The notes below the pieces were generated by a model. It searched no databases and was not told where the DNA came from. It was given only the letters and a program-made list of their open reading frames with translations. Of a stretch of DNA of 64,000 bases, positions 1 to 64,000 are shown piece by piece. The first letter of the stretch is position 1. The number at the start of each line of letters is the position of its first letter. Source of the DNA: an uncultured Candidatus Saccharibacteria bacterium (GTDB taxonomy: Bacteria; Patescibacteriota; Minisyncoccia; 2-02-FULL-40-12; GWA2-44-9). The stretch is taken from contig CAYUJB010000001.1 of the NCBI GenBank assembly GCA_964444955.1, positions 77,368 through 141,367 of the forward strand. Direction: 5' to 3'. A program made the translations under genes and the position numbers.

Positions 1-50
1 TGTAGCGATAGAATGGTACAATACCCTAGTAATTTGTTGACGTATATACT

Positions 51-173
51 ATGGACGAAGAAAAAAAGACCTGCGCCTGTGGCAACACTGAGTTCGCGGA
101 TGGTAAGTGCACCAAATGTGGTGCAGAAGAGCCAGCAGCCGCAGCCCCTGCAGCAGAAGAGGCAGCGATGTAA
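51..173 (+). CDS. small Cys-rich zinc-ribbon-like peptide (40 aa; below ORF-track cutoff)
   Basis: ATG at 51, translates to MDEEKKTCACGNTEFADGKCTKCGAEEPAAAAPAAEEAAM, stop at 171-173. The pattern is CxC...CxxC. A strong hairpin terminator follows directly. Confidence 0.3.
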   Translation: MDEEKKTCACGNTEFADGKCTKCGAEEPAAAAPAAEEAAM

Positions 174-212
174 GCATCATAAAACCACCCGCTCGGGTGG
201 TTTTATGATGCT
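174..212 (+). terminator. hairpin terminator after the small ORF
   Basis: Perfect 17-bp stem gcatcataaaaccacccg / cgggtggttttatgatgc, followed by a T-containing tail. Confidence 0.55.
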
Positions 213-213
213 T

Positions 214-422
214 GTGCTCCCGGCAGGACGCTCGCTCCGCTCGCTATCTCACGCGTGTCGGGCTCGATTGCCTCTGGCTATCCTCGCCCTCCCTTTCTGA
301 AACCATGCGGTTTCAGTACTTCCACCACGGGAGAGACTTTCTCTCCCGACCCCTCTCTGTTCGATCCCTGCCGAGGACGAGTAACAACAACGCCCGGATA
401 TATCCGGGCGTTGTTGTACCTG
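214..422 (-). other. tRNA-3'-flanking module D: hairpin, element with inverted tRNA T-arm copy, and 16-nt direct repeat of the tRNA-Arg 3' end
   Basis: tgtgctcccggcagga at 214-229 repeats 421-436 (the tRNA-Arg 3' end). A perfect 13-bp hairpin lies at 383-417, next to the tRNA. On the tRNA-sense strand the element begins ctcggcagggatcgaac, an inverted copy of the tRNA 3' end. Confidence 0.6.
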
Positions 423-494
423 TGCTCCCGGCAGGAATCGAACCTGCATTACCTCCTTCGGAGGGAGATATCCTATCCATTGAACGACAGGAGC
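423..494 (-). tRNA. tRNA-Arg(CCG)
   Basis: Cloverleaf folded manually on the minus strand: acceptor gctcctg/cgggagc, T-arm gcagg-ttcgatt-cctgc, anticodon loop ctCCGaa, discriminator A. Confidence 0.8.
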
Positions 495-509
495 GTGTTG
501 TACTGAGCG

Positions 510-1310
510 CTAGATGGCAAGCTCGATACTGATAGGGCAGTGGTCACTACCAAGAACATCGGCATGGATTGCTGCTGTTGTTACCTTTGGCGCGATATTC
601 TTTGATGCCATGATGTAGTCAATGCGCCAGCCGACATTGCGCGCGCGGGCATCTGCCCAGTGCGACCACCAGGTGTAGTGGCCATTACCTTTGTGGAAGA
701 GGCGGAAGGTGTCCACAAAGCCTGCCTGAACAAACGCATCAAATCCGGCGCGTTCCTCTGAGGTAAACCCCTTGAGTCCCTCGTTTTCTTTTGGGCGCGC
801 TAGATCATCTGGAGTATGGGCGACATTGAGATCGCCGCAGAAGACGACTGGCTTTTTTTGCTCTAGCTCTCGCATGTAGGCAAGAAACGCCGGATCCCAG
901 TGCTTGTGGCGCAGCGGGATGCGGGTGAGATCGTCTTTGGAGTTAGGGGTGTAGACGCACACGACGAAGTAGTTCTTATACTCGGCTGCAATCACACGCC
1001 CTTCGGTGTTGGGGTCGCCATAGGCATCGGCAAGTGGTGCGTACGGCGTGGCAACGAGGGGAGGGATGTCGGTGAGGATGGCAAGCGCTTCCTCTTTGGA
1101 AAATATCGCAGTACCCGAATAACCTTTTTTGGTGGCGCTGTTCCAATATTCATGGTAATCGGGCAGATCGAGGGTCGCCTCGCCCTGCATTGCCTTGGTT
1201 TCTTGCAGGCAGAGAATATCGGGTTGGTGCTGCGCGATAAACGGCGCAAAGGTTCCTTTGCGTACGCCTGCGCGGATGCCATTCACGTTCCATGAGTAGA
1301 TGCGGGTCAC
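510..1310 (-). CDS. xthA: exodeoxyribonuclease III (AP endonuclease)
   Basis: 266 aa. N-terminus MTRIYSWNVNGIRA and a C-terminal LGSDHCPI motif are typical of the Xth/EEP family. Confidence 0.9.
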   Translation of the reverse strand: MTRIYSWNVNGIRAGVRKGTFAPFIAQHQPDILCLQETKAMQGEATLDLPDYHEYWNSATKKGYSGTAIFSKEEALAILTDIPPLVATPYAPLADAYGDPNTEGRVIAAEYKNYFVVCVYTPNSKDDLTRIPLRHKHWDPAFLAYMRELEQKKPVVFCGDLNVAHTPDDLARPKENEGLKGFTSEERAGFDAFVQAGFVDTFRLFHKGNGHYTWWSHWADARARNVGWRIDYIMASKNIAPKVTTAAIHADVLGSDHCPISIELAI

Positions 1311-1385
1311 TGAGGCAGTGTAGCGGAGGTGGAGGAAAAAGAAAACACCGACCCGGAGGGGTCGGTGATGAGGCGTTGAGTGCCG

Positions 1386-1706
1386 CTAGAGTAGGAGGCT
1401 CAGCTCGCCAGAGAAGTAGTCCTGGTCGACGGGTTGTCCTGGTGATGGAGCGTAGGCCATCCACTCGGACCCTCCCCACGCAAGGCACACCAGTGGTTTT
1501 CCCCAAAACCTTGGACTCGAAACGTAGAGTTGGGTTCCGCCTTCATCGGAGATCTCAACGGCTTGAATAGTCCCCACCAAAATCGTGTGGTGAGACCCGT
1601 GGTGTGCTTCAAATCGGTAGTTTTTTCCGAGGAGTTCGAGAGCGGATGGGAGGCCGATTTCCTGGAGAGATTCCTCGAGTGGATCGGTTTGGTTGCTGCG
1701 AGGCAT
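1386..1706 (-). CDS. hypothetical protein
   Basis: 106-aa ORF with a consensus sigma70 promoter directly upstream; no recognisable family. Confidence 0.5.
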   Translation of the reverse strand: MPRSNQTDPLEESLQEIGLPSALELLGKNYRFEAHHGSHHTILVGTIQAVEISDEGGTQLYVSSPRFWGKPLVCLAWGGSEWMAYAPSPGQPVDQDYFSGELSLLL

Positions 1707-1750
1707 TGGACATTTCCTTTGGCGTTTGTAAGGTGCAAAACAGTAAAAGT

Positions 1751-1779
1751 ATTATACTCTTACTTTACAAATATGTCAA
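1751..1779 (-). promoter_or_regulatory. sigma70-like promoter (TTGACA-17-TATAAT) for the ORF at 1386..1706
   Basis: Minus-strand sequence ttgacatatttgtaaagtaagagtataat. Confidence 0.55.
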
Positions 1780-1787
1780 TTTAATTG

Positions 1788-1869
1788 TGCCTGGGGTGGG
1801 AGTCGAACCCACATGCCTTGCGGCGCCCGATTTTAAGTCGAGTGCGTATACCAATTCCGCCACCCAGGC
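1788..1869 (-). tRNA. tRNA-Leu(UAA), type II
   Basis: Acceptor gcctggg/cccaggc, T-arm gtggg-ttcgact-cccac, anticodon loop ctTAAaa, long variable arm, discriminator A. Confidence 0.8.
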
Positions 1870-1885
1870 GTTGCGTATCATCGCT

Positions 1886-1913
1886 AGTATACTGATTTTC
1901 TTCGTTTTTTCAA
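1886..1913 (-). promoter_or_regulatory. sigma70-like promoter (TTGAAA-16-TATACT) for tRNA-Leu(UAA)
   Basis: Minus-strand sequence ttgaaaaaacgaagaaaatcagtatact, about 16 nt upstream of the tRNA 5' end. Confidence 0.5.
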
Positions 1914-1932
1914 GAAATCATGCGCACAAGAA

Positions 1933-1951
1933 AGCCCGTCAGTGACGGGCT
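1933..1951 (-). terminator. hairpin downstream of the GNAT gene
   Basis: agcccgtc-agtg-acgggct, perfect 8-bp stem, followed on the minus strand by ttcttgtg. Confidence 0.4.
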
Positions 1952-1956
1952 CGGGG

Positions 1957-2445
1957 CTAGTGGGGGACGATGTTCATCTTGTACAGATTGGTGCCCCACA
2001 CACCCACGGAGCGAGCAACGAGCACAAATCCGAGTTTCTGATACAGCGCATTTGCCGCAACGCGACTGGGACGACTAGTGAGAAAGAGTTTGATCTTCTG
2101 GCCGCGTTCATTGGCGAATCGTTGCGCCGTGGCAATCAAGGCGCGCGTGATGTGTTCGCCAATATGTTTGCCGCGTTGCGGCTCATCGACGACGACATCG
2201 TGGATTTCGGCAATCCAGCGAGCGAGATTGCGTTGGAAGAAGATGCTTCCCATGCCGAGATAGTTTTCCGGGAATTTCGATTGGTCGTCGACTGCGACAA
2301 AGAGGTGGAAGTTTGGATTTGCGAGTACTTCGCGCACGTCCGCTTCGGTCAACACTCGCTCACCGGGGGATTGCTGCTCGATGAGGTAGGAGAGGCGATC
2401 GACGAACGGGAATTCATCGGTGTCGTTGCAGCGTAGAATACGCAT
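1957..2445 (-). CDS. GNAT family N-acetyltransferase
   Basis: 162 aa. QRGKHIG...ALIATAQRF is an acetyl-CoA binding motif A-like segment. A Shine-Dalgarno aggagg lies upstream. Confidence 0.8.
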   Translation of the reverse strand: MRILRCNDTDEFPFVDRLSYLIEQQSPGERVLTEADVREVLANPNFHLFVAVDDQSKFPENYLGMGSIFFQRNLARWIAEIHDVVVDEPQRGKHIGEHITRALIATAQRFANERGQKIKLFLTSRPSRVAANALYQKLGFVLVARSVGVWGTNLYKMNIVPH

Positions 2446-2592
2446 ATTTCCTCCTTAGGAAAGAACTGTTGAGGTGCCGGCGGGATTTGTCGTACCTTCG
2501 GTAGATCTCCCGTAGGGACGACACCCGCGAATGTCGGTTTTGTCCTGCTGCGCAGGATCTCGCGTAGCGAGACAGACCAACACTACCTCTTG

Positions 2593-2664
2593 AGGCGCAG
2601 AGGGGAATCGAACCCCTGCATTGCGGTTTTGCAGACCGCTGTGTTACCACTTCACCACTGCGCC
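2593..2664 (-). tRNA. tRNA-Cys(GCA)
   Basis: Acceptor ggcgcag/ctgcgcc, T-arm agggg-ttcgatt-cccct, anticodon loop ctGCAaa, 3-bp D stem. Confidence 0.8.
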
Positions 2665-2901
2665 ATATTTCTTTTTCAATAGCTCTTTTTGTTGATGATT
2701 TTTAAGAAATAACTCTCGTTTTACTGCTTCGCTTCGTGTAATTAATGTCTCCGCCTGCAGTAACGTCCATGGTCGATATCCTTTTGTCGATCGAACTCTT
2801 CCCGCATTGTGAAGCGCCAAGCGTTGAATGACATCAGCAGTACTTCCGATATACATATCACCGTTTGCCTCGCTTCGTAAGACGTACGTGTAGTATGCCA
2901 T
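2644..2901 (-). CDS. small GIY-YIG nuclease-domain protein (YhbQ/UPF0213-like)
   Basis: MAYYTYVLRSEANGDMYIGSTADVIQRLALHNAGRV is a GIY-YIG motif. Likely start at the internal Met. The last 21 nt of the CDS overlap the 5' end of tRNA-Cys. Confidence 0.75.
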   Translation of the reverse strand: MAYYTYVLRSEANGDMYIGSTADVIQRLALHNAGRVRSTKGYRPWTLLQAETLITRSEAVKRELFLKNHQQKELLKKKYGAVVKW

Positions 2902-2956
2902 AGAACCACTTGTCATAGCTTCGCTAGATCTCGCGAAGCGAGAGCTATGCCGCCGA

Positions 2957-4489
2957 CTATAACGTTTTCTTCACCTGCTCCTCGGTGATGAATTCTAGCA
3001 CATCACCCTCGTGGATTTCACCCTCAAAACTAGCGGTATCAATACGCATACCACAATCGGCACCCTGTGCCACCTCGCTGACGTCTTCTTTTTCGCGCTG
3101 CAGACTGGAGATTTTGCCCACGCGCGTGGGTACGTCGCCACGCATGAGATCCACCAGGGAGCCCTTGCGGATGGCTCCTGAAGTAACACGACCGCCGAGG
3201 ATGACACTGCGTGCGTCAGTTTTGAAGATGGCAAGCACCTTGAGTTTGCCTATGACTGTGCGCTGGGTTTCGGTGGGGAGCTGTGCGGCAAGATCGGTGC
3301 GGATTGCTTCGATGAGTTCGTAGATAATATCAAATGATTTGATGACAATACCATCACGTTCGGCAAGCTTTGCGGCGGCGGGGTCGATCTGGACGCGAAA
3401 GCCCATGATGATAGCGCCCTTGGCGGCAGCGGTCTTCACGTCGCCTTCGGAGATGTTGCCGATGCCCGAGGCGAGCACGCGCAGGCCAATCTGTTCGGTG
3501 GGAATCGCGCTCATCGAGAGATCGAGAGCTTCCAATGAGCTTGCCACGTCGGCCTTGAAAATCACGTTGAGCGTGAGGCTGTTGGCATTGGGAGTTTGTT
3601 CGCCACGGAAGGTATCAAATGCTGCGGGTGGGGGAGTGACCGAGTCTCCCGCGAGCTCTTCGGCCGATTTCTTCGATGGCGCTGTGTGAAATTGTCCGCC
3701 GACGCGCGGCGCTTCTTGCCAGCCGGTGATGAGCACGGGTTGCGATGGGCGCGCTTCAGTGATGGCGACACCCAGGAAGTCTTCCATACTTTTGACTTTG
3801 CCGACTACGTGGTCCACGACGATCCAGTCGCCGACGTGCAGGATTCCTTCTTGCACGAGTGCAGTCGCCACATAACCGCGACGCTTGTCGAGATTCGACT
3901 CGATGATGACACCGGAGGCAACGGCGGGCAGGACCTCTTTGAGCTCGAGCAGCTCGGCGACGAGGTTGATCATTTCCAAGAGCTCGGTGATGCCGTTCCC
4001 GTCTTTTGCGGAGATTTCCAACGCGGGCGTTTGGCCACCCCACTCTTCCACCAGCACGTCTTCTTGCGCCAGATCCTGCTTCACCTTGGCTGAATTGGCG
4101 CCTTCTTTATCTATCTTGTTGATGGCGACGATGGTCGGAAGTTTGGCTTCTTTGATAATACGAATAGCTTCTTTTGTTTGGGGCTTGACCGATTCGTCTG
4201 CAGCGACGACCAAAATGGCAATATCGGCAACGTTGGCACCGCGACTACGGATGGCGGTGAACGCTTCATGGCCGGGAGTATCGAGGAAGGTGATGAGCTT
4301 ATCATTGATGGTGGCCTGATAGGCGCCGATGTGCTGCGTGATGCCGCCCGATTCTCCCGCGACCACGTTGGTTTTGCGGATGACATCCAAGAGTTTGGTC
4401 TTGCCATGATCAACGTGCCCCAAAACTACCACGACGGGTGGTCGGGATGATGGCGTTGCGCCGGGATTGTGGGCGGGTGCAGTGCTCAT
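2957..4489 (-). CDS. infB: translation initiation factor IF-2 (short form)
   Basis: 510 aa. G-domain VVVLGHVDHGKTKLLD, DTPGH and NKIDK motifs, plus the C-terminal beta-barrel region. Confidence 0.95.
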   Translation of the reverse strand: MSTAPAHNPGATPSSRPPVVVVLGHVDHGKTKLLDVIRKTNVVAGESGGITQHIGAYQATINDKLITFLDTPGHEAFTAIRSRGANVADIAILVVAADESVKPQTKEAIRIIKEAKLPTIVAINKIDKEGANSAKVKQDLAQEDVLVEEWGGQTPALEISAKDGNGITELLEMINLVAELLELKEVLPAVASGVIIESNLDKRRGYVATALVQEGILHVGDWIVVDHVVGKVKSMEDFLGVAITEARPSQPVLITGWQEAPRVGGQFHTAPSKKSAEELAGDSVTPPPAAFDTFRGEQTPNANSLTLNVIFKADVASSLEALDLSMSAIPTEQIGLRVLASGIGNISEGDVKTAAAKGAIIMGFRVQIDPAAAKLAERDGIVIKSFDIIYELIEAIRTDLAAQLPTETQRTVIGKLKVLAIFKTDARSVILGGRVTSGAIRKGSLVDLMRGDVPTRVGKISSLQREKEDVSEVAQGADCGMRIDTASFEGEIHEGDVLEFITEEQVKKTL

Positions 4490-4563
4490 AGGACGTCAAA
4501 GAATACCACGAAAAATGTGATGTAGCAACGATCGAGCTGAGTCGTCGTGCGCTCACGAGCCGA

Positions 4564-4746
4564 TTACGGTTGAGCGATGTTGAGCGCGTCCCACACTTTC
4601 TTCATTTGAGTCTTGAGCCGATCTACTTCTTCACGAAGATCGAGCTTCTTTTCGAGTTCATCAAATCGACGTGCGACAATAGTAGCGAGTTGTCCCACTT
4701 CCTGTTCTATTTTTTCATCGAAATATTCCTTTGTGAGATCTGTCAT
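4564..4746 (-). CDS. small coiled-coil hypothetical protein
   Basis: 60 aa, charged and helical, immediately upstream of infB on the same strand. Confidence 0.4.
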   Translation of the reverse strand: MTDLTKEYFDEKIEQEVGQLATIVARRFDELEKKLDLREEVDRLKTQMKKVWDALNIAQP

Positions 4747-4798
4747 GTTTGAATGCTATCACCACAAGAATGCTAGTCAATATGGTAATTTCTTTTGT

Positions 4799-4990
4799 AA
4801 TTGCGGGAAGGGTGGGATTTGCCCGCACCTCTCGCCTCGCCGTCGCGATGCTCGGGCCTGCCTACCGGCAGGCAGGTTGGGCACCGCCTCCGGGCGACAT
4901 CTACTGATATCGCATCCGTCCGGCGTTCGAATCTCACTTTCTGTCTGCGTTTCTCTATAAACTACCAAACGGCAGTTTATAGAGAAATTG
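4799..4990 (-). other. tRNA-3'-flanking module A: hairpin, conserved-core element, and 21-nt direct repeat of the tRNA 3' end
   Basis: aattgcgggaagggtgggatt occurs at 4799-4819 and again at 4987-5007 (the tRNA 3' end). A perfect 13-bp hairpin lies at 4951-4986. The core blocks cggacggatgcgat, gtcgcccggagg and gcgacggcgag are shared with modules B and C. Confidence 0.7.
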
Positions 4991-5077
4991 CGGGAAGGGT
5001 GGGATTCGAACCCACGAGACCCGTAAAGGTCCGGCGGTTTAGTAAACCGCTGCTTTCAGCCGCTCAGCCACCTTCCC
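4991..5077 (-). tRNA. type II tRNA, Ser-like; anticodon reads as ACU (unusual, needs verification)
   Basis: Acceptor gggaagg/ccttccc, discriminator G, 3-bp D stem, long variable arm, T-arm gtggg-ttcgaat-cccac, anticodon stem gcggt/accgc with loop ttACTaa. Confidence 0.7.
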
Positions 5078-5315
5078 GTGATAATAACTTCTTAAACGCG
5101 GCACCTCCCTTGTAACTTTTCAGCACCATCTCTCTTCGATACGCATCTTGCTTCGTGGCGAATTCTTCCTGATAGACGACACGCCAAGGTCGTCCTGTCT
5201 TGGTAGATATATTCCTTCCTGCGTTATGCCGTGCAATCCTCTTCGTAAGATCACTCGTAGATCCTATGTAGTGCTTTCCGGTCTTCTCGCTTTTGAGAAT
5301 ATAGGTGTAATGCAT
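5064..5315 (-). CDS. small GIY-YIG nuclease-domain protein (second copy)
   Basis: MHYTYILKSEKTGKHYIGSTSDLTKRIARHNAGR. Likely start at internal Met17 of the listed ORF. The last 14 nt overlap the 5' end of the downstream tRNA. Confidence 0.75.
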   Translation of the reverse strand: MHYTYILKSEKTGKHYIGSTSDLTKRIARHNAGRNISTKTGRPWRVVYQEEFATKQDAYRREMVLKSYKGGAAFKKLLSREGG

Positions 5316-5420
5316 TGTAAGCCACCCCCGCCAGGCGCTTCGCGCGTGGCGGGGCCTCGCCATAGGCGATGGTCAGCCACCTTCCCGTGGAGTGCTCGCA
5401 TGATACTAGCACAGGTTTCG

Positions 5421-7190
5421 CTATCGCGGCAGCACTTCTTTCCAACCGGGGACGCGCTGCTGAACGGGGAGCGATTTGGTCTGCACGCAGGTAAACGTGC
5501 CGTCGGAGACGGAGAGGTTCACGGAATATGAACCCGGTGCGGTGTAGGTGTGGGTGGGGTCGGGGAGCGCTGAAGTGCCGGTGTCACCAAACGTCCAACT
5601 CCACGACGTGCACAAGCTTGGTGTCACACCCACTGAGTAGCACGTGGTGCTGCCGTCGCTGAAGGCGACCTCGGTATCCACCGGAGGCTTGGTAGGCGAC
5701 CAGGTAAAGGTGCTCACATTCGACGGATAGGCGTGGGCGGGGGATTGCCACGACGTGTTGCCACCCGAACAGCCCGAGGGATTGCCCGGAGGGCCCTCAC
5801 ACTCGGTCTGGGTAACCCAAGAGGAGGGAGCATCAAACGCATCCCACACTTTCACGCGGGAATAGTAGGTGGTGTCCCAGTCGATGCCACTGCTGGTGAA
5901 GACTGAGGTGGACGTGCCGGTGAGTTTGCCGCTGTCATAGACGGGACTGCCAAATCCCACACTGTCATCGAGTTGTACCTGGTATGCTGATTGCGCATCG
6001 CCATCAGCATCGCTATAGCTCCACGAAACGGTCACCGCAGGGCCAGAGCTGCAGTAGTCGGGCTCAGCGGCTTTGACATTCGATGCGGTTGGCGAGGTGT
6101 TGGCGAGTACCGTGACGGTCACGCTGTCGTTAGCAGACGTTCCCCCTGCACCATCACAGGTGAGGGTGTACGTTTTGTTGGCGAGGAGATTCGTTTTTGA
6201 TTCGCTGCCCGTGGTTGCCTTTGCACCTGACCAGTCCACTGAAGCGGTGCAGCTGGAGGCATTTGTGCTGCTCCATGAGAGATTGGCCGTGCCGCTATAG
6301 GCAACAGTACACGCTGCATCACTCCCATTGCAAAGAAGTGAGATAGTCGGAGTGATAGCGGTGCAGGTGACCGTGAATGTCTTGTCAGGCGCACCAGAGT
6401 TGATGGCTTTAGACCACGCATCGGGAGTGCAGGTGTAGTCGGCGGGGGGAGTGAGACTGATGGTGTAGGTGGCGAAGTCTAAGTCGGTGTACAGCCCCGA
6501 GGTGCCCGAGCCACTGCCGGCACCGGGGATCGTCCAGGACACTCCTGCGTTGTTGGTGCTCACGGCGATAGAGCCCGTGGTGGGTGCACAGGACTGATTG
6601 GTGCAGCTGTCGCTGCATGATGCTGGGCAGGTGCCGTTGCTCGCCCCATCATCGCACTCTTCACCACCGTTGACGATGCTGTCGCCGCAGTAGGCGCAGA
6701 CACCGCAATCGTCGGAGCAGCTCCCACACGTTTCCCCTCCGTTGCACGTTCCATCACCACACGAGGGTCCCGGGTCGGGGGTGGGAGTTGGGTCGGGAGT
6801 TGGCGTCGCACAGGCACCACAATCTTCGCTACAGTTTCCGCACGTTTCTCCCGCATCGCACGAGCTGTCGCCGCAGGACGGAGTTGGCTCGGGAGGGGGA
6901 GGGTCATTACAGATGACATCATATTCAGCCCAGGCGCAAACACCTCCACCCGGGTCACCGCTGCAGTATGTTGTGGCTCCGTTCATGACACACCCACCAC
7001 CATAGGGGCAGTTGTCTGATACGGTGCCACCTAGACAAATATTTTGCTCGTCCTGATCTATGTAGGGACTACAATAAAAACCGCCTGTGCAGTAGATAGT
7101 TTCAGCGCGGGATATCGTAGGGACAATAAATAGTATTGAGCATACGGCTCCAATACTGAAGAAAGAAATATCTTGAAAAATCTTTTTCAT
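5421..7190 (-). CDS. secreted Cys-rich repeat / PKD-like surface protein
   Basis: 589 aa. N-terminal signal peptide, repeated CGDGxCNGGETCGxCxxDCGxC units, Pro/Thr linkers, and C-terminal Ig/PKD-like beta-rich region. Confidence 0.7.
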   Translation of the reverse strand: MKKIFQDISFFSIGAVCSILFIVPTISRAETIYCTGGFYCSPYIDQDEQNICLGGTVSDNCPYGGGCVMNGATTYCSGDPGGGVCAWAEYDVICNDPPPPEPTPSCGDSSCDAGETCGNCSEDCGACATPTPDPTPTPDPGPSCGDGTCNGGETCGSCSDDCGVCAYCGDSIVNGGEECDDGASNGTCPASCSDSCTNQSCAPTTGSIAVSTNNAGVSWTIPGAGSGSGTSGLYTDLDFATYTISLTPPADYTCTPDAWSKAINSGAPDKTFTVTCTAITPTISLLCNGSDAACTVAYSGTANLSWSSTNASSCTASVDWSGAKATTGSESKTNLLANKTYTLTCDGAGGTSANDSVTVTVLANTSPTASNVKAAEPDYCSSGPAVTVSWSYSDADGDAQSAYQVQLDDSVGFGSPVYDSGKLTGTSTSVFTSSGIDWDTTYYSRVKVWDAFDAPSSWVTQTECEGPPGNPSGCSGGNTSWQSPAHAYPSNVSTFTWSPTKPPVDTEVAFSDGSTTCYSVGVTPSLCTSWSWTFGDTGTSALPDPTHTYTAPGSYSVNLSVSDGTFTCVQTKSLPVQQRVPGWKEVLPR

Positions 7191-7678
7191 TTCGACGCTA
7201 CTGCTATGCCGAACTTTGCTGTCCCGGTGGAAAGATCAAGAAGCACAAGCCTCCCTTTCCAGCGCGGAGTTTCCAGCTCAAATGTCAATGCATCGGCATT
7301 ATATCCACCTGACGTTAACGTCCACCCCATCTTTTTTACTTGATTGCCATAGGTGTTTGAGAATGTTGCGGCGTCAATCCATGGAAATGAGCCGAGCATC
7401 AGATATCCTGTGGTACCATTTGAATACCTGACACTTTTTATAGTCACATCAGAGCTATTGGCAGGTAAAAGTACCTGCGCCTCGGTGGATATTTCCCTCA
7501 AGGAGATATTTCCCGTAGATGTAACTTCAGAGAATGAAAGAATTGCTGTTTTCGAGAGACCTCGCTGCCCAACTTGAAAGCGCTCAAATATCTTCGTATC
7601 TGTTTTGTTCTTGCTGCTAACAAAAAACAAAATAATGCCAAAAACGATAACCGCTACCGTGAGTGATTTTTTACTCAT
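7187..7678 (-). CDS. membrane-anchored hypothetical protein
   Basis: N-terminal TM MSKKSLTVAVIVFGIILFFV. Its stop overlaps the start of the downstream gene by 4 nt, suggesting an operon. Confidence 0.5.
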   Translation of the reverse strand: MSKKSLTVAVIVFGIILFFVSSKNKTDTKIFERFQVGQRGLSKTAILSFSEVTSTGNISLREISTEAQVLLPANSSDVTIKSVRYSNGTTGYLMLGSFPWIDAATFSNTYGNQVKKMGWTLTSGGYNADALTFELETPRWKGRLVLLDLSTGTAKFGIAVASK

Positions 7679-7731
7679 TTCAATATTAGTATACAGTATC
7701 ATGACTCATGGCGAGTAAGTTATGTGTGGAC

Positions 7732-7762
7732 GAAAAAAGGCCGCACGATGACGTGCGGCCCC
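7732..7762 (-). terminator. rho-independent terminator for the lipoprotein gene
   Basis: Minus-strand hairpin ggccgcacg-tcat-cgtgcggcc followed by tttttt. Confidence 0.7.
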
Positions 7763-7780
7763 TGAGGGTCTGCAGCTCTC

Positions 7781-8278
7781 TTAGGAGTCCGGGGTGAACC
7801 ACACCTCGACGAATCCACTGGTGGTGCCGGTGATGCCCCGGGTCCAGACAAATGGCGCGGAAACACCAGCTGGAAAACGAACGTTTGCAATTTCTTTTGG
7901 ATGCGCATCGCTTATGTTTTTGGCGAGCATCCCGGGGCAGTTGAAGTCTCGGAAGCAGGTCTGGAGATCGGTTTGATTCTGCACAACCAGAAGATATACC
8001 TGTCCCGCGGGTGGCTCAGGAGTCCAGCGTGCCTTGAATGTATAGGTACCGTTGGTTCCAGCGGGGAAGTTGATAAAGAAGCCGATGATATCAGGCCTCG
8101 TGCTGAAGGCAACTGACAGAATTTGACGCGCCACTGGCGTCGGGACTGGGGTCGCGGTCGGGGTGGGGGACGGACCGACGCCACCTCCGCCACCGCAGTT
8201 GGCCAGGATGCCGATCACCGAGATGACCAGCAAAACGAGGACGAGCCTCGTCGGAAACGACTTTTTCTCTTGGGTCAT
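7781..8278 (-). CDS. putative lipoprotein (hypothetical)
   Basis: Lipobox-like ILANCGGGGG after a TM-like signal, then a PTPTATPVPTP linker. Confidence 0.55.
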   Translation of the reverse strand: MTQEKKSFPTRLVLVLLVISVIGILANCGGGGGVGPSPTPTATPVPTPVARQILSVAFSTRPDIIGFFINFPAGTNGTYTFKARWTPEPPAGQVYLLVVQNQTDLQTCFRDFNCPGMLAKNISDAHPKEIANVRFPAGVSAPFVWTRGITGTTSGFVEVWFTPDS

Positions 8279-8359
8279 GATGACCTCCTTGTATACTAGG
8301 TTTTCAACGAACCTCAGTCTTTTAATTATAGCACCAAAGCTATAATAAGTCAATATGTG

Positions 8360-8875
8360 CTACTGCGGGAGGATTTGGATCTTGGTGGGGGTCACGGACA
8401 CGAGGGTTTTACTGGGGATTTGCACGGCAACCGTGGCGCCTACCTTTATATCAGTGATACGGGCGGGAGTTTCTTTGTAGTATGGCTTGCCGTTGGCAAA
8501 GTCTTTGGTGACCGTGTAGACGTCGGTGGTTGCTAGGAGGGGAAAGGAGATGACCTTGTAGTCGGCGCCAGCCATGTAGCGAATGGTGAGCTTGGATGAT
8601 GTGATTGCCATGACCGTTCCCGATTGAGAAAATACCGCAGGGACTTCGGTGGGAGGAGTCTTGGAGGGGTCGGACAAAACAGGATAATTGCGCGACGGGA
8701 AGATGATGCCCTGCTGGTAAAGGCCAAAGGCGATGCCCAAGAGTGCGACCAGGGTGAGCGTGATGATCGCCGTTGTTTTGCTCACCTCTGCAGGCGCAGG
8801 TTGCACGGGGGACGCGGGTGGGCGTGTCTCACCGATCGGCTGAAATTGCGGGGGGAGCGGTTGCGGTGTTTCCAT
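8360..8875 (-). CDS. Pro-rich membrane-anchored hypothetical protein
   Basis: Pro-rich N-terminus, one TM (TTAIITLTLVALLGIAFGLY), and a beta-rich C-terminus. Confidence 0.5.
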   Translation of the reverse strand: METPQPLPPQFQPIGETRPPASPVQPAPAEVSKTTAIITLTLVALLGIAFGLYQQGIIFPSRNYPVLSDPSKTPPTEVPAVFSQSGTVMAITSSKLTIRYMAGADYKVISFPLLATTDVYTVTKDFANGKPYYKETPARITDIKVGATVAVQIPSKTLVSVTPTKIQILPQ

Positions 8876-8879
8876 GTCA

Positions 8880-9344
8880 CTAGTATAGCACTTGCGTGAG
8901 CGCAGCCTCAAGCTTGGCTGGTTCGTCGGTGCCTATACGATAGATCCTTCCGTTGCGCATGGTGAGCTCTACGGCGTCAAAACCCGAAATAGAGTAGATC
9001 CACATATACGGCCAGAACCATACTTTCACGCCCCATCCGTAGTACCACCGATTTTTAACTGTCCGCACTGAAGTGATTTCTGCGCGCGTGAATGATTTGG
9101 AAAATATGCCGTAGCCAAACTTGATGCGGAGGTTTTGTTCGTCTACGGTTATGGTTAGCGTGGTAAACGACGCGAGAATAAGTACGATGAGCACCATCAC
9201 GGATGTGACCAAGAGATTGGGTCCGGAATCTATCGAGACTTGCTCAGCCAATGCCGAAGCATACACCCATACGAAGAGTGCTATCACAGCAAGCGTGACG
9301 ACGATCATGAGGTAGCCGATTTGCTTGTGTTTGTAGTATTGCAT
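8880..9344 (-). CDS. membrane protein with bacterial PH (DUF304-like) domain
   Basis: Two N-terminal TM helices followed by a PH-like segment ...ITVDEQNLRIKFGYGIFSKSFTRAEI.... Confidence 0.5.
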   Translation of the reverse strand: MQYYKHKQIGYLMIVVTLAVIALFVWVYASALAEQVSIDSGPNLLVTSVMVLIVLILASFTTLTITVDEQNLRIKFGYGIFSKSFTRAEITSVRTVKNRWYYGWGVKVWFWPYMWIYSISGFDAVELTMRNGRIYRIGTDEPAKLEAALTQVLY

Positions 9345-9423
9345 GGGTGCGAGCTAACAATTTCAAGATAAATCAAAACTAAAAAACCCGCCAGAGCTCC
9401 GAAAGGAGATAGCGGGTGGGGGT

Positions 9424-10206
9424 CTAGTTGAAGGACACGAGGGGATTGCGAGTGAAGTACTCTTCCCGTCCGTTAACTCCCGACGAAACGATTCTCAAAA
9501 ATTGCCGGTTGAAGTCTCGCTGCATCGGCAGGCTCTCGTGCGGAGTCAAAATGCCGATCTCGTGGACTTCACCAGCTTTCAAGAAGATTGCGTCGCGGTA
9601 CGGATAATCCGCTGCAGCGTGTCCGATGTCGCCGTCAAGCGAAGTGTCTTCATGTTCGGCATCCCACACGGCGCAGCTGTTGTCGAGGTTGTTAGCGAGC
9701 AAGATCCTGACGCCACGATCGAGGGTGACACGGTGTTGCGGTTTTTGCTTCGGCTTCGGGCCCGGTTTTGGGTCTGGTTGCGGATGTGGTTGTGGACCTG
9801 GTTTGCCCCAACCACCTCCAGATCCCCAGCAGTAGATTTGACCCGGGATTCTTCCTACTTCTGTGTGCAGAGCGCGATCGTATTGTGCGCGCTGCCCGCG
9901 ATGGGGAATCCCCGCGATGGCAAGAGACTCGTCGATTGTTAAGAAGCCGATATCACCTTTTTCCAGAAATACCGAATCGATGATATCCCTGTAAGATGAG
10001 TAGATTTCAGGGACCGATGACGAATCGCCTTGGACGAAAGGCATCATCAGGCACCGAATCCCCGAGAACTGGGGGAATGCTATTGTCTGACCCGAATTTG
10101 TATTCACTTTCTGCTCCTTTTTTAAGGTTCGATTTTTAGCTATGCACGCTGCAAGGATCGAGGTGTAGCTATAACATACTATGCAATAAAAATCAATGCT
10201 CGGCAA
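9424..10206 (-). CDS. hypothetical protein with internal duplication and Gly/Pro-rich linker
   Basis: Two related halves (IFLEKGDIGFLTIDESLAIAGIP versus IFLKAGEVHEIGILTPHESL) joined by GSGGGWGKPGPQPHPQPDPKPGPKPKQKP. Confidence 0.45.
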   Translation of the reverse strand: MPSIDFYCIVCYSYTSILAACIAKNRTLKKEQKVNTNSGQTIAFPQFSGIRCLMMPFVQGDSSSVPEIYSSYRDIIDSVFLEKGDIGFLTIDESLAIAGIPHRGQRAQYDRALHTEVGRIPGQIYCWGSGGGWGKPGPQPHPQPDPKPGPKPKQKPQHRVTLDRGVRILLANNLDNSCAVWDAEHEDTSLDGDIGHAAADYPYRDAIFLKAGEVHEIGILTPHESLPMQRDFNRQFLRIVSSGVNGREEYFTRNPLVSFN

Positions 10207-10276
10207 ATTATTCGATGAGCGGAAATGTATGACGCTCTGCGTTGAAAAAGGTCTAAATCGTGCTAGAATGGTCTCC

Positions 10277-10366
10277 TGGAGACGTGTCAGAGTGGTCTAT
10301 TGTACCTCTTTGCTAAAGAGGCAGGGGGTAATTCCCCTCGGAGGTTCGAATCCTCCCGTCTCCGCC
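10277..10366 (+). tRNA. tRNA-Ser(GCU), type II, CCA encoded
   Basis: Acceptor ggagacg/cgtctcc, anticodon loop ttGCTaa, long variable arm, T-arm ggagg-ttcgaat-cctcc, 3' gcca. Confidence 0.85.
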
Positions 10367-10565
10367 ATAATACCCCGAACTAGCATTTGCTAGTTCGGGG
10401 TATTACTATGGTGTGAAAACGGAGGATTCGAAGCCCGGAGCGATGTGACGACAGCAGGAGTCACCGCGAGGGCGGGAGCCCAGAACCGAGATGCCGCGAC
10501 TGGCGGCGTCGAGAGTGGCGGGTGAATCCCTGCCTGTCGGCAGACAGGCTCCCGTCTCCGCCATA
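10367..10565 (+). other. tRNA-3'-flanking module C: hairpin, conserved-core element, and 17-nt direct repeat of the tRNA 3' end
   Basis: ctcccgtctccgccata occurs at 10350-10366 (the tRNA 3' end) and again at 10549-10565. A perfect 16-bp hairpin lies at 10370-10401. The element begins cggaggattcgaagcccggagcgatg, an inverted T-arm followed by a conserved block. Confidence 0.7.
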
Positions 10566-10616
10566 GTTCGTGGATTGTCGCTTGTCGCTTTACGCTATAC
10601 GCTTACCCCTTTCGGC

Positions 10617-11288
10617 TTACCCATGCGCTAGCACGATTGCGCTGACGGTGCGTGCGCCAGATGCTTTGAGGGCGCGGGCGCAGTCGTCGAGGGTGGCACC
10701 GGTGGTGGACACATCATCGATGAGCACGATGTCGCGGCCCGTGACTGTGGCGGTGTCGATCACTGCAAACGCGCCTTTCATATTCTCTCTACGTGCGCCG
10801 CGATCCGCTTGTTTGACCTGTTGGTCGGTGGCGCGTGTTCGCGCAAGTGACGTGGCGTCCATCGGCATTGCCGCCACCGAGGCGATACGCCGCGCTAATA
10901 GATCGGCTTGGTTATAGCTGCGCTGCCGAAGGCGCGTTGGGTGCAGGGGCACGGGAATGATGAGTGGATTGGTGCCAAACAGAGCACGCGTGGTCTGGCG
11001 CAGCGCGAGCACATCGCACATACGGTCTGCCAGGGGAGTGGCGAGATCCTGGAGACCGCGATACTTGAGCGCGTAGACGAATGCTTCGGTTGTTTCCGAA
11101 AGCGCGCTGCAGGCCACGAAGCGATCGAGGTGTTCGAATACGGGAGGTCGTCGCCACGCAGGCGCGATCTGCGCGAGGCATGCCGGGCAGGCAAATCCCG
11201 AACCCTGACGACACGCCACACATCGTGCGGGCCAGAGGAGTTCGACAATAGATTTGATGAGGAGGCGAAGAGTGTCCACAGAAACCAC
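10617..11288 (-). CDS. comFC: ComF family phosphoribosyltransferase (competence protein ComFC)
   Basis: Cys4 zinc finger CVACRQ...CPAC, then the PRTase motif VLIDDVSTTGATL. Confidence 0.85.
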   Translation of the reverse strand: MVSVDTLRLLIKSIVELLWPARCVACRQGSGFACPACLAQIAPAWRRPPVFEHLDRFVACSALSETTEAFVYALKYRGLQDLATPLADRMCDVLALRQTTRALFGTNPLIIPVPLHPTRLRQRSYNQADLLARRIASVAAMPMDATSLARTRATDQQVKQADRGARRENMKGAFAVIDTATVTGRDIVLIDDVSTTGATLDDCARALKASGARTVSAIVLAHG

Positions 11289-11324
11289 GCATGAATGCGT
11301 GTGCGTGGTATACTTTATTTACGC

Positions 11325-12437
11325 ATGGCATTCAACCTGTTCAACTTTCTTGGCGTCTTTAAGCCCAAGAGTCGGTTGGGGATCGATATTGGTACTTCGG
11401 CTATCAAGATTGTCGAGCTCAGCCAGGATAAGGGTCGCTGGAAGCTCGAAAATTATGGCATCTACGAGCTCCATTCTGATGGGGGTGTTGCCGATACCGC
11501 AAAATCCATCATGGATCTGTCGGACGCCGAGATTGCTGCGGCGATTGGGCAAATCCTCACCACCGCTGGCATGAAAAGCCGCCAGGCAGTAGCGTCGGTT
11601 TCGTCATTTTCCACCTTTGCTACCGTCATCGAAATGCCCTACACCACCGAGGAGGAGTTGGCGAAGACGATTCCGTTTGAAGCGCGTAAATATATTCCGG
11701 TACCTATCGATCAGGTGGTGCTCGACTGGTCCATTATTGGCGTGGTGGGAGACGATGGACCGGTCAGTCTCCCGCAGGCGCCTGCTGCGCAGGGGACGAA
11801 TGTGATGGTGGAGGTGTTTTTGGCAGCAGTACCCAAAGACGAAACCGCTCGCTACCAGCGCATCATGAAAGCCGCAGGGATCGATCTGGTCGCACTCGAG
11901 CTCGAGAACTCGAGTCTCGTGCGCGCATTGTTGGGCAATGATCTTTCGTTGACAGCCATCGTGAACATCGGGGGGCGCAGCTCGACCATTGTGGTGGTGA
12001 GCAAAGGATACGAGCGCTTAGGGCATAACTACGAGATTGGTGGGTATGAAATGACCAAGGCCATCGCTACAGCGCTCTCGATTAGCGAAGACCAAGCAGA
12101 GGCGCTCAAGAGAAAGTACGGCCTCATCGACAATCCTGACAATAAGATCCGAGGCGCGATGATGCCGCTGGTGGATATGATGGTATTTGAGACCAAAAAA
12201 ACCATCGAGTCATTCGAGCAATCCAAAGGCCAGCACATCAGCCGCATCGTGCTCATCGGGGGGCTGGCCAATACGCCAGGGTTGGCACAGTACGTGAAGG
12301 ATCGTATCGGACGCGATGTGTTTATCGGCAATGTGTTCGCGCGGCTCATGTATCCCGAGGAGCTCGGGCCGCTCACACAATCACTCAGCAGCACTATCTC
12401 CGTTGCCGTGGGCGCTGCGATGCGTGAGTCGAGTTGA
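11325..12437 (+). CDS. pilM: type IV pilus assembly protein PilM (actin-like ATPase)
   Basis: GIDIGTSAIKIVEL motif. Start taken at MAFNLF. Confidence 0.85.
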   Translation: MAFNLFNFLGVFKPKSRLGIDIGTSAIKIVELSQDKGRWKLENYGIYELHSDGGVADTAKSIMDLSDAEIAAAIGQILTTAGMKSRQAVASVSSFSTFATVIEMPYTTEEELAKTIPFEARKYIPVPIDQVVLDWSIIGVVGDDGPVSLPQAPAAQGTNVMVEVFLAAVPKDETARYQRIMKAAGIDLVALELENSSLVRALLGNDLSLTAIVNIGGRSSTIVVVSKGYERLGHNYEIGGYEMTKAIATALSISEDQAEALKRKYGLIDNPDNKIRGAMMPLVDMMVFETKKTIESFEQSKGQHISRIVLIGGLANTPGLAQYVKDRIGRDVFIGNVFARLMYPEELGPLTQSLSSTISVAVGAAMRESS

Positions 12438-12463
12438 CCATGGTATACTTTTAATACTGCACC

Positions 12464-13060
12464 ATGCCATATAAAGGGGGGGTACAACTGTTGCCAGAGT
12501 CCGAGCGCCGTCCGACGCTGCGTTCGTATACGAGTGGCAACACCTATTTTTACACCGCGATTGTCATCGGTATTTTTATCCTCGTCGCTTCTGCTACCTT
12601 GGCCACCTATAAGAAGAGTCTCAACGATCAAATCGATCAAGTGCGCGCCGAAATCGTTGCCGGAGATGCAGCACGCAATCTGACCGAAGAGAAGGCGCTT
12701 ATCACCGCATCGAAGCAGTCGCGTACCATGAAGCAGCTGTTGGAGCACAAGCTTTACTGGTCGCAAGCGTTTCAACGGCTTGAGCAAATGACGCAGTCAT
12801 CGGTGAAATTTGTGAATTTCAATGCCAAAGTACAAAAGGGTAGTATTGAATTTAAGGCCGCCGCTGATAGCTATGCCACTGTCGCCAAGCAGTTGGCTGC
12901 ATTTGCAGCGGGCGCGGGTGTGAAAGATTTTACGATTGGGAAAATTGAAACGACGTCCAAGGATACCGTTGAATTTACAGGGGAGATTTTCATTGATACC
13001 AAGGCGATGCTCCTGCGCATAACGCCATCACCGTCGCCGCGACCCATACCAACACCATGA
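12464..13060 (+). CDS. pilN: type IV pilus assembly protein PilN-like
   Basis: Single N-terminal TM then a coiled coil; position after pilM. Confidence 0.65.
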   Translation: MPYKGGVQLLPESERRPTLRSYTSGNTYFYTAIVIGIFILVASATLATYKKSLNDQIDQVRAEIVAGDAARNLTEEKALITASKQSRTMKQLLEHKLYWSQAFQRLEQMTQSSVKFVNFNAKVQKGSIEFKAAADSYATVAKQLAAFAAGAGVKDFTIGKIETTSKDTVEFTGEIFIDTKAMLLRITPSPSPRPIPTP

Positions 13061-13593
13061 ACGCAAAGAATATTTTTGGAGCATTCTCAATAGCCATCGC
13101 CCTGTTCTTCCTTTGGCCGGCGGTGTTCTCATCGTGGTCCGAAGTGCGCGCGCTCAAGGAATCGCTGGCCGCGCATCAGGATGCGCTTAAGGAGCGCACC
13201 GACATACTCGACAAGGCAAGCTCCGAATTCATCAAGTATCAGGCAGTGCTCCAAGGTGCCAACGGCAAAAAATATTTTGAGTTAGTACCTGCCAAGAAAA
13301 ACACCGCCGAGCTTCTCTCTGCTACGCAGTCGATTGCCGCCAACGCGGGGATACAAGTCACAACCATTCAATTCGGAGAAACTCCTTCGACGAATAAAAA
13401 AACAGTGGAATCCTATGAGACGATGACGATGACCCTCGAGGGCACAGGTTCGTATTCGGCGCTGCGGTCGTTTCTGGATAACCTGGAGTCCTACGTGCGC
13501 ATCCTCGATGTGCAATCCATCGAGTTGGGGCAAGCGCGACAAGAGGGGACGTTGAATCTGAAGGTTCAAGCAAGCGCATATTTTAGTAAATAA
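13057..13593 (+). CDS. pilO: type IV pilus assembly protein PilO-like
   Basis: N-terminal TM, coiled coil, and start/stop overlap with pilN. Confidence 0.6.
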   Translation: MNAKNIFGAFSIAIALFFLWPAVFSSWSEVRALKESLAAHQDALKERTDILDKASSEFIKYQAVLQGANGKKYFELVPAKKNTAELLSATQSIAANAGIQVTTIQFGETPSTNKKTVESYETMTMTLEGTGSYSALRSFLDNLESYVRILDVQSIELGQARQEGTLNLKVQASAYFSK

Positions 13594-13594
13594 C

Positions 13595-13858
13595 ATGACG
13601 CAACTTCGCGAAAGCAAATTACTGGTCTACCTTATTATAGCGCTGGGTCTTGTGCTGGGTTTTTTGTATGGCAATAGCCTTGATCCAGCTGTGAATACTC
13701 CACAACTTGATGGGAAATATCTTCCCGTGACGCTCCAAGCTCTTCGTTCTGCGCGCATTGATGAGTCCCTCCTTTCCAGTGAGGTCTTTAAATCGTTGCG
13801 CATCTTTGGATCACTTCCAGTGGTACCCGCTACTGGTGGGACTACCAATCCGTTTTAA
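13595..13858 (+). CDS. small membrane protein in the pilus operon (PilP-like?)
   Basis: 87 aa, one TM, tightly packed between pilO and pilB. Confidence 0.4.
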   Translation: MTQLRESKLLVYLIIALGLVLGFLYGNSLDPAVNTPQLDGKYLPVTLQALRSARIDESLLSSEVFKSLRIFGSLPVVPATGGTTNPF

Positions 13859-13870
13859 ACGTCGTAACCA

Positions 13871-15655
13871 ATGCCTGGAAAAGTCCCTCAAACACTCATC
13901 AACGAACTCGTTCGTGCCGGGCGCCTGGCGCAAGCGGACGCCGACACGCTGGTCGCCACGGCAATCAAGGAGCAGAAAGACGTTGGGGCACTCCTCATCG
14001 AGTCGAAGATTATCTCAGATGCGGATCTCGCTAAATTCAAGAGCGAGCTCTATCGGATGCCACTCATCGATTTGGAGCGCGTGGAGCCGGACCCCAATGC
14101 GTTCAAAGAAATTAGCGAGGATGTTGCCGGCTTCTATCGTGTTGTACCGTTTTCGGTGGGGGATGGCATACTCAAGACTGGTATTTTGGATCCCGAAGAT
14201 ATCAATGCTCTGGAGGCGCTGAAATTTATTGCGTCCGACAAAGGGCTCAAGTTGGAGAAGTACGTCATCTCGTACAAAGATTTTTCTACGACGCTCAAGA
14301 AATTCAAATCGCTCTCCGGCGAAGTGGGCAAAGCGTTGCAGTCGATCGCCGAAGAGGCCAGCAAAGACGCGGCACCCGTGGATGCGGAGCTTGATCTGAA
14401 AAAAATCACCGCCGAGAGTCCTGTGACCAAAGTAGTTTCTGCGCTGTTAGCTTCAGGCATCGACGGGCGAGCTTCGGATATTCACCTCGAGCCGTTTGAT
14501 GAGTTTACACGAGCGCGCTTTCGCATTGATGGCGTCCTCCAGACGGTACTCAAAATTCCCAAGACACTCCAGTCGGCGGTGGTGACGCGTATCAAGATTC
14601 TCTCAAAGCTGAAGATTGATGAGACACGCGTCCCGCAGGATGGGAGGTTTAGTATTCTGCAGGGGACGACCAAGTACGATTTTCGTGTAAGCACGTTTCC
14701 TACCAAGTCAGGCGAGAAGGTGGTGATGCGTATTTTGGATCCGCTCTCCAATCGTATTGATTTGGCTGGGCTGGGTATCACCGGGCGGAGCAATGAACTT
14801 TTGCAAGAGGCGATCGGGCGACCCTACGGTATCATTCTCATCACGGGCCCCACGGGTTCTGGAAAATCTACGACCATCGCTGGCTTGCTCAAGCAAATGA
14901 ACACCGATGAAGTCAATATTGTGACCCTCGAAGATCCTATCGAGTATTTCATCGAGGGCGTTAACCAATCCCAAGCACATGAGGAGATCGGGTATACGTT
15001 TGCCAATGGATTACGATCCATCCTGCGTCAAGACCCCGACGTTATAATGGTGGGAGAGATTCGTGACCGCGAGACTGCTGGTCTGGCGGTGCAGGCGGCG
15101 TTGACGGGGCACATCGTGCTGTCCACGCTCCACACCAACGACGCGCTGGGTGTTATCCCGCGCTTAGTCGACATGGGTATCGAGCGGTACCTGTTGCCTC
15201 CGGTGCTCAGTCTCGCCGTGGCGCAACGCCTCTTGCGGCGTCTGTGCACGACCTGCAAGATCAAAGACACCGCTACAGCCATTGAGGCCAAGATCATTGA
15301 TGATGCGCTCGTTGGAATGCCTGCCGAGCTGGTTGCTCGCTACCAGAAGCCACAGTATGAACTGTATCGCCCCAACAAGAAGAGCGACTGTCGCGAGTGT
15401 GGCGGCAAGGCGTTCAAGGGTCGTATCGGAATTTATGAGATGCTTAAGATGACTGACGAACTTGAGAAGATTATTCTGGGAGATCTCTCAGAATCATCAC
15501 TCCGCACGGAGGCGACGCGACAGGGGATGGTGGCGATGTTTCAGGACGGCATTATGAAAGTGCTCGATGGCACATGCTCACTGCAGGAGCTTCTCGAGGT
15601 AGCGCAGGGCGCGCCCGAAGAAGAAGATAAAAATAACTTAAAAATTATAACTTAA
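13871..15655 (+). CDS. pilB: type IV pilus assembly ATPase PilB/GspE
   Basis: Walker A ITGPTGSGKSTT, Asp box, His box, and the tetracysteine CTTC...CREC. Confidence 0.95.
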   Translation: MPGKVPQTLINELVRAGRLAQADADTLVATAIKEQKDVGALLIESKIISDADLAKFKSELYRMPLIDLERVEPDPNAFKEISEDVAGFYRVVPFSVGDGILKTGILDPEDINALEALKFIASDKGLKLEKYVISYKDFSTTLKKFKSLSGEVGKALQSIAEEASKDAAPVDAELDLKKITAESPVTKVVSALLASGIDGRASDIHLEPFDEFTRARFRIDGVLQTVLKIPKTLQSAVVTRIKILSKLKIDETRVPQDGRFSILQGTTKYDFRVSTFPTKSGEKVVMRILDPLSNRIDLAGLGITGRSNELLQEAIGRPYGIILITGPTGSGKSTTIAGLLKQMNTDEVNIVTLEDPIEYFIEGVNQSQAHEEIGYTFANGLRSILRQDPDVIMVGEIRDRETAGLAVQAALTGHIVLSTLHTNDALGVIPRLVDMGIERYLLPPVLSLAVAQRLLRRLCTTCKIKDTATAIEAKIIDDALVGMPAELVARYQKPQYELYRPNKKSDCRECGGKAFKGRIGIYEMLKMTDELEKIILGDLSESSLRTEATRQGMVAMFQDGIMKVLDGTCSLQELLEVAQGAPEEEDKNNLKIIT

Positions 15656-15673
15656 AAATTATAACTTCCGGAG

Positions 15674-16885
15674 ATGCAATTTTCTTATCAAGGAAAATCG
15701 AGCGACGGGAAAATGGTCAGTGGCCTTATCGAGGCTGCCGATGAAAACAGCGCGGTTGCGGAGCTGCAGTCGCGGGGTGTGCTGGTGGCGGGACTTGAGT
15801 CTACGAAGAAGAGTGTTTTTTCAGCGGACATTTTGGCGCGCTTCAATAAGCCGAAGACGAAAGACGTAGTTATATTCACCCGACAGCTTTCGACACTGAT
15901 CGAAGCTGACATTCCACTCGCCGAGAGCATGCGTACGTTGGCACTCCAGACAGCAAATGAATCCTTCGCAAAGATAGTCACCGAAATCGGCGAAGATATC
16001 GAGGGTGGTATGCAGATGTCGGCAGCATTTGCCGCGCATCCCGAACTCTTTACCCAATTTTATATTAAGCTCGTTCGTTCGGGTGAGGCATCGGGGCATC
16101 TCCAGCAGTCGCTCATCTATCTCGCTGATTACTTGGAGCGCAATCAAGCCATTGGGAGCAAGGTGCGTAATGCGCTGGCATATCCCATCTTTGTGGTGGT
16201 CGCTATGATTGCGGTCGCGTTGGTGATGATGCTCTTTGTGCTGCCACAGCTGCTAGTTATTTTCAAAGAAGCCGGTAACATCCAGCTTCCCATCACCACA
16301 CGAGCGTTGATTTGGCTCACTGATTTTGTGAACAACTATTTTATTCTCGTGGCCATCTATGTCGTCGCCGTGAGCGTGGGGGCACTCCAGTGGCTGAAAA
16401 CTCCCGAGGGCCGGCTGTGGTGGGATCGCGCAAAAGTAAAGCTGCCGGGATTCGGTGTCATTCTCAAATCGGTGTACCTGGCACGCATTGCCGAGAATCT
16501 TTCCACGCTTATCAAGTCTGACATCGCCATTCTCGATGCGCTTCGTATCACCGCAGGCGTGGTAGATCATGACGAATATCGAGATATTCTTTTGCATGCT
16601 GAGGAAGAGGTTCGGGGTGGGGGAAACATTTCTGATGTGTTGCGGCAATACAAAGAGCAAATCCCCGCCATGATGGCGTCCATGATTGCGATTGGTGAGC
16701 GAACCGGGAAGATGGATTATATGCTCGAGCATGTGAGTAAATTCTATAGAACCGAGTCGGAGAACCGTCTCGATAGCATCACGTCGCTCATAGAGCCAGT
16801 ATTGGTTACTATTTTGGGCCTTGGCGTCGCCATCTTAGTTTCGAGTATTCTTCTTCCGATGTATTCACTGACCGGAGTGACGTGA
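15674..16885 (+). CDS. pilC: type IV pilus platform protein PilC/GspF
   Basis: 403 aa with duplicated GspF domains and 3 TM helices. Confidence 0.95.
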   Translation: MQFSYQGKSSDGKMVSGLIEAADENSAVAELQSRGVLVAGLESTKKSVFSADILARFNKPKTKDVVIFTRQLSTLIEADIPLAESMRTLALQTANESFAKIVTEIGEDIEGGMQMSAAFAAHPELFTQFYIKLVRSGEASGHLQQSLIYLADYLERNQAIGSKVRNALAYPIFVVVAMIAVALVMMLFVLPQLLVIFKEAGNIQLPITTRALIWLTDFVNNYFILVAIYVVAVSVGALQWLKTPEGRLWWDRAKVKLPGFGVILKSVYLARIAENLSTLIKSDIAILDALRITAGVVDHDEYRDILLHAEEEVRGGGNISDVLRQYKEQIPAMMASMIAIGERTGKMDYMLEHVSKFYRTESENRLDSITSLIEPVLVTILGLGVAILVSSILLPMYSLTGVT

Positions 16886-16901
16886 TGTTGATAACCGGCT
16901 A

Positions 16902-16929
16902 TTGTTTCAAATGCGTGCGGGTATATAGT
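16902..16929 (+). promoter_or_regulatory. candidate sigma70 promoter upstream of the pilin gene
   Basis: ttgttt-16-tatagt, about 30 nt upstream of the pilin ATG. Confidence 0.3.
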
Positions 16930-16955
16930 GAAGGGGTATCGCTAAAGAAACTCGA

Positions 16956-17447
16956 ATGGATTATCTAAAAGGAATCTGGGATCTGCGTCGGAAGGGGAGC
17001 CGTGGCTTCACCCTTGTTGAGCTCTTGGTAGTTATCGCTATCATCGGTGTATTGGCAACACTGGTGTTGCTCCAGCTCGGTACAGCCCGCGCCCGCGCCC
17101 GTGATACCAAGCGTATCGCCGATATCGCACAGTACCGTAGCGCAATTGAGCAATACTACGAAGATAATGCCGGTGCATATCCTGCAGCACTTTCAGATAC
17201 TGCTTCGTATTTCTCAAGTGGCGCTATTCCTACCGATCCGCTCAACAATGGCACCTATAATTATGTCTATTGCGTGAATGGCTTGAAGTATCAGGTGTCA
17301 GCAGAGCTCGAGCAGAAGGCTGCGGCGCTCAATGCGGACTCTGATCTTACGGATGCTCTCATTGGTGTTGCTGGTTGCCGCGACGGAAGCGTCGAGACAT
17401 GCGCAGTTGCAGGTGATGACTGCGTGTACGACCAAGGCACGCAATAA
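16956..17447 (+). CDS. pilA: type IV major pilin (prepilin, class III signal)
   Basis: GFTLVELLVVIAIIGVLA N-terminus with a Gly-Phe cleavage/methylation site. Confidence 0.85.
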   Translation: MDYLKGIWDLRRKGSRGFTLVELLVVIAIIGVLATLVLLQLGTARARARDTKRIADIAQYRSAIEQYYEDNAGAYPAALSDTASYFSSGAIPTDPLNNGTYNYVYCVNGLKYQVSAELEQKAAALNADSDLTDALIGVAGCRDGSVETCAVAGDDCVYDQGTQ

Positions 17448-17465
17448 TCCTCTTCGACTCTTTTC

Positions 17466-17492
17466 GAAGACCCGCTCCGGCGGGTCTTCTGG
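17466..17492 (+). terminator. hairpin after the pilin gene
   Basis: gaagacccgc-tccg-gcgggtcttc with a weak T-tract. Confidence 0.4.
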
Positions 17493-17504
17493 TATACTGG
17501 GGGC

Positions 17505-18266
17505 ATGATACTTGCAGCTGCAATTGCACTTGGACTTCTGTTGGGGAGTTTTTTGAGCGTGCTCATTGCACGGTGGCCGCAGTGGCAGGGAGTTTCTGCT
17601 GGACGATCGCGTTGCCCGCACTGCCGTCACGAGCTGGCCTGGTACGATCTGGTGCCGTTGGTGAGTTGGCTGTGGGTCGGCGGGAAGTGTCGCTACTGTC
17701 GTGCGCCTATCGCACGGTTCTATGTCGTGCTCGAGGTGACGATGGCGGGCGTGTTGGGACTCTACGCGTATCTCTACGGTGTCCCGACGGGATGGTACGG
17801 AGTGGACTATGTTATTTTATTTGGCCTCGTCGCATTATTTTTCTTTGATTTGCGGCATCAGGTGCTTCCCGATGCGATCATGGCTCCATTGGCGGTCGTG
17901 GTGGTGGGGCGACTGGTGAGCATGCGACCTGATCTGCTGGTCAACGCGCTGGTAACCGGAGTTGTGCTGAGTGGACTCTTGGGCGCGTTGTACGCACTGT
18001 CGCGTGGCCGATGGCTTGGGTTCGGTGACGTGAAACTCGCATTTGTCATTGGTGCTCTCTTTGGATTTCCTGCTGCGGTGGGAGTGACGTTGATTGCTAT
18101 TTGGTCGGGAGCGCTTGTGGGCATGGTGTTGATGGCGCGCCACCGAGCCACCATGCAAACCGCGCTACCGTTTGGATCTTTCTGGACTGCCTCCGCGCTC
18201 CTAGCGCTCTTTGCCCCTGGAGTGGTTGCATTTCTGAGTGGACTTTTTATCCCGGCATTTCTATGA
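17505..18266 (+). CDS. pilD: prepilin peptidase PilD (A24 family)
   Basis: CPHCRH...CRYC zinc motif, multiple TM helices, GFGDVKL catalytic Asp region. Confidence 0.9.
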   Translation: MILAAAIALGLLLGSFLSVLIARWPQWQGVSAGRSRCPHCRHELAWYDLVPLVSWLWVGGKCRYCRAPIARFYVVLEVTMAGVLGLYAYLYGVPTGWYGVDYVILFGLVALFFFDLRHQVLPDAIMAPLAVVVVGRLVSMRPDLLVNALVTGVVLSGLLGALYALSRGRWLGFGDVKLAFVIGALFGFPAAVGVTLIAIWSGALVGMVLMARHRATMQTALPFGSFWTASALLALFAPGVVAFLSGLFIPAFL

Positions 18267-18808
18267 GCGATCAACGCGGATTTACTCTAGCAGAGATTTT
18301 GGTGGTGATGGCCATCATCATGATGCTATCGGGATTTATGGTGCGCAATTTTGCGCGAGGACGAGTGGATCTGGATCAAGCACGTGCGGTCGTGATGGAG
18401 GCGTTACGAGAAACGCAATCACTGGCTCTTGCGGGCGCGCAATTTCAATCTACATTGCGTTGTGGCTACGGCATTCGATTGGAAGAGACGGGCTATACGC
18501 TCTATGCTGGACCGGTGGCATCCACTGATTGCGCTACGCACGATCGATCGTACAACGCAGGTACTGACCCCATCGTTCGTAGTGCGACGTTTCCTGCGGG
18601 GACTGTGGAGCTCGTGGGCGGGACGATTGATATCTTCTTTGAGCCACCAGATCCCGTGATGTATGTGTGCTCCGGCGGGACCTGTGATGCAGCGACATCG
18701 ACGACCGCGGTGGTGCGTCGCGTGGGCGCAGCCTGCACCGCTGCCAATCCATCTGCTGATTGTCGCGCTATTTCCATTGCGACTTCGGGACTTATTACTG
18801 CTCAGTAA
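18263..18808 (+). CDS. minor pilin / pseudopilin
   Basis: MSDQRGFTLAEILVVMAIIMML. The ATGA start overlaps the pilD stop. Confidence 0.75.
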   Translation: MSDQRGFTLAEILVVMAIIMMLSGFMVRNFARGRVDLDQARAVVMEALRETQSLALAGAQFQSTLRCGYGIRLEETGYTLYAGPVASTDCATHDRSYNAGTDPIVRSATFPAGTVELVGGTIDIFFEPPDPVMYVCSGGTCDAATSTTAVVRRVGAACTAANPSADCRAISIATSGLITAQ

Positions 18809-18811
18809 CGT

Positions 18812-19315
18812 ATGAAGCTCCGCGAACACGAAAAAGGATTTACGCTTATCGAGGTGCTCATGGCACTGGTGCTCTTGTCGACGGCACTGGTGCCCACGTT
18901 CGTGTTGGCAGGGGATGCGCTGAAGCTCTCAGAGCGTATCAAGAATTCGTTGATCGCAGCCAACCTCGCGCAAGAAGGGGTAGAGGTGGTGCGTGCTCTG
19001 CGAGATAGCAATTGGTTCAGCGACCAACCATTCGATACTGGGCTGACTGCGTGCACCGTGCAGTGCACCGTGCAATACGATAGTGGCGCGCTGATTATCG
19101 GCACGTACGATGGTGTGCCGCTCAAGCTTGATGCAGCAACGGACTTGTACCAGTACGATACGGGCACGGCGACTGCCTTCCAGCGCAAAATCATAGTTAC
19201 TTCCGTGTCGGCGACGCAGCTGAAAGTGGAAAGTATTGTTTCCTGGCGTGAGCGAGGTATTGCCGCGGAGAAGTCGCTGACCGTGGAGTATTTCCTCTTT
19301 GATTGGGCGCAATGA
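18812..19315 (+). CDS. minor pilin / pseudopilin
   Basis: KGFTLIEVLMALVLLSTAL N-terminus. Confidence 0.75.
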   Translation: MKLREHEKGFTLIEVLMALVLLSTALVPTFVLAGDALKLSERIKNSLIAANLAQEGVEVVRALRDSNWFSDQPFDTGLTACTVQCTVQYDSGALIIGTYDGVPLKLDAATDLYQYDTGTATAFQRKIIVTSVSATQLKVESIVSWRERGIAAEKSLTVEYFLFDWAQ

Positions 19316-19833
19316 ACGACCACACTTCCACACGGGGATTTACCCTCATCGAGCTCCTGATAGCGTCAATGGTGTTTTCATTTGTGATACTGAGTGTGAC
19401 GCAGCTATTCTCGGATGCGATGGGGCTCCAGCGACGTGCGGCCGGATACCAGAAGATTCAGGATACAGCAATTTTTGTGCTGGAGTCCCTTGCGCGTGAG
19501 ATTCGTGTGAGTACCATCCTCACCGCGTCGGGATGTTCGGCAACGCTGACCATGGATCATCCGGTCAACGGCACGATTGTCTACGCCTATGATTCTGGCA
19601 CGCACACGATCTCTCGCACCAAAGATGGCGTTACGTCGCCGATTACGTCGACCGACGTGAGTGTCGCAGCTTTTTCCTTTTGCGTTGCGGATGCCGGTAT
19701 CAATGATGCGCAGACGCGCGTAACCATGCCGATCAAGCTCGAGGCCAGCACGGGGAGGGGAGCAACTACGGTATCGGTGTCCTTGCAGACCACGGTGGTC
19801 TCGCGTGATATCACCGAAGAGCTCAGTAATTAA
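19312..19833 (+). CDS. minor pilin / pseudopilin
   Basis: RGFTLIELLIASMVFSFVIL N-terminus. Confidence 0.7.
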   Translation: MNDHTSTRGFTLIELLIASMVFSFVILSVTQLFSDAMGLQRRAAGYQKIQDTAIFVLESLAREIRVSTILTASGCSATLTMDHPVNGTIVYAYDSGTHTISRTKDGVTSPITSTDVSVAAFSFCVADAGINDAQTRVTMPIKLEASTGRGATTVSVSLQTTVVSRDITEELSN

Positions 19834-19836
19834 TCG

Positions 19837-20199
19837 ATGCAAACACACCAGTCACAACGCGGCTCCATTATTATCTACACCATGATGACGGTGGCTGCGA
19901 TGCTGGCTATCGGCATCACCCTCACGGGCGTGTTCATCAGCCGATTGAAGCGCTCACGTGCAGCGCAAGATACGATTATTGCTGTCTATGCCGCCGACAG
20001 TGCGGTTGAACATTGTCTCTATGAGGCGCGCACGGGTGTCGCAGGGCCACTCACACTCACCAGTGGCGCCACGTACGTCATCGCGAGCGGCTCGACCGAT
20101 CTTACGGCAAGCTGCACGGCCCTTTCGGCAGGAACATTTGATTTCCGCGCCACCGGCACCTATCGTGGCGTGAGCCGCGCTCTCGAAGTGAGCCAGTAG
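19837..20199 (+). CDS. PilX-like pilus assembly protein
   Basis: N-terminal hydrophobic helix MMTVAAMLAIGITLTGVFIS; last gene of the pilin cluster. Confidence 0.5.
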   Translation: MQTHQSQRGSIIIYTMMTVAAMLAIGITLTGVFISRLKRSRAAQDTIIAVYAADSAVEHCLYEARTGVAGPLTLTSGATYVIASGSTDLTASCTALSAGTFDFRATGTYRGVSRALEVSQ

Positions 20200-20248
20200 C
20201 TTTCTGGAGGGGCCTCGCTGATGCTCTCGTAATCTCTATGCCGCTCCA

Positions 20249-20443
20249 CCCTCCGCGCCGTCTCGCAGGATGCGGAGCTCGAGCCTCATGCATCATGAGG
20301 CTCGATGTATTCATAACTCGCTCTAGATGAAAGGACTGTATCTCGCTCATACAGATGAATAGCATCGGCCTCAGATGCAATCGGCTTCTCTCGCTTCCTC
20401 CCTGTCTTCGTCGGCATCGGAGGGCTACGCTGACATGGACCCG
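20249..20443 (+). repeat. dispersed intergenic repeat, copy 1 (about 195 bp)
   Basis: Near-identical to 27749-27943 with only a few mismatches. Contains a 10-bp perfect palindrome gagcctcatg/catgaggctc. Confidence 0.85.
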
Positions 20444-20574
20444 CTGAGCGAGTCTTCTCCGTTTCCCAGCGAGCCATAGCATGCGGCTTCGCACAAATAA
20501 GTTGCAGTCGTCGTCCGCAGCTGCGAGCATCCGCATGACTTGCCTGCCGGCCGGCAGGCCGGCCGGAGCACAGA

Positions 20575-20603
20575 GAACGGCTAAAACGGCGTTTTAGCCG
20601 TTC
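20575..20603. repeat. palindromic hairpin module gaacggctaaaac-ggc-gttttagccgttc
   Basis: Perfect 13-bp inverted repeat; related copies at 27947-27977 and 41606-41636. Confidence 0.8.
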
Positions 20604-20747
20604 GGATGCGGAGATTCGGATGCTGCGCTTGCTGCGGACAGACTGCAGTACCAATGCGAAGTGGCGAGTCGGGGAACGGGGAAGCGAGTGATCTCACGCG
20701 AATTTAGATGAGATAAAATAATGGAAAATGTTGAGGCAATGGGGTAG

Positions 20748-22772
<2,025 letters not shown>

Positions 22773-22816
22773 TCCATTATTTGTGAGATAATAAAATCAA
22801 CAGGAAAGGAGAAGTC

Positions 22817-23290
22817 ATGAGTCTTCCGCGGTGGTTGGAGAGGTTGCTGCACTGGGTGCTCTGGCTCGTTCGGCCGAAGTACTTGGTGGGGGTGTTCCCG
22901 ATCTGTATTGATGATGATGAGCGCGTGCTTTTGATCCGCAAGCGACTCGGGGCTTCACTGGGATGGCAGTTGCCCGGAGGAGGGAAGGCCTACGGCGTTT
23001 CGTTTGAGCGTACGGCATGCAATGAGCTCGAGGAAGAGACGGGACTGCACACCGATCCCGAACGTTTACGGTTTGTGTGCACGCAGTGCGTGGAGGAGAA
23101 TTGGGATATCAACATCGCGTATCTCGTGGTGGCCTGCTCTGGTGAAGTTGCGGTGCGTGATACGCTGGAGATTCATGAAGCGCGGTGGGTGCCGATTGTG
23201 CAGGCGCGCACCTTGCTCTTACCTTCCCATCGTCCGATGCTCGAGAGCGCCCTGAAAGCGTTCTACCGCTGGGGATACGGATTTCGGTAG
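22817..23290 (+). CDS. NUDIX hydrolase
   Basis: Nudix box GGGKAYGVSFERTACNELEEETGL. Confidence 0.8.
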   Translation: MSLPRWLERLLHWVLWLVRPKYLVGVFPICIDDDERVLLIRKRLGASLGWQLPGGGKAYGVSFERTACNELEEETGLHTDPERLRFVCTQCVEENWDINIAYLVVACSGEVAVRDTLEIHEARWVPIVQARTLLLPSHRPMLESALKAFYRWGYGFR

Positions 23291-23466
23291 TCGTAGTGTC
23301 CCGCCTTGTGCGGGACTTTCTTTTCACGTCAGACGCTGTACCATAAGAAACGGCAGCGTGGCGAAGAACAACGCGCAGAGCCTGAAAACTCTGTACTCGG
23401 TGGGCTGAAACTCCCATCCGCTGCTTCCATTCTCTCCCATTTCAATGGGAGTTTTTTTGTGCTAGA

Positions 23467-23778
23467 ATGCGGCAAATGCTTACGGATACTGAGGTAGATC
23501 ACATCGCAAAACTTGCTCGCATCGAGCTTGCGCCCGAGATGCGTGAACGTATGAAACGAGATCTCTCGAGTGTTTTAGACTACATTGCGCTCTTAGACGG
23601 TGTTGACACATCCGGCGTCGACGCGCTCTACCAGGTGACAGGGCTACAAAACAGTACACGCCCCGATGAGTATCGCGGTGATTTTGTCGTTGACGACACA
23701 CTGCTTGAGCGTTTGGTCGGCCAAGCGCCCGCGCAACAGTCACGCATGGTGAAGGTAAAATCTATTAAAGCAAAATGA
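23467..23778 (+). CDS. gatC: Asp/Glu-tRNA amidotransferase subunit C
   Basis: About 100 aa; LARIEL and VLDYIALLD are typical of GatC. Confidence 0.85.
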   Translation: MRQMLTDTEVDHIAKLARIELAPEMRERMKRDLSSVLDYIALLDGVDTSGVDALYQVTGLQNSTRPDEYRGDFVVDDTLLERLVGQAPAQQSRMVKVKSIKAK

Positions 23779-23880
23779 ACCCCGTTAGAAACGAACAAGA
23801 AGTGAATATTTTCGTAATCGTCGAACAAGCACACTCACCAACAGTATGTGATAACGTTTTGTTTTATCATTTCTAACGGG

Positions 23881-25290
23881 ATGAAGGACTTTGGATTTAC
23901 TATTGCATCAGCACGCGAGGCATTCGCCAATGGTACGCTCACGCCAGAGCGACTCTTTGCGCACTATCAAGAGCGTATCGCCAAGCACAATAGTGAGCTC
24001 AATGCGTATCGTCCCACGCCATTTGCTTACAAGTCACGCGAGCTCGATAGCTCGGTACTTACGGGCATTCCGTACGCGCTCAAAGACAATATGCTTGTCG
24101 CCGGCACGGTAGCGACGGGAGGTTCGCGTATTCTTGAGCACTACGTGAGCGCCTATGACTCCACCGTGTATCGCAAGCTCGAAGCCGCTGGGGCGCAACT
24201 TTTGGGAAAGACGAACATGGATGAATTTGCCATGGGCTCGTCGGGTGAAAATAGCGCCTACGGCGTGGTGCGCAATCCGTGGGACACGACGCGTGTGCCA
24301 GGAGGGAGCTCCGCCGGATCGGCAGCGGCGGTGGCGGGGGATCTGTGCGTCTTCTCGTTGGGTTCTGATACCGGTGGCTCTATTCGCCAGCCCGCCGCGC
24401 TCTGTGGCGTGGTGGGTATCAAGCCAACCTATGGTCGTGTTTCTCGCCATGGCTTAATGGCGCTAGCATCATCGCTCGATCAGATTGGCACCTTCACCAA
24501 GACTGTCCGTGACGGTGCGCATGTACTCGCAGAAATCGCAGGAGCTGATCAATTTGATTCAACGACGGTGCCGCGCGACGTGCCTGATTATATCGAGTCG
24601 CTTGAGCGGGACATCACTGGGTTACGAATCGGAATTCCCAAAGAGTATTTTGGTGATGGGCTTGCGGTAGAAGTGCGGGAGCGTGTTGAGCAAGCAATCG
24701 CACACCTAGAAAGGCGAGGTGCTACTATCGTGCCAATCTCATTGCCGCACAGTAAGTACGCACTGGCGGTCTACTACATCGTCCAACCCTCTGAGTGTGC
24801 CGCGAACCTCTCGCGCTACGATGGGATTCGCTATGGGCACCAGACGACTGCCGCTGATTCGCTCTTGGAGGTGTATACCAAGAGTCGCGCAGAAGGATTT
24901 GGACCTGAACCGACGCGCCGCATCATGTTGGGCACCTACGCGCTCTCGGCAGGATATTTTGACGCCTACTACACCAAAGCACAGAAAGTGCGCGCGCTCA
25001 TCCGTCAGGATTTTGATCGTGCATTCGAGCACGTCGATGTCATTGCTGGACCCACGGCGCCCACTATTGCCTTCAAGATAGGGGAGAAGTCTGATGACCC
25101 ACTCGCGATGTATCTTTCTGATATCTATACTGTCCCCGTAAATCTCGCTGGTGTTCCTGCGCTTTCGGTCCCGTGTGGCCTTGGCGCCGAGTCAGGGCTC
25201 CCTGTGGGGCTACAGCTCATCGGCGCCGCTTTTCAGGAGGCCAAAATTCTCAATGTTGCCTGGCACGTGGAGCAAGCACTCTCGCAATGA
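23881..25290 (+). CDS. gatA: Asp/Glu-tRNA amidotransferase subunit A (amidase)
   Basis: Amidase signature [13 protein letters not shown]. Start taken at MKDFGF. Confidence 0.95.
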
Positions 25291-25898
25291 CTATCTACGA
25301 ACAAATTCCCGATATCGTTACCGCCGCGGTTCAGTCGCTCTACCGCACGAACTACGTAGAAAACAACGCACTCTCTACGGCGCGCGTGTTTGATTTTTTT
25401 CAAACCAATGCGACCGTGGGGGATATCACGCTAATCCTTTCGCAGCTGGGCATCGTGGTGAGTGTATTTTTCGTAGGGCTTATCGTGTTTATTCGTCTCC
25501 AGAAGAGCATGCTGAAGCCAGCTGCTTTCTCAATTGCACCGACAGTTTCTGCGGGCACGCCGGAGCTTGTGTCTCGTGCGGGAGCGCTCCGTCAGCGGTG
25601 GGACACTGTTGTGGCGCATCTAAACTCGACCAAAGAATACGAATGGAAGGTTGCGGTCATGGAGGCTGACAAGCTCGTCGATGATGCGCTAGCGAATGCA
25701 GGATTTCCAGGCGCTACGTTTGGTGATCGCTTGAGCAACATTCAACCCGGGACACTCGTGTCACTTGATGGTATCTGGTGGGCGCACAAGATTCGCAATC
25801 GTCTTGCACATGAAGTAGATTATTTTTTGCGCTACACGGAGGCGAAGCAGGCGGTGGGGTACTTTGAGGCAGCCCTGTCTGAGCTCCAGCTAATCTAA
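25287..25898 (+). CDS. hypothetical membrane protein
   Basis: ATGA overlap with the gatA stop; one TM ([21 protein letters not shown]). Confidence 0.5.
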
Positions 25899-27718
25899 TG
25901 AATATACAGGGCATTATGCAACAACTATCCCAGCGAAAAGTTCTTCGCGCCGTCGCGGCTGTCGTTGGTGTTTTTTTCTTTGCTGCAACGGCAACAGCGG
26001 GATACTATCGAGATCGCATTGTAGCCAACACCCTTGTAGGCGGCGTTGCTGTTGGTGGTCTCTCTCGTGACGATGCGGCACAAAAAATTGACGCGGCTGC
26101 GCGAAGCGTAGAGCAGGCGGGTATCCGCGTGGCGGTGGGGGGCGTTGTTGAGCCGATTCGTACGGAGAGTATTAGTTTTATTGTCGACACAACGCGAGCG
26201 GTAGAAGAGGCGTTTGGGCGTGGGCATAGCGGAGCAGCGTTTGCACAGCTTCGCGATCGCGTCCGTGCTTTGTGGCGTACGCAGTACATGCCTGCTCCGA
26301 TTGTGCTTGATGAGGAAGCGCTTGCTTCACAGGTATCCGACGTTGCAGACCTGGTAGACATCGGTCGCCACGATATCCGGCTTGAGATTACGGGTACCCG
26401 CGTACTCTTAGCGACTGACACTGCTCCCGGTCGAGCGATTGATCAGTCCGAAGCCCTCCAGAAAATACACAGTACGCTTGTGATGCTCGATACGACACCG
26501 ATTGCGCTTGAACTGCGTGACGATCCACCACGCGCTGATCGAGTATTAGCGCAGCATGCGGTAAGCGATGCGCAAAAAATAATCGCTCGTCCGATAGTGC
26601 TTTCGTATGAGGATTTACAGTATTTTATCTCACGCGACCGCATCGCATCCTGGATTATCTCTGAATACGAGAACAATCAGCTCGTCGCTGGGCTCAATGA
26701 CGAGCTGGTGAGCGCCTATGTGACCACAGTGGCAGTCGCACTCAACATCCCGCCAGTGCCTGCACACATCACAACTCAGGATGGTCGGGTGACGGGGTTT
26801 ACCCCTCCCAAAGTTGGACGAGCGGTCCAAGAGGAGAAACTGGTACAGATGATTTTAGATACGCTTCGCTCGCGCATCACATCCAAACCGATGGCAGACA
26901 ATTTTATTGTGCCACTCAAATCTACCAATGTGTCACTCACCGGGCTGGAGGCGGGCACCGGCATTACGGAGTTGATCGGGAAGGCGACCACACCATTTAC
27001 CGGCAGTCCTCGGAATCGAATTTCGAATATAAAAAATGGTGTGAAGTTTCTCACGGGCACCATTGTTGCTGCGGGCACAGAATTTTCTACGCTAGGCACT
27101 CTGGGCATTATAGACAACACAACGGGATATTTGCCCGAACTAGTCATCAAGGGCGATCGCACTACACCAGAATTCGGCGGGGGACTGTGCCAGGTGTCCA
27201 CGACGCTCTTTCGCTCGGTAATGAACGCGGGCTTGCCGGTGACAGCGCGTCGCAACCACAGCTATCGCGTTTCCTATTACGAAAAGGATGGTAGCGGTAA
27301 CATCATTGGTCCGGGACTTGACGCGACCATTTATGAACCAAATCTTGATTTCAAATTCAAAAACGATACCGCGAATCCCGTGCTCATCATCGGCTATGTG
27401 GCGGGCGACAAGGTTACCTTTGAGCTCTACGGCACCCGCGATGGCAGAACTAGTACTATTGATGGCCCGCATACGCTCACGACAACATCTCCGGGTGAAC
27501 CCGAGTATATTCCCGAGCCCTCTCTCGCGGTAGGCGTGACCAAGCAGGTTGAGTTCCCTCATCCGGGTGGCTCTGCAGTTGCAACGTACACCGTCAACTA
27601 TGCGGACGGCACTACCACGTCCCAAGTCTTTACGAGCTGGTATCGTCGCTGGCCCGCCAAGTATCTTGTTGGCACCGGGGGAGTGATTTCGTCACCCACA
27701 CCTCCTCCCTCGCAGTGA
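25898..27718 (+). CDS. VanW-domain protein (YoaR-like)
   Basis: N-terminal TM, peptidoglycan-binding-like region, then VanW core GGGLCQVSTTLFRSVMNAGLPV...RNHSY. Confidence 0.8.
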   Translation: MNIQGIMQQLSQRKVLRAVAAVVGVFFFAATATAGYYRDRIVANTLVGGVAVGGLSRDDAAQKIDAAARSVEQAGIRVAVGGVVEPIRTESISFIVDTTRAVEEAFGRGHSGAAFAQLRDRVRALWRTQYMPAPIVLDEEALASQVSDVADLVDIGRHDIRLEITGTRVLLATDTAPGRAIDQSEALQKIHSTLVMLDTTPIALELRDDPPRADRVLAQHAVSDAQKIIARPIVLSYEDLQYFISRDRIASWIISEYENNQLVAGLNDELVSAYVTTVAVALNIPPVPAHITTQDGRVTGFTPPKVGRAVQEEKLVQMILDTLRSRITSKPMADNFIVPLKSTNVSLTGLEAGTGITELIGKATTPFTGSPRNRISNIKNGVKFLTGTIVAAGTEFSTLGTLGIIDNTTGYLPELVIKGDRTTPEFGGGLCQVSTTLFRSVMNAGLPVTARRNHSYRVSYYEKDGSGNIIGPGLDATIYEPNLDFKFKNDTANPVLIIGYVAGDKVTFELYGTRDGRTSTIDGPHTLTTTSPGEPEYIPEPSLAVGVTKQVEFPHPGGSAVATYTVNYADGTTTSQVFTSWYRRWPAKYLVGTGGVISSPTPPPSQ

Positions 27719-27748
27719 TGTGTAATATATAAGCTCTGTGCCACTGCG

Positions 27749-27943
27749 CCCTCCGCGCCGTCTCGCAGGATGCGGAGCTCGAGCCTCATGCATCATGAGG
27801 CTCGATGTATTCATAACTCGCTCTAGATGAAAGGACTGTATCTCGCTCATACAGATGAATAGCATCGGCCTCAGATTCAATCGGCTTTTCTCGCTTCCTC
27901 CCTGTCTTCGTCGGCATCGGAGGGCTGCGCTGACATGGACCCG
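27749..27943 (+). repeat. dispersed intergenic repeat, copy 2 (about 195 bp)
   Basis: Near-identical to 20249-20443. Confidence 0.85.
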
Positions 27944-27946
27944 TTT

Positions 27947-27977
27947 TGAACGGCTAAGACGAAGGTTTAGCCGTTGG
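27947..27977. repeat. hairpin module aacggctaagac-gaag-gtttagccgtt
   Basis: Variant of the 20575-20603 palindrome, directly abutting repeat copy 2. Confidence 0.7.
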
Positions 27978-28217
27978 TAATGCCGAAGGCATACCGAGCG
28001 TCGCTGGCATATCGATGGGAAGACCTCCTCGGAGCACGGCTGGTGCGAGAGCAGAAGCGTCCCGCTAGCAAGCGGGAACGCTGTGGCTGACCAGGCGATA
28101 TGCCAGCAGAGCGATGCGATTGTCGGCTGATAGGTAGGGCTATGTCAGTGTGAGATGGAGCAGTAAAGATCATATTCTTTTGCAAAATATGCCGTTTTTT
28201 CGTACGATGAACGAACT

Positions 28218-31200
28218 ATGTTTGATTTCAAGCAGCGCGAAGAGGAGATACTGAAATTCTGGGAAAACAACAGTATCTTCGAAAAAAGCATGGAGCAGCG
28301 CAAAGGCGGCAAACCGTTCGTGTTTTTTGAGGGGCCACCTACTGCCAATGGCAGCCCGGGCATCCATCATTTCGTATCGCGCGCATTCAAAGACTTGTTT
28401 TGTCGTTTTCAATCGATGCGTGGGCGCTACGTGTTGCGCAAAGGGGGATGGGATACCCACGGGTTGCCCGTGGAGCTCGCGGTAGAAAAGGAGCTCGGTT
28501 TTAAGAGTAAGAAAGATATCGAAGTGTATGGTATTGCTGCATACAACCGTAAGTGTCGTGAGTCGGTGTGGAAATATCAAAGTGAATGGGAGCGATTCAC
28601 CAAGCGCATGGGCTATTGGGTAGATCTCAAGCATCCCTACATCACCTATGAGAATCCCTATATCGAGTCGCTCTGGAATATTATCGCGACCATTTGGGAC
28701 AAAAACCTTCTCTACCAAGCGCATCGGGTGGTGCCATTCTGCACACGCTGCGGCACGCCGCTCTCCAGCCACGAGGTGGCGCAGGGGTACAAGACCGTCA
28801 CTGATACGTCGGTGTTTCTGAAGTTTCGTGTCGCGCGCTCGAAGCTCAAACTTCCTAAGAATACTTCTATTCTCGCCTGGACGACCACACCGTGGACGTT
28901 GCCGGGCAATGTTGCGCTGGCGGTCGGGCGAGATATTCGGTACGTACTTGCGCATCACGCTGGAGCCGATGAGTATTTTATTCTTGCGGCTGATCTCGCT
29001 AATACCGTGCTGGGCGCGCCACTGGCCATTGATCGAGAATTTTCTGGTGCTGAGCTCATTGGGACAAGCTACGAGCCGCTCTTCGCAGTGCGTAGCCTCA
29101 AGAAGCCCACATCGTACAAGGTCTACGCCGCGGATTTTGTGTCTACATCCGACGGCACGGGCGTAGTGCACACCGCGGTGATGTATGGCGAGGATGATTA
29201 CCAATTAGGCACCACACTCAAGCTGGTGAAACAGCACACGGTGGATGAGCAGGGCAAGTTCTTTGGTGTGTCAGAGGCACTCGATGGCAAATATGTAAAA
29301 TCATCGACCACGGAGGCGATGATCATTGATTCGCTCACAGAACGCGGATTACTCTTGCGTGCGTTGCCCTATGAGCACGAATATCCGTTCTGCTGGCGGT
29401 GCGATACGCCGCTGTTGTACTACGCAAAGGATAGTTGGTTCGTGCGCGTGAGTTCGCTTAACAAGCAGATGCTCGCCAACAACGACCAGGTCAACTGGGT
29501 GCCATCTCACCTCAAGGACGGCCGGTTTGGGCAGTGGATTCGCGAAGGCAAGGATTGGGCATTTTCTCGTGAGCGATACTGGGGTACACCACTGCCGATT
29601 TGGCGATCCAAAGATGGCAAGAAAACGATCGTCGCTCGTTCTCTGGAAGATTTGGATACCTATCGTGCGCGCAAGGCAAATACCTTTATTCTCGTTCGCC
29701 ACGGCGAGAGTACGCGCAACAGTATCTCACGCGCAGACTCTACCATCTCGAGTTCGCTCGATCACGATACCTATCATCTCACCGAGCGGGGAGTGTCGGA
29801 GGCGCAGTCGTTGGCGGCAACGTTGAAAGCAAAAAAGATTGATGCGATCTATGCGTCACCATTTGTGCGCACGCAAGAAACGTCAAAAATTCTTTCGGTC
29901 GTGCTCAAGAAAAAAATTATCACGGATGAGCGACTTGGGGAGTTGCAGTACGGTACTGCATACGAGGGCAAAAAAGTGTCGCAAGCTGGTGACGATGTGG
30001 TGCGCAAATCATTCCATGATGCACCAGCCGGAGGAGAATCGTGGCAGCAATGTCGCGCGCGTATGACCGCATTCTTTACGGAGGTGAATGCGAAGTACGA
30101 GGGCAAGACTATTGTGGTAGTCTCCCACGGAGATCCGTTATGGTTGGCTCGCACCATGCTTCGAGGGCTCACCGAAGAGGAGGCCATCCCTCAGTACGGC
30201 GATCTCTATCCTACGTTTGCGACCTCGTACGTTGAAACGATGCACAACTGGCCGTACGACGAACGGGGTAATCTCGACATGCATCGTCCTTACGTCGATG
30301 AGATTGTCCTCAAAACAAAAGGTTCGAGCACGCTCCTGCGACGTATTCCGGAACTTTGTGACGTTTGGTTTGACTCGGGATCCATGCCGTATGCGCAGTG
30401 GCACTGGCCGTTCGAAAACAAGGCGCTCGCTGAACAGAATTTCCCAGCAGATTTTATCGCAGAAGGCGTTGATCAAACGCGCGGCTGGTTTTATCTGCTC
30501 TTAGCAGTGAGTACACTCCTCGGCAAGGGCGCGCCGTATCGCACCGTGCTATCCAATGGTCACGTGCTCGATGAAAAGGGGATCAAGATGTCCAAGTCAA
30601 AGGGGAATATCGTGAAGCCCGATGAGGTTATCGATGCGGTCGGGGTTGATGTGGCGCGCTGGTATTTTTACACCATCAATTCACCGGGTGATTCCAAAAA
30701 CTTCTCGATGAAAGAAGTGCGTGAGCGTCTGACGGGATTTATGATGACACTCCAAAACTGCGTGCGCTTCTATGAGCTCTACAGCACCGAACACGTCACC
30801 AGCGACGCGCCCACGACGACGAATCTCTTGGACGCCTGGATCCTCTCGCGTCTTACCGAGGTGACAAAGATGACGACCGAGCGCTTGGAGACATATGAAC
30901 TCACCGAGGCATCACGCGCATTGGAGAAATTTATTGTTGATGATTTTAGCCAATGGTGGCTGCGCCGAAGTCGCAAACGCGACGATGCGTTACCGCTTCT
31001 ACGTCGTATCCTCAAATCACTGGCTCTATTGTTGGCGCCATTTACTCCGTATGTCGCCGAAGATCTCTGGCTCAAGCTCAAGACAGATGGCGATGTAGAG
31101 TCCGTACATCTTGCCGATTGGCCACACTACGATGCCGCCGCCATCGACGCCGCGCTCTACGAACAGATGGATCGTGTGCGCTCTGGTATTAGTGCTGGAT

Positions 31201-31646
31201 TGGCAATTCGCAAAAACGAAGCAATCAAAGTGCGCCAACCACTTGCGTCTGTGACAATTCCTGGCACACCTCTCCAGCCAGATTTAGAGCAACTTATTCT
31301 TGATGAACTCAATGTGAAAGCGGTGCAGTATGTCGTTGGCGCTGATGTGGCACTCGATCTCCGTATTGGCACCGAACTGCGCGCCGAAGGATTCGCACGC
31401 GAAGTGATGCGTGCCATCCAAGACATGCGTAAAGAGGCCGGCTGTCAGGTCTCCGATCGTGTCCACTGCGAGTGGGCAAGTACCGACGCGGATGTGGCCG
31501 CTGCCCTCCGCGTGCACGATGCCTTAATCCGCAAAGACACCGGACTCTCTGCGTTTATCGAAAAGCCCGATAACAGCACGCTTACGGTTGAGAAGAATTT
31601 CGATCTCGCGCCCGGCAAACCGATCTGGATTGGTATTCGCGTCTAA
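28218..31646 (+). CDS. ileS: isoleucyl-tRNA synthetase with inserted histidine-phosphatase (PGAM-like) domain
   Basis: 1142 aa with HIGH-type PPTANGSPGIHH, WAFSRERYWGTPLPIW, HRPYVDE and KMSKS motifs. An extra in-frame segment of about 200 aa with RHGES...VVSHGD lies between PIW and HRPYVDE. Confidence 0.95.
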   Translation: MFDFKQREEEILKFWENNSIFEKSMEQRKGGKPFVFFEGPPTANGSPGIHHFVSRAFKDLFCRFQSMRGRYVLRKGGWDTHGLPVELAVEKELGFKSKKDIEVYGIAAYNRKCRESVWKYQSEWERFTKRMGYWVDLKHPYITYENPYIESLWNIIATIWDKNLLYQAHRVVPFCTRCGTPLSSHEVAQGYKTVTDTSVFLKFRVARSKLKLPKNTSILAWTTTPWTLPGNVALAVGRDIRYVLAHHAGADEYFILAADLANTVLGAPLAIDREFSGAELIGTSYEPLFAVRSLKKPTSYKVYAADFVSTSDGTGVVHTAVMYGEDDYQLGTTLKLVKQHTVDEQGKFFGVSEALDGKYVKSSTTEAMIIDSLTERGLLLRALPYEHEYPFCWRCDTPLLYYAKDSWFVRVSSLNKQMLANNDQVNWVPSHLKDGRFGQWIREGKDWAFSRERYWGTPLPIWRSKDGKKTIVARSLEDLDTYRARKANTFILVRHGESTRNSISRADSTISSSLDHDTYHLTERGVSEAQSLAATLKAKKIDAIYASPFVRTQETSKILSVVLKKKIITDERLGELQYGTAYEGKKVSQAGDDVVRKSFHDAPAGGESWQQCRARMTAFFTEVNAKYEGKTIVVVSHGDPLWLARTMLRGLTEEEAIPQYGDLYPTFATSYVETMHNWPYDERGNLDMHRPYVDEIVLKTKGSSTLLRRIPELCDVWFDSGSMPYAQWHWPFENKALAEQNFPADFIAEGVDQTRGWFYLLLAVSTLLGKGAPYRTVLSNGHVLDEKGIKMSKSKGNIVKPDEVIDAVGVDVARWYFYTINSPGDSKNFSMKEVRERLTGFMMTLQNCVRFYELYSTEHVTSDAPTTTNLLDAWILSRLTEVTKMTTERLETYELTEASRALEKFIVDDFSQWWLRRSRKRDDALPLLRRILKSLALLLAPFTPYVAEDLWLKLKTDGDVESVHLADWPHYDAAAIDAALYEQMDRVRSGISAGLAIRKNEAIKVRQPLASVTIPGTPLQPDLEQLILDELNVKAVQYVVGADVALDLRIGTELRAEGFAREVMRAIQDMRKEAGCQVSDRVHCEWASTDADVAAALRVHDALIRKDTGLSAFIEKPDNSTLTVEKNFDLAPGKPIWIGIRV

Positions 31647-31649
31647 CCG

Positions 31650-32360
31650 ATGCTCAGCGAACTCAAGCAACAACTACGGGCCCATGCGAGTCCTGCGAGA
31701 GCGCGGGTTTCGGCGAGTTTTTTTAAGACTGGAGAGGGTGAGTATGGAGCAGGGGATGTATTCTTGGGCGTGACCGTGCCAGATACGCGGCGCGTCGTGA
31801 AGCAATTTCACCAGCTTCCACTCGTTGATATTCAGGAGTTGATCAACTCGCCACTGCACGAAGAGCGCCTGTGTGGCTTCCTGATTTTGGTTCATCAGTT
31901 CGAACGTGGCGACGCAAAAGTACGTGCACGTATCTTTCGTTTCTATTGCGCCAACAGTAAGCGCGTCAACAATTGGGATTTGGTTGACCTCACCGCCCCG
32001 AATATCGTTGGGGAGTATCTCTTCGAAACAAAGGACTCGGGTGCGCTCTTGGTTCGCTATGCGCGTTCTCAAAATCTCTGGCAGCGTCGCATCGCAATTT
32101 TGGCAACGTTCGCGTTCATTCGAAAGGGAAGATGGGTGCCCACGCTCAATATTGCACGCATCCTCCTCAACGATCCCGAAGACCTCATTGCCAAAGCGGT
32201 GGGGTGGATGCTGCGCGAAGTGGGAAAGCGTATCGATCAGGATATCGAAGAGGAGTTTCTCAAAAAACACTACCATCGCATGCCCCGCACGATGTTGCGG
32301 TATGCGATCGAGCGCTTCTCGAAGCGTCGCGCGCGTATGTACTTGGACGGCAAGATATAA
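31650..32360 (+). CDS. DNA alkylation repair protein (AlkD/AlkC-like HEAT-repeat glycosylase)
   Basis: 236 aa, helical-repeat, with an NNWDLVD motif. Confidence 0.7.
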   Translation: MLSELKQQLRAHASPARARVSASFFKTGEGEYGAGDVFLGVTVPDTRRVVKQFHQLPLVDIQELINSPLHEERLCGFLILVHQFERGDAKVRARIFRFYCANSKRVNNWDLVDLTAPNIVGEYLFETKDSGALLVRYARSQNLWQRRIAILATFAFIRKGRWVPTLNIARILLNDPEDLIAKAVGWMLREVGKRIDQDIEEEFLKKHYHRMPRTMLRYAIERFSKRRARMYLDGKI

Positions 32361-32389
32361 AAATCCCCCCGCCAAGGCGGAGGGAGGGC

Positions 32390-32881
32390 TTACGCTTTCG
32401 GATCACCATCCGGATGCGTTTTCTTGAAGAGTCTTATGCGCTCGTCGATCTCGCTAGGAGGCTCGACAATCCGTAGTTCGACATCAGCGGAAATAACGCT
32501 GAAGACGCTTTCTTCGCAAAGGATTGGCGCCTTGCTTCGTAATGCTAGCGCAATTCCATCTCCGATTTCGCAATCAGCGCACCACGTTTGCTCTCCTTGT
32601 CGTAGCGTTAGCGAGCAATTGACGCCGCCGTCATCGTCGATGGAATTAATCGAAAAGTGAACGAGCGCAACTTTGCACTTATGAAGTAGCTCATAAAGGA
32701 CGATATGAACGCTGGGATGCTGGTCTGAAAGATTGCGAATTGCCATAAAGATTTCACGCAGTATGGCTTGGCTGAAGATGCAGGTGGCGTGTCGCGGTCC
32801 ATTCTTTTCTGCGAGGATTAAGATTGGTTCCGTCTCTCCATCTGCTCGTACGCCGACCATCGGTTCTAATTCAATGAGCAT
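32390..32881 (-). CDS. bifunctional nuclease family protein (DUF151/BFN)
   Basis: PILILAEKNG...HPSVHIVLYELL...DGIALALRSKAPI pattern. Confidence 0.55.
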   Translation of the reverse strand: MLIELEPMVGVRADGETEPILILAEKNGPRHATCIFSQAILREIFMAIRNLSDQHPSVHIVLYELLHKCKVALVHFSINSIDDDGGVNCSLTLRQGEQTWCADCEIGDGIALALRSKAPILCEESVFSVISADVELRIVEPPSEIDERIRLFKKTHPDGDPKA

Positions 32882-32952
32882 GACTCGCCTCCAGTAGAAG
32901 TGATAGCGTAGTATTTCATTTTAGTAAAGAGTTCCTATGGTATACTCCATCC

Positions 32953-33513
32953 ATGTTAAAATCTGCTTCTGAAGTTGCAGTGTTCGGTGGTGGATGCTTC
33001 TGGTGCACGGAGGCGGTTTTTTCGATGTTACGGGGCGTGCGCGCGGTGGCTCCCGGATACGCTGGAGGAGATGTGCCAAATCCTACCTACTATCAAGTTG
33101 TGTCAGGCACGACGGGCCACGCGGAGGTTATTCGATTTGAGTATGATCCTCAGGTTATCTTCTATCGCGATTTGCTCGACGTCTTCTTTGCTACCCACGA
33201 TCCAACCACTATCAATCGTCAGGGTGCGGATGTTGGTCCCCAGTATCGATCGGTGATTTTCTACGCGTCGCCTGAGCAGAAGATAGAAGCAGAGCAGCGC
33301 ATTCGTGAGCTCAATACCTCCGATGAACAAGGCGCTCCGATTGTGACACGCGTGGAATCGCTCACGCATTTTTGGCCGGCAGAGGACTACCACGAGAAGT
33401 ATTACGAGAATCACAAAGAGCAAGGATATTGCCAAATTGTGATCAATCCGAAACTCCAAATTGTCAAAGAGCGTTTTGCGCGATTACTCGAGCAGTCCAC
33501 AGGCCAGAGCTAA
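32953..33513 (+). CDS. msrA: peptide methionine sulfoxide reductase A
   Basis: GGGCFWCTEAVF active-site motif. Confidence 0.95.
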   Translation: MLKSASEVAVFGGGCFWCTEAVFSMLRGVRAVAPGYAGGDVPNPTYYQVVSGTTGHAEVIRFEYDPQVIFYRDLLDVFFATHDPTTINRQGADVGPQYRSVIFYASPEQKIEAEQRIRELNTSDEQGAPIVTRVESLTHFWPAEDYHEKYYENHKEQGYCQIVINPKLQIVKERFARLLEQSTGQS

Positions 33514-33538
33514 CAGTATGTAAAAGACGGCGTATACT

Positions 33539-34105
33539 TTGCTCATGACACAAACCTCTTCAATAACGTATTCGGATCCACCCGTAGCAACGTATCTTTT
33601 TTCAAACACCAGAACGGCCCTCTTCTGGTTGGTCGTCCGCTTGTATGTCGGATGGGCGTGGCTAGAAGCGGGGTGGGGGAAGATTCATGCAGCGGCATGG
33701 GTGGGGGACACATCAGGATCAGCACTCGCCGGCTTTGTGCGCGGCGCACTTGCGAAAGCATCGGGACCGCATCCCGATGTGCAATCATGGTATGCATGGT
33801 TTTTGCAGCACGCAGTGCTGCCGCATGTGGCGACATGGGGACACGTGGTAGCGTGGGGTGAGTTCGCTGTCGGGCTGGGTCTTATCCTCGGCGTCTTTAC
33901 CGGCGTGGCAGCGTTTTTCGGAGCGTTTATGAATTTAAATTTTCTTCTCTCGGGTACCGTAAGTATTAATCCTATTATTGGCGTACTGGCACTAGGTATA
34001 CTCATGGCATGGAAAGTTGCGGGATACTATGGTATAGACCGTTGGCTCCTACCGATGCTCGGAACGCCCTGGAGGCCAGGCCGGGCATTTCATGGGAGGG
34101 GATAA
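33539..34105 (+). CDS. DoxX family membrane protein
   Basis: Four TM helices; the WAWLEAGWGKI region is DoxX-like. Confidence 0.65.
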   Translation: MLMTQTSSITYSDPPVATYLFSNTRTALFWLVVRLYVGWAWLEAGWGKIHAAAWVGDTSGSALAGFVRGALAKASGPHPDVQSWYAWFLQHAVLPHVATWGHVVAWGEFAVGLGLILGVFTGVAAFFGAFMNLNFLLSGTVSINPIIGVLALGILMAWKVAGYYGIDRWLLPMLGTPWRPGRAFHGRG

Positions 34106-34119
34106 CTACTATTAAATCT

Positions 34120-34428
34120 ATGAGCGACGAACGTGAAGTGCAGCAGGCGGTTGATGATGTGGCTGCTGGAGCAGCGGTGCTTTTGGATGTTCGCGGTGAA
34201 GACGAATGGAACGACGTACGCGCGGAAGGTGCGCTGCATTGGCCGCTCTCACGTCTTCGCGCCGATGACATTCCCGATGTCCCACTCGAATCGAAGATCT
34301 ATATTTATTGCGAGAGTGGAGCACGATCTGAAGAGGCACAAGACATTCTCGTGGCGCATGGCTATGCTGACGTTGTGAATATTGGCGGTCTTGCTGATTG
34401 GCAAAAGGCGGGCGGTGAAATTGAGTAA
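34120..34428 (+). CDS. rhodanese-domain sulfurtransferase (single domain)
   Basis: Active-site loop YCESGARS. Start taken at MSDEREV. Confidence 0.85.
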   Translation: MSDEREVQQAVDDVAAGAAVLLDVRGEDEWNDVRAEGALHWPLSRLRADDIPDVPLESKIYIYCESGARSEEAQDILVAHGYADVVNIGGLADWQKAGGEIE

Positions 34429-34436
34429 GATCGAGC

Positions 34437-35006
34437 ATGCATATCGAAGCCATCGTTATTCGTAAGCGACCCGTTCGAGAGCACGATCAAATGGTCGTGC
34501 TCTACTGTCGTGAGCTTGGGAAGATTACGGCAATTGCAAAGGGCTCGCTGCGCTCACACAGTCGTCAGGCATTGGCGCTCGACGAGGCCAGTCACATCCA
34601 GTGCGAGCTTGTGGATGGTCGGAGCGGTCCCATCATGACCGGCACGCAGGCGATGGGTTCATTGAGTTCTGCAAAGCGTCACCCGCGAGCGTGGGCGGGT
34701 GTTCAGGTATTTCTCCAACTCGTGGATGTGGCGGTGTTCGAGAACCAGCCCGATCAAACGTTATGGGAGTGCTTACTAGATATTTTGGCGACGCTCGACA
34801 GCGCCTCCGAGAAGGATGTGTTGGTCGCGTATAGATCGGGGCAAGAAAAGCTGTTGCGCGCGCTTGGGTATGGTCAGCCGCTGTCGCACAACGCCATGCT
34901 GCGGTGGGTGCGCACCGAACTCGACGAGCAATTTGAGATTCTTGCGCAACGTCGTCTCTCCGCAATCGACCTTCTCTATGACGTGGCCGCGATGTCGTCT
35001 TCGTGA
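34437..35006 (+). CDS. recO: DNA repair protein RecO (short form)
   Basis: N-terminal OB-fold pattern AIVIRKRPVREHDQMVVLYCRELGKITAIAKG. Confidence 0.65.
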   Translation: MHIEAIVIRKRPVREHDQMVVLYCRELGKITAIAKGSLRSHSRQALALDEASHIQCELVDGRSGPIMTGTQAMGSLSSAKRHPRAWAGVQVFLQLVDVAVFENQPDQTLWECLLDILATLDSASEKDVLVAYRSGQEKLLRALGYGQPLSHNAMLRWVRTELDEQFEILAQRRLSAIDLLYDVAAMSSS

Positions 35007-35020
35007 TAAACTAAGGTTCT

Positions 35021-36844
35021 ATGCCGTTTGACTTTGAGATCTCGCCATTGATTACGCCACCGACGCCTCAGGCGCCGACTGCTCCACCCGTAGTGCCCGC
35101 AGCGCCTCGGGAGACGTCCACCATGCCACGCAAAACAAACAAATTATTACGGATACTCATGCTTGTCGCCGCGGGACTCTTTATCGTTGCCGTCGGTGCG
35201 CTGTGGTGGGGAGGTAATTCATTTTCGGATAAGGATATCGTGCTTACGATCGATGCGCCAACAGCGGTTACGTCCGGCGACGAGGTGACGTATACTGTCA
35301 CGTATAAGAACAACACCAAGCTCGCATTGTCTAATATGAGTTTCCGACTGTTCTATCCCGCGGGTTCGATTGTGATGAAGGACGGCAATCCAACCACACC
35401 GGAGAGTGAGGGGTTCACCGTCGATACGCTGGGCGCGGGACAGACAGGTACGAGGGAGATAAAACTATTCATGGTTGGGGATAAGGGTACGATTCGAACA
35501 GCGCGTCTCAACCTCATTTTTTCCGCGGGTTCACTGCGGTCGTCATTCCAAAAGGAGGTTACCGCCTCAACTACCATCACTACGCTCCCCGTATCGATGA
35601 CGTTGGTGGCGCCTCCTACGGCAGTAACTGGTCAGCCGGTGCAGTACTTGCTCGATTTTCGTAATGACTCAGGAGAGGACCTCTCGGATTTGAAGCTCGT
35701 GCTGACGTTCCCTGATGGGTTCGTAGTGCAGACAACGCGTCCTGACCCTTCGGTGGGCACCACCACGTGGACAATACCAGCGCTGGATGTGAACCAGGGC
35801 AAGCGCGTGACGATTAACGGTGTGCTGTCGGGGAACGAACGAGAAACAAAAACTGTTACTGCGGTGCTGCAGCGTAATCTCAATGGTCAGTACGTAGATT
35901 ATGTGAGGACAGAAGCGTTCACGGTAATTTCCAGTCCACTGCTTTCCGTATCTATTACACCCTCAGGAGGTCGTGATTATATTTCGTTCCCAGGTGATAC
36001 CTTGCGATATACGGTTTCGTACACCAATACATCTCGCTACACACTCTTGGGCGTTTCGTTGGGCGTGAAGTTGGAGGGGGATATGTATGATACGGCGCGG
36101 CTTCAGGCGCAGCAGGGATTTTATAACGATACTACGCGTACATTGGTGTACGACTCTTCGGGTGTGAATGGGTTCGCGGCACTTTCGCCGGGGCAGAGCG
36201 GGCGATTGGAATTCTCGATTCCCTTGAAGGCGGGACTCTCGGGAAGTGGGTTTGGGGGCTCGCAGAATTTCTTTGTCAAAGCCACTGCTCGTTTGAGTAC
36301 TTCCAATGTGCCGTCAGGCATTGATGGTGATGAGGTTTTCTCACTTGATAGCGTCATCACCAAAATCGGTTCACAGCCATCACTGTCTCAGGCACTCTTG
36401 TTTGATGCACCCTACGGAAGCGGCCCATATCCGCCCGTGGTTGGCACTGAGACGGTGTTTACCGTTCGGTGGCAGCTTACGAACCCGGGAAATGATGTAC
36501 GGAACGGTGTGGTAACGGCGACACTGCCGCCCGGGGTAACCTTTAAGAGCAACGCCTCCACGCTGAATGGATCGGCGCCGACATTTGATACAAAAAATAA
36601 AACGATTACGTGGAATGTGGGCACGGTACCATTTGGCGTCGGCAACGGCACGCCGCGCTACGAAGCGCTATTCCAAGTCGGCATAACACCCTCGACTACT
36701 CAGCAAGGACAGAGTCCTAAGGTTATGACGGGTGCGGTGCTCAACGGAGTTGATGGCTACACCGGGCAAGCGGTGCAATCATCAGCACGCGACCTCACCA
36801 CCGATAGCGTTGAAAATCATACCGGCCAAGGCCAGGTGCAATAA
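35021..36844 (+). CDS. membrane-anchored surface protein with DUF11-like repeats
   Basis: Pro-rich N-terminus, one TM, then repeated beta-rich units (DEVTYTVTYKNNTKLALSNMSF...). Confidence 0.6.
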   Translation: MPFDFEISPLITPPTPQAPTAPPVVPAAPRETSTMPRKTNKLLRILMLVAAGLFIVAVGALWWGGNSFSDKDIVLTIDAPTAVTSGDEVTYTVTYKNNTKLALSNMSFRLFYPAGSIVMKDGNPTTPESEGFTVDTLGAGQTGTREIKLFMVGDKGTIRTARLNLIFSAGSLRSSFQKEVTASTTITTLPVSMTLVAPPTAVTGQPVQYLLDFRNDSGEDLSDLKLVLTFPDGFVVQTTRPDPSVGTTTWTIPALDVNQGKRVTINGVLSGNERETKTVTAVLQRNLNGQYVDYVRTEAFTVISSPLLSVSITPSGGRDYISFPGDTLRYTVSYTNTSRYTLLGVSLGVKLEGDMYDTARLQAQQGFYNDTTRTLVYDSSGVNGFAALSPGQSGRLEFSIPLKAGLSGSGFGGSQNFFVKATARLSTSNVPSGIDGDEVFSLDSVITKIGSQPSLSQALLFDAPYGSGPYPPVVGTETVFTVRWQLTNPGNDVRNGVVTATLPPGVTFKSNASTLNGSAPTFDTKNKTITWNVGTVPFGVGNGTPRYEALFQVGITPSTTQQGQSPKVMTGAVLNGVDGYTGQAVQSSARDLTTDSVENHTGQGQVQ

Positions 36845-36847
36845 AAA

Positions 36848-36877
36848 AGCGAGCCATCCCGCGGGGATGGCTCGCTA
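36848..36877. terminator. bidirectional hairpin between convergent genes
   Basis: agcgagccatccc-gcg-gggatggctcgct, 13-bp stem. Confidence 0.6.
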
Positions 36878-36880
36878 GTA

Positions 36881-38656
36881 CTAGCGAGCGCGCTGATGCT
36901 TGATCTGGTCTCGATACTGCACGCAAGATTCGATGAGTTCAGCGTGAGAGCCGGATCCAACGATTGACCCTCGATCCATAACGTAGATCCGGTCTGCGTT
37001 GCGAATCGTACTGTACCGATGGGCGATGATGATTGTTGTTCGCCCTCGACTAGCAATATCAATAGCTTCCTGAACGGCTTGTTCATTCTTAGGGTCAAGC
37101 GAGCTCGTTGCTTCGTCGAAGATAAGAATGTCCGGGTCTTTCATGAGCGCTCGAGCTATGGCGATGCGCTGGCGTTCACCGCCAGACAACTTGATGCCTC
37201 GTTCTCCGACTACAGTGTCGTAGCCATCTTCAAGTCGGTCCATGAAGCGATCGATGCATGCCATTTTTGCGATACGGTCGAGATGCTCTTCATTTGGGAC
37301 TGCGTCCAGTTCGGTAAGACCGTAGGTCATGTTGTATCGCAAGCTTTTGTCGAACAAGAATGTGGTTTGCGAGACAACACCGATGTGCGATCGGAAGTGT
37401 CGATGATCCAGCTCCGCTGCCATGTCGTGCCCATCAACAAGGATGCGGCCGCTATCGAGCTCTTGGGAGCGTAGGAGTGCATAGACGATGCTACTCTTGC
37501 CTGCACCTGATTCGCCAACAAACGCGACCGTTTGACCAGCGGGAATGTGGAAGGAGACGTTGATGAGACTGGGATCCCGATCCTGCTCATCTTCGGGCAG
37601 TTCTTCCGCGCGACGCTGGTATCGCAGAGTGACGTCTTCGAACTTGATGTTTCCCGTATAGCGTTCGGGGCGGAGTGGGTTAGCAGCGCTTATGATTTCG
37701 GGAGGAGTTTCCATCAGCTCGAAGAACTTTGCGACCGCTGCGATGTGCTCGAGCATGGTTCGTGTGATGGGGCCCACGCTCTGCACTCGATTGAGTGCGC
37801 TAATCGACCACGTCCACAACGTGATCATCATGCCAGTCGTATGGACGTGCTGGAAGACGAGATTGATACCAACAAGCATGATGACTGCGCGCGTTGCGGT
37901 TACCACGTTATCGCGCCATGTTGCTTGGTTCACATAGGGAAGCCAGATACTCCGGTGGCCTTGCTGGACGGTAGCGACGCTGGCGTCAGATTCCCGGATT
38001 GCACGATCTTCCTGCGCGCTTTGCAGAACGAGATCCATGTTTTTGAGAATCTCACCACGAAACTTTCCTTCGTGATTTGCAAGATCTTGTTGCTGGATGA
38101 GCTTGGGATGGATCGTGCGGTTCATAAAGAATGACCACAGAGCGAACGTTATCGTTCCGACGAGGAGTACGCATCCGAGCTGCCAGCTCTTGATCATCAG
38201 AATCACTGTAACTGCACTGAGCTCGACGAGGAGGGGCAGTACCTGATTCAAACTCATGTCGACGAGTGCGCGTATGGATGCTTGCCCGCTCGAGATAATC
38301 GTCTGCTTGATCCCGCTATTCTCTCGGATGTGTTGTCCGATTGATAGCTTGGTGAGTCTCTCCATGCTGATGGTAGCGGCATGACGAGAAATAGGGTTGA
38401 GCAGTCCGTAGACGTTCGCCTCCCATGTTATCCGCTCGATAAGGTTATGCACTACAAGCGCACCACACATGAGTGCGACGGTGGTGTAGAGTTCGCGATG
38501 CGGCACACTCGCGAAGAGTTGGTCAATGAGTTTTCCCTGAAACCACGGTATGGTGAGCAGGATTGCTTGACCAAGCACCAAAAGCCCCAGTACGGCTATG
38601 GCGGGCCTTACGAATGGCCCACAAAACGTACGCAGACGATGAAGTTGCTTTCGCAT
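36881..38656 (-). CDS. ABC transporter, fused permease and ATP-binding protein (exporter type)
   Basis: Six TM helices, Walker A GESGAGKSS, signature LSGGERQRIAIARAL, Walker B ILIFDEATS. Confidence 0.9.
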   Translation of the reverse strand: MRKQLHRLRTFCGPFVRPAIAVLGLLVLGQAILLTIPWFQGKLIDQLFASVPHRELYTTVALMCGALVVHNLIERITWEANVYGLLNPISRHAATISMERLTKLSIGQHIRENSGIKQTIISSGQASIRALVDMSLNQVLPLLVELSAVTVILMIKSWQLGCVLLVGTITFALWSFFMNRTIHPKLIQQQDLANHEGKFRGEILKNMDLVLQSAQEDRAIRESDASVATVQQGHRSIWLPYVNQATWRDNVVTATRAVIMLVGINLVFQHVHTTGMMITLWTWSISALNRVQSVGPITRTMLEHIAAVAKFFELMETPPEIISAANPLRPERYTGNIKFEDVTLRYQRRAEELPEDEQDRDPSLINVSFHIPAGQTVAFVGESGAGKSSIVYALLRSQELDSGRILVDGHDMAAELDHRHFRSHIGVVSQTTFLFDKSLRYNMTYGLTELDAVPNEEHLDRIAKMACIDRFMDRLEDGYDTVVGERGIKLSGGERQRIAIARALMKDPDILIFDEATSSLDPKNEQAVQEAIDIASRGRTTIIIAHRYSTIRNADRIYVMDRGSIVGSGSHAELIESCVQYRDQIKHQRAR

Positions 38657-38763
38657 GAGGAGACCTCCGACTTAGTTGTAAAAGAGTAGGTATTAACTAT
38701 AACATAACATATAAGGGGCGTCAATAATACTGCCCAGCCTGGAAGAAAGAAGGGTAATGGGCT

Positions 38764-40083
38764 ATGATGGGCGCAATGAATGCAGAACAAAATCGGATGG
38801 AAAAGATCGTGTCGCTCACGAAGCGTCGTGGTTTTGTGTTCCCTGGATCCGAAATCTATGGAGGCCTAGCGAGCACCTTCGACTATGGTCCGATGGGCGT
38901 GGAACTCAAAAACAATCTCAAGCGCCTCTGGTGGAAGTATTTTGTCCAAGACCGAGAAGACATGACGGGCTTGGATGGGGGAATCATCCTGAGCCCCAAA
39001 ATCTGGGAGGCGAGTGGGCATGTCCAGAATTTTAAGGATCCACTCGTCGAGTGCAAAAAATGTCATCACCGTTTTCGTCCTGACAAGCTCGCCGATGCCA
39101 CGAAGTGTCCTGATTGTGGCGGTGAGTTTACGGATGTGAAGATGTTTAGCGGTATGTTTGAGACATCGATCGGGCCCGTCAAAGAAGAAGGGCTGCGGGT
39201 ATACCTCCGTCCTGAAACAGCTCAGGCCATCTTCGCCAACTTCAAGAATGTCTTGGACTCGACCAATAAGAAGCTTCCGTTCGGTATCGGGCAGATCGGA
39301 AAAGCATTTCGCAACGAGATTACAACTGGCAATTTTATTTTCCGAACGCTTGAGTTTGAGCAAGGCGAAATTGAATACTTTATCTCTCCCGAAGCCGACT
39401 GGAGTGCGCTCTTCGAACAGTGGGTGGAGTACATCTATGGCTTTGCAGATATCATAGGATTGCCACGCTCGCAGTTTGTGAACCACGAGATCCCCGACGA
39501 TGAACGGGCATTCTACTCCAAGCGCACCATAGATATCGAGTACCAGTTTCCTTTCGGTCAGGACGAGCTCTGGGCGATTGCCTACCGCACCGACTACGAC
39601 TTGGCGCGGCATCAGGAAGCGTCAGGCAAGAAGCTTGAATATTTCGACGAGGGTGAAAAGAAGCATTATATCCCGCACGTTATCGAGCCGACGTTTGGCA
39701 TTGATCGTACATTTTTGGCTGTCTTGTCGGAGGCGTACGATGATAGCGATCCCGAGCGCGTCGTGTTGCACCTCAAGCCCGAGCTTGCGCCGTACAAGGC
39801 AGCGGTGTTCCCACTTCTCAAAAATAAGCCTGAGCTGGTTGCCAAGGCGCGCGAGGTATTCGGCGCACTCAAGCGCGATCTCACCGTGGCATGGGATGAG
39901 CGCGGCAATATTGGTAAGCGCTATCTTGCTCAAGATGAGATTGGTACCCCTGCGTGCATTACAGTTGATTTTCAAACACTCGAAGACAACACCGTGACGG
40001 TTCGTGACCGCGACACCAAAGAGCAGACGCGTGTTGCGATTGCATCGCTCCGCGAATATCTCCACGAGCGACTCGCTCTATGA
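38764..40083 (+). CDS. glyQS: glycyl-tRNA synthetase (alpha2 dimeric type)
   Basis: 439 aa with class II motifs and an eukaryote/archaeal-like GlyRS N-terminus SEIYGGLASTFDYGP. Confidence 0.95.
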   Translation: MMGAMNAEQNRMEKIVSLTKRRGFVFPGSEIYGGLASTFDYGPMGVELKNNLKRLWWKYFVQDREDMTGLDGGIILSPKIWEASGHVQNFKDPLVECKKCHHRFRPDKLADATKCPDCGGEFTDVKMFSGMFETSIGPVKEEGLRVYLRPETAQAIFANFKNVLDSTNKKLPFGIGQIGKAFRNEITTGNFIFRTLEFEQGEIEYFISPEADWSALFEQWVEYIYGFADIIGLPRSQFVNHEIPDDERAFYSKRTIDIEYQFPFGQDELWAIAYRTDYDLARHQEASGKKLEYFDEGEKKHYIPHVIEPTFGIDRTFLAVLSEAYDDSDPERVVLHLKPELAPYKAAVFPLLKNKPELVAKAREVFGALKRDLTVAWDERGNIGKRYLAQDEIGTPACITVDFQTLEDNTVTVRDRDTKEQTRVAIASLREYLHERLAL

Positions 40084-40538
40084 TTACTATTAATACGCTG
40101 GCCTCATACCTGGCGATGGTGCGCAATAGCGTGAAAGGGGAGACGCATCTCTTCCGTACCGTGATAGCCGATGTGGATGGAGAGCAGAAGGATATTCTTC
40201 GCGATGGCGCCCTCTCGTGTGGTTTTTTTGTATCTTCAATTCTGTATCTCAACAAGCTCATCGGTGACATGCACACAGGTGTGGCGGGGCTTGAGCGTGA
40301 TATGGCAGCGTCCGGGTGGGTGCAAATTCCCGAGCTACGTGAGGGCGCGGTGGTGGTCTGGGAGCCGCGCGAGGGGGCTAGTGGCGCCCCGCATCTCCAC
40401 GCTGGCTTTGCCATCGGCAATAATCGAGCGATTTCAAATGGCTCCAATAGCACTCATATGCCAGAGGAGCATCACATCACGTATGACGATACGCGTACTG
40501 TAGATCGAATCTGGTGGAGTCCGAAATTAGGCGAGTAG
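40080..40538 (+). CDS. hypothetical protein (possible Cys/His papain-like hydrolase)
   Basis: Cys in SCGFF and His in PHLHAGFAIGNN. The start overlaps the glyQS stop. The 3' end is duplicated downstream at 41215-41326. Confidence 0.5.
   Translation: MITINTLASYLAMVRNSVKGETHLFRTVIADVDGEQKDILRDGALSCGFFVSSILYLNKLIGDMHTGVAGLERDMAASGWVQIPELREGAVVVWEPREGASGAPHLHAGFAIGNNRAISNGSNSTHMPEEHHITYDDTRTVDRIWWSPKLGE
40437..40538 (+). repeat. direct repeat DR1 (about 100 bp) flanking the GT2 cassette
   Basis: gagcgatttcaaatggctccaatagcactcatat...gtagatcgaatctggtggagtccgaa; about 96% identical to 41215-41326. Confidence 0.85.
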
Positions 40539-40556
40539 AGTATAAAAATAGAGTAA

Positions 40557-41180
40557 CTATTGTTTCAATATTTGAACCAAGATGCTCGCCCCTTGCTTGG
40601 CATATTCCCACACAGCTTTAGGAAGTGGATACTTATGGAATTTCTGAGGATGTTTATAATCAGTTAGCAATATAAATCGTCCGTTCTTGTGAGATAATTT
40701 ATTATTAAGGAATACTTCGAGACCATATCGAGTGGTCCGTTTCATTTGTTCAACTAAAGGTGACAGGTCTTTACTCCAGTACGCCCGAATTCCACTGGAA
40801 AACTTAGTAATTCTATCGTCAGTTAACTTCAGAGTGTAGTCACACTCATTATCTACGATGGGCCTCACAAGAAGTCCTAAGTCATTTTCAGTGTAATTAC
40901 TGATATCAGCATCCAAAAGAACGACAAGTTTACCTCGTGCAATCTCTAACCCTCGAGCAACACTAAATCCCTTGCCCCTATTTGCATCATTACAAATAAC
41001 TTTTACTCTATTGGCCATCGCGGAATTCAGCAGAAGCTTCAGGGTTTGATCTGTCGATCCGTCGTCAATAACGATTATTTCACTTAAAAAATCAATCTGC
41101 GATAAATCTTGAATAACACGTAAGATATTATTCGCCTCATTATAGGCAGGCACTATAGCTGATATGGCGATATCTTTCAT
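40557..41180 (-). CDS. family 2 glycosyltransferase (DPM1-like)
   Basis: SAIVPAYNEANNI...VIDDGSTDQT GT-A motifs. Confidence 0.85.
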   Translation of the reverse strand: MKDIAISAIVPAYNEANNILRVIQDLSQIDFLSEIIVIDDGSTDQTLKLLLNSAMANRVKVICNDANRGKGFSVARGLEIARGKLVVLLDADISNYTENDLGLLVRPIVDNECDYTLKLTDDRITKFSSGIRAYWSKDLSPLVEQMKRTTRYGLEVFLNNKLSHKNGRFILLTDYKHPQKFHKYPLPKAVWEYAKQGASILVQILKQ

Positions 41181-41214
41181 AATTGATATTAAAGCAGAAC
41201 TCTAGACGCTTGAC

Positions 41215-41326
41215 GAGCGATTTCAAATGGCTCCAATAGCACTCATATACCAGAGGAGCATCACATCACGTATGACGATACGCGTAGCGTAGATCGAATC
41301 TGGTGGAGTCCGAAGTTAGGAGAGTA
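41215..41326 (+). repeat. direct repeat DR2 (copy of the 3' end of ORF 40080..40538)
   Basis: See DR1; followed by a hairpin at 41332-41354. Confidence 0.85.
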
Positions 41327-41331
41327 ATCAT

Positions 41332-41360
41332 AATGCCACCGCAAGGGTGGCATTATTTCT
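41332..41360. terminator. hairpin aatgccacc-gcaa-gggtggcatt plus T-rich tail, between DR2 and tRNA-Asp
   Basis: Perfect 9-10 bp stem then atttct. It sits right after the 3' end of tRNA-Asp (minus-strand sense). Confidence 0.5.
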
Positions 41361-41361
41361 G

Positions 41362-41435
41362 CGCGGGCGGCCGGATTCGAACCGGTGACCTTCCCCGTGA
41401 CAGGGGGACGCTCTAACCAGCTGAGCTACGCCCGC
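41362..41435 (-). tRNA. tRNA-Asp(GUC)
   Basis: Acceptor gcgggcg/cgcccgc, anticodon loop ctGTCac, discriminator G. Confidence 0.8.
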
Positions 41436-41605
41436 AAGCGAGGGTACAGCGTACGCCCGCAATGCAGGTCATACTATAGTCCATTTCAGAGTAAAAGAAA
41501 AGAGCTTGCTACGGTTGTCTTGGCCGCTCCGGCACCCGCATCGGTCTCGCACACGGATGATGCCTTCGCCGATATCGGGTGCCTGCGCTGACAGCGACGC
41601 GTTTT

Positions 41606-41636
41606 GAACGGCTAAAACCTCCATGCTAGCCGTTGG
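41606..41636. repeat. hairpin module gaacggctaaaac...tagccgttgg (copy 3, with the flanking gcgctgaca...cgttttg)
   Basis: Shares cgttttgaacggctaaRac and ttagccgttgg with 27941-27977 and 20575-20603. Confidence 0.65.
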
Positions 41637-42042
41637 CAGAGCGATGCGGTCTCTGTTTTGCTATACTAGTGCTATGCGTATTCGTCCTGTTTTTGTAACC
41701 GTTACGAGTGCTGTGATTTCATGTGCCGCCATTGCGGTTGTTGTGCTTACTGCGAGTCCGCAAGAGACTGGATCTAGGATTATTGTGCTGTTATGGCTTG
41801 CGATATTCTTGGGCGCATGGTCGGTTGTGTCGACACTGCTCTTGATGTTGCGCCAATCGATGGCGCAGGCGATATTGGTGGGGATTTGGCCAGCGCTTTC
41901 GGTTGTATGGCTTCTCCTGCTACTCCAGAGAGGATTGATGTCTCAACGATTGCTGATAGCTGTTATTTTGACCACGGGAGTGCTATCGTTTGTTATCTGG
42001 TGGAAGATTCGACGGGCGCAAAGGCAATATGAACACCATTAA
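41623..42042 (+). CDS. hypothetical integral membrane protein
   Basis: Four predicted TM helices; the start may be the internal MRIRPVF. Confidence 0.45.
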   Translation: MLAVGRAMRSLFCYTSAMRIRPVFVTVTSAVISCAAIAVVVLTASPQETGSRIIVLLWLAIFLGAWSVVSTLLLMLRQSMAQAILVGIWPALSVVWLLLLLQRGLMSQRLLIAVILTTGVLSFVIWWKIRRAQRQYEHH

Positions 42043-42048
42043 ACAATA

Positions 42049-43185
42049 ATGAAAATCACCATCGAAACGCCGGAAGAGTTATCAGTCCGAAAGAAGTTAA
42101 GCGAGAAGAAAGACGCGGTGAGCGAACGACTGAAGCGCTTTTTGGCTTTACCCGATTTATCGAGGACTCCCGGGAGCCCTATTTACGAGCTCGCGGAGCG
42201 CATCATTTCTATTCCCAGTTTTAAAGACTTTGATGTTGTGACCGTTCCGGAAATCGTGCCTGCCGATAAGAGTTTTGATTTGTTCGATTTTGCTCCGAAC
42301 CATCCTGCGCGCAGTCCATCTGATACCTACTACGTCGAAGACAATGCAATCTTGCGAACGCACACGACGATTTCTTGGTACTACTACCTGACATCGGAGC
42401 GGGCGAAAGAAAAGATTTCGAAGCGCGAGTCGCTCGGTGTCTTTACGTATGGCAAGGTGTATCGTAAAGATGAGATTGATCGGAATCACATGAACGTCTT
42501 TCATCAGATGGACGGCTATTTTCTGATACCGAAAGAGGAGGGTAGTATTGGCATCGAGGACCTGAAGAATGTTCTTATCAAGATCGCGCAGGCAGTATTT
42601 GGAGTGGACGTGAAATACCGATTTAATCCGGATAACTTCCCATACACTGACCCCAGTCTTGAAATGGAAGTAGAAAAAGGTGAGCGATGGGTAGAGGTTC
42701 TGGGCAGTGGAGTTGTGAAGGGGAGCGTATTGGAGAAGCTCGGCATCGACTCCGCGCTCTACACGGGGTGGGCGTTTGGGTTCGGTCTTGAACGTCTGGC
42801 AATCTTAAGCATGGACTTACCGGATATCCGATTGCTTTGGTCTCACGATCCGAGGGTACTCAAGCAGCTAAAGCTTGGCGCTATCTATAAGGAGGTCAGT
42901 AAGTTTCCACAAATCACGCGAGATATTTCGTTCATCGTGCCGAAAAATTTTGCGCCGAATAACTACTTCGATCTTATTCGCGATCTTGGCGGTCAATTGG
43001 TAGAGGAAGTGACACTGCTAGACCATTACGACAACGACGAGAAGTTCGGAGCTGGCAACACCAGCTACACTTACCGCATTGTGTATCGCTCTAATGAGCG
43101 TACGCTCGCCACTGCAGAGATTGACCCAATTCAGGCAAAGATTAGCCAGGAAACAACCGCACAGTTTAACGCTCAAATCAGGTAG
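42049..43185 (+). CDS. pheS: phenylalanyl-tRNA synthetase, single-chain PheS-like catalytic domain fused to C-terminal FDX-ACB anticodon-binding domain
   Basis: Class II motif 3 GWAFGFGLERLAIL ends at about aa 280. The next 95 aa (SKFPQITRDISFIVP...YTYRIVYRSNERTL) match the FDX-ACB domain normally found at the C-terminus of PheT. Confidence 0.85.
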   Translation: MKITIETPEELSVRKKLSEKKDAVSERLKRFLALPDLSRTPGSPIYELAERIISIPSFKDFDVVTVPEIVPADKSFDLFDFAPNHPARSPSDTYYVEDNAILRTHTTISWYYYLTSERAKEKISKRESLGVFTYGKVYRKDEIDRNHMNVFHQMDGYFLIPKEEGSIGIEDLKNVLIKIAQAVFGVDVKYRFNPDNFPYTDPSLEMEVEKGERWVEVLGSGVVKGSVLEKLGIDSALYTGWAFGFGLERLAILSMDLPDIRLLWSHDPRVLKQLKLGAIYKEVSKFPQITRDISFIVPKNFAPNNYFDLIRDLGGQLVEEVTLLDHYDNDEKFGAGNTSYTYRIVYRSNERTLATAEIDPIQAKISQETTAQFNAQIR

Positions 43186-43327
43186 CAAACGACTCATGTT
43201 GAGAGCTGTTTAAATTGCTATATTTGGCCGTTATTTGCTTGTTTTTGGCTGTTGCATTTGTCCGCTGAAAGTGTACAATTATAGAGCTTATTCTTGCCTT
43301 CTTCCGCGAGGGCCTACGATTCGAATT

Positions 43328-45445
43328 ATGGCATCTACCAAGGAACCAAAAAATACATCCTATACCGCGGCGGATATTTTCGTTTTAGAGGGGCTCGAGC
43401 CGGTCCGCAAACGACCGGGTATGTACATTGGTGGCACGGGAATCGATGGTTTGCATCACCTTATTTGGGAAATTTTTGATAACTCACTCGATGAGGCGAT
43501 GGGTGGTCATGCCAACCACATCATCGTGACACTTCTTCCGGACGATATGGTATCGGTGGACGACAATGGTCGTGGTATTCCTGTCGAAAAACACAAAGCA
43601 ACTGGAGTGTCGGCCCTCGAGACTATCATGACCACGCTTCATGCTGGTGGAAAATTTGGTGGCGACGCCTACAAGGTATCAGGAGGATTGCACGGTGTGG
43701 GCGCTTCGGTAGTCAACGCGCTCTCTACCTATGTGAAGGCCGAAGTGCATCGCGACGGAGGCGTGTACGTACAGGAATACGCGCAGGGTAAGGCAAAGAA
43801 GCCAATAAAGCGCGTCGGAGATTCCAAGAGACACGGTACAATTATCACGTTTCAGCCTGATCCTGAAATTTTCAAAGAGCGTGGCTACAAGTGGGAGACC
43901 ATCTTGGCGCACCTTCGCCAGCAGGCATACCTCACCGCAGGCATCACGATTGATGTCATTGATGCGCGCGTTGGAGTGAAGCCGCCCGGCGCCAAAGAGC
44001 CACAGTACCCCGGGTACACATTCCATTTCGAGGGCGGACTCGTCTCCTATGTGAGCTTCCTCAATCACGGCATTGAGCCCAAGCACAAGGCGATTTTCTA
44101 TGCGCATAAGGAACAGCAGGGGATCGATGTCGAGATTGCGTTCCAATACGTTGATGATCTCTCGCCAAAAGAAATAAGCTTTGCCAACAACATCCACACC
44201 GTCGAAGGCGGCACGCACATCACAGGATTTAAAACATCGATTACGCGCTCGCTCAACGACTATGCGCGCAAGAATGGCTACCTCAAAGAAAAGGACGATA
44301 ATCTCACCGGCGATGATGTTCGCGAGGGATTAGTCGCTATTTTGGCAGTCAAACTTCGCGAGCCGCAGTTTGAAGGGCAGACCAAGGCTAAGCTGGGTAC
44401 CCCTGAGGCGCGCGCGGCCGTGGAAACCGTGATGAATGCCGAGCTGGCTGACTGGCTGGATCGGAACCCAACCGACGCCAGGGCCATCATGGATACCGTG
44501 ATTTTGGCCGCCAAAGCGCGCGTAGCCGCCAAAGCCGCTCGCGATACGGTGCTGCGCAAGGGTGCGATGGACGGCTTCTCACTTCCTGGCAAGCTTGCGG
44601 ATTGCTCGAGTCGCTCGGCAGAAGAGACGGAGCTGTTTATTGTCGAGGGAGATTCGGCAGGCGGTACCGCCAAGCAAGGACGTGATCGTAATTTTCAAGC
44701 GATTCTTCCACTCCGCGGTAAGATTCTCAATGTGGAGCGCGCTCGCATCGACAAGATGCTTGGCTCAGATTCGGTTCGCTCGCTCATTATTGCGCTGGGC
44801 ACTGCTATTGCCGAAGAGTTTGATATTGCAAAGCTTCGCTACCACAAGATTGTCATCATGACTGATGCCGATGTTGATGGCGCCCACATCCGCACGCTGC
44901 TCCTCACGCTCTTCTATCGTCATTTCCCGCAGCTTATCGAAGCAGGGCACATCTACATCGCGCAGCCGCCGCTCTACCGCATCGCCAAGGGAAGCAACGT
45001 CCAATACGTCTATAGCGACGAAGAAAAAAACAAGATTGTCGATCAGTATGCCAAGATGGCCGGTATGGGGACTACTGAGAAAAAACCAGCAAAGGCCGCT
45101 GCCTCAAAAAAGGGCTTCGCGGATTTTGAAGCGGAAGCCGTTGATGGTGTTGAGGAAACGATGCAGCAACCTTCGGAGTCGGAATCTGAACCCGATGAAG
45201 CCGGAGAGGGTGTGGTTAAGATCGCCGGCCTCACTATTCAACGCTACAAAGGTCTTGGAGAGATGAATGCCGAACAGCTCTGGGATACGACAATGAACCC
45301 TGCCAATCGCATTCTCCTCAAGGTCAGCAACGAGGATGCTCAGGAAACTGATCGCGTCTTTGATGTGCTCATGGGCGCAGACGTGGCACCGCGCAAGAAG
45401 TTTATCCAGACGCACGCCCGTTCGGTTGAGAATATTGATATTTAG
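43328..45445 (+). CDS. gyrB: DNA gyrase subunit B (type IIA topoisomerase B subunit)
   Basis: GHKL ATPase N-terminus and the Toprim motifs EGDSAGG and PLRGKILNVE. Confidence 0.9.
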   Translation: MASTKEPKNTSYTAADIFVLEGLEPVRKRPGMYIGGTGIDGLHHLIWEIFDNSLDEAMGGHANHIIVTLLPDDMVSVDDNGRGIPVEKHKATGVSALETIMTTLHAGGKFGGDAYKVSGGLHGVGASVVNALSTYVKAEVHRDGGVYVQEYAQGKAKKPIKRVGDSKRHGTIITFQPDPEIFKERGYKWETILAHLRQQAYLTAGITIDVIDARVGVKPPGAKEPQYPGYTFHFEGGLVSYVSFLNHGIEPKHKAIFYAHKEQQGIDVEIAFQYVDDLSPKEISFANNIHTVEGGTHITGFKTSITRSLNDYARKNGYLKEKDDNLTGDDVREGLVAILAVKLREPQFEGQTKAKLGTPEARAAVETVMNAELADWLDRNPTDARAIMDTVILAAKARVAAKAARDTVLRKGAMDGFSLPGKLADCSSRSAEETELFIVEGDSAGGTAKQGRDRNFQAILPLRGKILNVERARIDKMLGSDSVRSLIIALGTAIAEEFDIAKLRYHKIVIMTDADVDGAHIRTLLLTLFYRHFPQLIEAGHIYIAQPPLYRIAKGSNVQYVYSDEEKNKIVDQYAKMAGMGTTEKKPAKAAASKKGFADFEAEAVDGVEETMQQPSESESEPDEAGEGVVKIAGLTIQRYKGLGEMNAEQLWDTTMNPANRILLKVSNEDAQETDRVFDVLMGADVAPRKKFIQTHARSVENIDI

Positions 45446-45595
45446 AGGCCTGTTTGACATAGATTAGTCGTTCTGGTAGTCTGTGGGAAACGCCTTCGGG
45501 CGATTTTTAGAACGACTTTTTAAAAGAAAAAGTCGTTCTAGGCAGATTTGACGTCGTTAGGCTGAGTCAAATCTGACATACCTTCAGTACTCGTT

Positions 45596-45778
45596 ATGAA
45601 CACTATTGCAACATTCCTTCGAGAAGTACGCGTCGAGCTCAGCAAGGTGAGCTGGCCGTCTCGTCAGCAACTTATCGCCTACACGGGCGTCGTGTTGGGG
45701 TTGAGCCTTTTTGTCGCGATCTATCTTGGTGGCTTGGACACTTTGTTTGCCTGGATCATCACTCGTCTTATCGGGTAA
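45596..45778 (+). CDS. secE: preprotein translocase subunit SecE
   Basis: 60 aa with a single C-terminal TM; position before nusG. Confidence 0.85.
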   Translation: MNTIATFLREVRVELSKVSWPSRQQLIAYTGVVLGLSLFVAIYLGGLDTLFAWIITRLIG

Positions 45779-45791
45779 TTTATACGCACCT

Positions 45792-46337
45792 ATGTCGAAA
45801 CAAGTAACCACAGGACAGCGCGAGTGGTATGCCATTCACACCTACTCAGGATATGAGGACAGTGTTGCTCGCAACCTTCTCCAGCGCATCGAGTCCCTCG
45901 GTTTTGAGGACAAGATTTTTTCGGTGTTGGTTCCCAAAGAAAAAAAGATCCGCGTCAAAGGTGGCAAGCGCGAGGTGGTGGAAGATAAGATCTACCCTGG
46001 CTATGTACTCGTCGAGATGGTGGTCTCCGATGACTCTTGGTACGTGGTGCGCAACACGCCAAGTGTGACGGGATTTATCGGTGCCGGCACCACCCCAACC
46101 CCGCTGGCGCGAGCAGAAATCGATGGCTTGCTTGCGCGCATGGGCGTCGAAGAGCCCAAGTATAAGGTGGATATCGCCGTGGGCGAGCGCGTGAAGATCT
46201 CCGACGGTCCGTTCAAGGATTTCGATGGCAAGGTATCCGAGGTAGATGCCGAAAAGGGTCGCGTGAAGGTGTTGGTGACCATCTTTGGTCGCGAGACGCC
46301 CGTGGAGCTCGATTTCTTGCAGATGAAGAAACTCTAA
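45792..46337 (+). CDS. nusG: transcription termination/antitermination factor NusG
   Basis: NGN domain WYAIHTYSGYE and C-terminal KOW domain GERVKISDGPFKDFDGKV. Confidence 0.9.
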   Translation: MSKQVTTGQREWYAIHTYSGYEDSVARNLLQRIESLGFEDKIFSVLVPKEKKIRVKGGKREVVEDKIYPGYVLVEMVVSDDSWYVVRNTPSVTGFIGAGTTPTPLARAEIDGLLARMGVEEPKYKVDIAVGERVKISDGPFKDFDGKVSEVDAEKGRVKVLVTIFGRETPVELDFLQMKKL

Positions 46338-46384
46338 GAATTATCACTTATAACTTATAACTTACAACTTATAATTTCCAAACT

Positions 46385-46807
46385 ATGGCAAAGAAAGTAA
46401 AAACAATTGTAAAACTGCAGGTCGAAGGAGGCCGCGCCACACCAGCGCCACCAGTCGGTACTGCACTCGGACCTCACGGCATCAACCTTCAGCAGTTTGT
46501 GTTGCAGTTCAACGAAGCAACCAAGGATAAGGTTGGCCAGGTGACACCTGTCGAGATTACGATTTTTGAAGACCGCACCTTTGAGTTCGAGCTCAAGACA
46601 CCTCCCGCAGCGTATCTCCTCCGTGTGGCAGCAGGTCTGGAGAAGGGAAGTGGCGAGCCCAACAAGAAAAAGGTCGGCTCCATCACTCGTGCGCAGCTCA
46701 AGGCCATCGCTGAGCAGAAGATGCAGGATCTCAACGCCAACGACGTCGAAGCCGCGATGGAAATCATTGCCGGTACCGCCCGCTCGATGGGCATCGAGGT
46801 GAAGTAA
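46385..46807 (+). CDS. rplK: 50S ribosomal protein L11
   Basis: [34 protein letters not shown]. Confidence 0.95.
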
Positions 46808-46821
46808 GACCACTCTCACCG

Positions 46822-46858
46822 CAAACAAACACCGCTCTTGTAGAGCGGTGTTTGTTTG
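46822..46858 (+). terminator. hairpin terminator after rplK
   Basis: caaacaaacaccgctc-ttgtag-agcggtgtttgtttg. Confidence 0.55.
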
Positions 46859-46911
46859 CTACACTGCAGTACTGTTCTTTAAGGAGGTGATAGAACCTGG
46901 AGCATAAAGGG

Positions 46912-47538
46912 TTGTTTGTAACATTCGAAGGTGGCGAAGCAGTCGGCAAGAGTTCCACTCTTGAGATTGTTACTGCAAAGCTTGAGAATGCGGGATTGAA
47001 TGTTCTGCGCACGAAAGAACCCGGTGGAACGCCGCTTGGTGTCGTATTACGAACGGTGCTTCTCGATGAGAAGACCGACCTCTCTTCTGAGACCGAGTTT
47101 CTTCTCTTCCAGACCGATCGAGCCCATCACGTCCGCAGTATTGTGGCACCGGCTCTCGAGCGTGGCCAGATTATCCTCTGTGACCGGTATATTCTTTCGA
47201 GCATCGCATACCAGATTGTAGCCCGTGGTCTGCCCAAGGATGTCGCATTGCAGATTATTAACTTTGCAACTGGTGGCCTAATCCCTGACCTGACCGTCCT
47301 TCTGACCGTAGATCTTGATGTCGGTTTTGAGCGGATGCGATCGCGTGGCAAAGAAAATCGTATTGATCGCGAGACTCGAGCGTTCCACGAAAAAGTTCAT
47401 GGAGCGTATAAGGACTTGTATGGAGGCGCGTTCGCGAAAGAATGGATTCGCATCGATACAACTCCTCGGGAGATGACGCCCGAAGTGGTCGCACAGCAAG
47501 TTGTTAGTGCCATTCTGGCGACCCGGTCCCGTATGTAA
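46912..47538 (+). CDS. tmk: thymidylate kinase
   Basis: P-loop FEGGEAVGKSS and DRY-like motif. Confidence 0.9.
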   Translation: MFVTFEGGEAVGKSSTLEIVTAKLENAGLNVLRTKEPGGTPLGVVLRTVLLDEKTDLSSETEFLLFQTDRAHHVRSIVAPALERGQIILCDRYILSSIAYQIVARGLPKDVALQIINFATGGLIPDLTVLLTVDLDVGFERMRSRGKENRIDRETRAFHEKVHGAYKDLYGGAFAKEWIRIDTTPREMTPEVVAQQVVSAILATRSRM

Positions 47539-47565
47539 GTACGGGGCTTTTTTTACTCGATAATC

Positions 47566-49050
47566 ATGCTAAACTGGCTGCACATGCCTGAATATCTCAC
47601 CACCATTGGCCTCGAAATCCATGCGGAGCTCAACACCAAGACCAAGATGTTTTGCGATTCTCGCAACGACGCCCTTGAGAAAACACCCAACACCAACGTC
47701 TGTCCCATCTGTATGGGACATCCTGGTACGTTGCCGGTCATCAATCGCGCCGCAATCGAGAAGATTATCGCCGTTGGGCTAGCACTTGGTTGCTCGATTG
47801 AGAAGCATTCGTTTTTTGAACGCAAAAACTATTTTTACCCCGACCTTCCCAAGGGATACCAAATCTCGCAATTCCAAGTGCCGTTCTGTCGCGAGGGGAA
47901 GCTGGAGGTCAACGGCAAGACCATTCGCATCGAACGTATTCACATGGAAGAAGACGCTGGTAAGCTCATGCACGAGCCAGGCTCTGATTATTCGCTGGTG
48001 GACTACAACCGTGCCGGTGTCCCACTCATGGAATTGGTGACGCATCCTGATCTTTCGGAGGCCGAAGATGTGCGACGATTTGCCACCGAGCTGCAACTGA
48101 TCCTGCGCTACCTGAAAGCATCAGACGCCGACATGGACAAAGGGCAGATGCGCGTCGAGGTAAATCTCTCCGTGCGACCCAAAGGACAGAAAGAATATGG
48201 CACGAAAGTAGAGGTCAAAAACATCAACTCTATTTCTGCTGCTGCAAAATCTGCAGACTATGAGGTGAAGCGCCAGATCGAAACTATCGAATCGGGCGGC
48301 ACACTGGTGCAAGAGACGCGTGGTTGGGACGATGTACACCAAAAAACCGTGAGCCAGCGCACCAAAGAGGGGAGCGCCGACTATCGCTATTTCCCTGAAC
48401 CGGATCTGCCACCCATTGCGCTCACCGATGACGAGATCGAAGCGATCCGTGCGTCACTCCCCGAGCTGCCCGCAGCGCGCCGTGTTCGCTTTGCCTCCGA
48501 GTACGGACTGCCGCAAGCCGATGTGGAGATATTGGTCGTGTTCAAAGAACTGGGCGACTACTTCGAAGAAGTGGTGTCTGAGCTCAAACACGAAGACAAC
48601 CCGCTCACGGGCCAGTCCACTGACTATGGCAAGCTCGCCAAGACTGCGGCCAACTGGCTTATCACCCAGCTGCAGCCCAAGCTCTTTGCTGCTTCGGCCG
48701 TGCCGCATGACACCAAGGTCACCGCTGCATCCTTTGCCGACTTTGTAGTGCGGGTTGCGTCTGGACAGGTGGGTAGTGCTGCTGCGCAGACGCTGCTCCA
48801 GGCGATGTGGGAAACAGGAGAAGACCCTGAAGAGATCATTCGCGACCGAGATCTTGGGCAGGTATCTGACTCCGTCTCGCTCAATCTGTATGTCGAAGAT
48901 GCAATCGCTCAATCTGAAAAAATCGTCGCCGATTTCAAAGCCGGCAAAGAACCCGCTCTCAAGGCTCTGGTGGGTAAAGTGATGGCGTTGTCGAAAGGCA
49001 AAGCGAATCCGCAGTTGGCCGAAGAACTTCTGCGCGAAAAACTGAGATAA
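47566..49050 (+). CDS. gatB: Asp/Glu-tRNA amidotransferase subunit B
   Basis: 494 aa; the GLEIHAEL N-terminus is a GatB/YqeY signature. Confidence 0.95.
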   Translation: MLNWLHMPEYLTTIGLEIHAELNTKTKMFCDSRNDALEKTPNTNVCPICMGHPGTLPVINRAAIEKIIAVGLALGCSIEKHSFFERKNYFYPDLPKGYQISQFQVPFCREGKLEVNGKTIRIERIHMEEDAGKLMHEPGSDYSLVDYNRAGVPLMELVTHPDLSEAEDVRRFATELQLILRYLKASDADMDKGQMRVEVNLSVRPKGQKEYGTKVEVKNINSISAAAKSADYEVKRQIETIESGGTLVQETRGWDDVHQKTVSQRTKEGSADYRYFPEPDLPPIALTDDEIEAIRASLPELPAARRVRFASEYGLPQADVEILVVFKELGDYFEEVVSELKHEDNPLTGQSTDYGKLAKTAANWLITQLQPKLFAASAVPHDTKVTAASFADFVVRVASGQVGSAAAQTLLQAMWETGEDPEEIIRDRDLGQVSDSVSLNLYVEDAIAQSEKIVADFKAGKEPALKALVGKVMALSKGKANPQLAEELLREKLR

Positions 49051-49371
49051 AAAAAAGTCCGCTGGGAGCGGACTATCGGACGGTGACTAACCAGTGGCCA
49101 CAGGGTAGCTCACGGATCCATTTTTGTTCGCGGGCTTTCAGAAAAAGTTCCCGCGTTCCAAAATCAGGTGAGAACGATGCCTGATTGCGAACCATGATGG
49201 CTGTGAGTTTCGACCATAAACCCTTAAACGTAAATATACGATTTTTGAGCGGTCGGAAATGAGATTTTAGTGAGCGCATTCTTGCCTCCGCATAGAGGCT
49301 ACTCTTTTAGATATTACCTGGCAAGTCTCGCGGCATGGCGGACTCATTAGTCGTCATTGTAAGGTGAGACC

Positions 49372-49629
49372 TTACAATGACGTATTTTCCGGGTAGAGGC
49401 GCCATGGGAAAATCCTTCGTGCGAACACCCAGTCGACAAGTTCCTGTGTCTTCCAGCCATTGTGGTTGATATGCTTGATAGCAATTCCTAATACGGCATC
49501 TTCGATGGCAGCATAGGATCTGAGAGACAGATTCTTGAGTGCGCGTAAATCACTTCTGACCTCTATCTCTGGATCCCCAAAACGATAGCGAATCGTCCTT
49601 GTTCGTTTTGGTTCGCGTTCTTTCGCCAT
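49372..49629 (-). CDS. hypothetical protein
   Basis: 85-aa ORF immediately downstream of miaA on the same strand; no recognisable family and no Sm/Hfq motif. Confidence 0.4.
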   Translation of the reverse strand: MAKEREPKRTRTIRYRFGDPEIEVRSDLRALKNLSLRSYAAIEDAVLGIAIKHINHNGWKTQELVDWVFARRIFPWRLYPENTSL

Positions 49630-49671
49630 ACGACCTCCTTAGAGTTGAGTTGTGAAGAGCGGTGACCTACT

Positions 49672-50697
49672 CTACCTCTTGAGTATTGACGTGTCAATAA
49701 TAGAACTTATGAATTTAAATGTATTACTTTTCATTTGTATCCAATGAATATCTTTATTTCGCTTCCACCAGGTGAGCTGGCGTTTTGAGTAGGCAATGAT
49801 GTCTGCGAGCAATGCGTTCCGCATCGCTCGCAATGACAAATGAGTAATGCCCAATGACGAATGAAGAGAGGAACGTTTCCGATTCTTCATTATCAACTTG
49901 TCATTTTTCATTTGTAAATATCTTGCTACCCAGCGATATTCGAGGCCGAAGGATTCCAGTCGTTTCCAGGATACCCCGTTAGAGGCGGACCCGCCTCTAA
50001 CGGGGCGAGCACCAGAGGCATGGAGGCGCTGCACTTCTGCAACCATCCCACCGCGTAGCCGAGCGTCGAGGCGTTTGGTGATTCGACGCAGAAGCGTAGA
50101 GCGTGAAGGGGTAAGGGCTAAGTACAGAACGGAATACCGAGATTGTAGAAGATGCCCTTCTACAAGGGGCGGGACTGGTTTGCCGGTGGTAAGCACGATT
50201 TCGAGTGCGCGGATGAGGCGGACGGGGTTATGACGGTCGATTGCTTTGGCGCGGACGGGGTCGAGCTTTTTGAGGCGGTGAAATAACTCGCTAACCGATA
50301 ATTTAGATAACTCTTTGCGGAGGACCGCGTTCGGCTTCACATCGGGGAGCGATTGATCATAGACGAGCGCATCGATCCAAAATCCGGTGCCACCACAGAT
50401 GATGGGGAGTTTGCCGCGCCGGAGGATGTCGCGGATTGCTTTTTGCCCGTCGCGCTTAAAATGTGCCACGGTGTACTGGCGTGTAGGGGAGGCGATATCG
50501 ATTAGCCAATGGCGAGCGAGGCGCTGCTCTCGCTTCGTTACTTTGCCGGTGCCGATATCCATACCGCGATAGACTTGGCGCGAATCAGCAGAAATAATCT
50601 CGCCGTTGAATTTTCGCGCTAACGAAATAGCAAGATCAGATTTTCCTGATGCAGTAGGACCGGCGATTACCAGAATGCGGGGAGATTTGATTTTCAT
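49672..50697 (-). CDS. miaA: tRNA dimethylallyltransferase
   Basis: P-loop IAGPTASGKS and SADSRQVYRGMDIGTGK. Confidence 0.9.
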   Translation of the reverse strand: MKIKSPRILVIAGPTASGKSDLAISLARKFNGEIISADSRQVYRGMDIGTGKVTKREQRLARHWLIDIASPTRQYTVAHFKRDGQKAIRDILRRGKLPIICGGTGFWIDALVYDQSLPDVKPNAVLRKELSKLSVSELFHRLKKLDPVRAKAIDRHNPVRLIRALEIVLTTGKPVPPLVEGHLLQSRYSVLYLALTPSRSTLLRRITKRLDARLRGGMVAEVQRLHASGARPVRGGSASNGVSWKRLESFGLEYRWVARYLQMKNDKLIMKNRKRSSLHSSLGITHLSLRAMRNALLADIIAYSKRQLTWWKRNKDIHWIQMKSNTFKFISSIIDTSILKR

Positions 50698-50750
50698 CGA
50701 ATTGCGTGGTATAATATACCCTAGCTCGTTTACTTATACAAGGAGGCGAT

Positions 50751-51347
50751 ATGCGTCGATGGTGGGTCTCGTGGCCAATGGCAGTGTCTCTCGTGGCGTC
50801 GGTGGTAAATGTCGAGCTCATCTTAATTCCGATATTCGTAGCGCAGGGGATGACGGGAGCTTCGCTTTTCATAGCAACAGCCGTGGCGGCGTCAGTCGAG
50901 GTGTCGTACTGGTACTGGTTCGCTGGCTGGCTGGGCAGACAAGCCCCCTTTATTCCAGCGGTGCGCAACACTGTTACGGAATTTCAAGGCGAGGGCTTCG
51001 TGGCTCGTGTTCGTACCCAAATTGATGCTGGTATCGGACTCTTCAACGCGATGTGGGATTGGTTCACGCAGCGAATGCACCAACAGATGGCCGCGCACAA
51101 TCCCGTATCACGCTTTTTGCTCGATAACGCACTCCGTATCATTCAGGTCAGTCCGCGCGGCATGATGTACCCCTTAATGATGGGGCTGGGGTTGTGTCCA
51201 TTGGGTTGGATTCCCGGCATACTCCTGTGCCGTCAAACGCGGCAGCGAGGCGCCTTCGTAACGCTGCTCGTGTTTAACGCGATCAAGACCTACGCAGTCG
51301 GTCTTGGGTGGACGGCGACCCTGCATCACATTATGGCGTTGCCCTAG
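50751..51347 (+). CDS. hypothetical integral membrane protein
   Basis: 198 aa with multiple TM helices. Confidence 0.5.
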   Translation: MRRWWVSWPMAVSLVASVVNVELILIPIFVAQGMTGASLFIATAVAASVEVSYWYWFAGWLGRQAPFIPAVRNTVTEFQGEGFVARVRTQIDAGIGLFNAMWDWFTQRMHQQMAAHNPVSRFLLDNALRIIQVSPRGMMYPLMMGLGLCPLGWIPGILLCRQTRQRGAFVTLLVFNAIKTYAVGLGWTATLHHIMALP

Positions 51348-51379
51348 CTCGCCTACCACTACCTCTCGGGGTAGTGGTT

Positions 51380-53119
51380 TTATTTTTTCGAGGATTGTTC
51401 CTGGAGAAGCAATGCAAGGAAATCCTCAAGCTTTAGCTGCCCAAGATCTTCACCACCGCGACGGCGCACCGAAATGACACTGGCGGCGATATCCTTATCG
51501 CCCAGAATGATTGCGTAGGGGACTTTCATGGTTTCGGTTGCGCGAATCTTCTTCCCAATCGTATCGTTGTCGGTGTTGAGTTCTACGCGAATCCCGGCTT
51601 TTTTGAGCGCTTCCGCTACACTTGCCGCGTGCTCAAGATGCTTCTCACTAATGGGCAGCACCGACACCTGTACTGGTGAGAGCCAGAGCGGGAATGCTCC
51701 TGCAAAATGCTCGATGGCTATAGACAGGAATCGCTCGATGGATCCCATGATCGCCGCGTGAATCATAACGATACGCTCCTTCTCTGCTTTCTCATTGATA
51801 CAGGTCAGGTCAAATCGCTCGGGCATATTCATGTCCAGTTGAATGGTAGCGACCTGCCACTCGCGACCGAGTGAGTCCTTTGCCAGGAAATCGAGCTTTG
51901 GCCCATAGAATGCCGCTTCGCCAAGACCATCGATGTACTCCACGTTTTTTTCCTTCACGATTTCTTCGAGGATTCCCTCGGCAGTTGCCCATTGGCCCGG
52001 GTCGCCAAGGAATTTTTCGGGATGAGCGGGATCGTGACGCGAAAGCCGTACCTGGAGGGCGAATCCGAACGGGGGATAGAATTCATGGATGATATCCCAG
52101 ATTTTCAGAAACTCCTCCTTTACTTGCGACATACGGCAGAATACGTGGGCGTCGTCTTGCGCGAAGGCGCGTACGCGCGAGAGTCCTGAGAGCTCGCCAG
52201 TTTGCTCGTCACGATAGCAGGTGGTCGTGTTCGCGTAACGCTGCGGGAGCTCACGGTAGCTGTGCTGTTTGCGCGCGTAGATCTGCGTGTGATGGGGGCA
52301 GTTCATTGGCTTCATCGCGAACTCATGCCCCTCGCGTGTTTTGATGCGAAAGAGATCGTTTTGATACTTTTCCCAGTGGCCCGACGTTTCGTAGAGCGCA
52401 CGCTTGGTGATGTGGGGGATTTCTACTTTCTGGTATCCATGTTTTTCACGCAAAGACCATACGAAATCATCGAGCAGATTGCGAACCAACGTCCCGCGAG
52501 GCGTCCACAGTGGCAGCCCTGGGCCTACCAAATCTGAAAAGGTAAAGAGATCGAGTGCTGGGCCAAGAATCTTATGGTCCCGCTTTTTTGCTTCCTCGCG
52601 CATGGTGATATGTGCGGCAAGGTCGTCACTGGTGGCAAATGCGAGCCCGTAGATGCGCGTGAGCTGGGCGTTTTTCTCGTCACCGCGCCAGTAGGCACCG
52701 GCGAGTTTATCGAGCTTGAATGAATTGGCATCGATGGAAGAAGGATTTTCGACGTGGCCACCGCGACACAGGTCGGTAAATTCGCCAGAGGTGTAGAGTG
52801 TGATAGTTTCGCCTTTGGCAACAATCTCATCGACAAGCTCGAGCTTGTAGGGGTTGTTTGCAAAAAGTTCCCGAGCTTCGGCGGCGTCTACCTCGCGATG
52901 GGTAAATGCGGTCCATCTCGGCAATAGCTTCTTCATCTCTTTTTCTATCTTGGGCAGCGCCTCATCCGAGATGGGGGATGCAAATGCAAAGTCATAGTAA
53001 AAACCCGTATCGATAGCAGGTCCAATCGTGCGCTTAGCATCGGGGTAGAGCCGCAGCACTGCGGCCGCCAAAAGGTGGGCAAGGGTGTGCCGCTGATGCT
53101 CGAGGTTGGTTGCGTCCAT
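51380..53119 (-). CDS. thrS: threonyl-tRNA synthetase (lacks N-terminal TGS domain)
   Basis: 579 aa. Begins at the editing-domain motif HTLAHLLAAAV, then the class II core and anticodon-binding domain. Confidence 0.95.
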   Translation of the reverse strand: MDATNLEHQRHTLAHLLAAAVLRLYPDAKRTIGPAIDTGFYYDFAFASPISDEALPKIEKEMKKLLPRWTAFTHREVDAAEARELFANNPYKLELVDEIVAKGETITLYTSGEFTDLCRGGHVENPSSIDANSFKLDKLAGAYWRGDEKNAQLTRIYGLAFATSDDLAAHITMREEAKKRDHKILGPALDLFTFSDLVGPGLPLWTPRGTLVRNLLDDFVWSLREKHGYQKVEIPHITKRALYETSGHWEKYQNDLFRIKTREGHEFAMKPMNCPHHTQIYARKQHSYRELPQRYANTTTCYRDEQTGELSGLSRVRAFAQDDAHVFCRMSQVKEEFLKIWDIIHEFYPPFGFALQVRLSRHDPAHPEKFLGDPGQWATAEGILEEIVKEKNVEYIDGLGEAAFYGPKLDFLAKDSLGREWQVATIQLDMNMPERFDLTCINEKAEKERIVMIHAAIMGSIERFLSIAIEHFAGAFPLWLSPVQVSVLPISEKHLEHAASVAEALKKAGIRVELNTDNDTIGKKIRATETMKVPYAIILGDKDIAASVISVRRRGGEDLGQLKLEDFLALLLQEQSSKK

Positions 53120-53212
53120 AGTGTGAGTATCCTAGCAAATAGAGGGCCTGGTCGCAATGAAACTTGCGATAATACAAGATATATGTTATAAAATAGCCCG
53201 AGAGGAGATTGC

Positions 53213-53464
53213 ATGAATAGCATTGAGCGTGAGGTGTTCACCCGGGTGCTGTACGAGTTCTTGATGGCTCGAATCGCAAATGCACCAGTCGGCGGATCGA
53301 TAGTGATCATTAGCCTCGAGAGGAGTCTTGCGCAATCTATCGCGCGTAATGCCCTTGAGCCGTCGCGGTACAGTCCTCAAGAGCTCGCAGAGCGCGTTGA
53401 GATCGCAAGAGTAGTCGTGGCTCGCATCAAGCGCGAGCTGCGATCAAAGAAGGCTCCGCGGTAG
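53213..53464 (+). CDS. hypothetical small protein
   Basis: 83 aa with a basic C-terminus; followed by a strong terminator. Confidence 0.45.
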   Translation: MNSIEREVFTRVLYEFLMARIANAPVGGSIVIISLERSLAQSIARNALEPSRYSPQELAERVEIARVVVARIKRELRSKKAPR

Positions 53465-53468
53465 TAGC

Positions 53469-53499
53469 AGCCCCTCGCCGTTTGCGAGGGGCTTTTTTA
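53469..53499 (+). terminator. rho-independent terminator
   Basis: gcccctcgc-cgtttg-cgaggggc followed by ttttttat. Confidence 0.8.
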
Positions 53500-56400
53500 T
53501 GCAACGATAGCGATCGGTTTAGCGGTATCACAGAGAAGCTTCATGTTGCCATCGCGATTGTCGATCTTGCCCGACAAGATCACTACGGTATTGGGCGCCC
53601 AGGCGTTTTGTGTTTTTTCTAGTACCGTGGGGAATACCACTACTTCGATTTTGCTCGTGAGGTCCTCGACTGTTGAAAAGAGCATTGCCTTGCCGGTCTT
53701 GGTGATAATCTTGTGGTTGGAAAGGACGAGGCCGGCGATGCGAGCGACTTGCCCGGGGTTGGGCTTGAGATCACGAATGGCGGTGGGCTTTTCCAGATTA
53801 ATGCGTGCGGCGTACTCATTGAGTGGGTGGTCGCTTACGTACAGACCAATGAGTTCTTTTTCCCAACGCAAACGCTCCGCCTTCGATGAGGGGGCCGCGG
53901 GGGAGAGCTTCACGGCAGGGAGCTCGACCGTGAGTTCGTCACCAAAGAGCGATACTTGTCCCATGGTAGAGTGCTTTTGCTTTTCACGGGCATGGATGAG
54001 AAGGGTGTCGATGTTGGCTAGCAGGGTATTGCGCTCACCAAACTGATCAAGCGCGCCGCACTTGGCGAGGGTCTCCAGTGATTTGCGCGACAGATCTTTG
54101 TGTTGAATGCGCGTGATGAGATTTTCGATATCACCAAACACGCCACCGGTTTTGCGTTCGGTGATAATGGCGCTTACGATATTGACCCCGATATTTTTGA
54201 CAGCAGTAAGACCGAAGCGGAGGGTTGGCTTTTCGGCATTGGGCACCACGGTAAACCGCTCCGCACTCTCATTAATGTCGGGTGGAAGCACCTGGATATT
54301 CATTTGGCGCGCTTCGTCGACAAGAAAGGCGATGCGTTCAATGTCGCCGGTTTCTGAATTCATAAACGACGCCATGAATTCAGAGGGATAGTTGGCTTTC
54401 AGGTAGGCGGTCTGGTAGGCGACCATCGCATAGCAGGCGGCATGACTGCGATTGAACGCATACCGGTTGAACGGCTCTACAAGCTCCCAGAATCTATTGG
54501 CAATGGCCGCAGGTGTGCCGGTGGTGGCGCATCCTTCTTTGAATTTTCCTTCTTGCTCATCCATGAGCGATTTGATTTTCTTTCCGACGGCTTTGCGCAT
54601 CACATCCGCTTCGGCGAGCGTGAATCCCGCCAGCGCTCGCACGGCTGCCATGAGCTGCTCTTGGTAGACCATCACCCCGTGGGTGTTTTTGAGGATTGGC
54701 TCGAGCGAGTGATGGAGGTACTCAACGCGCTGTCGTCCGTGCTTGCGCTCGATGTAGTCGGGGATAAGGTCCATGGGTCCTGGGCGATACAGCGCGACCA
54801 TGGCAATGATGTCTTCGATTTCGGTTGGCTTGAGCTCTTTGAGGTAGCGTTTCATTCCGGATGACTCGAGTTGGAATACGCCAGTTGTTTTGGCGAGCCG
54901 CAAGAGCTTGAATGTCTTGGCGTCGTCGAGCGGGATGGCGTCAATGTTGATGGTGATGCCGTGATTTTCCTGCACCATGCGGAGCGTGTCTTCGATGATG
55001 GTGAGGTTGGCAAGGCCGAGAAAATCCATTTTGAGAAGGCCCAAGTCTTCGACGGCGTGCATTTCATACTGCGAGATGATATCGCCCTCATGGGTGCCTT
55101 GTTGAAGGGGAACATACTCGGTCAGCGGCTTTGGCGTGATCACGACTGCGCAGGCGTGGGTGGACGCATGACGCACCACCCCTTCGAGCTTAGAGGCAGC
55201 ATCGATAAGCGCTTTGGCCTGTGCGTCAGAAGCGTACAGCGTCTTGACCTCGTCGATGGTCTCGACGCAATGGGTGAGAAAGGGCTTTCCTGCGCGTTTG
55301 CCGGGGTAGTCGGGGACCGGCCCGCCGGGGATGAGCTTGGCGACACGATCACAGAAGTCGTACGCGTAGCCCAGCGCGCGTCCCGCATCGCGAATACTGC
55401 CACGTGCAGCCATGGTTCCGAAGGTGATAATCTGCGCCACATGATCATGGCCGTACTTTTCGGCAACATAGGCGAGTACTTCGGCGCGGCGTGCATCCGC
55501 GAAATCCAAATCAATATCGGGTTGACTGATACGTGCGGGATTGAGGAAGCGCTCGAAGAGAAGGTTGTACTTGAGTGGGTCAACGTTGGTGATGTTGAGG
55601 AGATAGGAGACGAGTGAGCCCGCTGCTGAACCGCGCCCTGGGCCGACGAAAATGCCACGATCTTTTGCCCAATTCACGAAATCTTGGACGATAAGAAAGT
55701 ACCCTGCAAATCCGGACTGCCTAATAATGTCGAGCTCGTAGTCGAGTCGCTCCTGCACGTGAGTGCCGCTGGACGAACCATAGCGACCTGTGAGTCCCTG
55801 GTGGGCTAGTACAGCAAGATAGTCCGCAGGATCTGTGTGTCCCTCGGGGAGCGGAAAGCTGGGCAGGTGCATCGCGCCAAGCTCGATCGTGAGCTTGCAA
55901 CGATCCGCGATGGCGACGGTGTTGCCAAACGCCTCGGCGCGCACATCATCGGAGAGCGACGCAAACTTCGTCTCCATGTCGGCGGCAGAACAAAACGAGA
56001 AGTCGTCCTGGTTCATCGAGAAACGTTTTTCGTCGTGGATGGTGTTTCCCGTTTGTACCGCAAGCAGAATGTCATGCGCTTGCGCATCTTCCGGCGTACA
56101 GTAGTGAGAGTCTTGGGTTGCTACCAAGCCAATACCCAGCTCGCGTGCGAGTGCGACAAGTTTGGGAGTTGTCGTGTTTTGCTCCGGCATGTTCGCGTGC
56201 ATCTGAAGCTCGATAAAATAATTATCCTTGCCCATGATGTCTACGTACTCACGCGCGATTTTGCGCGCAGTTTCGTCGGCGCCCTTCATGAGCGCTTGTG
56301 AGACTTCGCCACCAAGACACGACGAGAGCGCAATCAGTCCCTCGTGATGCGCACGCAAAAGTTCGCGATCGATACGGGGTTTGTAGTAGAAACCTTCCAG

Positions 56401-56730
56401 GTGTGCGGCGGTCACCATTTTGACCAGGTTGCGGTAGCCGATTTCGTTGGTGGCAAGCAAGATCAGGTGAGCGCGTTTGTCGGTGTCGATACCCGGCCGT
56501 TTGTCGTGGCGCGACGCATCAGTGATGTACATCTCGCACCCGATGATTGGCTTGATGCCTGCTTTCGTGGCCTTCTTATAAAACTCGATAGCACCGTAGA
56601 GCACCCCGTGATCGGTGAGCGCCATGGCGGTCATGCCATGGTCTTTGGCGCGTGCCACCAGCGCATCAATCTTTGAAAGTCCATCTAATAACGAGTAGTG
56701 GCTATGGGTGTGGAGATGGACGAAGGACAT
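53497..56730 (-). CDS. dnaE: DNA polymerase III alpha subunit
   Basis: 1077 aa. PHP domain N-terminus MSFVHLHTHSHYSLLDG, pol III core, and OB fold. Confidence 0.95.
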   Translation of the reverse strand: MSFVHLHTHSHYSLLDGLSKIDALVARAKDHGMTAMALTDHGVLYGAIEFYKKATKAGIKPIIGCEMYITDASRHDKRPGIDTDKRAHLILLATNEIGYRNLVKMVTAAHLEGFYYKPRIDRELLRAHHEGLIALSSCLGGEVSQALMKGADETARKIAREYVDIMGKDNYFIELQMHANMPEQNTTTPKLVALARELGIGLVATQDSHYCTPEDAQAHDILLAVQTGNTIHDEKRFSMNQDDFSFCSAADMETKFASLSDDVRAEAFGNTVAIADRCKLTIELGAMHLPSFPLPEGHTDPADYLAVLAHQGLTGRYGSSSGTHVQERLDYELDIIRQSGFAGYFLIVQDFVNWAKDRGIFVGPGRGSAAGSLVSYLLNITNVDPLKYNLLFERFLNPARISQPDIDLDFADARRAEVLAYVAEKYGHDHVAQIITFGTMAARGSIRDAGRALGYAYDFCDRVAKLIPGGPVPDYPGKRAGKPFLTHCVETIDEVKTLYASDAQAKALIDAASKLEGVVRHASTHACAVVITPKPLTEYVPLQQGTHEGDIISQYEMHAVEDLGLLKMDFLGLANLTIIEDTLRMVQENHGITINIDAIPLDDAKTFKLLRLAKTTGVFQLESSGMKRYLKELKPTEIEDIIAMVALYRPGPMDLIPDYIERKHGRQRVEYLHHSLEPILKNTHGVMVYQEQLMAAVRALAGFTLAEADVMRKAVGKKIKSLMDEQEGKFKEGCATTGTPAAIANRFWELVEPFNRYAFNRSHAACYAMVAYQTAYLKANYPSEFMASFMNSETGDIERIAFLVDEARQMNIQVLPPDINESAERFTVVPNAEKPTLRFGLTAVKNIGVNIVSAIITERKTGGVFGDIENLITRIQHKDLSRKSLETLAKCGALDQFGERNTLLANIDTLLIHAREKQKHSTMGQVSLFGDELTVELPAVKLSPAAPSSKAERLRWEKELIGLYVSDHPLNEYAARINLEKPTAIRDLKPNPGQVARIAGLVLSNHKIITKTGKAMLFSTVEDLTSKIEVVVFPTVLEKTQNAWAPNTVVILSGKIDNRDGNMKLLCDTAKPIAIVA

Positions 56731-56824
56731 GTTCGTAGTATATCTGTTCTCACGCTCGGCTCAACCTAGTGGGCCAGGCTCATTCGTGGTATAAGAAAGT
56801 CTGTTTTTTACCAAGGAGCAAAGT

Positions 56825-57466
56825 ATGAACGATGCTACGATACAAAAGGTTCTCGAGCTCGATGAACGGTATTTTGGCCGCCGTCCACTCCCGCGCCTTA
56901 TCCGCGCCATGGCAGCACAGGTCGAAGCAATGCAGAAGACCCCGACGCGCACGAATGTCCATAAGCAGCTCGGAGATCTTCTCTTTATCATCACATCCGT
57001 CGCCCGTAATAATGGCTGGACACTTGAGGAGCTTCTCGGGGATACTCTCGCAAATCTGGAGAATCGGCGTAGCGCTCGCCACTACTACGAAGCTCATGTC
57101 ACCATCGAGCCGGTATTCGAGGATCGGCTCCAGGAACTGACGCATCTCGCTGAGATGAATGGATTTCGAGTTGCCACCCTCTTGATGCAGCAGCGTCCTG
57201 AGGATACTCCAGAGCGCTCAAAGAACGATGCATTTTGCACTGCGCGCGGCGTATCTTATTCAGATCTTCTCGATCGCACCCTTGAGTTTGTCGCTCTCTT
57301 ACGGGAGAAGGGATTTACCACGTGGCGCTATAAGATTGAGAGCACACTTCTCGATTCTCGGTACGACGATTCCTTAGCTCCTCTGGATCGAGCGAGTATT
57401 CCGCAAAAGGAGCGAGATCCGCTGGCGCCTGCTGACGGTGCGCTCGCTGGTCGGAGAGAGGCGTAG
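56825..57466 (+). CDS. MazG-like NTP pyrophosphohydrolase domain protein
   Basis: N-terminal half has a MazG-like EE/ELGDLLF helix pair; the C-terminal half is unassigned. Confidence 0.5.
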   Translation: MNDATIQKVLELDERYFGRRPLPRLIRAMAAQVEAMQKTPTRTNVHKQLGDLLFIITSVARNNGWTLEELLGDTLANLENRRSARHYYEAHVTIEPVFEDRLQELTHLAEMNGFRVATLLMQQRPEDTPERSKNDAFCTARGVSYSDLLDRTLEFVALLREKGFTTWRYKIESTLLDSRYDDSLAPLDRASIPQKERDPLAPADGALAGRREA

Positions 57467-57469
57467 ATA

Positions 57470-57503
57470 CCCACCCCCAACGGAAACGTGGGGGGTGTTT
57501 TTG
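57470..57503 (+). terminator. rho-independent terminator
   Basis: cacccccaacg-gaaa-cgtggggggtg followed by ttttt. Confidence 0.75.
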
Positions 57504-57577
57504 AGAGTATTGCCTGATACGAATTGCTGTGGTATCATTGGCTCCACAGCAAGTATCTATAACTAATACCTTACGAC

Positions 57578-57802
57578 ATGGGCGTTCCACGACATCATAT
57601 GGCAAAGGGCAAGCAGCTGCGCCGCCGCAGCCACCTGGCCCTCAAGAAGCAAACACTGCAGGCATGCAGTCAGTGCAAGAAAATGATACAATCACACACA
57701 GTGTGTAAGTATTGCGGCTACTATAAAGGTCGCGAAGTGGTCAATGTGCTCGCGAAGCAAATGAAGAAAGCGGAAAAGAAAAAGCAGCAGGCAGCGAAGT
57801 AA
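57578..57802 (+). CDS. rpmF: 50S ribosomal protein L32
   Basis: RRSHLAL...C..C...[13 protein letters not shown] zinc-ribbon pattern typical of L32. Confidence 0.75.
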
Positions 57803-57834
57803 TAGCGAAGGTTCGTTCATCCCAACATTACTCA

Positions 57835-58320
57835 ATGGCATCACGTCACCTCGCACGCTCTGTCGCGATGCAAGCCCTCTACGAGTGGGATTTTAAAGGT
57901 CGCAGTGACGACCTTTTGCCGGCCATCCTCGAGCACACGATCAAAGAATTCGGTGATGGCATCGAAGAGCCCGAGTTTATTGTGCTCTTGGTGAAAGGGA
58001 CGCTTGGGCACGTTGAGGAGATCGATCGCATCATCGAACGCGCTGCACCGCAGTGGCCGATCGATCAGATCGCTATGGTAGATCGCAATGTACTCCGTCT
58101 GGGTCTCTATGAGCTCATGTGGGGAGATCGCGATGCGGTGCCACCAAAAGTTGCCATCAATGAGGCCATCGAGCTGGCCAAATCGTTTGGCGGAGAGTCG
58201 AGCGGGCGCTTCATCAATGGTGTGTTGGGCACGGTGTACAAAGAAATGGGTGAGCCAGGCAAGGATGACGCGCCATCGCGCAAGAGTGAAGAGAAAAGCG
58301 AAGAAGAAGTGCAGTCTTAA
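57835..58320 (+). CDS. nusB: transcription antitermination factor NusB
   Basis: [15 protein letters not shown]-terminus; all-helical, about 160 aa. Confidence 0.9.
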
Positions 58321-58386
58321 TTTCTCGGGCCGTAGATCAAGCATGGTGGTTAGCCGCCCTGCTCGCTGTGTGGCTCGCATCGACCT

Positions 58387-59091
58387 ATGTCGAGCAAAGA
58401 ACTCGCGCAATTCCAAGAGCGCATCGGGTACCGATTCAAGGACCCCAAGTTGTTAGGGCAAGCAATAACGCACCGCTCATACCTCAATGAGCATCCCGAT
58501 TGGCCAACCGGTCACAACGAACGGTTGGAGTTTTTGGGTGATGCCGTGCTCGAGTTAGTTGTCACCGAGTACCTCTATGAGCACTACCCCTCGACCCAAG
58601 AAGGGGAGATGACCAACTGGCGCGCTGCACTAGTGAACGCCAACATGCTTTCTGGCATTACGAATGAATTTGATCTCAACGCCCACATGCTGCTCTCGCG
58701 CGGCGAGGCGCGTGATACCGGGCGCGCACGCCAATACATCTTAGCCAACGCCATCGAAGCACTCATTGGCGCGATGTACCTCGATGGTGGGGTTGAACCG
58801 TGTCGTGCATTCATCGGGCAGTTTGTGTTAGCGCACCTACCCGAAATTATCTCCAAGAAACTCTATCGCGATCCCAAGTCGCTGTTGCAGGAAGAAGCGC
58901 AGGATCGCATTAGTGTCACTCCCACCTATCGGGTGATGGAAGAGTGGGGACCGGACCACGCGCGCCAGTTTAAGATTGGCGTGTATCTTGGCCGCGAGCT
59001 CGTCGGGGAGGGACAGGGTGAATCCAAACAAGATGCGCAGCAGGTTGCCGCTGAGGATGCCCTGAAGAATAAGAAGTGGGCCGGTAGGTAA
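58387..59091 (+). CDS. rnc: ribonuclease III
   Basis: RNase III signature ERLEFLGDAVLELVVTEYLY and a C-terminal dsRBD. Confidence 0.95.
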   Translation: MSSKELAQFQERIGYRFKDPKLLGQAITHRSYLNEHPDWPTGHNERLEFLGDAVLELVVTEYLYEHYPSTQEGEMTNWRAALVNANMLSGITNEFDLNAHMLLSRGEARDTGRARQYILANAIEALIGAMYLDGGVEPCRAFIGQFVLAHLPEIISKKLYRDPKSLLQEEAQDRISVTPTYRVMEEWGPDHARQFKIGVYLGRELVGEGQGESKQDAQQVAAEDALKNKKWAGR

Positions 59092-59224
59092 CCCTGCCGC
59101 CTGCTGGCTCTAGGGCACTTTTTGACGGGTACAAAAAGCGAGCACTGGGCAGGGAGGTAGAGAAAAGTTCTCTCCAGTGTGCGGGGCTTGCCACTTTTAC
59201 CCCAATAGTGTAGGATAATGCACT

Positions 59225-59512
59225 ATGTTGAAGATTCGACTACAGCGTATCGGCAAGAAGAAGCAGGCCCATTATCGTATTTCGGTGATGGAGCACACCA
59301 AGAAACCCCAGGGCAAATACCTGGAGCTTTTGGGCACCTATGATCCTCACGCCAAGGTGTTTAAGGTCGACCGAGAAAAGGTCGAGACCTACATGAAAAA
59401 CGGGGCCCAAATCAGCCCTACGGTTAACAACCTCATGGTCAACTACAAAGTGTGGGATCGACCGAAGATGGAGAGCTGGAAGCCAAAGCAGAAAAAGGCG
59501 GAGGGCAAATAA
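59225..59512 (+). CDS. rpsP: 30S ribosomal protein S16
   Basis: MLKIRLQRIGKKKQAHYRI. Confidence 0.95.
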   Translation: MLKIRLQRIGKKKQAHYRISVMEHTKKPQGKYLELLGTYDPHAKVFKVDREKVETYMKNGAQISPTVNNLMVNYKVWDRPKMESWKPKQKKAEGK

Positions 59513-59560
59513 TGACACTGACAACAAGGAGCCATACGGCTCCTTGTTGCTAAAAACCCC

Positions 59561-60193
59561 ATGCAGACGCTCAAGATTGATCTTGAAGCAGACTACATGC
59601 CCTCGCTCGACCGCGTCGTCGCTGTACTACGGCGTGGCGGCACCGCGGTAGTGCCCACTGACACCATGTACGGCTTGGGATGCAATGCACTCAATCCCGT
59701 GGCGGTTGGGCGTGTGTTTGATATCAAGCATCGCAGTTACGTCAAAGCGCTCCCCATGCTGGTGCGCGATTTGTCGTGGGCCAAAGAGCTGGTGTACATG
59801 ACACCCGAACACGAAAAACTCATCGCGCAATTTTGGCCGGGCAAGGTGACCTTTGTACTCCCGCGTCGCCCCATCGTGCCTGCTGTTACGTGTGGCGGGG
59901 GACAGGCGGTTGGCATCCGCGCGCCTGACCTGCCTTTTTTGCAGACACTCCTGCGCCATTTGGGGTATCCCATCGCGGCAACATCGGCCAATCGCAGTGG
60001 CACGGAGCCAACCAACGACGCAGAGCGTATCGCGTTTAATTTTGCGCAATCAGCCCCACAGCCCGATCTCATTATCGATGCGGGGGTGCTCTCTGATTCG
60101 TTGCCATCTACCGTGGTCGATTTGTCCGGCCGCATCCCGCGCATCTTGCGCCAGGGTGCGGTGCGAGCTGACAAAATCATGGCGCTCTTGTAA
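59561..60193 (+). CDS. tsaC: L-threonylcarbamoyladenylate synthase (TsaC/YrdC)
   Basis: VVPTDTMYGLGCNA motif. Confidence 0.85.
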   Translation: MQTLKIDLEADYMPSLDRVVAVLRRGGTAVVPTDTMYGLGCNALNPVAVGRVFDIKHRSYVKALPMLVRDLSWAKELVYMTPEHEKLIAQFWPGKVTFVLPRRPIVPAVTCGGGQAVGIRAPDLPFLQTLLRHLGYPIAATSANRSGTEPTNDAERIAFNFAQSAPQPDLIIDAGVLSDSLPSTVVDLSGRIPRILRQGAVRADKIMALL

Positions 60194-60204
60194 TATAGAT
60201 CGTC

Positions 60205-61008
60205 ATGGAAGCTACTATCATCAATGGACGTGCCATAGCCGACACCATACTCTCGGGTTTGGCTACGCAGGTCGCAGCGTTGGGCGTGCCACTGCAGTTG
60301 GCTGCCGTGTGTGCAGGTGATAATGAGGGACTCAAGACATTCGTGCGTCTCAAGCAAAAAGCTGCGCACTCGATCGGTGTACAATTTTCGAGTTACTTTT
60401 TTGATGCCAATCAGGAGTCGGAAGCGCGCCAAGCACTGCAGTACCTTGCCGCTGATGACGATGTGCAGGGGATTTTTGTGGAGCTCCCACTGCCAGCGTC
60501 GTGGGATAGCGCGGCACTCACCAAGCTTATTGTTGCACAGAAGGATGTCGACGTGCTCGCTAAAGGCGTACTACTACCACCGGCGGTGCGTGCGCTCCAA
60601 TACGTGGTAGACGCTCACGCCATACCCATCAGCGGCGTACGTGTTGCCGTGGTGGGTGCGGGGGCGCTGGTTGGACGACCCGTTGCTCAGTGGCTCGCAG
60701 CGCAAGGCGCACTCGTTGAGGTGATTGATATTGATACGACAAATCCCCAGGATAGATCACGCCACGCCGATGTTGTTATCGCAGCTACGGGCGTTCCGGG
60801 ACTGGTCACCGATGCGTGGATCAAAGAAGGCGCTACGGTGATTGATTATGGTTATGGCAAACAAGGCGATGCCTACGTGGGTGATGTTGATCTTGCGTCG
60901 GTGCACAAAAAAGCCGGCTTGCTAACGCCGGTGCCGGGAGGGATGGGGCCGCTCGTGATTGCGGCGGTTTTGGAGAACCTCGTGCTCCTTGCGACTAGCA
61001 GCTCGTGA
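60205..61008 (+). CDS. folD: bifunctional methylenetetrahydrofolate dehydrogenase/cyclohydrolase
   Basis: 267 aa; the GVPGLV and PVPGGMGP motifs are typical of FolD. Confidence 0.95.
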   Translation: MEATIINGRAIADTILSGLATQVAALGVPLQLAAVCAGDNEGLKTFVRLKQKAAHSIGVQFSSYFFDANQESEARQALQYLAADDDVQGIFVELPLPASWDSAALTKLIVAQKDVDVLAKGVLLPPAVRALQYVVDAHAIPISGVRVAVVGAGALVGRPVAQWLAAQGALVEVIDIDTTNPQDRSRHADVVIAATGVPGLVTDAWIKEGATVIDYGYGKQGDAYVGDVDLASVHKKAGLLTPVPGGMGPLVIAAVLENLVLLATSSS

Positions 61009-61243
61009 TGCGGACGGTGATTTCTTGACCGCAGTGTTGGCACCGCTTTTCGTGGAGCGCACATGCGAGACAGAGATGAAAATCTTGACTCGTCGTATCG
61101 ATAGGACAGTGCGCACATGAACCGTGGCGACTATCCACCCACGTGCCGTCACATTCGGGGCAGAGAAGATACGACTCGGGGAGTGTTGGTTGCTCGACTC
61201 GTTTTTGTTTCTGAAGTTGTCGCATCCCTCCGTTCACGGTCAA
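60995..61243 (-). CDS. small Cys/His-rich zinc-ribbon hypothetical protein
   Basis: 82 aa with CPECDG...CAHCP...CLAC...CQHCGQ. Coding status uncertain. Confidence 0.35.
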   Translation of the reverse strand: MTVNGGMRQLQKQKRVEQPTLPESYLLCPECDGTWVDSRHGSCAHCPIDTTSQDFHLCLACALHEKRCQHCGQEITVRITSC

Positions 61244-61442
61244 TAATATTTTTCATGATAGCACTTTGAAATTTCATGCAATGCAATTTCTGTGCATAAA
61301 AAATACAAATAAAAATGCGGGAGCTTTTCAGCCCCCGCGTGTGGCGCGCCGCCACGTATTGAACCCCGGGCCTCTTCTAGACCGACGTTCAAGCTAGTAT
61401 TAAGTATAGCATACTTCCAGCACTAAGTCAAGTAGCGGAAAA

Positions 61443-61613
61443 TGAGGTGGGAATTGCCCTCGGTTGGAATCTCGCCGTCGCGAGCCTCCACCTCCGGGAC
61501 CGGGCCTCGCGGCGACACCTCCTGGCATCGCATCGCTCCGGCCGTTCAACTCCCACCTTCTGGCCATCAGCACTACAAAACCGTCCCGCAAGGGGACGGC
61601 TTTGTAGTGTAGC
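61443..61613 (-). other. tRNA-3'-flanking module B: hairpin, conserved-core element, and partial direct repeat of the tRNA-Leu 3' end
   Basis: A 15-bp hairpin lies at 61572-61606. On the tRNA-sense strand the element begins gaggtgggagttgaac, a 16/16 match to the reverse complement of the tRNA T-arm/acceptor. It ends gagggcaattcccacctca plus tttt. The core blocks cggagcgatgcgat, gtcgccgcgagg and gcgacggcgag are shared with modules A and C. Confidence 0.7.
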
Positions 61614-61697
61614 GGTGCCTGAGGTGGGAGTTGAACCCACAAGTCCGTGAGGACACGCGATTTTGAGTCGCGCGCGTATGCCAATTCCGCCACTCAG
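61614..61697 (-). tRNA. tRNA-Leu(CAA), type II
   Basis: Acceptor gcctgag/ctcaggc, anticodon loop ctCAAaa, long variable arm, T-arm gtggg-ttcaact-cccac, discriminator A. Confidence 0.8.
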
Positions 61698-61797
61698 GCT
61701 ACATGTATCTTGTAGCGGGTAGTATACCTGCTTAGCACTGATTTTTCAATGTTATCCGCATTGCAGCAGTCATCTCGCGTGCTATGATTCGTGGTAT

Positions 61798-62559
61798 ATG
61801 GCACGTGTGATTGCAGTGTGTAATCAGAAGGGTGGGGTAGGCAAGACCACCACGTCCGTCAATCTTGGCGCGTATCTTGCTGCACAAGGCAAGTATGTGC
61901 TGCTTGTCGATTTGGATTCACAGGCCAACGCTACCATGGGCTTGGGTGTGGAGCTCCATCCCACCGCACAGAACGTCTATCACTCGCTCGTGTCCGATGT
62001 GAGTCCCGAATCCATGGTTATCAAGACGCCGATGTTTGGCTACGACATTTTACCAGCGGCACAATCACTCGCGGGGGCGACCGTAGAACTGGTGGGCATG
62101 CAAGAGCGTGAGTATCGTCTGCGTCGCGTGCTCAATCATTTGCGCAACAACTACGACTATGTGCTCATCGACTGCCCGCCATCGCTCGGGCTGCTCACCA
62201 TCAACGCGCTGGCCGCAGCGGATCGCGTGCTTATTCCCGTGCAGACCGAATACTACGCTCTCGAGGGACTGGGGCAGCTCATGCGTACCATCGAGTTGGT
62301 GCGCGGCACCATCAATAGCGACCTGGGTGTAATGGGCGTGGTGCTTACTATGCATGACAAGCGCAACCAGCTCTCGCGCCAGGTGGTCAATGAAGTCATC
62401 AATAATTTCCCCGGACGCGTCTTTGAATCCATCGTGCCGCGCGTCATCTCGGTTGCCGAAGCGCCGAGTTTTGGCAAAACTATTTTGCAGCATGACCCCA
62501 GCTCCAAGGCCGCACAAGCCTACCACCGCTTGGCACAGGAAATAATTCGTTTAAACTAG
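61798..62559 (+). CDS. parA: chromosome partitioning ATPase ParA/Soj
   Basis: Deviant Walker A KGGVGKTTT. Confidence 0.9.
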   Translation: MARVIAVCNQKGGVGKTTTSVNLGAYLAAQGKYVLLVDLDSQANATMGLGVELHPTAQNVYHSLVSDVSPESMVIKTPMFGYDILPAAQSLAGATVELVGMQEREYRLRRVLNHLRNNYDYVLIDCPPSLGLLTINALAAADRVLIPVQTEYYALEGLGQLMRTIELVRGTINSDLGVMGVVLTMHDKRNQLSRQVVNEVINNFPGRVFESIVPRVISVAEAPSFGKTILQHDPSSKAAQAYHRLAQEIIRLN

Positions 62560-62563
62560 CACT

Positions 62564-63469
62564 ATGGTCAAGAAACTTTTTGGACTGGGGAAAGGACTGA
62601 GCTCGCTGATTCCCGATGCAGTGGCAGATGCGGTCAACAATCGTCGCGAGACCATCTACTATGTTGAGGTTGCCAAGATTCAGGCCAACCCCGATCAGCC
62701 GCGCACCGATTTTGATCAAGAAGCACTCGCTGATCTCTCGCGCAGTATTCGGAAATTCGGTGTGCTTCAGCCGCTCTTGGTATCGAAGATAGAAGAAGAC
62801 TTGCCGCGCGGACGCGTAGTCAAATACCAGCTTATTGCCGGTGAGCGTCGGTGGCGTGCCGCGCAGCTGGCGGGCTTGCCGCAGGTTCCCGTGATTATTC
62901 GTGACGACCTCACGCCGGAAAGCTCGGGCAAGAAATCCAACAGTCTTGAAATCGCACTCATCGAGAATATTCAGCGCGAAGACCTCAACCCCATCGAAAC
63001 CGCCGAGGCGTACGCACGCTTAGCAGGGGAGTTTGGCCTCACCCAGCAAGAGATCGGCGATAAAGTTGGCAAGTCGCGCGAAGCGGTAGCCAATACCATG
63101 CGTCTCAATAATCTTCCTAAGTACATCAAGGATGCCACTCGAGCCGGCACCATCACGGGTACTGCGGCACGTGCACTGCTTTCGTTTCAGACCGAGAGCG
63201 CTCAAAAAGCTGCCTATGAACAGCTCACGACGGGCGGGTTCTCCACCAAAGATGTCGAATACTCAGCATCTGCCGCAAAGGCTGCCGTTGGTCGCCGTAC
63301 AGTCCGCTACAATGCCAAATACGACGACCTCATGCGCAACCTCCAAGAGCACTTGGGCGCGCCGGTTATCATTCGCACCGGGAGCTCCAGCTCCAAGACC
63401 GGGCAGATTGTGATTCGATTTGCCGATATCGAACATCTCAATACCGTGGTGAAGAAGATTATCGATTAG
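62564..63469 (+). CDS. parB: chromosome partitioning protein ParB/Spo0J
   Basis: ParB box LIAGERRWRAA and an HTH region. Confidence 0.9.
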   Translation: MVKKLFGLGKGLSSLIPDAVADAVNNRRETIYYVEVAKIQANPDQPRTDFDQEALADLSRSIRKFGVLQPLLVSKIEEDLPRGRVVKYQLIAGERRWRAAQLAGLPQVPVIIRDDLTPESSGKKSNSLEIALIENIQREDLNPIETAEAYARLAGEFGLTQQEIGDKVGKSREAVANTMRLNNLPKYIKDATRAGTITGTAARALLSFQTESAQKAAYEQLTTGGFSTKDVEYSASAAKAAVGRRTVRYNAKYDDLMRNLQEHLGAPVIIRTGSSSSKTGQIVIRFADIEHLNTVVKKIID

Positions 63470-63472
63470 CAA

Positions 63473-64000
63473 TCACGCTGACCACTCTGCGTCGAGCAGT
63501 CGCGTGGGTGATGCGGTGGTGATGTTGGTGCATGCCTCGTGATGCACAGTGACGCCGCGGGTCATGGTGAGATACCCCACGATAGGCTGGGGGTGCGCAG
63601 GTGTGCAGCAGCGTCCGAGTTTGTAGGCGAGGCCGGGCTGGCCGTCGATGGTCACGTGGAGTGCGGTCCCAGTTGCCGTGGGGCGTGTGGTGCCTTTGCG
63701 GTGCACTTTGCGCGTTGCCGTGGGCAACAGCTGTGCAGGCGCGATGGTACGCGCCACAACCGCGGGGTCAATATCGCCCACACCGACTTGCGTGAGCAGC
63801 TCCGTGAGCGTCTTGGATGCGCTCGCCTTAATCATCGCGGTGAGTTGGCGACGATTGATTTTATCCAGCGACAGTCCCATCTTGGCGAGTTCACGATTGA
63901 TGAGCACGCGACCGTCTGCGGTGATCATGCCGGGGTCGTTTTTCTTGAGCCAACTTTTTATGTGTTTGCTGGCTTGGCTTGTTTTGACGATGGTGAGCCA
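63473..64000 (-). CDS. relA: (p)ppGpp synthetase/hydrolase RelA/SpoT family, C-terminal part (truncated by window edge)
   Basis: Conserved CC/zinc-finger region LGRCCTPAHPQPIVGYLTMTRGVTVHHEAC and a C-terminal ACT-like end. The N-terminus lies beyond 64000. Confidence 0.7.
   Translation of the reverse strand, partial: WLTIVKTSQASKHIKSWLKKNDPGMITADGRVLINRELAKMGLSLDKINRRQLTAMIKASASKTLTELLTQVGVGDIDPAVVARTIAPAQLLPTATRKVHRKGTTRPTATGTALHVTIDGQPGLAYKLGRCCTPAHPQPIVGYLTMTRGVTVHHEACTNITTASPTRLLDAEWSA

Follow-up and report, generated by a model that had tools for sequence, protein, structure and literature searches.

A candidate new family of tiny structured insertions at the tRNA genes of Patescibacteria

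Introduction

What kind of sequence follows a tRNA gene as a perfect hairpin, an inverted copy of the end of that gene and, after a further insert, a direct repeat of the same end? The question arises at tRNA-Arg(CCG), near the edge of the 64,000-nucleotide stretch of Candidatus Saccharibacteria DNA analysed here (the window), where the 16-nt repeat tgtgctcccggcagga occurs at 214-229 and at 421-436, and it returns behind three other tRNA genes. The original prediction, drawn from the letters alone, placed one layout behind four of the seven tRNA genes, with a common core that was said to be weaker at Arg, and held that the second copy of the tRNA end keeps the T-stem with a 4-nt loop in place of the T-loop. 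The layout stands at all four genes and the core in three of them; the core at Arg and the 4-nt loop do not. As to interpretation, a conserved structure, tRNA-specific ends, variable presence and the lack of an integrase found support; att remnants, T-arm mimicry, restriction to tRNA genes and a core common to all four modules did not.

The three related inserts hold what looks like a previously undescribed element of about 85 bases with two hairpins, from a new family of tiny structured tRNA-targeting insertions. We found no description of this core family in the literature; the nearest systems were the group I introns in the anticodon loop of Patescibacteria tRNAs, and TIGR-Tas, neither of which matches.

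Results

Four modules in the window

ARAGORN and Rfam agree on seven tRNA genes, within 1-2 nt of the coordinates first given, and Rfam 15 at its gathering threshold reports these seven tRNAs and nothing else in the whole window. Behind four of them (Table 1) stand a perfect hairpin, a segment X' that inverts the T-loop and T-stem, an insert, and X, a direct repeat of the tRNA 3' part. At Arg (instance 1) the repeat, the hairpin and the inverted T-arm copy are all present, and the order of parts is the same in the Ser(ACT), Ser(GCT) and Leu(CAA) modules. The repeat measures 21 nt at Ser(ACT) (23 nt with one mismatch), 22 nt at Ser(GCT), in two parts around a 20-nt hairpin insert (10530-10549) that the related genome L123 lacks, and 10 nt at Leu(CAA) (14 nt with one mismatch).

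Table 1. Parts of the four modules and their positions in the window
Feature	Position	Strand	Remarks
tRNA-Arg(CCG), intact	422..494	-	ARAGORN, Rfam; last 16 nt (421-436, 2 nt past the discriminator) are repeat copy 1
Instance 1 hairpin, perfect 15 bp, TATA loop	384..417	-	Read from the sequence
Instance 1 X', inverted copy of tRNA positions ~53-69, CTCGGCAGGGATCGAAC	359..375	-	
Instance 1 insert, 129 nt, two local hairpins	230..358	-	Unrelated to the family core or any fetched locus
Instance 1 copy 2 of the tRNA-Arg 3' end, 16/16	214..229	-	
tRNA-Ser (anticodon ACT), intact	4990..5077	-	ARAGORN, Rfam
Instance 2 hairpin, 17 bp	4950..4987	-	
Instance 2 X', GTGAGATTCGAAC	4925..4937	-	
Instance 2 family core, 56.1 bits	4821..4924	-	Model R1
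Instance 2 copy 2 of the tRNA 3' part	4799..4820	-	Starts at T-loop 56/57; includes 5 nt past the discriminator
tRNA-Ser(GCT), intact, CCA encoded	10278..10367	+	ARAGORN, Rfam
Instance 3 hairpin, 17 bp	10369..10404	+	Kept by compensatory changes in the orthologous locus of L123
Instance 3 long X', imperfect inversion of the whole tRNA 3' part through CCA+TA	10406..10433	+	
Instance 3 family core, 48 bits	10434..10523	+	Model R1
Instance 3 copy 2, GAATCC ... TCCCGTCTCCGCCATA	10524..10565	+	
tRNA-Leu(CAA), intact	61614..61699	-	ARAGORN, Rfam
Instance 4 hairpin, 17 bp, CUUG loop, U-tract	61571..61609	-	
Instance 4 X', AGGTGGGAGTTGAAC	61544..61558	-	Complement of the unusual T-loop TTCAACT and the T-stem
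Instance 4 family core, 67 bits	61456..61542	-	Model R1
Instance 4 copy 2, AATTCCCACCTCA	61443..61455	-	Decayed past the mid acceptor stem

The Ser(ACT), Ser(GCT) and Leu(CAA) inserts share a core of about 85 nt beyond chance: a degenerate core pattern has three exact matches in the window against 0.05 expected, and a covariance model built mostly from other genomes (R1) scores them at 56, 48 and 67 bits, the next match in the window reaching 10.5 bits. The Ser(ACT) core also holds a 20-nt palindromic mini-insert (4857-4876). The Arg locus has the same flanks around a different payload. Its insert has no match to R1 at E≤5 and no BLAST or nhmmer relative in any fetched locus, so that even a weaker core match cannot be upheld, and permissive Rfam searches (E≤10) of the module gave hairpin-driven matches only, far below threshold. 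The Arg hairpin is the centre of a decayed palindrome with arms of about 40 nt, running from the T-loop to X', and copy 2 is preceded by CG if a 2-nt gap is allowed, which is equivalent to positions 56-57. The supposed 4-nt loop was a misreading: the repeat begins within the T-loop at 56/57, and the G-rich bases preceding copy 2 belong to P3, a helix of the core whose 3' strand they form, rather than to a T-stem.

A widespread core with a conserved fold

A pattern scan covering one genome per species retrieved at least 119 stretches, about 115 of them true copies, nearly all in Patescibacteria MAGs. The family thus counts at least 115 in species-representative genomes, and the covariance model adds about 17 in the same loci. 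As the retrieval pattern fixed 18 core bases and left the stems free, the conservation of those 18 bases is partly built in.

Model R1 defines the family as a two-hairpin core with GGAGCGAUG, CAGNAG and CCGCGAGG plus the P3 helix, a definition that takes in the Ser(ACT), Ser(GCT) and Leu(CAA) inserts and leaves out that of Arg. Hairpin A is built of NCC/GGN', an internal loop GGA/GA, GCG/CGC, an AU bulge and a 7-bp stem with the hexaloop CAGNAG; hairpin B comprises the P3 helix, a variable stem and a GACGG loop. Covariation in this fold of about 85 nt is strong: pairs fill 94.6% of cells, where shuffles give 74.6% and slid partners no more than 39%, and two-sided changes occupy 407 cells against 114 in shuffles. 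The P3 helix is itself supported (3.79 paired bases, against 3.11±0.09 with shuffled partners). G-U pairs number 71 and A-C pairs 28, from which it follows that the fold lies on the tRNA-sense strand, and the stems contain 54 tandem G-A cells. The CAGNAG and GACGG loops show no variation between deep lineages; their near-invariance across Patescibacteria classes implies a conserved partner, in the form of a protein or an RNA contact.

Permissive Rfam searches (E≤10) of the Leu module and of a canonical module from another locus (L100) returned only hairpin-driven matches far below threshold. Reading hairpin A as a group II domain V or a kink-turn is contradicted by the covariation, in which GCG/CGC is a real helix and the bulge lies on the wrong strand. 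We also rejected a tmRNA, a two-piece tmRNA and a tRNA mimic: ARAGORN finds no tmRNA in the window, the helix closing the element is a plain X'/X duplex, which likewise leaves the proposed T-arm mimicry without support, and the repeat continues past the tRNA end into CCA, trailer and even terminator.

A fixed junction and target-derived ends

Among the 120 pattern matches listed (about 115 true and 5 chance), 73 lie less than 150 nt behind a tRNA gene on the same strand, and 18 amino-acid types are represented. Contrary to the supposed restriction to tRNA, tmRNA and rpsI are also followed by copies, in the same layout of X, hairpin, X', core and X. The right junction falls at position 56/57 in all of the 40 or more resolvable cases (GGTTC|GAA, T-loop C56|G57), and at the end of rpsI the look-alike site GGTC|GAAG is used. 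The direct repeat starts in the T-loop and is 16-23 nt long in the Arg and Ser modules of the window and 10-66 nt long at other loci; in three of these (L049, L068 and L106) it takes in CCA, trailer and the whole terminator, and it is therefore DNA that has been duplicated.

The ends are specific to the adjoining tRNA, as predicted: X' is complementary to its positions 54-62 in 50-52 of 52 cases, with decay after position 65, and Lys, His, Gln and Glu tRNAs are followed by the same core subtype with an X' that matches each tRNA. X' overshoots the start of copy 2 by 2-4 nt, at rpsI as well, where the bases are GAC instead of AAC. About a fifth of the copies ('class 2') have a repeat of only 3-5 nt, located at the tRNA 3' end and not in the T-loop.

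The loop of the upstream hairpin is CUGC in 41 of 107 loci (38%), and the hairpin is therefore at least partly the element's own rather than a copy of the host trailer. A host terminator alone was rejected on the same count, and on the ground that the stems continue, as perfect helices of 20-25 bp, into the end of the preceding gene's coding sequence. The CUGC loop is complementary to GCAG in loop A, and CUAC goes with CAGUAG in two of three cases, a kissing-loop covariation that is at most suggestive of a tertiary contact between the CUGC loop and the GCAG of loop A.

Several loci depart from the common form. Tandem stacks of different core subtypes occur. At L044 a tRNA-Ser(GGA) gene is interrupted in the T-loop and has no intact copy upstream, a single such case among about 115 copies; in-silico 'splicing' of all copies restored an otherwise-absent tRNA there only. 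A 5'-truncated copy, rare in the family, is found at L005. A search for cargo between distant repeats turned up small ORFs of unknown function at L005, L060 and L088, and at the first two the ORFs lie between the module and a further repeat, which is preceded by the core 3' end. At L049 the direct repeat is identical at 54/54 positions and X' is imperfect.

Variable presence and no linked enzyme

Presence and absence vary between related genomes. L123 (IF-2 77% identical), in which the Cys, Leu and Arg tRNAs are separated by 9 and 1 nt, lacks an insert behind both Arg and Ser(ACT) but carries the Ser(GCT) module. Between the orthologous Ser(GCT) modules of the window and L123, compensatory pairs are seen in the hairpin, P2a and P2b.

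The reported lack of an integrase was borne out and extended. None of the 40 ORFs in the window encodes an integrase, a transposase or a reverse transcriptase, and clustering of all ORFs within 2.5 kb of 115 copies gave housekeeping neighbours only, with no recurrent recombinase cluster and no reverse transcriptase. No TnpB, IscB or IS110 ORF lies near any copy, no Rfam guide-RNA family is matched, and the core pattern has 0 matches in 2.9 million viral contigs. The window does encode an RNase III.

Discussion

We put roughly even weight on the explanation that these modules are a non-autonomous structured element which inserts at GTTC|GAA and copies its own target during insertion. The target would be the DNA for the tRNA T-loop, GGTTC|GAA, opened between 56 and 57 with the tRNA left intact, and the usual payload would be the core of about 85 nt folding on the tRNA-sense strand. 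A nick or staggered break in the T-loop may be followed by strand-displacement or fold-back (template-switch, TPRT-like) synthesis that would produce X' and the upstream copy from the target, using machinery presumably encoded elsewhere in the genome; the mobility that we infer would thus be in trans. The finished locus would read tRNA(1-56)-X-Y, turn, (Y')-X', core, X-Y, so that the target 3' part would be present twice in direct and once in inverted orientation, and the tRNA-specific ends would be re-created at each site instead of slowly co-evolving. Once inserted, the element would probably be co-transcribed with the tRNA, pairing of X' with the downstream X would form helix P1 and so close a three-way junction, and this fold may be maintained by selection at the locus.

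Site-specific non-LTR retroelements and the SINE-like elements that depend on them (R2, L1/Alu; TPRT, twin priming) share with these copies a precise 3' junction in a stable-RNA gene, a variable target duplication, a possible 5' inverted segment and short non-autonomous copies that, presumably here too, are mobilised in trans. A fixed 3' junction with a target duplication of variable length is found here in 40 or more cases (repeat 10-66 nt). Truncation at the 5' end is typical of reverse-transcribed elements, and the family has one truncated copy (L005) and no tail. R2 and L1/Alu are eukaryotic, whereas here there is no poly-A or other 3' tail and almost no 5' truncation, and the inverted segment is the target itself.

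Not all observations favour insertion with target copying. Class 2 copies, the CUGC loop and the rarity of 5' truncation count against it, and the identical direct repeat beside an imperfect X' at L049 argues against a single-step origin unless gene conversion homogenises the direct copies. A simple fold-back of a terminated transcript was rejected at this same locus, where the second terminator copy has the same loop and not its complement. The compensatory pairs between the Ser(GCT) modules of the window and L123 suggest selection in place, and we count them in favour; compensatory evolution at an orthologous site is, however, a better fit to a host-useful RNA than to a purely selfish insert, and in that respect it weighs against. 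A bolder version is doubtful: the RNA of about 85 nt may be the active component of a mobile element or RNA-guided system of a new kind that recognises the universally conserved T-loop of any tRNA gene, with target-templated writing into the chromosome that makes a fresh guide-like X' and a spare tRNA 3' end at each new site. Such a system would be self-reprogramming and tRNA-sparing, and possibly ribozyme- or reverse-transcriptase-dependent; if real, it would have no counterpart among known transposons, introns and integrases.

The modules could alternatively be a host-useful small RNA family, which we judge unlikely. An RNA of about 110-150 nt would be co-transcribed with tRNA, tmRNA or r-protein genes and freed by RNase P, Z or III at the X/X' stem; its role would lie in processing, in termination or in binding a protein, the target copies would only build the closing helix, and spread would be by ordinary duplication. 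Every helix is kept through compensatory changes in the orthologous Ser(GCT) modules, and the G-U over A-C counts, the tandem G-A cells, the invariant loops, the complementarity of CUGC to loop A with its suggested contact and the RNase III of the window all suit such an RNA. A precedent exists in small-RNA expression from dicistronic tRNA-snoRNA genes processed by RNase Z, cited as established in PMC12045711 (its refs 66-67). Presence, however, varies among related genomes and from one tRNA to another, the perfect repeats of 54-66 nt that take in terminators are events at the DNA level, an unrelated payload occupies the same flanks at tRNA-Arg, one tRNA gene is interrupted (L044), and differing subtypes form tandem stacks. 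A host RNA is nevertheless compatible with mobility, and the two need not exclude each other. REP/BIME, ERIC, Correia and RUP sequences are likewise short, numerous, folded, ORF-less, placed after genes and tolerated or useful as terminators or RNA stabilisers, but they are simple palindromes with a family-wide sequence and no target-derived ends; the present element has a three-way junction closed by locus-specific sequence, and its site lies inside the tRNA gene.

The readings that follow fare worse. Remnants or miniatures of integrase-mobilised islands (CIME-like), with the repeats as attL/attR identity blocks, a tyrosine recombinase crossover in the T-loop and the core as an attP arm, would account for direct repeats that copy the tRNA 3' part, begin in the T-loop and differ in length, reportedly described by Williams in 2002 as the classic signature of tRNA-targeting integrases. 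Such elements also insert in the tRNA 3' part and regenerate the gene, and the small ORFs between repeats at L005 and L060 resemble successive integrations at one att site. Yet integrative elements span kilobases, or are deletion derivatives, need a cognate integrase and carry no inverted target copy, whereas the present insert measures 130-200 bp in more than 100 independent loci, has a core that covaries as a folded single strand, unlike protein arm sites, uses rpsI too, and has no integrase in the window, no recurrent recombinase near 115 copies and no match in viral contigs; the att remnants of the original prediction are thus improbable. Integron attC sites and the CTX phage attP resemble the family in some respects, conserving structure over sequence with covariation in DNA, a closing helix that is partly target next to a GTT-containing core site and, in integrons, small ORF cassettes such as sometimes occur between repeats here (L005, L060). 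The present family differs in its sequence-invariant core loops and long direct repeats, has no R/L boxes and came with no IntI; its X' end TTCGAAC and T-loop GTTCGAA are one base off RYYYAAC ... GTTRRRY, and the junction is C56|G57, not G53|T54.

No more probable is a guide-RNA-like module sitting at its own target, in which X' (10-25 nt, 5' of the scaffold, cf. sgRNA and IscB omega-RNA) would guide a nuclease or recombinase encoded in trans to the T-loop DNA or the tRNA itself. A variable antisense segment does precede a conserved two-hairpin scaffold, X' is re-specified per target, and at tRNA and rpsI sites alike the junction falls within the X'-target duplex, 2-4 nt from its 3' end. RNA-guided systems are present in this phylum, TIGR-Tas being one (PMC12045711). 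However, X keeps X' sequestered, the target is restored by the intact tRNA upstream, which would turn a nuclease against its own genome, and neither an associated protein gene within 2.5 kb of 115 copies nor an Rfam guide-RNA match was found.

An ordinary TIR-MITE with a DDE transposase, against which the original prediction had already argued from the tRNA-specific ends and the conserved core, or an intron of the T-loop, is barely credible: inverted-repeat ends, short and numerous copies and the tRNA gene interrupted exactly in its T-loop at L044 recall them, but the inverted ends differ per site, the flanking repeat has no fixed length (3-66 nt), all but one of about 115 copies follow an intact gene, and no group I or group II model is matched. 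Class C group II introns are also mobile structured RNAs that sit right after terminator-like hairpins of well-expressed genes and pair with their flanks, but they are at least 400 nt long, with six domains and no target duplication, and group II introns have been reported absent from Patescibacteria (PMC13011429). The tRNA group I introns of the same phylum, likewise extra structured sequence overlooked by standard annotation, lie in the anticodon loop (35/36), exceed 200 nt, match the group I model and self-splice (PMC13011429), whereas here the tRNA ahead of the element is intact and no intron model is matched.

The genomes of Patescibacteria are tiny, yet they carry many copies of an element whose biology is so far undescribed. 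The modules explain the 'partial tRNA' fragments and the long perfect hairpins beside tRNA genes in CPR assemblies, and because of the insert at L044 standard tRNA finders miss a tRNA gene. A mobile element would be aiming at the seven most conserved bases that all tRNA genes share, leaving the genes active and making its site-specific ends afresh with every insertion; this would be a novel answer to the problem of safe-site insertion and possibly a tool. If it is a host RNA, few other unannotated structured RNAs would match its spread in this phylum, to which a large share of bacterial diversity belongs.

Architecture of the four modules

The window, from a metagenome contig (ENA ERZ27247837, 70 kb), is unremarkable chromosomal DNA that encodes a short IF-2, type IV pilus proteins, parAB, gyrB, ligA and several aminoacyl-tRNA synthetases, and ARAGORN and Rfam agree on its seven tRNA genes. 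As the original prediction had it, four of these are followed by a hairpin, an inverted copy of the T-arm (X') and a direct repeat of the tRNA 3' end (X): the order seen behind tRNA-Arg(CCG) (instance 1; see table) recurs behind tRNA-Ser(ACT), tRNA-Ser(GCT) and tRNA-Leu(CAA). X' and the downstream X pair in all four modules; in the minimum-energy folds a closing helix, P1, encloses the internal hairpins (z-scores -2.4 to -4.4).

The common core foreseen for three modules was recovered: a degenerate core pattern matches exactly in the three non-Arg modules (0.05 matches expected), and R1, a covariance model built from 94 sequences of other genomes and the three window copies, scores these at 67, 56 and 48 bits, the next best match in the window reaching 10.5 bits with filters off. 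The weaker core match ascribed to instance 1 was not borne out, as the R1 search of the window gives no match in the Arg insert, which also lacks a BLAST or nhmmer relative in the related sequence fetched for comparison, about 2 Mb; nor was the reading of the repeat as carrying a 4-nt T-loop confirmed. The palindrome of instance 1, read off the sequence, has two arms of about 40 nt that are about 85% alike. Instance 1 has the same flank architecture and a different payload; since its flanks occur without the core, the direct and inverted target copies are independent of the latter, a point that bears on the mechanism. A 40-aa Cys-rich ORF without Pfam match converges on this module and ends in a strong hairpin of its own.

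Features of the window and of compared loci (L-numbers, loci from other genomes or contigs); positions refer to the window unless a locus is named
Feature	Position	Strand	Remark
tRNA-Arg(CCG)	422-494	minus	ARAGORN, Rfam
Instance 1, tRNA-hairpin spacer		minus	3 nt, tRNA direction
Instance 1, hairpin	384-417	minus	perfect, 15-bp
Instance 1, hairpin-X' spacer		minus	8 nt
Instance 1, X' CTCGGCAGGGATCGAAC	359-375	minus	reverse complement of T-loop, T-stem 3' strand, acceptor start
Instance 1, insert	230-358	minus	129 nt
Instance 1, copy 2 TCCTGCCGGGAGCACA	214-229	minus	exact 16-nt repeat of tRNA end
Cys-rich ORF (MDEEKKTCACGNTEFADGKCTKCG...)	52-174	plus	terminal hairpin 172-213
tRNA-Ser(ACT)	4990-5077	minus	
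tRNA-Ser(ACT), L123	7983-8070		
tRNA-Ser(ACT), L131	6877-6966		
tRNA-Ser(ACT), L073			just past its Ser(GCT) module
GIY-YIG nuclease ORF	5064-5389	minus	99 aa, Pfam E=5.5e-16
113-nt direct repeat	40425-40537; 41214-41326		96% identical
Glycosyltransferase ORF	40557-41180	minus	family 2
Second repeat family	20230-20443; 27730-27975; 41561-41618		terminal hairpin GAACGGCTAA..TTAGCCGTT
CCTGCC..GGCAGG palindrome	4857-4876; 10530-10549; 20543-20558		also in L060 second module
Cys/Leu(TAA)/Arg(CCG) tRNA cluster	495-2591		L123 10882-11122
Decayed tRNA-Cys 3'-end copy	near 2475-2492		
ExoIII-like nuclease	510-1310		
Promoter-like TTGACT..TATACT with hairpin-rich sequence	~61310-61420	minus	downstream of Leu(CAA) module
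Interrupted tRNA-Ser(GGA), L044	~2180-2410		JACOZX010000059.1
Small ORFs, L005; L060	3590-4030; oriented ~2500-3600		

A conserved, covarying core

We scanned 185,579 species-representative genomes with a pattern in which only 18 core bases were fixed (GGA, GATG, CAG, AG, CC and GAGG), so that the invariance of these bases is partly built in, the stems being unconstrained. At least 119 stretches were returned, and about 115 of the matches listed are genuine, from MAGs labelled Paceibacterota, Kaiser-, Yanofsky-, Nomura-, Uhr-, Moranii-, Falkow-, Gribaldo-, Taylorbacteria and 'Saccharibacteria', with a few among the matches listed labelled Elusimicrobia, Gammaproteobacteria or Victivallales. 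R1 adds about 17 more-diverged copies within the same 8-kb blocks. Five of the matches listed, in Firmicutes and Proteobacteria, were rejected as chance.

The core consists of two hairpins joined by two G's. Hairpin A comprises P2 (NCC/GGN', the variable pair occurring as G-C, A-U, C-G and U-A), an internal loop GGA/GA, P2a (GCG/CGC, with variants GUG/CAC, ACG/CGU and CGG/CCG), an AU bulge, a 7-bp stem that is paired but free in sequence, and a hexaloop CAGNAG. Hairpin B comprises P3 (GGUC/GACC, GCCC/GGGC, GGCU/AGCC and others), a variable stem often with tandem G-A pairs, and a GACGG loop; the 3' strand of P3 ends the core, directly followed by X. Changes on both sides are seen at 16 of the 21 pairs, and in 407 cells as against 114 after shuffling; 94.6% of cells are paired, compared with 74.6% for shuffled and at most 39% for slid partners. 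P3 has 3.79 paired bases (3.11+-0.09 with shuffled partners). Stem cells hold 71 G-U and 28 A-C combinations, an excess that assigns the fold to the tRNA-sense strand, whether in RNA or in DNA form.

Neither Rfam 15, even at E<=10, nor a full-text literature search returned the family, which is undescribed as far as the libraries searched show.

Target sites and junctions

At least 73 copies have a same-strand tRNA less than 150 nt upstream (Trp, Glu, Arg, Ser, Gln, Leu, Val, Asp, Tyr, Asn, Gly, Ala, Thr, Lys, Ile, His, Pro or Phe); others stand behind tmRNA, in tandem after an earlier copy, or behind rpsI, whose stop codon precedes at least six. There the layout is that of the tRNA sites, in L100 GTCGAAGCGTTAA, then TAAAAAAGCCCC-CTGC-GGGGCTTTTTTAT, AACGCTTCGAC, the core and AAGCGTTAAT, so that the element is not restricted to tRNAs; its site in rpsI, GGTC|GAAG, resembles the T-loop GGTTC|GAA.

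In all resolvable tRNA cases the last base of the core, C or at times A, takes the position of C56, and G57 follows as part of the repeat. The far end of the repeat varies, typically giving 10-35 nt; in five loci (L039, L049, L053, L068 and L106) it extends over 43-66 nt and takes in CCA, trailer and the complete terminator hairpin. The repeat is a DNA duplication, not RNA mimicry. A subgroup with another junction (class 2) abuts the tRNA 3' terminus, with a repeat of only 3-5 nt.

Complementarity of X' to the tRNA holds at positions 54-62 in 50-52 of 52 cases and at positions 63, 64 and 65 in 40, 36 and 26, falling to chance level past 68. X' extends on the target 2-4 nt beyond the point where copy 2 starts, and these extra bases, AAC at tRNAs and GAC at rpsI, are thus target-derived. 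X, hairpin and X' form a single long palindrome, perfect over 20-25 bp in L084, L063 and L100, which takes in bases of the upstream gene. In 41 of 107 loci, far more than by chance, the loop of the hairpin reads CUGC, which is complementary to GCAG of loop A; part of the hairpin is therefore element sequence.

Presence, absence and retargeting

Comparisons between loci speak for insertion. L123, a metagenome contig with an IF-2 of 77% identity to that of the window, keeps the order IF-2, tRNA-Cys, tRNA-Leu(TAA), tRNA-Arg(CCG), with tRNA spacers of 9 and 1 nt and nothing like the Arg insert behind tRNA-Arg. Its tRNA-Ser(ACT) has a gene 27 nt downstream and neither hairpin nor module; the Ser(GCT) module is present. 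Elsewhere, one core subtype stands behind Lys (L049), His (L068), Gln (L106) and Glu (L066) tRNAs, and the subtype with CGG/CCG behind Ser(ACT) (window) and Asn (L060), X' fitting each target. Copies of differing subtypes are stacked behind single tRNAs in L038, L054, L059 and L072. In L044, a Yanofskybacteria MAG, tRNA-Ser(GGA) is broken after T55 by 31 nt, X' and core, with no intact copy upstream of the insert; ARAGORN matches this tRNA only once the 130-nt insert is removed in silico, and it may be a pseudogene or need processing.

The Ser(GCT) module of the window differs from its L123 orthologue at about a quarter of positions, yet the hairpin, P2a (GCG/CGC versus GUG/CAC) and P2b (at least three double changes) remain paired. 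This is not expected of a dead insert and is compatible with an expressed RNA or with continued selection acting as the element propagates itself. A small RNA of the host that shares its transcript with the tRNA, and which could still be mobile, is a reading that we consider rather unlikely.

Other insertions around tRNA genes

tRNA-Ser(ACT), with its unusual A34, is kept near tRNA-Ser(GCT) in several related genomes and is a real gene, not an ARAGORN artefact. The GIY-YIG ORF beside it, absent from L123, lies between two direct copies of a 17-nt stretch, CACGGGAAGGTGGCTGA, the 5' end of the tRNA, so that this tRNA has target-duplicating insertions on both sides. The glycosyltransferase ORF between 113-nt repeats, just downstream of tRNA-Asp and its hairpin, is a further cassette-like insertion beside a tRNA. 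The tRNA cluster compact in L123 is spread out in the window by spacers of 722 nt (a GNAT acetyltransferase and the decayed tRNA-Cys copy) and 1292 nt (the ExoIII-like nuclease and a small ORF).

A second repeat family (about 215-250 nt, no Rfam match) carries a 127-nt internal insertion in its copy at 20230. The GC-rich palindrome of about 16-20 nt (two exact pattern matches, 0.03 expected) is a mini-insertion within other repeats; it splits copy 2 of the Ser(GCT) repeat and is absent at the orthologous L123 locus. Just downstream of the Leu(CAA) module, the promoter-like sequence precedes about 90 nt of hairpin-rich sequence ending in a terminator, which may be a small RNA and has no Rfam match. 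Small ORFs in L005 (99 aa, zinc-ribbon-like CPxC..CPxC motif) and L060 (105 and 87 aa) have a module on one side and, on the other, an additional tRNA 3'-end repeat with the final 15 nt or so of the core in front of it; the module junction seems to have been re-used as an insertion site.

Nature of the element

No integrase, transposase or reverse transcriptase was found among the 40 window ORFs; clustering of all ORFs up to 2.5 kb from 115 copies shows housekeeping neighbours only, and the core pattern has no match in 2.9 million viral contigs. Of the general idea first put forward, the part that has held is a miniature element linked to tRNAs, its core structured and conserved and its ends specific to the tRNA; the att-remnant and T-arm-mimic versions found no support. 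Integrase att remnants are improbable. The nearest literature deals with anticodon-loop group I introns (PMC13011429) and TIGR-Tas guide arrays (PMC12045711); a guide-RNA-like module is as doubtful as att remnants, and a TIR-MITE or an intron is highly improbable.

Established are the absence of an enzyme in cis, the conserved structured core, the site-specific right junction, the variable direct duplication, the inverted target copy, presence/absence differences and the re-specification of X' at new targets. We lean, with evenly divided confidence, towards a non-autonomous, structured, target-templating insertion element. A trans-acting activity would open the T-loop DNA, and the target would be copied during insertion through strand displacement, fold-back or template switching. 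A one-step origin is disfavoured by the combination in L049 of an imperfect X' with perfect long repeats, by the conserved CUGC loop and by the rarity of truncated copies. The product would be a direct/inverted/direct triplication whose second junction carries the payload, and such copying formally resembles target-primed synthesis with twin priming.

Follow-up and report, generated by a model that had tools for sequence, protein, structure and literature searches.

The stretch of DNA analysed here raises the question of why two small GIY-YIG nuclease genes should each end inside the tRNA gene lying downstream of it. In the window (i.e., the whole 64-kb stretch that was analysed), the two ORFs, called g1 and g2 below, lie on the strand of tRNA-Cys(gca) and of a type II tRNA-Ser(act), respectively, and flank infB (2957-4489), as the first-pass annotation had stated; the overlaps of 21 and 14 nt that it gave for them, which put the stop codon of each ORF within the tRNA, are confirmed in their coordinates (Table 1). 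Both ORFs are intact. They extend over 2644-2916 and 5064-5363, and the family-like starts at 2901 and 5315 give proteins of 85 and 83 aa; for g1, an in-frame upstream ATG at 2916 is an alternative start that would give 90 aa. The proteins, 47% identical to each other, match the GIY-YIG domain (PF01541) with E-values of 4.9e-14 and 5.5e-16 (52.8 and 59.1 bits, the curated cut-off being 22.6), and no GIY-YIG gene beyond these two was found in the 64-kb window by tblastn. By our own arithmetic, taking seven tRNAs per 64 kb, the chance of one ORF ending where a same-strand tRNA starts (-60 to +30 nt) is about 0.5%, and that of both g1 and g2 doing so about 2.5e-5.

Table 1. Positions of the nuclease genes, their tRNA neighbours and the associated tRNA fragments and hairpins in the window.
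Locus	Feature	Coordinates	Strand	Details
tRNA-Cys	Relic of tRNA-Cys nt 1-11	2944..2954	-	GGCGGCATAGC; 2 nt past the infB stop codon
tRNA-Cys	Hairpin module	2917..2943	-	TCTCGC-TTC-GCGAGA, then TCTAGC-GAA-GCTA
tRNA-Cys	Relic D-loop continuation	2905..2912	-	CAAGTGGT; about tRNA-Cys nt 13-20 of the L081/L085-type allele
tRNA-Cys	GIY-YIG ORF g1, 85 aa (MAYYTYVL...AVVKW)	2644..2901	-	Last 21 nt (2644-2664), including TAA, are tRNA-Cys nt 1-21
tRNA-Cys	Intact tRNA-Cys(gca), host gene beside cassette 1	2592..2664	-	ARAGORN; Rfam (69.9 bits)
tRNA-Cys	3'-side tRNA-Cys relic, ORF-less	2470..2578	-	z -3.1; sequence comparison
tRNA-Ser(act)	Relic of tRNA-Ser(act) 5' end	5373..5389	-	3 nt of flank and tRNA nt 1-14, CACGGGAAGGTGGCTGA
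tRNA-Ser(act)	Double GC-rich hairpin after tRNA nt 14 of the relic	5326..5372	-	CCATCGCC-TAT-GGCGAGG and CCCCGCCA..GCGC-GAA-GCGC..TGGCGGGG
tRNA-Ser(act)	Relic D-loop resuming past the hairpin	5316..5325	-	GTGGCTTACA, compare tRNA nt 15-24, GCGGCTGAAA; same layout in the family
tRNA-Ser(act)	GIY-YIG ORF g2, 83 aa (MHYTYILK...SREGG)	5064..5315	-	Last 14 nt (5064-5077), including TGA, are tRNA nt 1-14
tRNA-Ser(act)	Intact type II tRNA-Ser, anticodon ACT, host gene beside cassette 2	4990..5077	-	ARAGORN; Rfam (57 bits)
tRNA-Ser(act)	21-nt direct copy of tRNA-Ser(act) 3' end	4799..4819	-	AATCCCACCCTTCCCGCAATT

The association of these genes with tRNAs is not due to chance. A survey of homologues for tRNA adjacency, which the first-pass annotation had proposed as a check, finds a same-strand tRNA abutting on one side or the other in 79 of the 87 evaluable homologues (~90%), from 80 genomes, and a same-strand tRNA starting between -60 and +30 nt from the stop codon in 62 of 86 evaluable g2-like copies; the partners are mostly tRNA-Ser (n = 34) and tRNA-Tyr (n = 22). 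The g1-like genes have tRNA-Cys directly downstream in six of eight further loci (L147, L161, L163, L164, L167 and L168), one of the six being in a different gene neighbourhood. The overlap itself, which had been noted as a repeated feature, is present at both window loci and is not conserved in the family (22 of 67 ORF-tRNA pairs), a gap of 0-21 nt being seen in 40 of the 67. It is the flush junction between ORF and tRNA that is conserved, and the overlap is incidental. Given that the gaps range only from -45 to +21 nt, co-transcription of ORF and tRNA is very likely, whilst their coupled processing is something we only infer. A consensus promoter scan of positions 2400-5600 gave results at chance level; across the family, the best -10 hexamer upstream of the relic described below is a perfect TATAAT in 6 of 47 cases versus none upstream of the intact tRNA or in mid-ORF, and otherwise does not separate these regions.

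Both proteins are YhbQ-like and consist of the catalytic domain only, in agreement with the first-pass annotation: their best matches among solved structures are PDB 1zg2 (E 9.5e-14) and 1ywl (E 8.2e-11), and no second Pfam domain was found in either. Across 38 sequences, residues Y16, G18, R26, H30, N31 and E62 do not vary, and Y5 hardly does. The AlphaFold model (pLDDT 89) has the GIY-YIG fold (i.e., a three-stranded sheet with flanking helices), for which the closest structures are 1zg2 (UPF0213), the Slx1 nuclease domain (TM 0.65-0.69) and the I-TevI catalytic domain, with UvrC also among the Foldseek matches. The proteins thus resemble UPF0213/YhbQ (COG2827; 1zg2 is BH0048 and 1ywl is EF2693), whose members are likewise stand-alone GIY-YIG proteins of ~80-100 aa with the same invariant residues, and they fall within that type by their single domain, their length (~80-110 aa) and their nearest solved relatives. 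The tRNA-linked clade differs in a C-terminal KSYKGG..FKKL motif of its own, and we know of no characterised UPF0213/YhbQ-type member described as linked to tRNAs, relics or hairpins. The DNA-binding or recognition module of a homing endonuclease is lacking; the NCBIfam group I intron endonuclease model reaches 24 bits against a cut-off of 56, over residues 5-37 only. PHROGs and PADLOC give weak 'homing endonuclease' matches only, the one among the PADLOC defence-system models being marginal (E 0.004).

From 5' to 3', what the family conserves is the relic of a tRNA 5' part with a double GC-rich hairpin in one of its loops, then 8-17 further nucleotides of tRNA, the ORF and the intact tRNA. 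Upstream of the ORF, 13 nt or more of the tRNA 5' end are exactly repeated in 48 of 61 pairs versus 1 of 58 control regions, and these repeats stop at about nt 14, 20-24 or 35-36 of the tRNA. The hairpins, 27-47 nt long, are precise insertions into D-, anticodon and T-loops. In their alignment 91.6% of cells are paired and 7 of 12 pairs vary on both sides, which none of 500 shuffles matched; mispairs comprise four G.T versus two A.C among 348 cells, which does not tell pairing at the RNA level from pairing at the DNA level. Hairpin sites were located with a covariance model, R1, which replaced a generic hairpin-doublet detector whose boundaries were too imprecise. In the GIY-YIG loci (360 kb), R1 finds ~59 sites, many of which went into its own training alignment; the control loci (557 kb, with 50 tRNAs) yield none. 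Rfam, at gathering or permissive thresholds, recognises nothing but tRNAs in the hairpins and 3' modules.

Both window loci have this layout. At tRNA-Ser(act), hereafter cassette 2, an exact 17-nt direct repeat (5064-5080 and 5373-5389) lies on either side of g2. The repeats that the first-pass annotation called module A are real, and the 17-nt upstream part is the relic tRNA 5' fragment of cassette 2, not a separate repeat. Its hairpin scores 41 bits (E 2.4e-7) with R1, in whose training alignment it is included, is the sole strong R1 match in the 64-kb window, and folds as RNA with -37.4 kcal/mol (z -2.3). On the 3' side of this tRNA is an ORF-less, hairpin-rich module (4989-4799), ending in the 21-nt copy of the tRNA 3' end that makes up the downstream part of module A. 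At tRNA-Cys, or cassette 1, the relic is of an allele differing from the intact tRNA-Cys and similar to the L085 type. Its hairpins are homologous to those of locus L147 (TCTGGC-TTC-GCCAGA TCTCGC-GAA-GCGAGA), with a compensatory change in hairpin 1. The ORF-less relic on the 3' side starts with GGTCTG (nt 29-34, 2578-2573), followed by a double hairpin (2572-2543), CAAAACCG (nt 35-42, 2542-2535) and more hairpins, and ends in CAAATCCCGCCGGCACCTCA (2489-2470), which is a pseudo 3' end from a third, L084-type allele, so that pieces of three tRNA-Cys alleles are found at this one locus.

In the closest relative, L081 (IF-2 77% identical), infB is followed after 3 nt by tRNA-Cys-Leu-Arg, and tRNA-Arg-tRNA-Ser(act) is also there; no GIY-YIG gene is found at either site, i.e., both are empty with both tRNAs present. 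Relative L089, like L081, keeps tRNA-Ser(act) without any nuclease gene, and nine relatives (L081 and eight others) have infB and tRNA-Cys with no nuclease gene between them, the six spacers read being 3-12 nt long. The same site is filled in the distant L147 (IF-2 43% identical), where the insertion is again after tRNA-Cys nt 11, as in the window. Presence and absence are thus polymorphic at a defined site, as in homing. Direct repeats are heterogeneous (11 to about 65 nt), with one boundary fixed and the other variable, and that of L147 takes in 12 nt of host flank, which suggests duplication of the target in situ. A simple staggered-cut target duplication is not accepted as the only mechanism, since in the window, as in L163 and L164, the relic and the intact tRNA differ in allele; in L163 and L164, each relic is like the other and not like the intact tRNA of its own locus. 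A degenerate group I intron in the anticodon loop was also considered and discarded, since the downstream tRNA is contiguous and the relic resumes past the hairpin. Hosts include Patescibacteria, Ignavibacteria, Omnitrophota, Bacteroidota and Planctomycetes, and the genomes sampled have 1-3 cassettes each. No pair of near-identical copies at separate sites was found among them, and a noisy neighbour-joining tree of the 80-aa proteins clusters in part by target tRNA and insertion site (e.g., one group at the anticodon site of Tyr and another at nt 14 of Ser). That GIY-YIG genes have moved horizontally out of Patescibacteria has been described independently (PMC12455944).

Taken as they stand in these genomes, the arrangements suggest that g1 and g2 are probably the ORFs of selfish, horizontally moving, homing-type cassettes of ~300 bp that target tRNA genes. 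Of the three readings offered by the first-pass annotation (co-transcription, coupled processing and a selfish nuclease/tRNA association), the last is best supported, by the empty sites in relatives, the tRNA relics and the mixed alleles. The essential tRNA survives the insertion because the cassette lies between a truncated relic and an intact copy. The protein of 83-85 aa would be an active, nuclease-domain-only enzyme of the UPF0213/Slx1 type, cutting tRNA genes or a branched fold of tRNA arm and hairpins, and repair of the break could copy in the cassette of a filled allele (i.e., homing by gene conversion), with relic and intact tRNA serving as universally conserved homology arms. The cassette would lack a promoter of its own and may be read from the promoter of the tRNA or of the upstream gene, through relic and ORF into the tRNA, which RNase P would free; where the ORF overlaps, this cut would take off the stop codon and leave less nuclease. 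Recombination between direct repeats could result in clean deletion or in tandem amplification. More tentatively, and at somewhat less than even chances, the unit may be a minimal mobile element of a class not recognised before, made of a ~80-aa GIY-YIG protein with the nuclease domain only and its cognate double hairpin, which inserts, guided by structure, into the single-stranded D, anticodon or T loops of tRNA-gene DNA folded as a cloverleaf and duplicates part of its target so that the tRNA survives; ORF-less hairpin relics would then be non-autonomous derivatives, and tRNA sequence the universal landing pad in transfer between phyla.

Several points speak against homing or mobility. Sequence-specific homing is hard to picture without a DNA-binding domain, the intact tRNA beside the ORF keeps any tRNA-borne target whilst the presumed site in the relic is split by the hairpin, and copy number per genome is low. 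The g1-type genes between infB and tRNA-Cys could go back to a single old insertion, with vertical inheritance and repeated loss, and one mechanism does not obviously yield both the host flank in the L147 repeat and foreign relic alleles elsewhere. Neither the two hairpin orientations nor the presence of more than one hairpin per relic is predicted by a simple 'end of the element' model. These last observations would suit a hairpin that is itself the primary mobile unit, as in REPINs, the GIY-YIG protein being its cognate or domesticated nuclease, comparable to a RAYT; it would put doublets into single-stranded loops of tRNA-like DNA, and these would survive only in non-functional tRNA copies, which pile up near the gene. 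Doublets do sit precisely in three different loops, some relics having two of them, and ORF-less 3' relic arrays contain them as well (L056, L040, L052 and L065); both orientations occur (L057, L038, L021 and L066), no hairpin was found without a GIY-YIG gene nearby (R1, control loci), and the idiosyncratic loops shared by hairpins within L056 suggest local copying. We consider this unlikely all the same, given hairpins that are not dispersed through the genome (one strong match in 64 kb), a flush ORF-tRNA junction and whole-cassette empty and filled sites that it leaves unexplained by itself, and hydrolytic GIY-YIG enzymes for which we know of no strand-transfer chemistry.

Intact ORFs with invariant catalytic residues point to purifying selection, and could come from a small structure-specific nuclease of benefit to the host, co-transcribed with the tRNA; its substrates would be precursors of tRNAs, or else R-loops or branched DNA where tRNA loci are highly transcribed, and adjacency would be a matter of co-regulation. 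The tight same-strand placement, which leaves no space for a separate promoter, and the Slx1/UPF0213-like fold would agree with it; closest relatives that keep the same tRNAs without the gene, a patchy distribution across phyla and an association with one or few tRNAs per genome make it decidedly unlikely, as do relic fragments, mixed alleles and tandem arrays, which are signatures of insertion and not of an operon. Very unlikely, too, is a circle of about 330 bp moving in and out by host homologous recombination, or by junction resolution, between its own tRNA fragment and the chromosomal tRNA, with the nuclease as junction resolvase or addiction factor only. Its appeal is that the layout [1..X]-hairpin-[X+1..Y]-ORF-[1..76] is the exact product of a single crossover between a tRNA gene and a circle with [1..X]-hairpin-[X+1..Y]-ORF, that tandem arrays (L003, L029 and L036) and clean empty sites fit direct-repeat recombination, and that Slx1 relatives resolve junctions. 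Efficient RecA recombination, however, needs longer repeats than the 11-14 nt seen here, no circle junction was observed and the L147 repeat includes host flank. As for an adjacency that is due to chance, or to faulty ORF calling or assembly, short ORFs are readily over-called and many loci come from metagenome-assembled genomes; with Pfam E-values of 1e-14 to 1e-16, ~90% adjacency over 80 independent genomes and control loci entirely without hairpins, it is scarcely credible.

The selfish cassette preferred here has likenesses among known systems, each with its own differences. Like the cassettes, integrative islands and prophages insert in tRNA genes (at the anticodon or T-loop) and restore the intact gene by a duplicated segment; they are kilobases long, duplicate the 3' part and encode a recombinase of the tyrosine or serine type, whereas the cassettes, with ~300 bp and a single ORF, encode no recombinase of either kind, usually duplicate the 5' part and have a hairpin doublet inside the relic. 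A large serine recombinase lies near L161, which is not general. No inverted repeats were seen at cassette ends, and the fixed-length target-site duplication and terminal inverted repeats of a transposon are lacking. Slx1, unlike a lone domain of this kind, also needs a RING domain and its Slx4 partner. REP/REPIN and RAYT systems likewise couple a small nuclease gene to cognate GC-rich hairpin doublets; RAYTs belong to the HUH Y1 enzymes, and REPINs have hundreds of dispersed copies, in contrast to a GIY-YIG enzyme with hairpins confined to tRNA relics beside the gene. The Seg proteins of phage T4 have a DNA-binding domain and a length of roughly 200 aa, and are phage-borne, without duplicated tRNA part or hairpin module, whereas the cassette family is essentially absent from phage records (relatives in only 5 of 50,697). 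The likeness is that of a GIY-YIG gene amid or beside tRNAs which spreads selfishly by break repair with co-conversion of flanks; SegB, one of these free-standing GIY-YIG homing endonucleases, is in the tRNA gene cluster of phage T4 (PMC2330249). Insertion sequences in CPR rRNA genes encode LAGLIDADG or GIY-YIG proteins, the latter not in recognisable introns, in a report that nowhere mentions tRNA (PMC11270868); they share with the cassettes the bacterial group and the location of nuclease ORFs at stem-loop positions of structured-RNA genes, and differ in sitting within a functional rRNA gene, whereas the cassettes leave the functional tRNA uninterrupted through part duplication.

In full-text searches of the literature, no account of small GIY-YIG genes next to tRNAs was found, and the cassette family is widespread and apparently undescribed. 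Of the clusters at 50% identity, 27,572 match the profile built in this analysis (7,356 at E <=1e-10); small ORFs annotated as 'GIY-YIG nuclease family protein' thus abound, no role has been assigned to them, and the sampled relatives of g1 and g2 are now tied to a genomic behaviour, i.e., residence at tRNA genes with a diagnostic relic and hairpin. If mobile as proposed, the cassette would bear on annotation, in which ORFs are called over tRNA starts and hairpin-bearing relics mis-called as tRNAs (e.g., L037). It could account for pseudo-fragments of tRNAs, for tRNAs in tandem arrays and for contigs that break near tRNAs, in CPR genomes and in others assembled from metagenomes, and it would use tRNA genes from the 5' side as integrative elements classically do from the 3' side. 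It would also be among the smallest protein-coding selfish elements known, and its nuclease, tiny as it is, may owe its specificity to the structure of nucleic acids and not to their sequence.

The first-pass annotation had read two GIY-YIG ORFs as overlapping the 5′ ends of tRNAs on the same strand, and this reading is borne out by ARAGORN, Rfam, Pfam and the positions of the stop codons. ARAGORN and Rfam both place a tRNA-Cys(gca) and a type II tRNA-Ser(act) on the minus strand, and the ORFs on the strand of each (2644-2916 and 5064-5363) match the Pfam GIY-YIG domain with E-values of 4.9e-14 and 5.5e-16, respectively. Comparison with homologues puts the real starts at 2901 and 5315, giving proteins of 85 aa (g1, adjoining tRNA-Cys) and 83 aa (g2, adjoining tRNA-Ser(act)), whose stop codons lie 21 nt and 14 nt inside the tRNAs. 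The two proteins are 47% identical, and tblastn finds no further GIY-YIG gene in the 64-kb window. By our own arithmetic, the chance of two such ORF-tRNA junctions, given seven tRNAs in 64 kb, is about 2.5e-5.

Judging from the sequences compared, g1 and g2 are insertions relative to the inferred ancestral arrangement, since relatives hold the same tRNAs without a nuclease gene. In L081, the locus of the closest relative found (IF-2 77% identical), infB is followed after 3 nt by tRNA-Cys, tRNA-Leu(taa) and tRNA-Arg(ccg) packed into 241 nt, tRNA-Arg(tct) lies 28 nt before tRNA-Ser(act), and there is no GIY-YIG gene. In eight further relatives (55-60% identical) tRNA-Cys likewise lies downstream of infB and the interval is free of nuclease genes; the spacer measures 3-12 nt in the six read from nuclease-free relatives. 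The tRNA-Cys/Leu(taa)/Arg(ccg) cluster spans 2.2 kb in the window (422-2664), as against the 241 nt at 5552-5792 in L081. Genes for a GNAT acetyltransferase (1957-2445) and for an exonuclease III-family protein (510-1310) lie between its tRNAs in the window, so that this array has been entered by whole genes as well.

Adjacency to tRNAs is general among the relatives sampled. Homologues of g2 are 78-86 aa long, 50-73% identical and chiefly from Patescibacteria; scanning one genome per species for a single peptide motif returned 316, of which 80 loci were kept. A same-strand tRNA starts between -60 and +30 nt from the stop codon in 62 of the 86 evaluable g2-like copies, and within 130 nt in 5 more. 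Once tRNAs ending just 5′ of the start codon are included, 79 of 87 copies abut a tRNA, the other eight being mostly upstream members of tandem pairs or having a tRNA relic (a truncated copy of part of a tRNA) instead, so that the homologues do not lie at unrelated, tRNA-free loci as a coincidental association would have it. The partner is tRNA-Ser in 34 cases, with all four anticodons represented, and tRNA-Tyr in 22; Pro, Thr, Lys, Arg, Gly, Glu and Val account for a few more. Hosts include Patescibacteria, Ignavibacteria, Omnitrophota and Bacteroidota, together with a single Planctomycetes genome (L166), which has a g1 relative. The association thus stands, but the overlap itself is not conserved: it occurs in just 22 of 67 pairs, while the gap is 0-21 nt in 40 of them, and the recurrent -15 overlap with tRNA-Ser is merely the first in-frame stop within that tRNA. 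The conserved feature is therefore the flush ORF-tRNA junction, and the overlap is incidental. For g1, 154 homologues were found. Five loci (L147, L161, L163, L164, L167) have the gene between infB or rbfA and tRNA-Cys; it precedes tRNA-Cys in another gene neighbourhood in L168 and lies 1 nt after tRNA-Pro in L166, and of these further g1-like loci only L165 lacks a flush junction with a tRNA. In L161, a gene for a 541-aa large serine recombinase, not seen at other loci, is called at 1936-3243 (minus strand), a short way downstream of the GIY-YIG/tRNA-Cys pair, on the opposite strand and overlapping tRNA-Leu/Arg.

The gene is only one part of a larger unit. Of 61 loci, 48 repeat 13 nt or more of the tRNA 5′ end exactly, at a distance of 20-150 nt upstream of the ORF; among control regions, 1 of 58 does so. 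The repeat starts at about tRNA nt 1, at times up to 29 nt further upstream, and ends at about nt 14, 20-24 or 35-36, one boundary being fixed and the other variable. In the sequences read, relic nt 1..X comes first, followed by a double GC hairpin, whose length is 35-47 nt in the g2 family and 27 nt in window cassette 1; then come relic nt X+1..Y (8-17 further nt completing the interrupted tRNA arm), the ATG and ORF, and the intact tRNA. The two hairpins follow the consensus CCACCGCC-loop-GGCGGGG / TCCCGCC-loop-GGCGGGA and covary, with 91.6% of cells paired and both sides changed in 7 of 12 pairs, values reached by none of 500 shuffles. A covariance model of the pair yields about 59 distinct sites across 360 kb of GIY-YIG loci, a good many of which had gone into its training alignment, and not one across 557 kb of control loci containing 50 tRNAs; its sole match in the window (5326-5372) is itself a training sequence.

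Mapping of the 7-nt flanks shows the hairpins to be precise insertions in tRNA loops: at least 9 sites interrupt the D-loop on its 5′ side and 6 on its 3′ side, 15 fall at anticodon 34/35 or 35/36, and 3 fall at T-loop 57/58. The layout is mirrored in L037, L043 and L019 (intact tRNA, ORF, then 3′ relic with hairpin), and L056 has tandem ORF-less 3′ relics with hairpins in the anticodon loop and T-loop; its array (2842-3235) consists of a 159-nt unit of tRNA-Ser 3′ relic, with two hairpin doublets, repeated 2.5 times. The 97-nt ‘tRNA-Ser(tga)’ called by ARAGORN in L037 (2752-2848) proves to be a relic of tRNA-Tyr whose anticodon loop carries a hairpin doublet; relics of these types can be mis-annotated as tRNAs. 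In many loci (L002, L003, L013, L014, L015, L018, L026, L028, L034, L044, L048 and L075) the contig runs on for no more than some 50-150 nt past the GIY-YIG gene and stops in or just after the tRNA, as expected if tRNA, relic and hairpin repeats break metagenome assemblies.

Read part by part, both window cassettes fit the family layout. A candidate extended -10 box, TGCTAGTAT, was read at 5411-5403, upstream of the cassette 2 relic. Between tRNA-Ser(act) and infB lies a 60-aa coiled-coil-like ORF (4564-4746, minus strand) with marginal Pfam matches, preceded by the sole promoter-like site of that region (4780-4753).

Features of the two cassettes and of the ORF-less modules in the window
Feature	Position	Strand	Remark
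Cassette 1 relic (tRNA-Cys)	2954-2944	-	begins 2 nt past infB stop codon
Cassette 1 hairpins	2943-2917	-	
Cassette 1 D-loop continuation	2912-2905	-	
Cassette 1 ORF	2901-2644	-	
Cassette 1 intact tRNA-Cys	2664-2592	-	
3′ relic after tRNA-Cys	2578-2470	-	GGTCTG, hairpins and CAAAACCG; ends in pseudo 3′ end
Cassette 2 relic (tRNA-Ser)	5389-5373	-	
Cassette 2 hairpins	5372-5326	-	
Cassette 2 D-loop continuation	5325-5316	-	
Cassette 2 ORF	5315-5064	-	
Cassette 2 intact tRNA-Ser	5077-4990	-	
Module after tRNA-Arg(ccg)	213-421	-	
Module after tRNA-Ser(act)	4799-4989	-	
Module after tRNA-Ser(gct)	10368-10565	+	
Module after tRNA-Leu(caa)	61443-61613	-	

Each of the ORF-less modules, about 150-200 nt in length, directly follows its tRNA, and they have no Rfam match. 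Each opens with a perfect terminator-like hairpin and an inverted copy of its own tRNA's T-arm, continues with a conserved core (..CCGGAGCGATG..GTCGCC.CGAGG..CGCGAC.GGCG..) and closes with a direct copy of the final 10-21 nt of that tRNA. The Ser(gct) module has a 76% conserved counterpart in L081. The type II tRNA-Ser(act) is kept, beside a normal tRNA-Ser(gct), in three related genomes (window 4990-5077, L081 2653-2740, L089 877-966). An A at position 34, as in the anticodon ACT, is unusual in bacteria outside tRNA-Arg.

Signs of horizontal movement are seen both within the window and away from it. In L147, where IF-2 is just 43% identical, the insertion follows tRNA-Cys nt 11, as in the window, and the hairpins are homologous to those of cassette 1, with a compensatory G-C to C-G change. 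The tRNA-Cys locus of the window holds three different alleles: an L085-type in the 5′ relic of cassette 1 (GGCGGCATAGC..CAAGTGGT), an L082-type in the intact tRNA and an L084-type in the 3′ relic (..CAAATCCCGCCGGCACCTCA). The relics of L163 and L164 are closer to each other than to their own intact tRNAs, and upstream of the L163 relic lies what is left of another GIY-YIG 3′ end. These mixed alleles suggest that the relic moves together with the cassette, as would be expected of a homology arm. The L147 cassette also has a 23-nt direct repeat, which takes in 12 nt of host flank and, by contrast, indicates in-situ duplication. The tandem arrays seen in L003, L029 and L036 are such as unequal recombination between repeats would yield. 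Elsewhere in the window (41427-41462, minus strand), an 11-nt direct repeat with a 25-nt period, TTGCGGGCGTA, consisting of 1 nt of flank and tRNA-Asp nt 1-10, is found 14 nt ahead of tRNA-Asp(gtc) and may have been left behind at the tRNA 5′ end by an insertion since lost.

The protein itself was rightly described as YhbQ-like and catalytic-domain-only: its nearest solved relatives are the UPF0213 proteins 1zg2 (E 9.5e-14) and 1ywl, followed by the Slx1 nuclease domain (TM 0.65-0.69) and then the I-TevI catalytic domain, and it has no DNA-binding domain. Its AlphaFold model has a high-confidence pLDDT of 89, and Y16, G18, R26, H30, N31 and E62 are invariant in the family alignment. The D-loop class of hairpins can also pair as a four-way-junction-like fold, which suggestively fits the Slx1-like fold of the protein. 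Profile matches give a family of 27,572 clusters at 50% identity, which is not phage-borne (a relative in 5 of 50,697 phage records), and PADLOC identifies the protein with no known defence protein.

Insertion, relics, hairpins in loops, empty and filled sites and mixed alleles are all seen in the sequences, and the mechanism we propose is that of a selfish cassette that would spread by break-induced gene conversion, the relic and the intact tRNA acting as conserved homology arms. Transcription would come from upstream and run through the relic into the tRNA, where the RNase P cut would strip the stop codon off overlapping ORFs.

The closest known things are UPF0213/YhbQ proteins, the Seg endonucleases of phage T4, whose tRNA cluster contains SegB (PMC2330249), integrase-driven islands that target tRNA genes, the GIY-YIG-encoding insertions in CPR rRNA genes, described in a paper silent on tRNA (PMC11270868), and REPIN/RAYT pairs. 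None of these combines a nuclease-domain-only ORF, a tRNA 5′ duplication and loop-inserted hairpin doublets, and full-text searches of the literature found no prior description of tRNA-adjacent small GIY-YIG genes. We rate the cassette as belonging with selfish nuclease genes and tRNA-targeting elements, and there is a real chance that it represents a new class of element.

What the first reader, a model, noticed from the sequence alone, without database searches (positions are those of the whole stretch)
29660..30290. Isoleucyl-tRNA synthetase with an in-frame histidine-phosphatase (PGAM-like) domain insertion
The expected connective segment lies between the conserved WAFSRERYWGTPLPIW and the DMHRPYVDE...DVWFDSGS region. 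In its place IleS carries a roughly 200-aa insertion (about aa 485-685) with the hallmarks of histidine-phosphatase superfamily branch 1: an N-terminal LVRHGES (RHG catalytic His) and a C-terminal VVVSHGDPLW. The ORF is continuous over 1142 aa, so this is a domain insertion and not a frameshift or gene fusion. An aaRS fused to a phosphoglycerate-mutase-like phosphatase is not a standard architecture. It might act on a nucleotide or phospho-substrate linked to aminoacylation or alarmone metabolism, or it could be a degenerate or regulatory domain.
Basis: seen in the sequence. Interest (0 to 1): 0.75.

Follow-up and report, generated by a model that had tools for sequence, protein, structure and literature searches.

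The report
Phosphatase domain inside isoleucyl-tRNA synthetase
An essential protein-synthesis enzyme (isoleucyl-tRNA synthetase) of an ultra-small Patescibacteria bacterium carries a complete, apparently active phosphatase inserted in its middle; hundreds of related species share this design, no paper I could find describes it, and its purpose is unknown.

Summary
ORF 28218-31646 is a 1142-aa type-2 IleRS, and aa 484-684 (nt 29667-30269) replace a ~6-residue loop with a histidine-phosphatase branch-1 domain (Pfam E 2.5e-31). It is not a chimera: all 120 best full-length relatives and 79 of the 80 best-matching GTDB species loci (302 matched the motif used) have the same in-frame architecture, all Parcubacteria/Paceibacteria where named. 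R494, H495, R551 and H637 are invariant in 148 sequences whose inserts are only ~37% identical, so the domain is almost certainly catalytic. It meets no mutase, PspA, CobC or SixA family cut-off.

New evidence:
- In sister lineages the same phosphatase is a free-standing gene abutting ileS (46 of 50 assessable loci), usually after argS.
- It is also found at two other IleRS sites and fused to ArgRS.
- The window's copy is a replaced cassette: ~40% identity to its nearest IleRS relatives inside the insert, 80-86% outside.

I conclude it is an accessory phosphatase coupled to the synthetase. The substrate is unknown; I favour a nucleotide or tRNA-end phosphate. A piggy-backing metabolic enzyme is the main rival. 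The architecture sits in public databases labelled only as IleRS.

The parts
28218..31646 (+). ileS: type-2 (eukaryote-like) isoleucyl-tRNA synthetase with an internal phosphatase domain, 1142 aa
   Evidence: ORF. TIGR00392 838.7 bits against a cut-off of 621.4. PDB 8c8w_A E 9e-241. AF2 whole-protein model mean pLDDT 90.4, pTM 0.82.
28218..29666 (+). IleRS N-terminal part (aa 1-483): first half of the Rossmann fold, CP1 editing domain, and the WAFSRERYWGTPLPIW motif
   Evidence: Aligns to 8c8w_A residues 11-478. Pfam tRNA-synt_1 aa 11-486.
28359..28370 (+). Non-canonical class I signature motif G-I-H-H (aa 48-51) in place of HxGH
   Evidence: Sequence. Among 148 homologues: 89 GxHH, 10 AxHH, 49 HxGH. 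PMC10485003 links G/AxHH in IleRS2 to mupirocin hyper-resistance.
29604..29618 (+). First arm of the zinc-knuckle hairpin, with the Cys ligands lost in this protein (R-S-K-D-G where most relatives have C-x-x-C)
   Evidence: 111 of 148 homologues have Cys at the columns of S464, T700 and S703; the window has none. P0001 and P0004 show CxxC...CxxC flanking the insert.
29667..30269 (+). Inserted histidine-phosphatase (branch 1) domain plus linker, aa 484-684
   Evidence: PF00300 E 2.5e-31. AF2 domain model pLDDT 84.8, pTM 0.84. Foldseek top hits are PspA 4ij5/4ij6, GpgP 4pz9, PhoE 1h2e and CobC 6e4b at 20-26% identity.
29697..29705 (+). RHG motif: R494 and the catalytic nucleophile H495, then G496
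   Evidence: R and H are present in 148 of 148 homologues.
29868..29870 (+). R551, the second phosphate-binding arginine (SPFVRT motif)
   Evidence: 148 of 148; S547 is also 148 of 148.
29940..29942 (+). E575, the putative proton donor (RLGE motif)
   Evidence: 145 Glu and 3 Asp out of 148. Its role is assigned by analogy with E89 of dPGM (my own knowledge).
30123..30131 (+). S-H-G motif containing the second catalytic histidine, H637
   Evidence: H is present in 148 of 148.
30168..30269 (+). C-terminal linker of the insert (aa 651-684), present only in fused forms, leading back into 'NLDMHRPYVD'
   Evidence: Standalone relatives match only up to about query residue 170-180, whereas fused ones match to the end. 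pLDDT is 90-95 in the whole-protein model but 55-62 in the isolated-domain model.
29660..30245 (+). Block of different ancestry (replaced cassette) relative to the closest IleRS relatives
   Evidence: Codon-aligned nucleotide identity to L088 is 0.69-0.88 over most of the rest of the gene (two C-terminal blocks are 0.56 and 0.65) and 0.32-0.63 (mostly below 0.5) inside this block. L090 is the closer of the two inside the block. The protein alignment shows sharp edges after 'DLDTYRA' and before 'DERGNLDMHRPYVD'. All 27 other members of the window's IleRS body cluster carry a different insert type.
30270..31643 (+). IleRS C-terminal part (aa 685-1142): DVWFDSG strand, GVDQTRGWF, KMSKS, anticodon-binding domain and the DUF5915 C-terminal domains
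   Evidence: Aligns to 8c8w_A residues 485-893 and beyond. Pfam Anticodon_1 aa 872-1011 and DUF5915 aa 1044-1112.
30585..30599 (+). KMSKS motif (aa 790-794), intact
   Evidence: Sequence and conservation in 148 homologues.

Best explanation
The segment is a complete, catalytically competent branch-1 histidine phosphatase of the small PhoE/PspA-like kind. It is inserted in-frame at the tip of the zinc-knuckle hairpin between the WGTPLP and DVWFDSG motifs of a type-2 IleRS; I infer this is the CP3 region. The enzyme therefore has a third active site besides aminoacylation and editing. By homology, the chemistry is as follows: H495 attacks a phosphomonoester to form a phospho-histidine intermediate; R494, R551 and H637 hold the phosphate; E575 protonates the leaving group.

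The domain descends from a gene that in sister Paceibacteria is a free-standing ORF abutting or overlapping the start of ileS in an argS-hisPhos-ileS operon. I infer that a tandem duplication of hisPhos-ileS, followed by two in-frame deletions, would place the upstream gene inside ileS. That route would also explain why other lineages carry the domain at other IleRS loops.

What evolution conserves is the catalytic core and the physical link to a class I synthetase (IleRS at three sites, and the ArgRS C-terminus). The substrate-defining cap is not conserved. From this I infer that the phosphatase serves the aminoacylation machinery and not central metabolism. My favoured substrate class is a phosphate on a nucleotide by-product or on the terminal ribose of tRNA, removed next to the enzyme that needs a free 2'/3'-OH.

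Shown: the architecture, the intact catalytic set, the distribution, the operon and fusion linkage, and the cassette replacement. Inferred: that the domain is enzymatically active, that it is functionally coupled to the synthetase, and the substrate class.
For: Identity and integrity:
- PF00300 E 2.5e-31.
- R494, H495, S547, R551 and H637 are invariant; E575 and E607 are 145 of 148, in homologues whose inserts average 37% identity to the window's.
- The models are confident and the nearest folds are small phosphatases.

Coupling to IleRS:
- All 120 best full-length hits carry the domain.
- 79 of the 80 best GTDB species loci are fused at the same site.
- Of 52 standalone relatives in metagenome loci, 46 have ileS directly downstream on the same strand (median stop-to-start gap about 1.5 nt), 2 are cut by contig ends and 4 lack ileS. 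37 have argS upstream. L001-L004 and L079 show the same arrangement.
- No fused locus from the GTDB scan (L008-L087) has a second copy within 6 kb, and the window has none.
- Independent placements exist: site 2 (P0197, P0183, P0145), site 3 (P0163, P0177, P0183), a tandem pair (P0170) and an ArgRS C-terminal fusion (P0182).
- In the window's lineage the cassette was replaced, not lost.

Docking and specificity:
- The linker is ordered only in the full-length model.
- The cap regions have no position conserved at 90% or more and vary in length, while the core is invariant.
- In some unfused loci ileS is flanked by nucleotide hydrolases: NUDIX overlapping the ileS stop in L001 and L002, and HIT in L003.
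Against: - No activity or substrate has been measured for any member.
- No histidine phosphatase is known to act on RNA ends (my own knowledge).
- The fused domains are mildly acidic (median pI 6.4), so they show no nucleic-acid-binding signature of their own.
- NUDIX or HIT neighbours occur in only 3 loci, representing 2 lineages.
- I could not measure where the phosphatase pocket points relative to the synthetic site, because no coordinates were available.
- Use of several insertion sites, and the presence of unrelated inserts (GNAT, a P-loop kinase-like domain, an IS200-like domain) in the same loops of related IleRS, fit permissive loops plus neighbour capture as well as they fit a precise mechanistic coupling.
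- The best-scoring NCBIfam model is the archaeal dPGM (93.7 bits against a cut-off of 225), so a mutase-like metabolic role is not excluded.
Confidence: 0.5

Rival explanations
1. Piggy-backing metabolic enzyme. The domain is an ordinary small-molecule phosphatase or mutase (for example a short dPGM, a phosphoserine phosphatase or a broad PhoE-like enzyme). Its gene happened to lie upstream of ileS and was captured into permissive surface loops of an essential, steadily expressed protein. The fusion provides co-expression but has no mechanistic link to aminoacylation.
For: The top NCBIfam hit is the archaeal dPGM, and the top fold hits are PspA, GpgP, PhoE and CobC. The same IleRS loops in relatives also accept a GNAT, a P-loop kinase-like domain and an IS200-like domain. 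Several different sites are used, which argues against a strict geometric requirement. The ArgRS fusion could be a simple read-through between adjacent genes. The domain's pI is acidic.
Against: The same family was recruited repeatedly: three IleRS sites, ArgRS, and tandem copies. 46 of 50 assessable standalone genes abut ileS across lineages that share only 40-60% identity. The cassette was replaced, not lost. The cap has no conserved specificity residues, which is unexpected for a dedicated metabolic enzyme. Every characterised family cut-off is missed.
Confidence: 0.3
2. Built-in protein phosphatase. The domain removes an inhibitory phosphate from the synthetase itself, for example from a Ser of the KMSKS loop. 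HipA/HipT-type kinase toxins place such a phosphate on other class I synthetases. This would keep IleRS (and ArgRS) active.
For: The superfamily includes protein phosphatases such as SixA, PGAM5 and Sts-1, and HipA/HipT toxins phosphorylate the KMSKS-type loops of GltX and TrpS (both my own knowledge). The domain is tethered to two class I synthetases. It appears rigidly docked. The cap is variable, as expected if the tether defines the substrate. The KMSKS serines are conserved.
Against: I have no evidence for such kinases in these genomes. SixA is only a weak hit (31 bits against a cut-off of 74.5). There is no PADLOC match. The geometry is untested.
Confidence: 0.12
3. Catalytically inert structural or regulatory module, for example a scaffold for a synthetase complex or a ligand sensor.
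For: Pseudo-enzymes exist in this superfamily (my own knowledge). The domain is well packed against the body in the model.
Against: R494, H495, R551 and H637 are invariant and E575 is 145 of 148 over a family with about 37% identity. Such conservation is not expected without catalysis.
Confidence: 0.05
4. Artefact: an assembly chimera, or a frameshift joining separate genes.
For: None found.
Against: The same architecture appears in more than 100 independent assemblies from four sources. The identical protein occurs on two contigs. Composition is flat. The ORF is continuous.
Confidence: 0.01

Closest known systems
Bacterial type-2 IleRS (e.g. Priestia megaterium IleRS2, PDB 8c8u/8c8w; Thermus thermophilus IleRS, 1ile)
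   Same: Same enzyme family end to end: catalytic core, CP1 editing domain, anticodon-binding domain and DUF5915-type C-terminus. KMSKS is intact, and the signature motif is the known GxHH variant.
   Different: About 200 extra residues sit where these enzymes have a loop of about 6 residues. The zinc-knuckle cysteines that flank that loop in most relatives are lost in the window protein.
Small phosphatase-type members of histidine phosphatase branch 1: PhoE (1h2e), PspA/iPSP (4ij5), GpgP Rv2419c (4pz9), CobC (6e4b)
   Same: Same fold and size, the same Arg-His...Arg...Glu...His catalytic set, and the GGES motif.
   Different: Only 20-26% identity, and below every curated family cut-off. The domain is embedded in another enzyme and has an extra ordered linker of about 35 residues. 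Its cap region is not conserved within its own family.
Bifunctional proteins that pair a histidine phosphatase with a nucleic-acid or nucleotide enzyme: mycobacterial MutT1 (NUDIX + His_Phos) and Rv2228c-type RNase H/acid phosphatase
   Same: A branch-1 histidine phosphatase is joined to an enzyme of nucleotide or nucleic-acid metabolism. The insert gives weak hits to both models (NF005567 76.5 bits, NF052459 22.7 bits). In some unfused loci a NUDIX gene overlaps the ileS stop.
   Different: Those are end-to-end fusions with different partners, whereas this is an internal insertion in an aaRS. The scores are far below the cut-offs (326 and 475).
IleRS with an N-acetyltransferase domain (NCBIfam NF040702, ileS_w_GNAT)
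   Same: A curated precedent for an IleRS that carries an extra enzymatic domain. A relative here (P0194) carries both a His_Phos and a GNAT domain.
   Different: The window protein has no GNAT domain and scores 293 against a cut-off of 1999. The inserted domain is from a different superfamily.
6-phosphofructo-2-kinase/fructose-2,6-bisphosphatase
   Same: It combines a His_Phos domain with a P-loop kinase, as does the relative P0257, which has His_Phos at site 1 and a kinase-like domain at site 2.
   Different: The window has no kinase domain. The kinase-like insert of P0257 gives only weak, generic hits (APS or shikimate kinase, E about 0.02).

Membership tests
Histidine phosphatase superfamily, branch 1 (PF00300) | Significant match to the family profile above the curated cut-off | tested here: met
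   109.3 bits (whole protein) and 113 bits (insert alone) against a cut-off of 21.7; E 2.5e-31 and 1.8e-32.
Histidine phosphatase superfamily, branch 1 (PF00300) | RHG motif with the nucleophilic His, a second Arg, a second His and an acidic proton donor | tested here: met
   R494, H495, R551, H637 and E575 are present. The first four are invariant and E575 is 145 of 148 in homologues.
Histidine phosphatase superfamily, branch 1 (PF00300) | Alpha/beta fold of the family | tested here: met
   AF2 pLDDT 84.8, pTM 0.84. Foldseek probability 1.00 and TM about 0.7 to PspA, GpgP, PhoE and CobC.
Histidine phosphatase superfamily, branch 1 (PF00300) | Phosphatase or mutase activity through a phospho-histidine intermediate | not testable with these tools
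   Needs an enzyme assay.
Cofactor-dependent phosphoglycerate mutase (dPGM; NF038349, TIGR01258, PRK14115 etc.) | Score at or above the curated equivalog or subfamily cut-off | tested here: not met
   NF038349 93.7 against 225; TIGR01258 32.9 against 81.7; NF010713 27.5 against 305.
Phosphoserine phosphatase PspA, alpha-ribazole phosphatase CobC, phosphohistidine phosphatase SixA | Score at or above the curated equivalog cut-off | tested here: not met
   PspA 72.3 against 350; CobC 69.8 against 162.9; SixA 31.3 against 74.5.
Isoleucyl-tRNA synthetase (TIGR00392), type 2 | Score at or above the equivalog cut-off, with a type-2 C-terminal organisation | tested here: met
   838.7 bits against 621.4. 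DUF5915 and Anticodon_1 are present. The best PDB hits are IleRS2 and T. thermophilus IleRS.
Isoleucyl-tRNA synthetase (TIGR00392), type 2 | Class I signature motifs HxGH (or the G/AxHH variant) and KMSKS | tested here: met
   GIHH at aa 48-51 and KMSKS at aa 790-794. The G/AxHH variant is documented as functional in IleRS2 (PMC10485003).
Isoleucyl-tRNA synthetase (TIGR00392), type 2 | Isoleucine-specific aminoacylation of tRNA-Ile with the insert present | not testable with these tools
   Inferred only. No second ileS lies in the 64-kb window, and the rest of the genome was not available.
Mupirocin-resistance IleRS MupA / MupB (NF000257, NF000258) | Score at or above the exception-model cut-off | tested here: not met
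   765 and 741 bits against a cut-off of 1900.
IleRS with GNAT domain (NF040702) | Score at or above the cut-off, with a GNAT domain present | tested here: not met
   293 bits against 1999, and no GNAT hit in Pfam.
Known anti-phage defence proteins (PADLOC-DB 2.0) | Any profile match at E <= 0.01 | tested here: not met
   No hits for the insert or for two standalone relatives.

The most novel reading that the evidence does not exclude
The phosphatase is an 'eraser' built into the synthetase. It would strip a blocking phosphate or pyrophosphate from the 3'-terminal adenosine of tRNA, the kind of damage caused by toxSAS/CapRel-type toxins or left by tRNA-cleaving toxins. Alternatively it would strip one from the synthetase's own KMSKS loop, the kind of damage caused by HipA-type kinases. 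Either way, translation in these tiny episymbionts would be intrinsically protected against phosphorylation-based toxins. Tethering to IleRS or ArgRS would supply the substrate specificity that the variable cap lacks.
Probability: 0.15. Interest if true: 0.9.

Novelty: new variant of a known kind. Interest (0 to 1): 0.68.

Why it matters
Aminoacyl-tRNA synthetases are among the most conserved enzymes known, and their accessory domains have repeatedly revealed new biology such as editing, signalling and complex formation.

Here a second, apparently active catalytic domain from an unrelated superfamily is fixed inside IleRS across a large bacterial radiation. It was recruited at several sites, is also fused to ArgRS, and elsewhere is kept as a translationally coupled operon partner. 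That pattern is a strong 'Rosetta stone' signal for an unrecognised phosphate-removing step connected with tRNA charging.

If the substrate turns out to be a tRNA end, a nucleotide by-product or the synthetase itself, it would add a new maintenance or immunity function to the translation apparatus. It would also help explain how ultra-reduced Patescibacteria protect protein synthesis.

If the domain is only a captured metabolic enzyme, it is still a clean natural example of how an upstream gene can become an internal domain of an essential enzyme. It would also matter for annotation, because pipelines may count these IleRS genes as 'phosphoglycerate mutase'.

Tried and rejected
- **Assembly chimera or frameshift:** rejected. 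The architecture is identical in more than 100 independent assemblies and the ORFs are continuous.
- **Mobile-element or intein-like insertion:** no flanking direct or inverted repeats beyond short chance matches, no compositional shift, and no endonuclease or splicing motifs in Pfam.
- **Degenerate pseudo-enzyme:** rejected by the invariant catalytic residues.
- **Assignment to dPGM, PspA, CobC, SixA or MutT1:** all fall below their curated cut-offs. The fold search cannot discriminate among them.
- **Defence-system component:** no PADLOC hit. The only PHROG hit is an unannotated phage histidine-phosphatase family.
- **Kinase-like insert of P0257 and GNAT of P0194 as substrate clues:** only weak, generic matches.
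- **Basic, RNA-binding-like charge on the domain:** not found (median pI 6.4).
- **Intragenic duplication as the source of second copies:** the two copies in double-insert proteins are only 30-35% identical and are not each other's best hits, so these are old duplications or separate captures.
- **Literature:** seven full-text searches and three papers read found no description of an IleRS or other aaRS with a histidine-phosphatase domain.
- **Technical:** I replaced it with a narrower alignment (A4).
- **Split IleRS as a common state:** only 2 of 105 fused loci show a break, so it is rare.
Full report
**1. The observation**

The window contains one uninterrupted ORF at 28218-31646 (+) encoding 1142 aa. 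Pfam splits the class I catalytic-core match in two and places His_Phos_1 (PF00300) at aa 491-654, with E 2.5e-31 and 109 bits against a cut-off of 21.7. The excised segment alone scores 113 bits.

NCBIfam identifies the host protein as IleRS (TIGR00392, 838.7 bits against 621.4). It is not MupA, MupB or the GNAT-containing IleRS.

Alignment with solved type-2 IleRS (8c8w_A, E 9e-241) pairs query 5-483 with chain 11-478 and query 685-1077 with chain 485-893. About 200 residues (aa 484-684, nt 29667-30269) therefore replace a loop of about six residues. GC content is flat across the segment, and nothing resembling element termini flanks it.

**2. Not an artefact, and not rare**

- The identical protein is on record from a 148-kb contig and from a second contig.
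- All 120 best full-length database hits (51-100% identity, 1126-1212 aa; NCBI, JGI, ENA and Logan) carry PF00300 together with the IleRS domains. Where named, they are Candidatus Yanofskybacteria, Paceibacterota or Patescibacteria.
- One of them is KKS26589.1 / UniRef A0A0G0XP42, from the GW2011 Yanofskybacteria assemblies and annotated simply as isoleucine-tRNA ligase.
- An exhaustive profile-free search with the insert alone found 94 IleRS-linked proteins among the best 150 representatives of 50%-identity clusters.
- A scan of one genome per GTDB species, using a single motif variant ([IVL][VI]SHGDPLW), hit 302 genomes. Of the 80 best, 79 have the domain in-frame between the two IleRS halves at the same site.
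- The named lineages are Yanofsky-, Harrison-, Ryan-, Lipton-, Colwell-, Nealson- and Niyogibacteria, and Paceibacter. Some records carry other submitter labels (Saccharibacteria, Gammaproteobacteria, Binatia) that I did not verify.
- 103 of 105 assessable fused loci are single continuous ORFs.

**3. The domain looks catalytically alive, but its substrate cannot be read from sequence**

In an alignment of 148 full-length fused IleRS, identity to the window protein averages 64% in the N-terminal part, 53% in the C-terminal part and only 37% in the insert. Even so, R494, H495, S547, R551 and H637 are invariant, and E575 and E607 are Glu in 145 of 148 (Asp in the other three).

The isolated domain models confidently (pLDDT 84.8, pTM 0.84). 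Its nearest solved folds are the ~200-residue phosphatase-type members at 20-26% identity: PspA, GpgP, PhoE, CobC and a riboflavin-pathway phosphatase. Every curated NCBIfam model for a defined activity is missed by a wide margin: archaeal dPGM 93.7 against 225, PspA 72 against 350, CobC 70 against 163, SixA 31 against 74.5.

The two cap segments, which shape the substrate pocket in this superfamily, contain no position conserved at 90% or more and vary in length (15-27 and 21-32 residues).

**4. Where it sits**

The insert lies between WAFSRERYWGTPLPIW and DMHRPYVD...DVWFDSG. In 111 of 148 relatives it is bracketed by CxxC...CxxC, which from my own knowledge is the second zinc site of T. thermophilus IleRS. 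The window protein has lost these cysteines. IleRS connective peptides are named CP core, CP1, CP2 and CP3 (PMC11685878). By sequence order this hairpin should be CP3, but that is my inference.

In the whole-protein model (pLDDT 90.4, pTM 0.82) the junctions and the 35-residue C-terminal linker score 90-95, against 55-62 when the domain is modelled alone. This suggests a docked domain and not one dangling on a flexible tether. I had no coordinates, so I could not measure the orientation of the pocket relative to the synthetic site.

**5. The key new evidence: a conserved partnership with synthetase genes**

The closest free-standing relatives are not scattered around genomes. In L001 and L002 the order is SmpB / ArgRS - His_Phos - IleRS (996-998 aa, no insert) - NUDIX. 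In L003 it is His_Phos - hemerythrin - HIT - IleRS. In L004 and L005 the gene follows ArgRS and faces an insert-free IleRS. In L079 its stop is 1 nt from the ileS start.

A metagenome scan seeded with standalone sequences returned 80 loci:

| Class | Loci |
|---|---|
| Fused at the usual site | 28 |
| Standalone, ileS immediately downstream on the same strand | 46 |
| Standalone, cut by a contig end | 2 |
| Standalone, no ileS within 5 kb | 4 |

In the 46 loci with ileS downstream, the median gap between the phosphatase stop and the predicted ileS start is about 1.5 nt, and 41 are within 100 nt. 37 of the 52 standalone loci have argS upstream.

In fused lineages argS is still upstream of ileS in about 48 of 79 loci. 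None of these GTDB-scan loci has an extra free copy within 6 kb, and the window has none either. More distant standalone homologues from other phyla show no such linkage.

**6. Repeated recruitment**

Relatives carry the same domain at other places:

- **Site 2** (window aa ~731-743, between HYPF and FPADFIAEG): P0197, P0183, P0145.
- **Site 3** (aa ~857-870, just before the anticodon-binding domain): P0163, P0177, P0183.
- **Tandem at site 1:** P0170.
- **C-terminus of ArgRS:** P0182.
- **Free tandem doublets:** P0228, P0244, P0260.

The two copies within one protein are only 30-35% identical. Site 2 also hosts a P-loop kinase-like domain in P0257, and apparently a GNAT in P0194, which has an IS200-like domain in CP1 as well. 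Both extra domains give only generic matches.

One route would explain how an upstream gene ends up inside ileS, and at different loops in different lineages: tandem duplication of hisPhos-ileS followed by two in-frame deletions. This is my inference and is untested.

**7. The window's own copy is a replaced cassette**

The window's IleRS body clusters with 27 sequences (63-86% identity), and all of them carry a different insert type (33-40% identity; 'SHE' instead of 'SHG'). The window's insert instead groups with P0274 and P0277 (66-68% in the insert, 63-65% in the body).

The locus of the closest relative (L088) is syntenic with the window: LigA-GatC-GatA-VanW-ileS-BFN-MsrA-DoxX-RecO-DUF11. 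Codon-aligned nucleotide identity to L088 is 0.69-0.88 across most of the gene but 0.32-0.63 (mostly below 0.5) between about nt 29660 and 30245, with sharp edges at 'DLDTYRA' and 'DERGNLDMHRPYVD'. The lineage exchanged its phosphatase and did not lose it, which is further evidence that a phosphatase at this position is selected for.

**8. Interpretation**

I regard the following as shown:
- a real, in-frame branch-1 histidine phosphatase with an intact catalytic set;
- its wide distribution in Parcubacteria;
- its genetic linkage to ileS and argS, both as an operon partner and as a fusion at several sites.

The following are inferred: that the domain is active, that it is functionally coupled to the synthetase, and what its substrate is.

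I favour a synthetase-coupled accessory phosphatase (confidence 0.5). Its specificity would come from the tether and not from the cap, and it would act on a nucleotide by-product or on a phosphate on the tRNA's terminal ribose. The main rival (0.3) is a captured metabolic phosphatase or mutase that merely shares expression. Permissive loops, unrelated co-inserts, an acidic pI and the dPGM-like best hit all fit that reading. A self-dephosphorylating synthetase (0.12) and an inert module (0.05) are less likely, and an artefact is excluded.

**9. Comparison with what is known, and novelty**

The host is an ordinary type-2 IleRS with the documented GxHH signature variant. The guest is an ordinary-looking small histidine phosphatase that belongs to no characterised subfamily. 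Fusions of histidine phosphatases with NUDIX or RNase H domains, and an IleRS with a GNAT domain, are precedents for the general idea.

Seven full-text searches and three IleRS papers yielded no description of a histidine phosphatase in or beside an aaRS. That library is incomplete, and the sequences themselves have been public for years. I therefore rate this as a new variant of a known kind (an aaRS with an accessory catalytic domain) that is widespread, uncharacterised and experimentally tractable.

Noticed in passing
window 28359-28370 (aa 48-51 of IleRS): The class I HIGH signature reads G-I-H-H. PMC10485003 shows that this non-canonical G/AxHH variant gives IleRS2 mupirocin hyper-resistance. 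Among 148 fused homologues, 99 have G/AxHH and 49 have HxGH.
   Followed up: partly
window 29604-29618 and ~30312-30326 (aa 463-467 and 699-703): The CxxC...CxxC zinc knuckle that brackets the insert in 111 of 148 relatives has lost all of its cysteines in this protein. The hairpin is presumably stabilised without zinc, possibly by the docked domain.
   Followed up: partly
P0163, P0177, P0183, P0145, P0170, P0197 (related IleRS, 1087-1468 aa): Some Patescibacteria IleRS carry two histidine-phosphatase domains, or carry the domain at other loops (window-equivalent aa ~731-743 and ~857-870). This implies several independent insertion events.
   Followed up: partly
P0257 (1395 aa) and P0194 (1066 aa, truncated): P0257 adds a P-loop kinase-like domain (weak APS/shikimate-kinase/Pnkp1-like hits) at site 2. 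P0194 has an IS200-like Y1 transposase domain inside CP1 and a GNAT (ElaA-like) after the phosphatase. IleRS loops in this phylum seem unusually tolerant of whole-domain insertions.
   Followed up: partly
P0182 (689 aa): An arginyl-tRNA synthetase with the same phosphatase subfamily fused to its C-terminus. Its domain is 50% identical to a free-standing relative (P0201).
   Followed up: partly
L001 6804-7343, L002 8798-9334, L003 789-1681: In lineages with an insert-free IleRS, a NUDIX gene overlaps the ileS stop codon (L001, L002), or hemerythrin and HIT-family genes lie between the phosphatase and ileS (L003). These nucleotide hydrolases may belong to the same functional neighbourhood, but they were seen in only 2 lineages.
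   Followed up: partly
L013 ~5845-6000 and L112 ~575-830: Two of 105 fused loci have a reading-frame break at the N-terminal junction of the insert. Several database proteins also start or end right at the insert boundaries (e.g. P0124, P0158, P0200, P0167, P0221). These could be split IleRS genes or sequencing errors.
   Followed up: no
window 31650-32360 (+): A DNA-alkylation-repair gene (PF08713) directly follows ileS (3-nt gap). It is absent from the otherwise syntenic locus of the closest relative (L088), so it is a lineage-specific gain or loss.
   Followed up: no
window 4990-5077 (-): ARAGORN calls a long-arm tRNA-Ser with anticodon ACT (A at the wobble position), which is unusual. A normal tRNA-Ser(GCT) lies at 10278-10367. 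This could be a mis-placed anticodon call or an A34 (inosine?) tRNA.
   Followed up: no
window 27719-28217: A roughly 500-nt non-coding gap lies upstream of ileS, whereas the syntenic relative L088 has only about 65 nt between VanW and ileS. No Rfam family reaches its gathering score there.
   Followed up: no
P0123 (2848 aa): A giant protein ranked third in the insert-only search (E 1.8e-34, two stretches). It shows no His_Phos Pfam hit, only weak Mpo1-like and microcin-immunity matches. This is probably a compositional or repeat artefact.
   Followed up: no
window 29667-30287; P0144: The domain matches PHROG 12933 (E 3e-18 and 2e-21), an unannotated phage protein family. Some phages therefore encode related small histidine phosphatases.
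   Followed up: no
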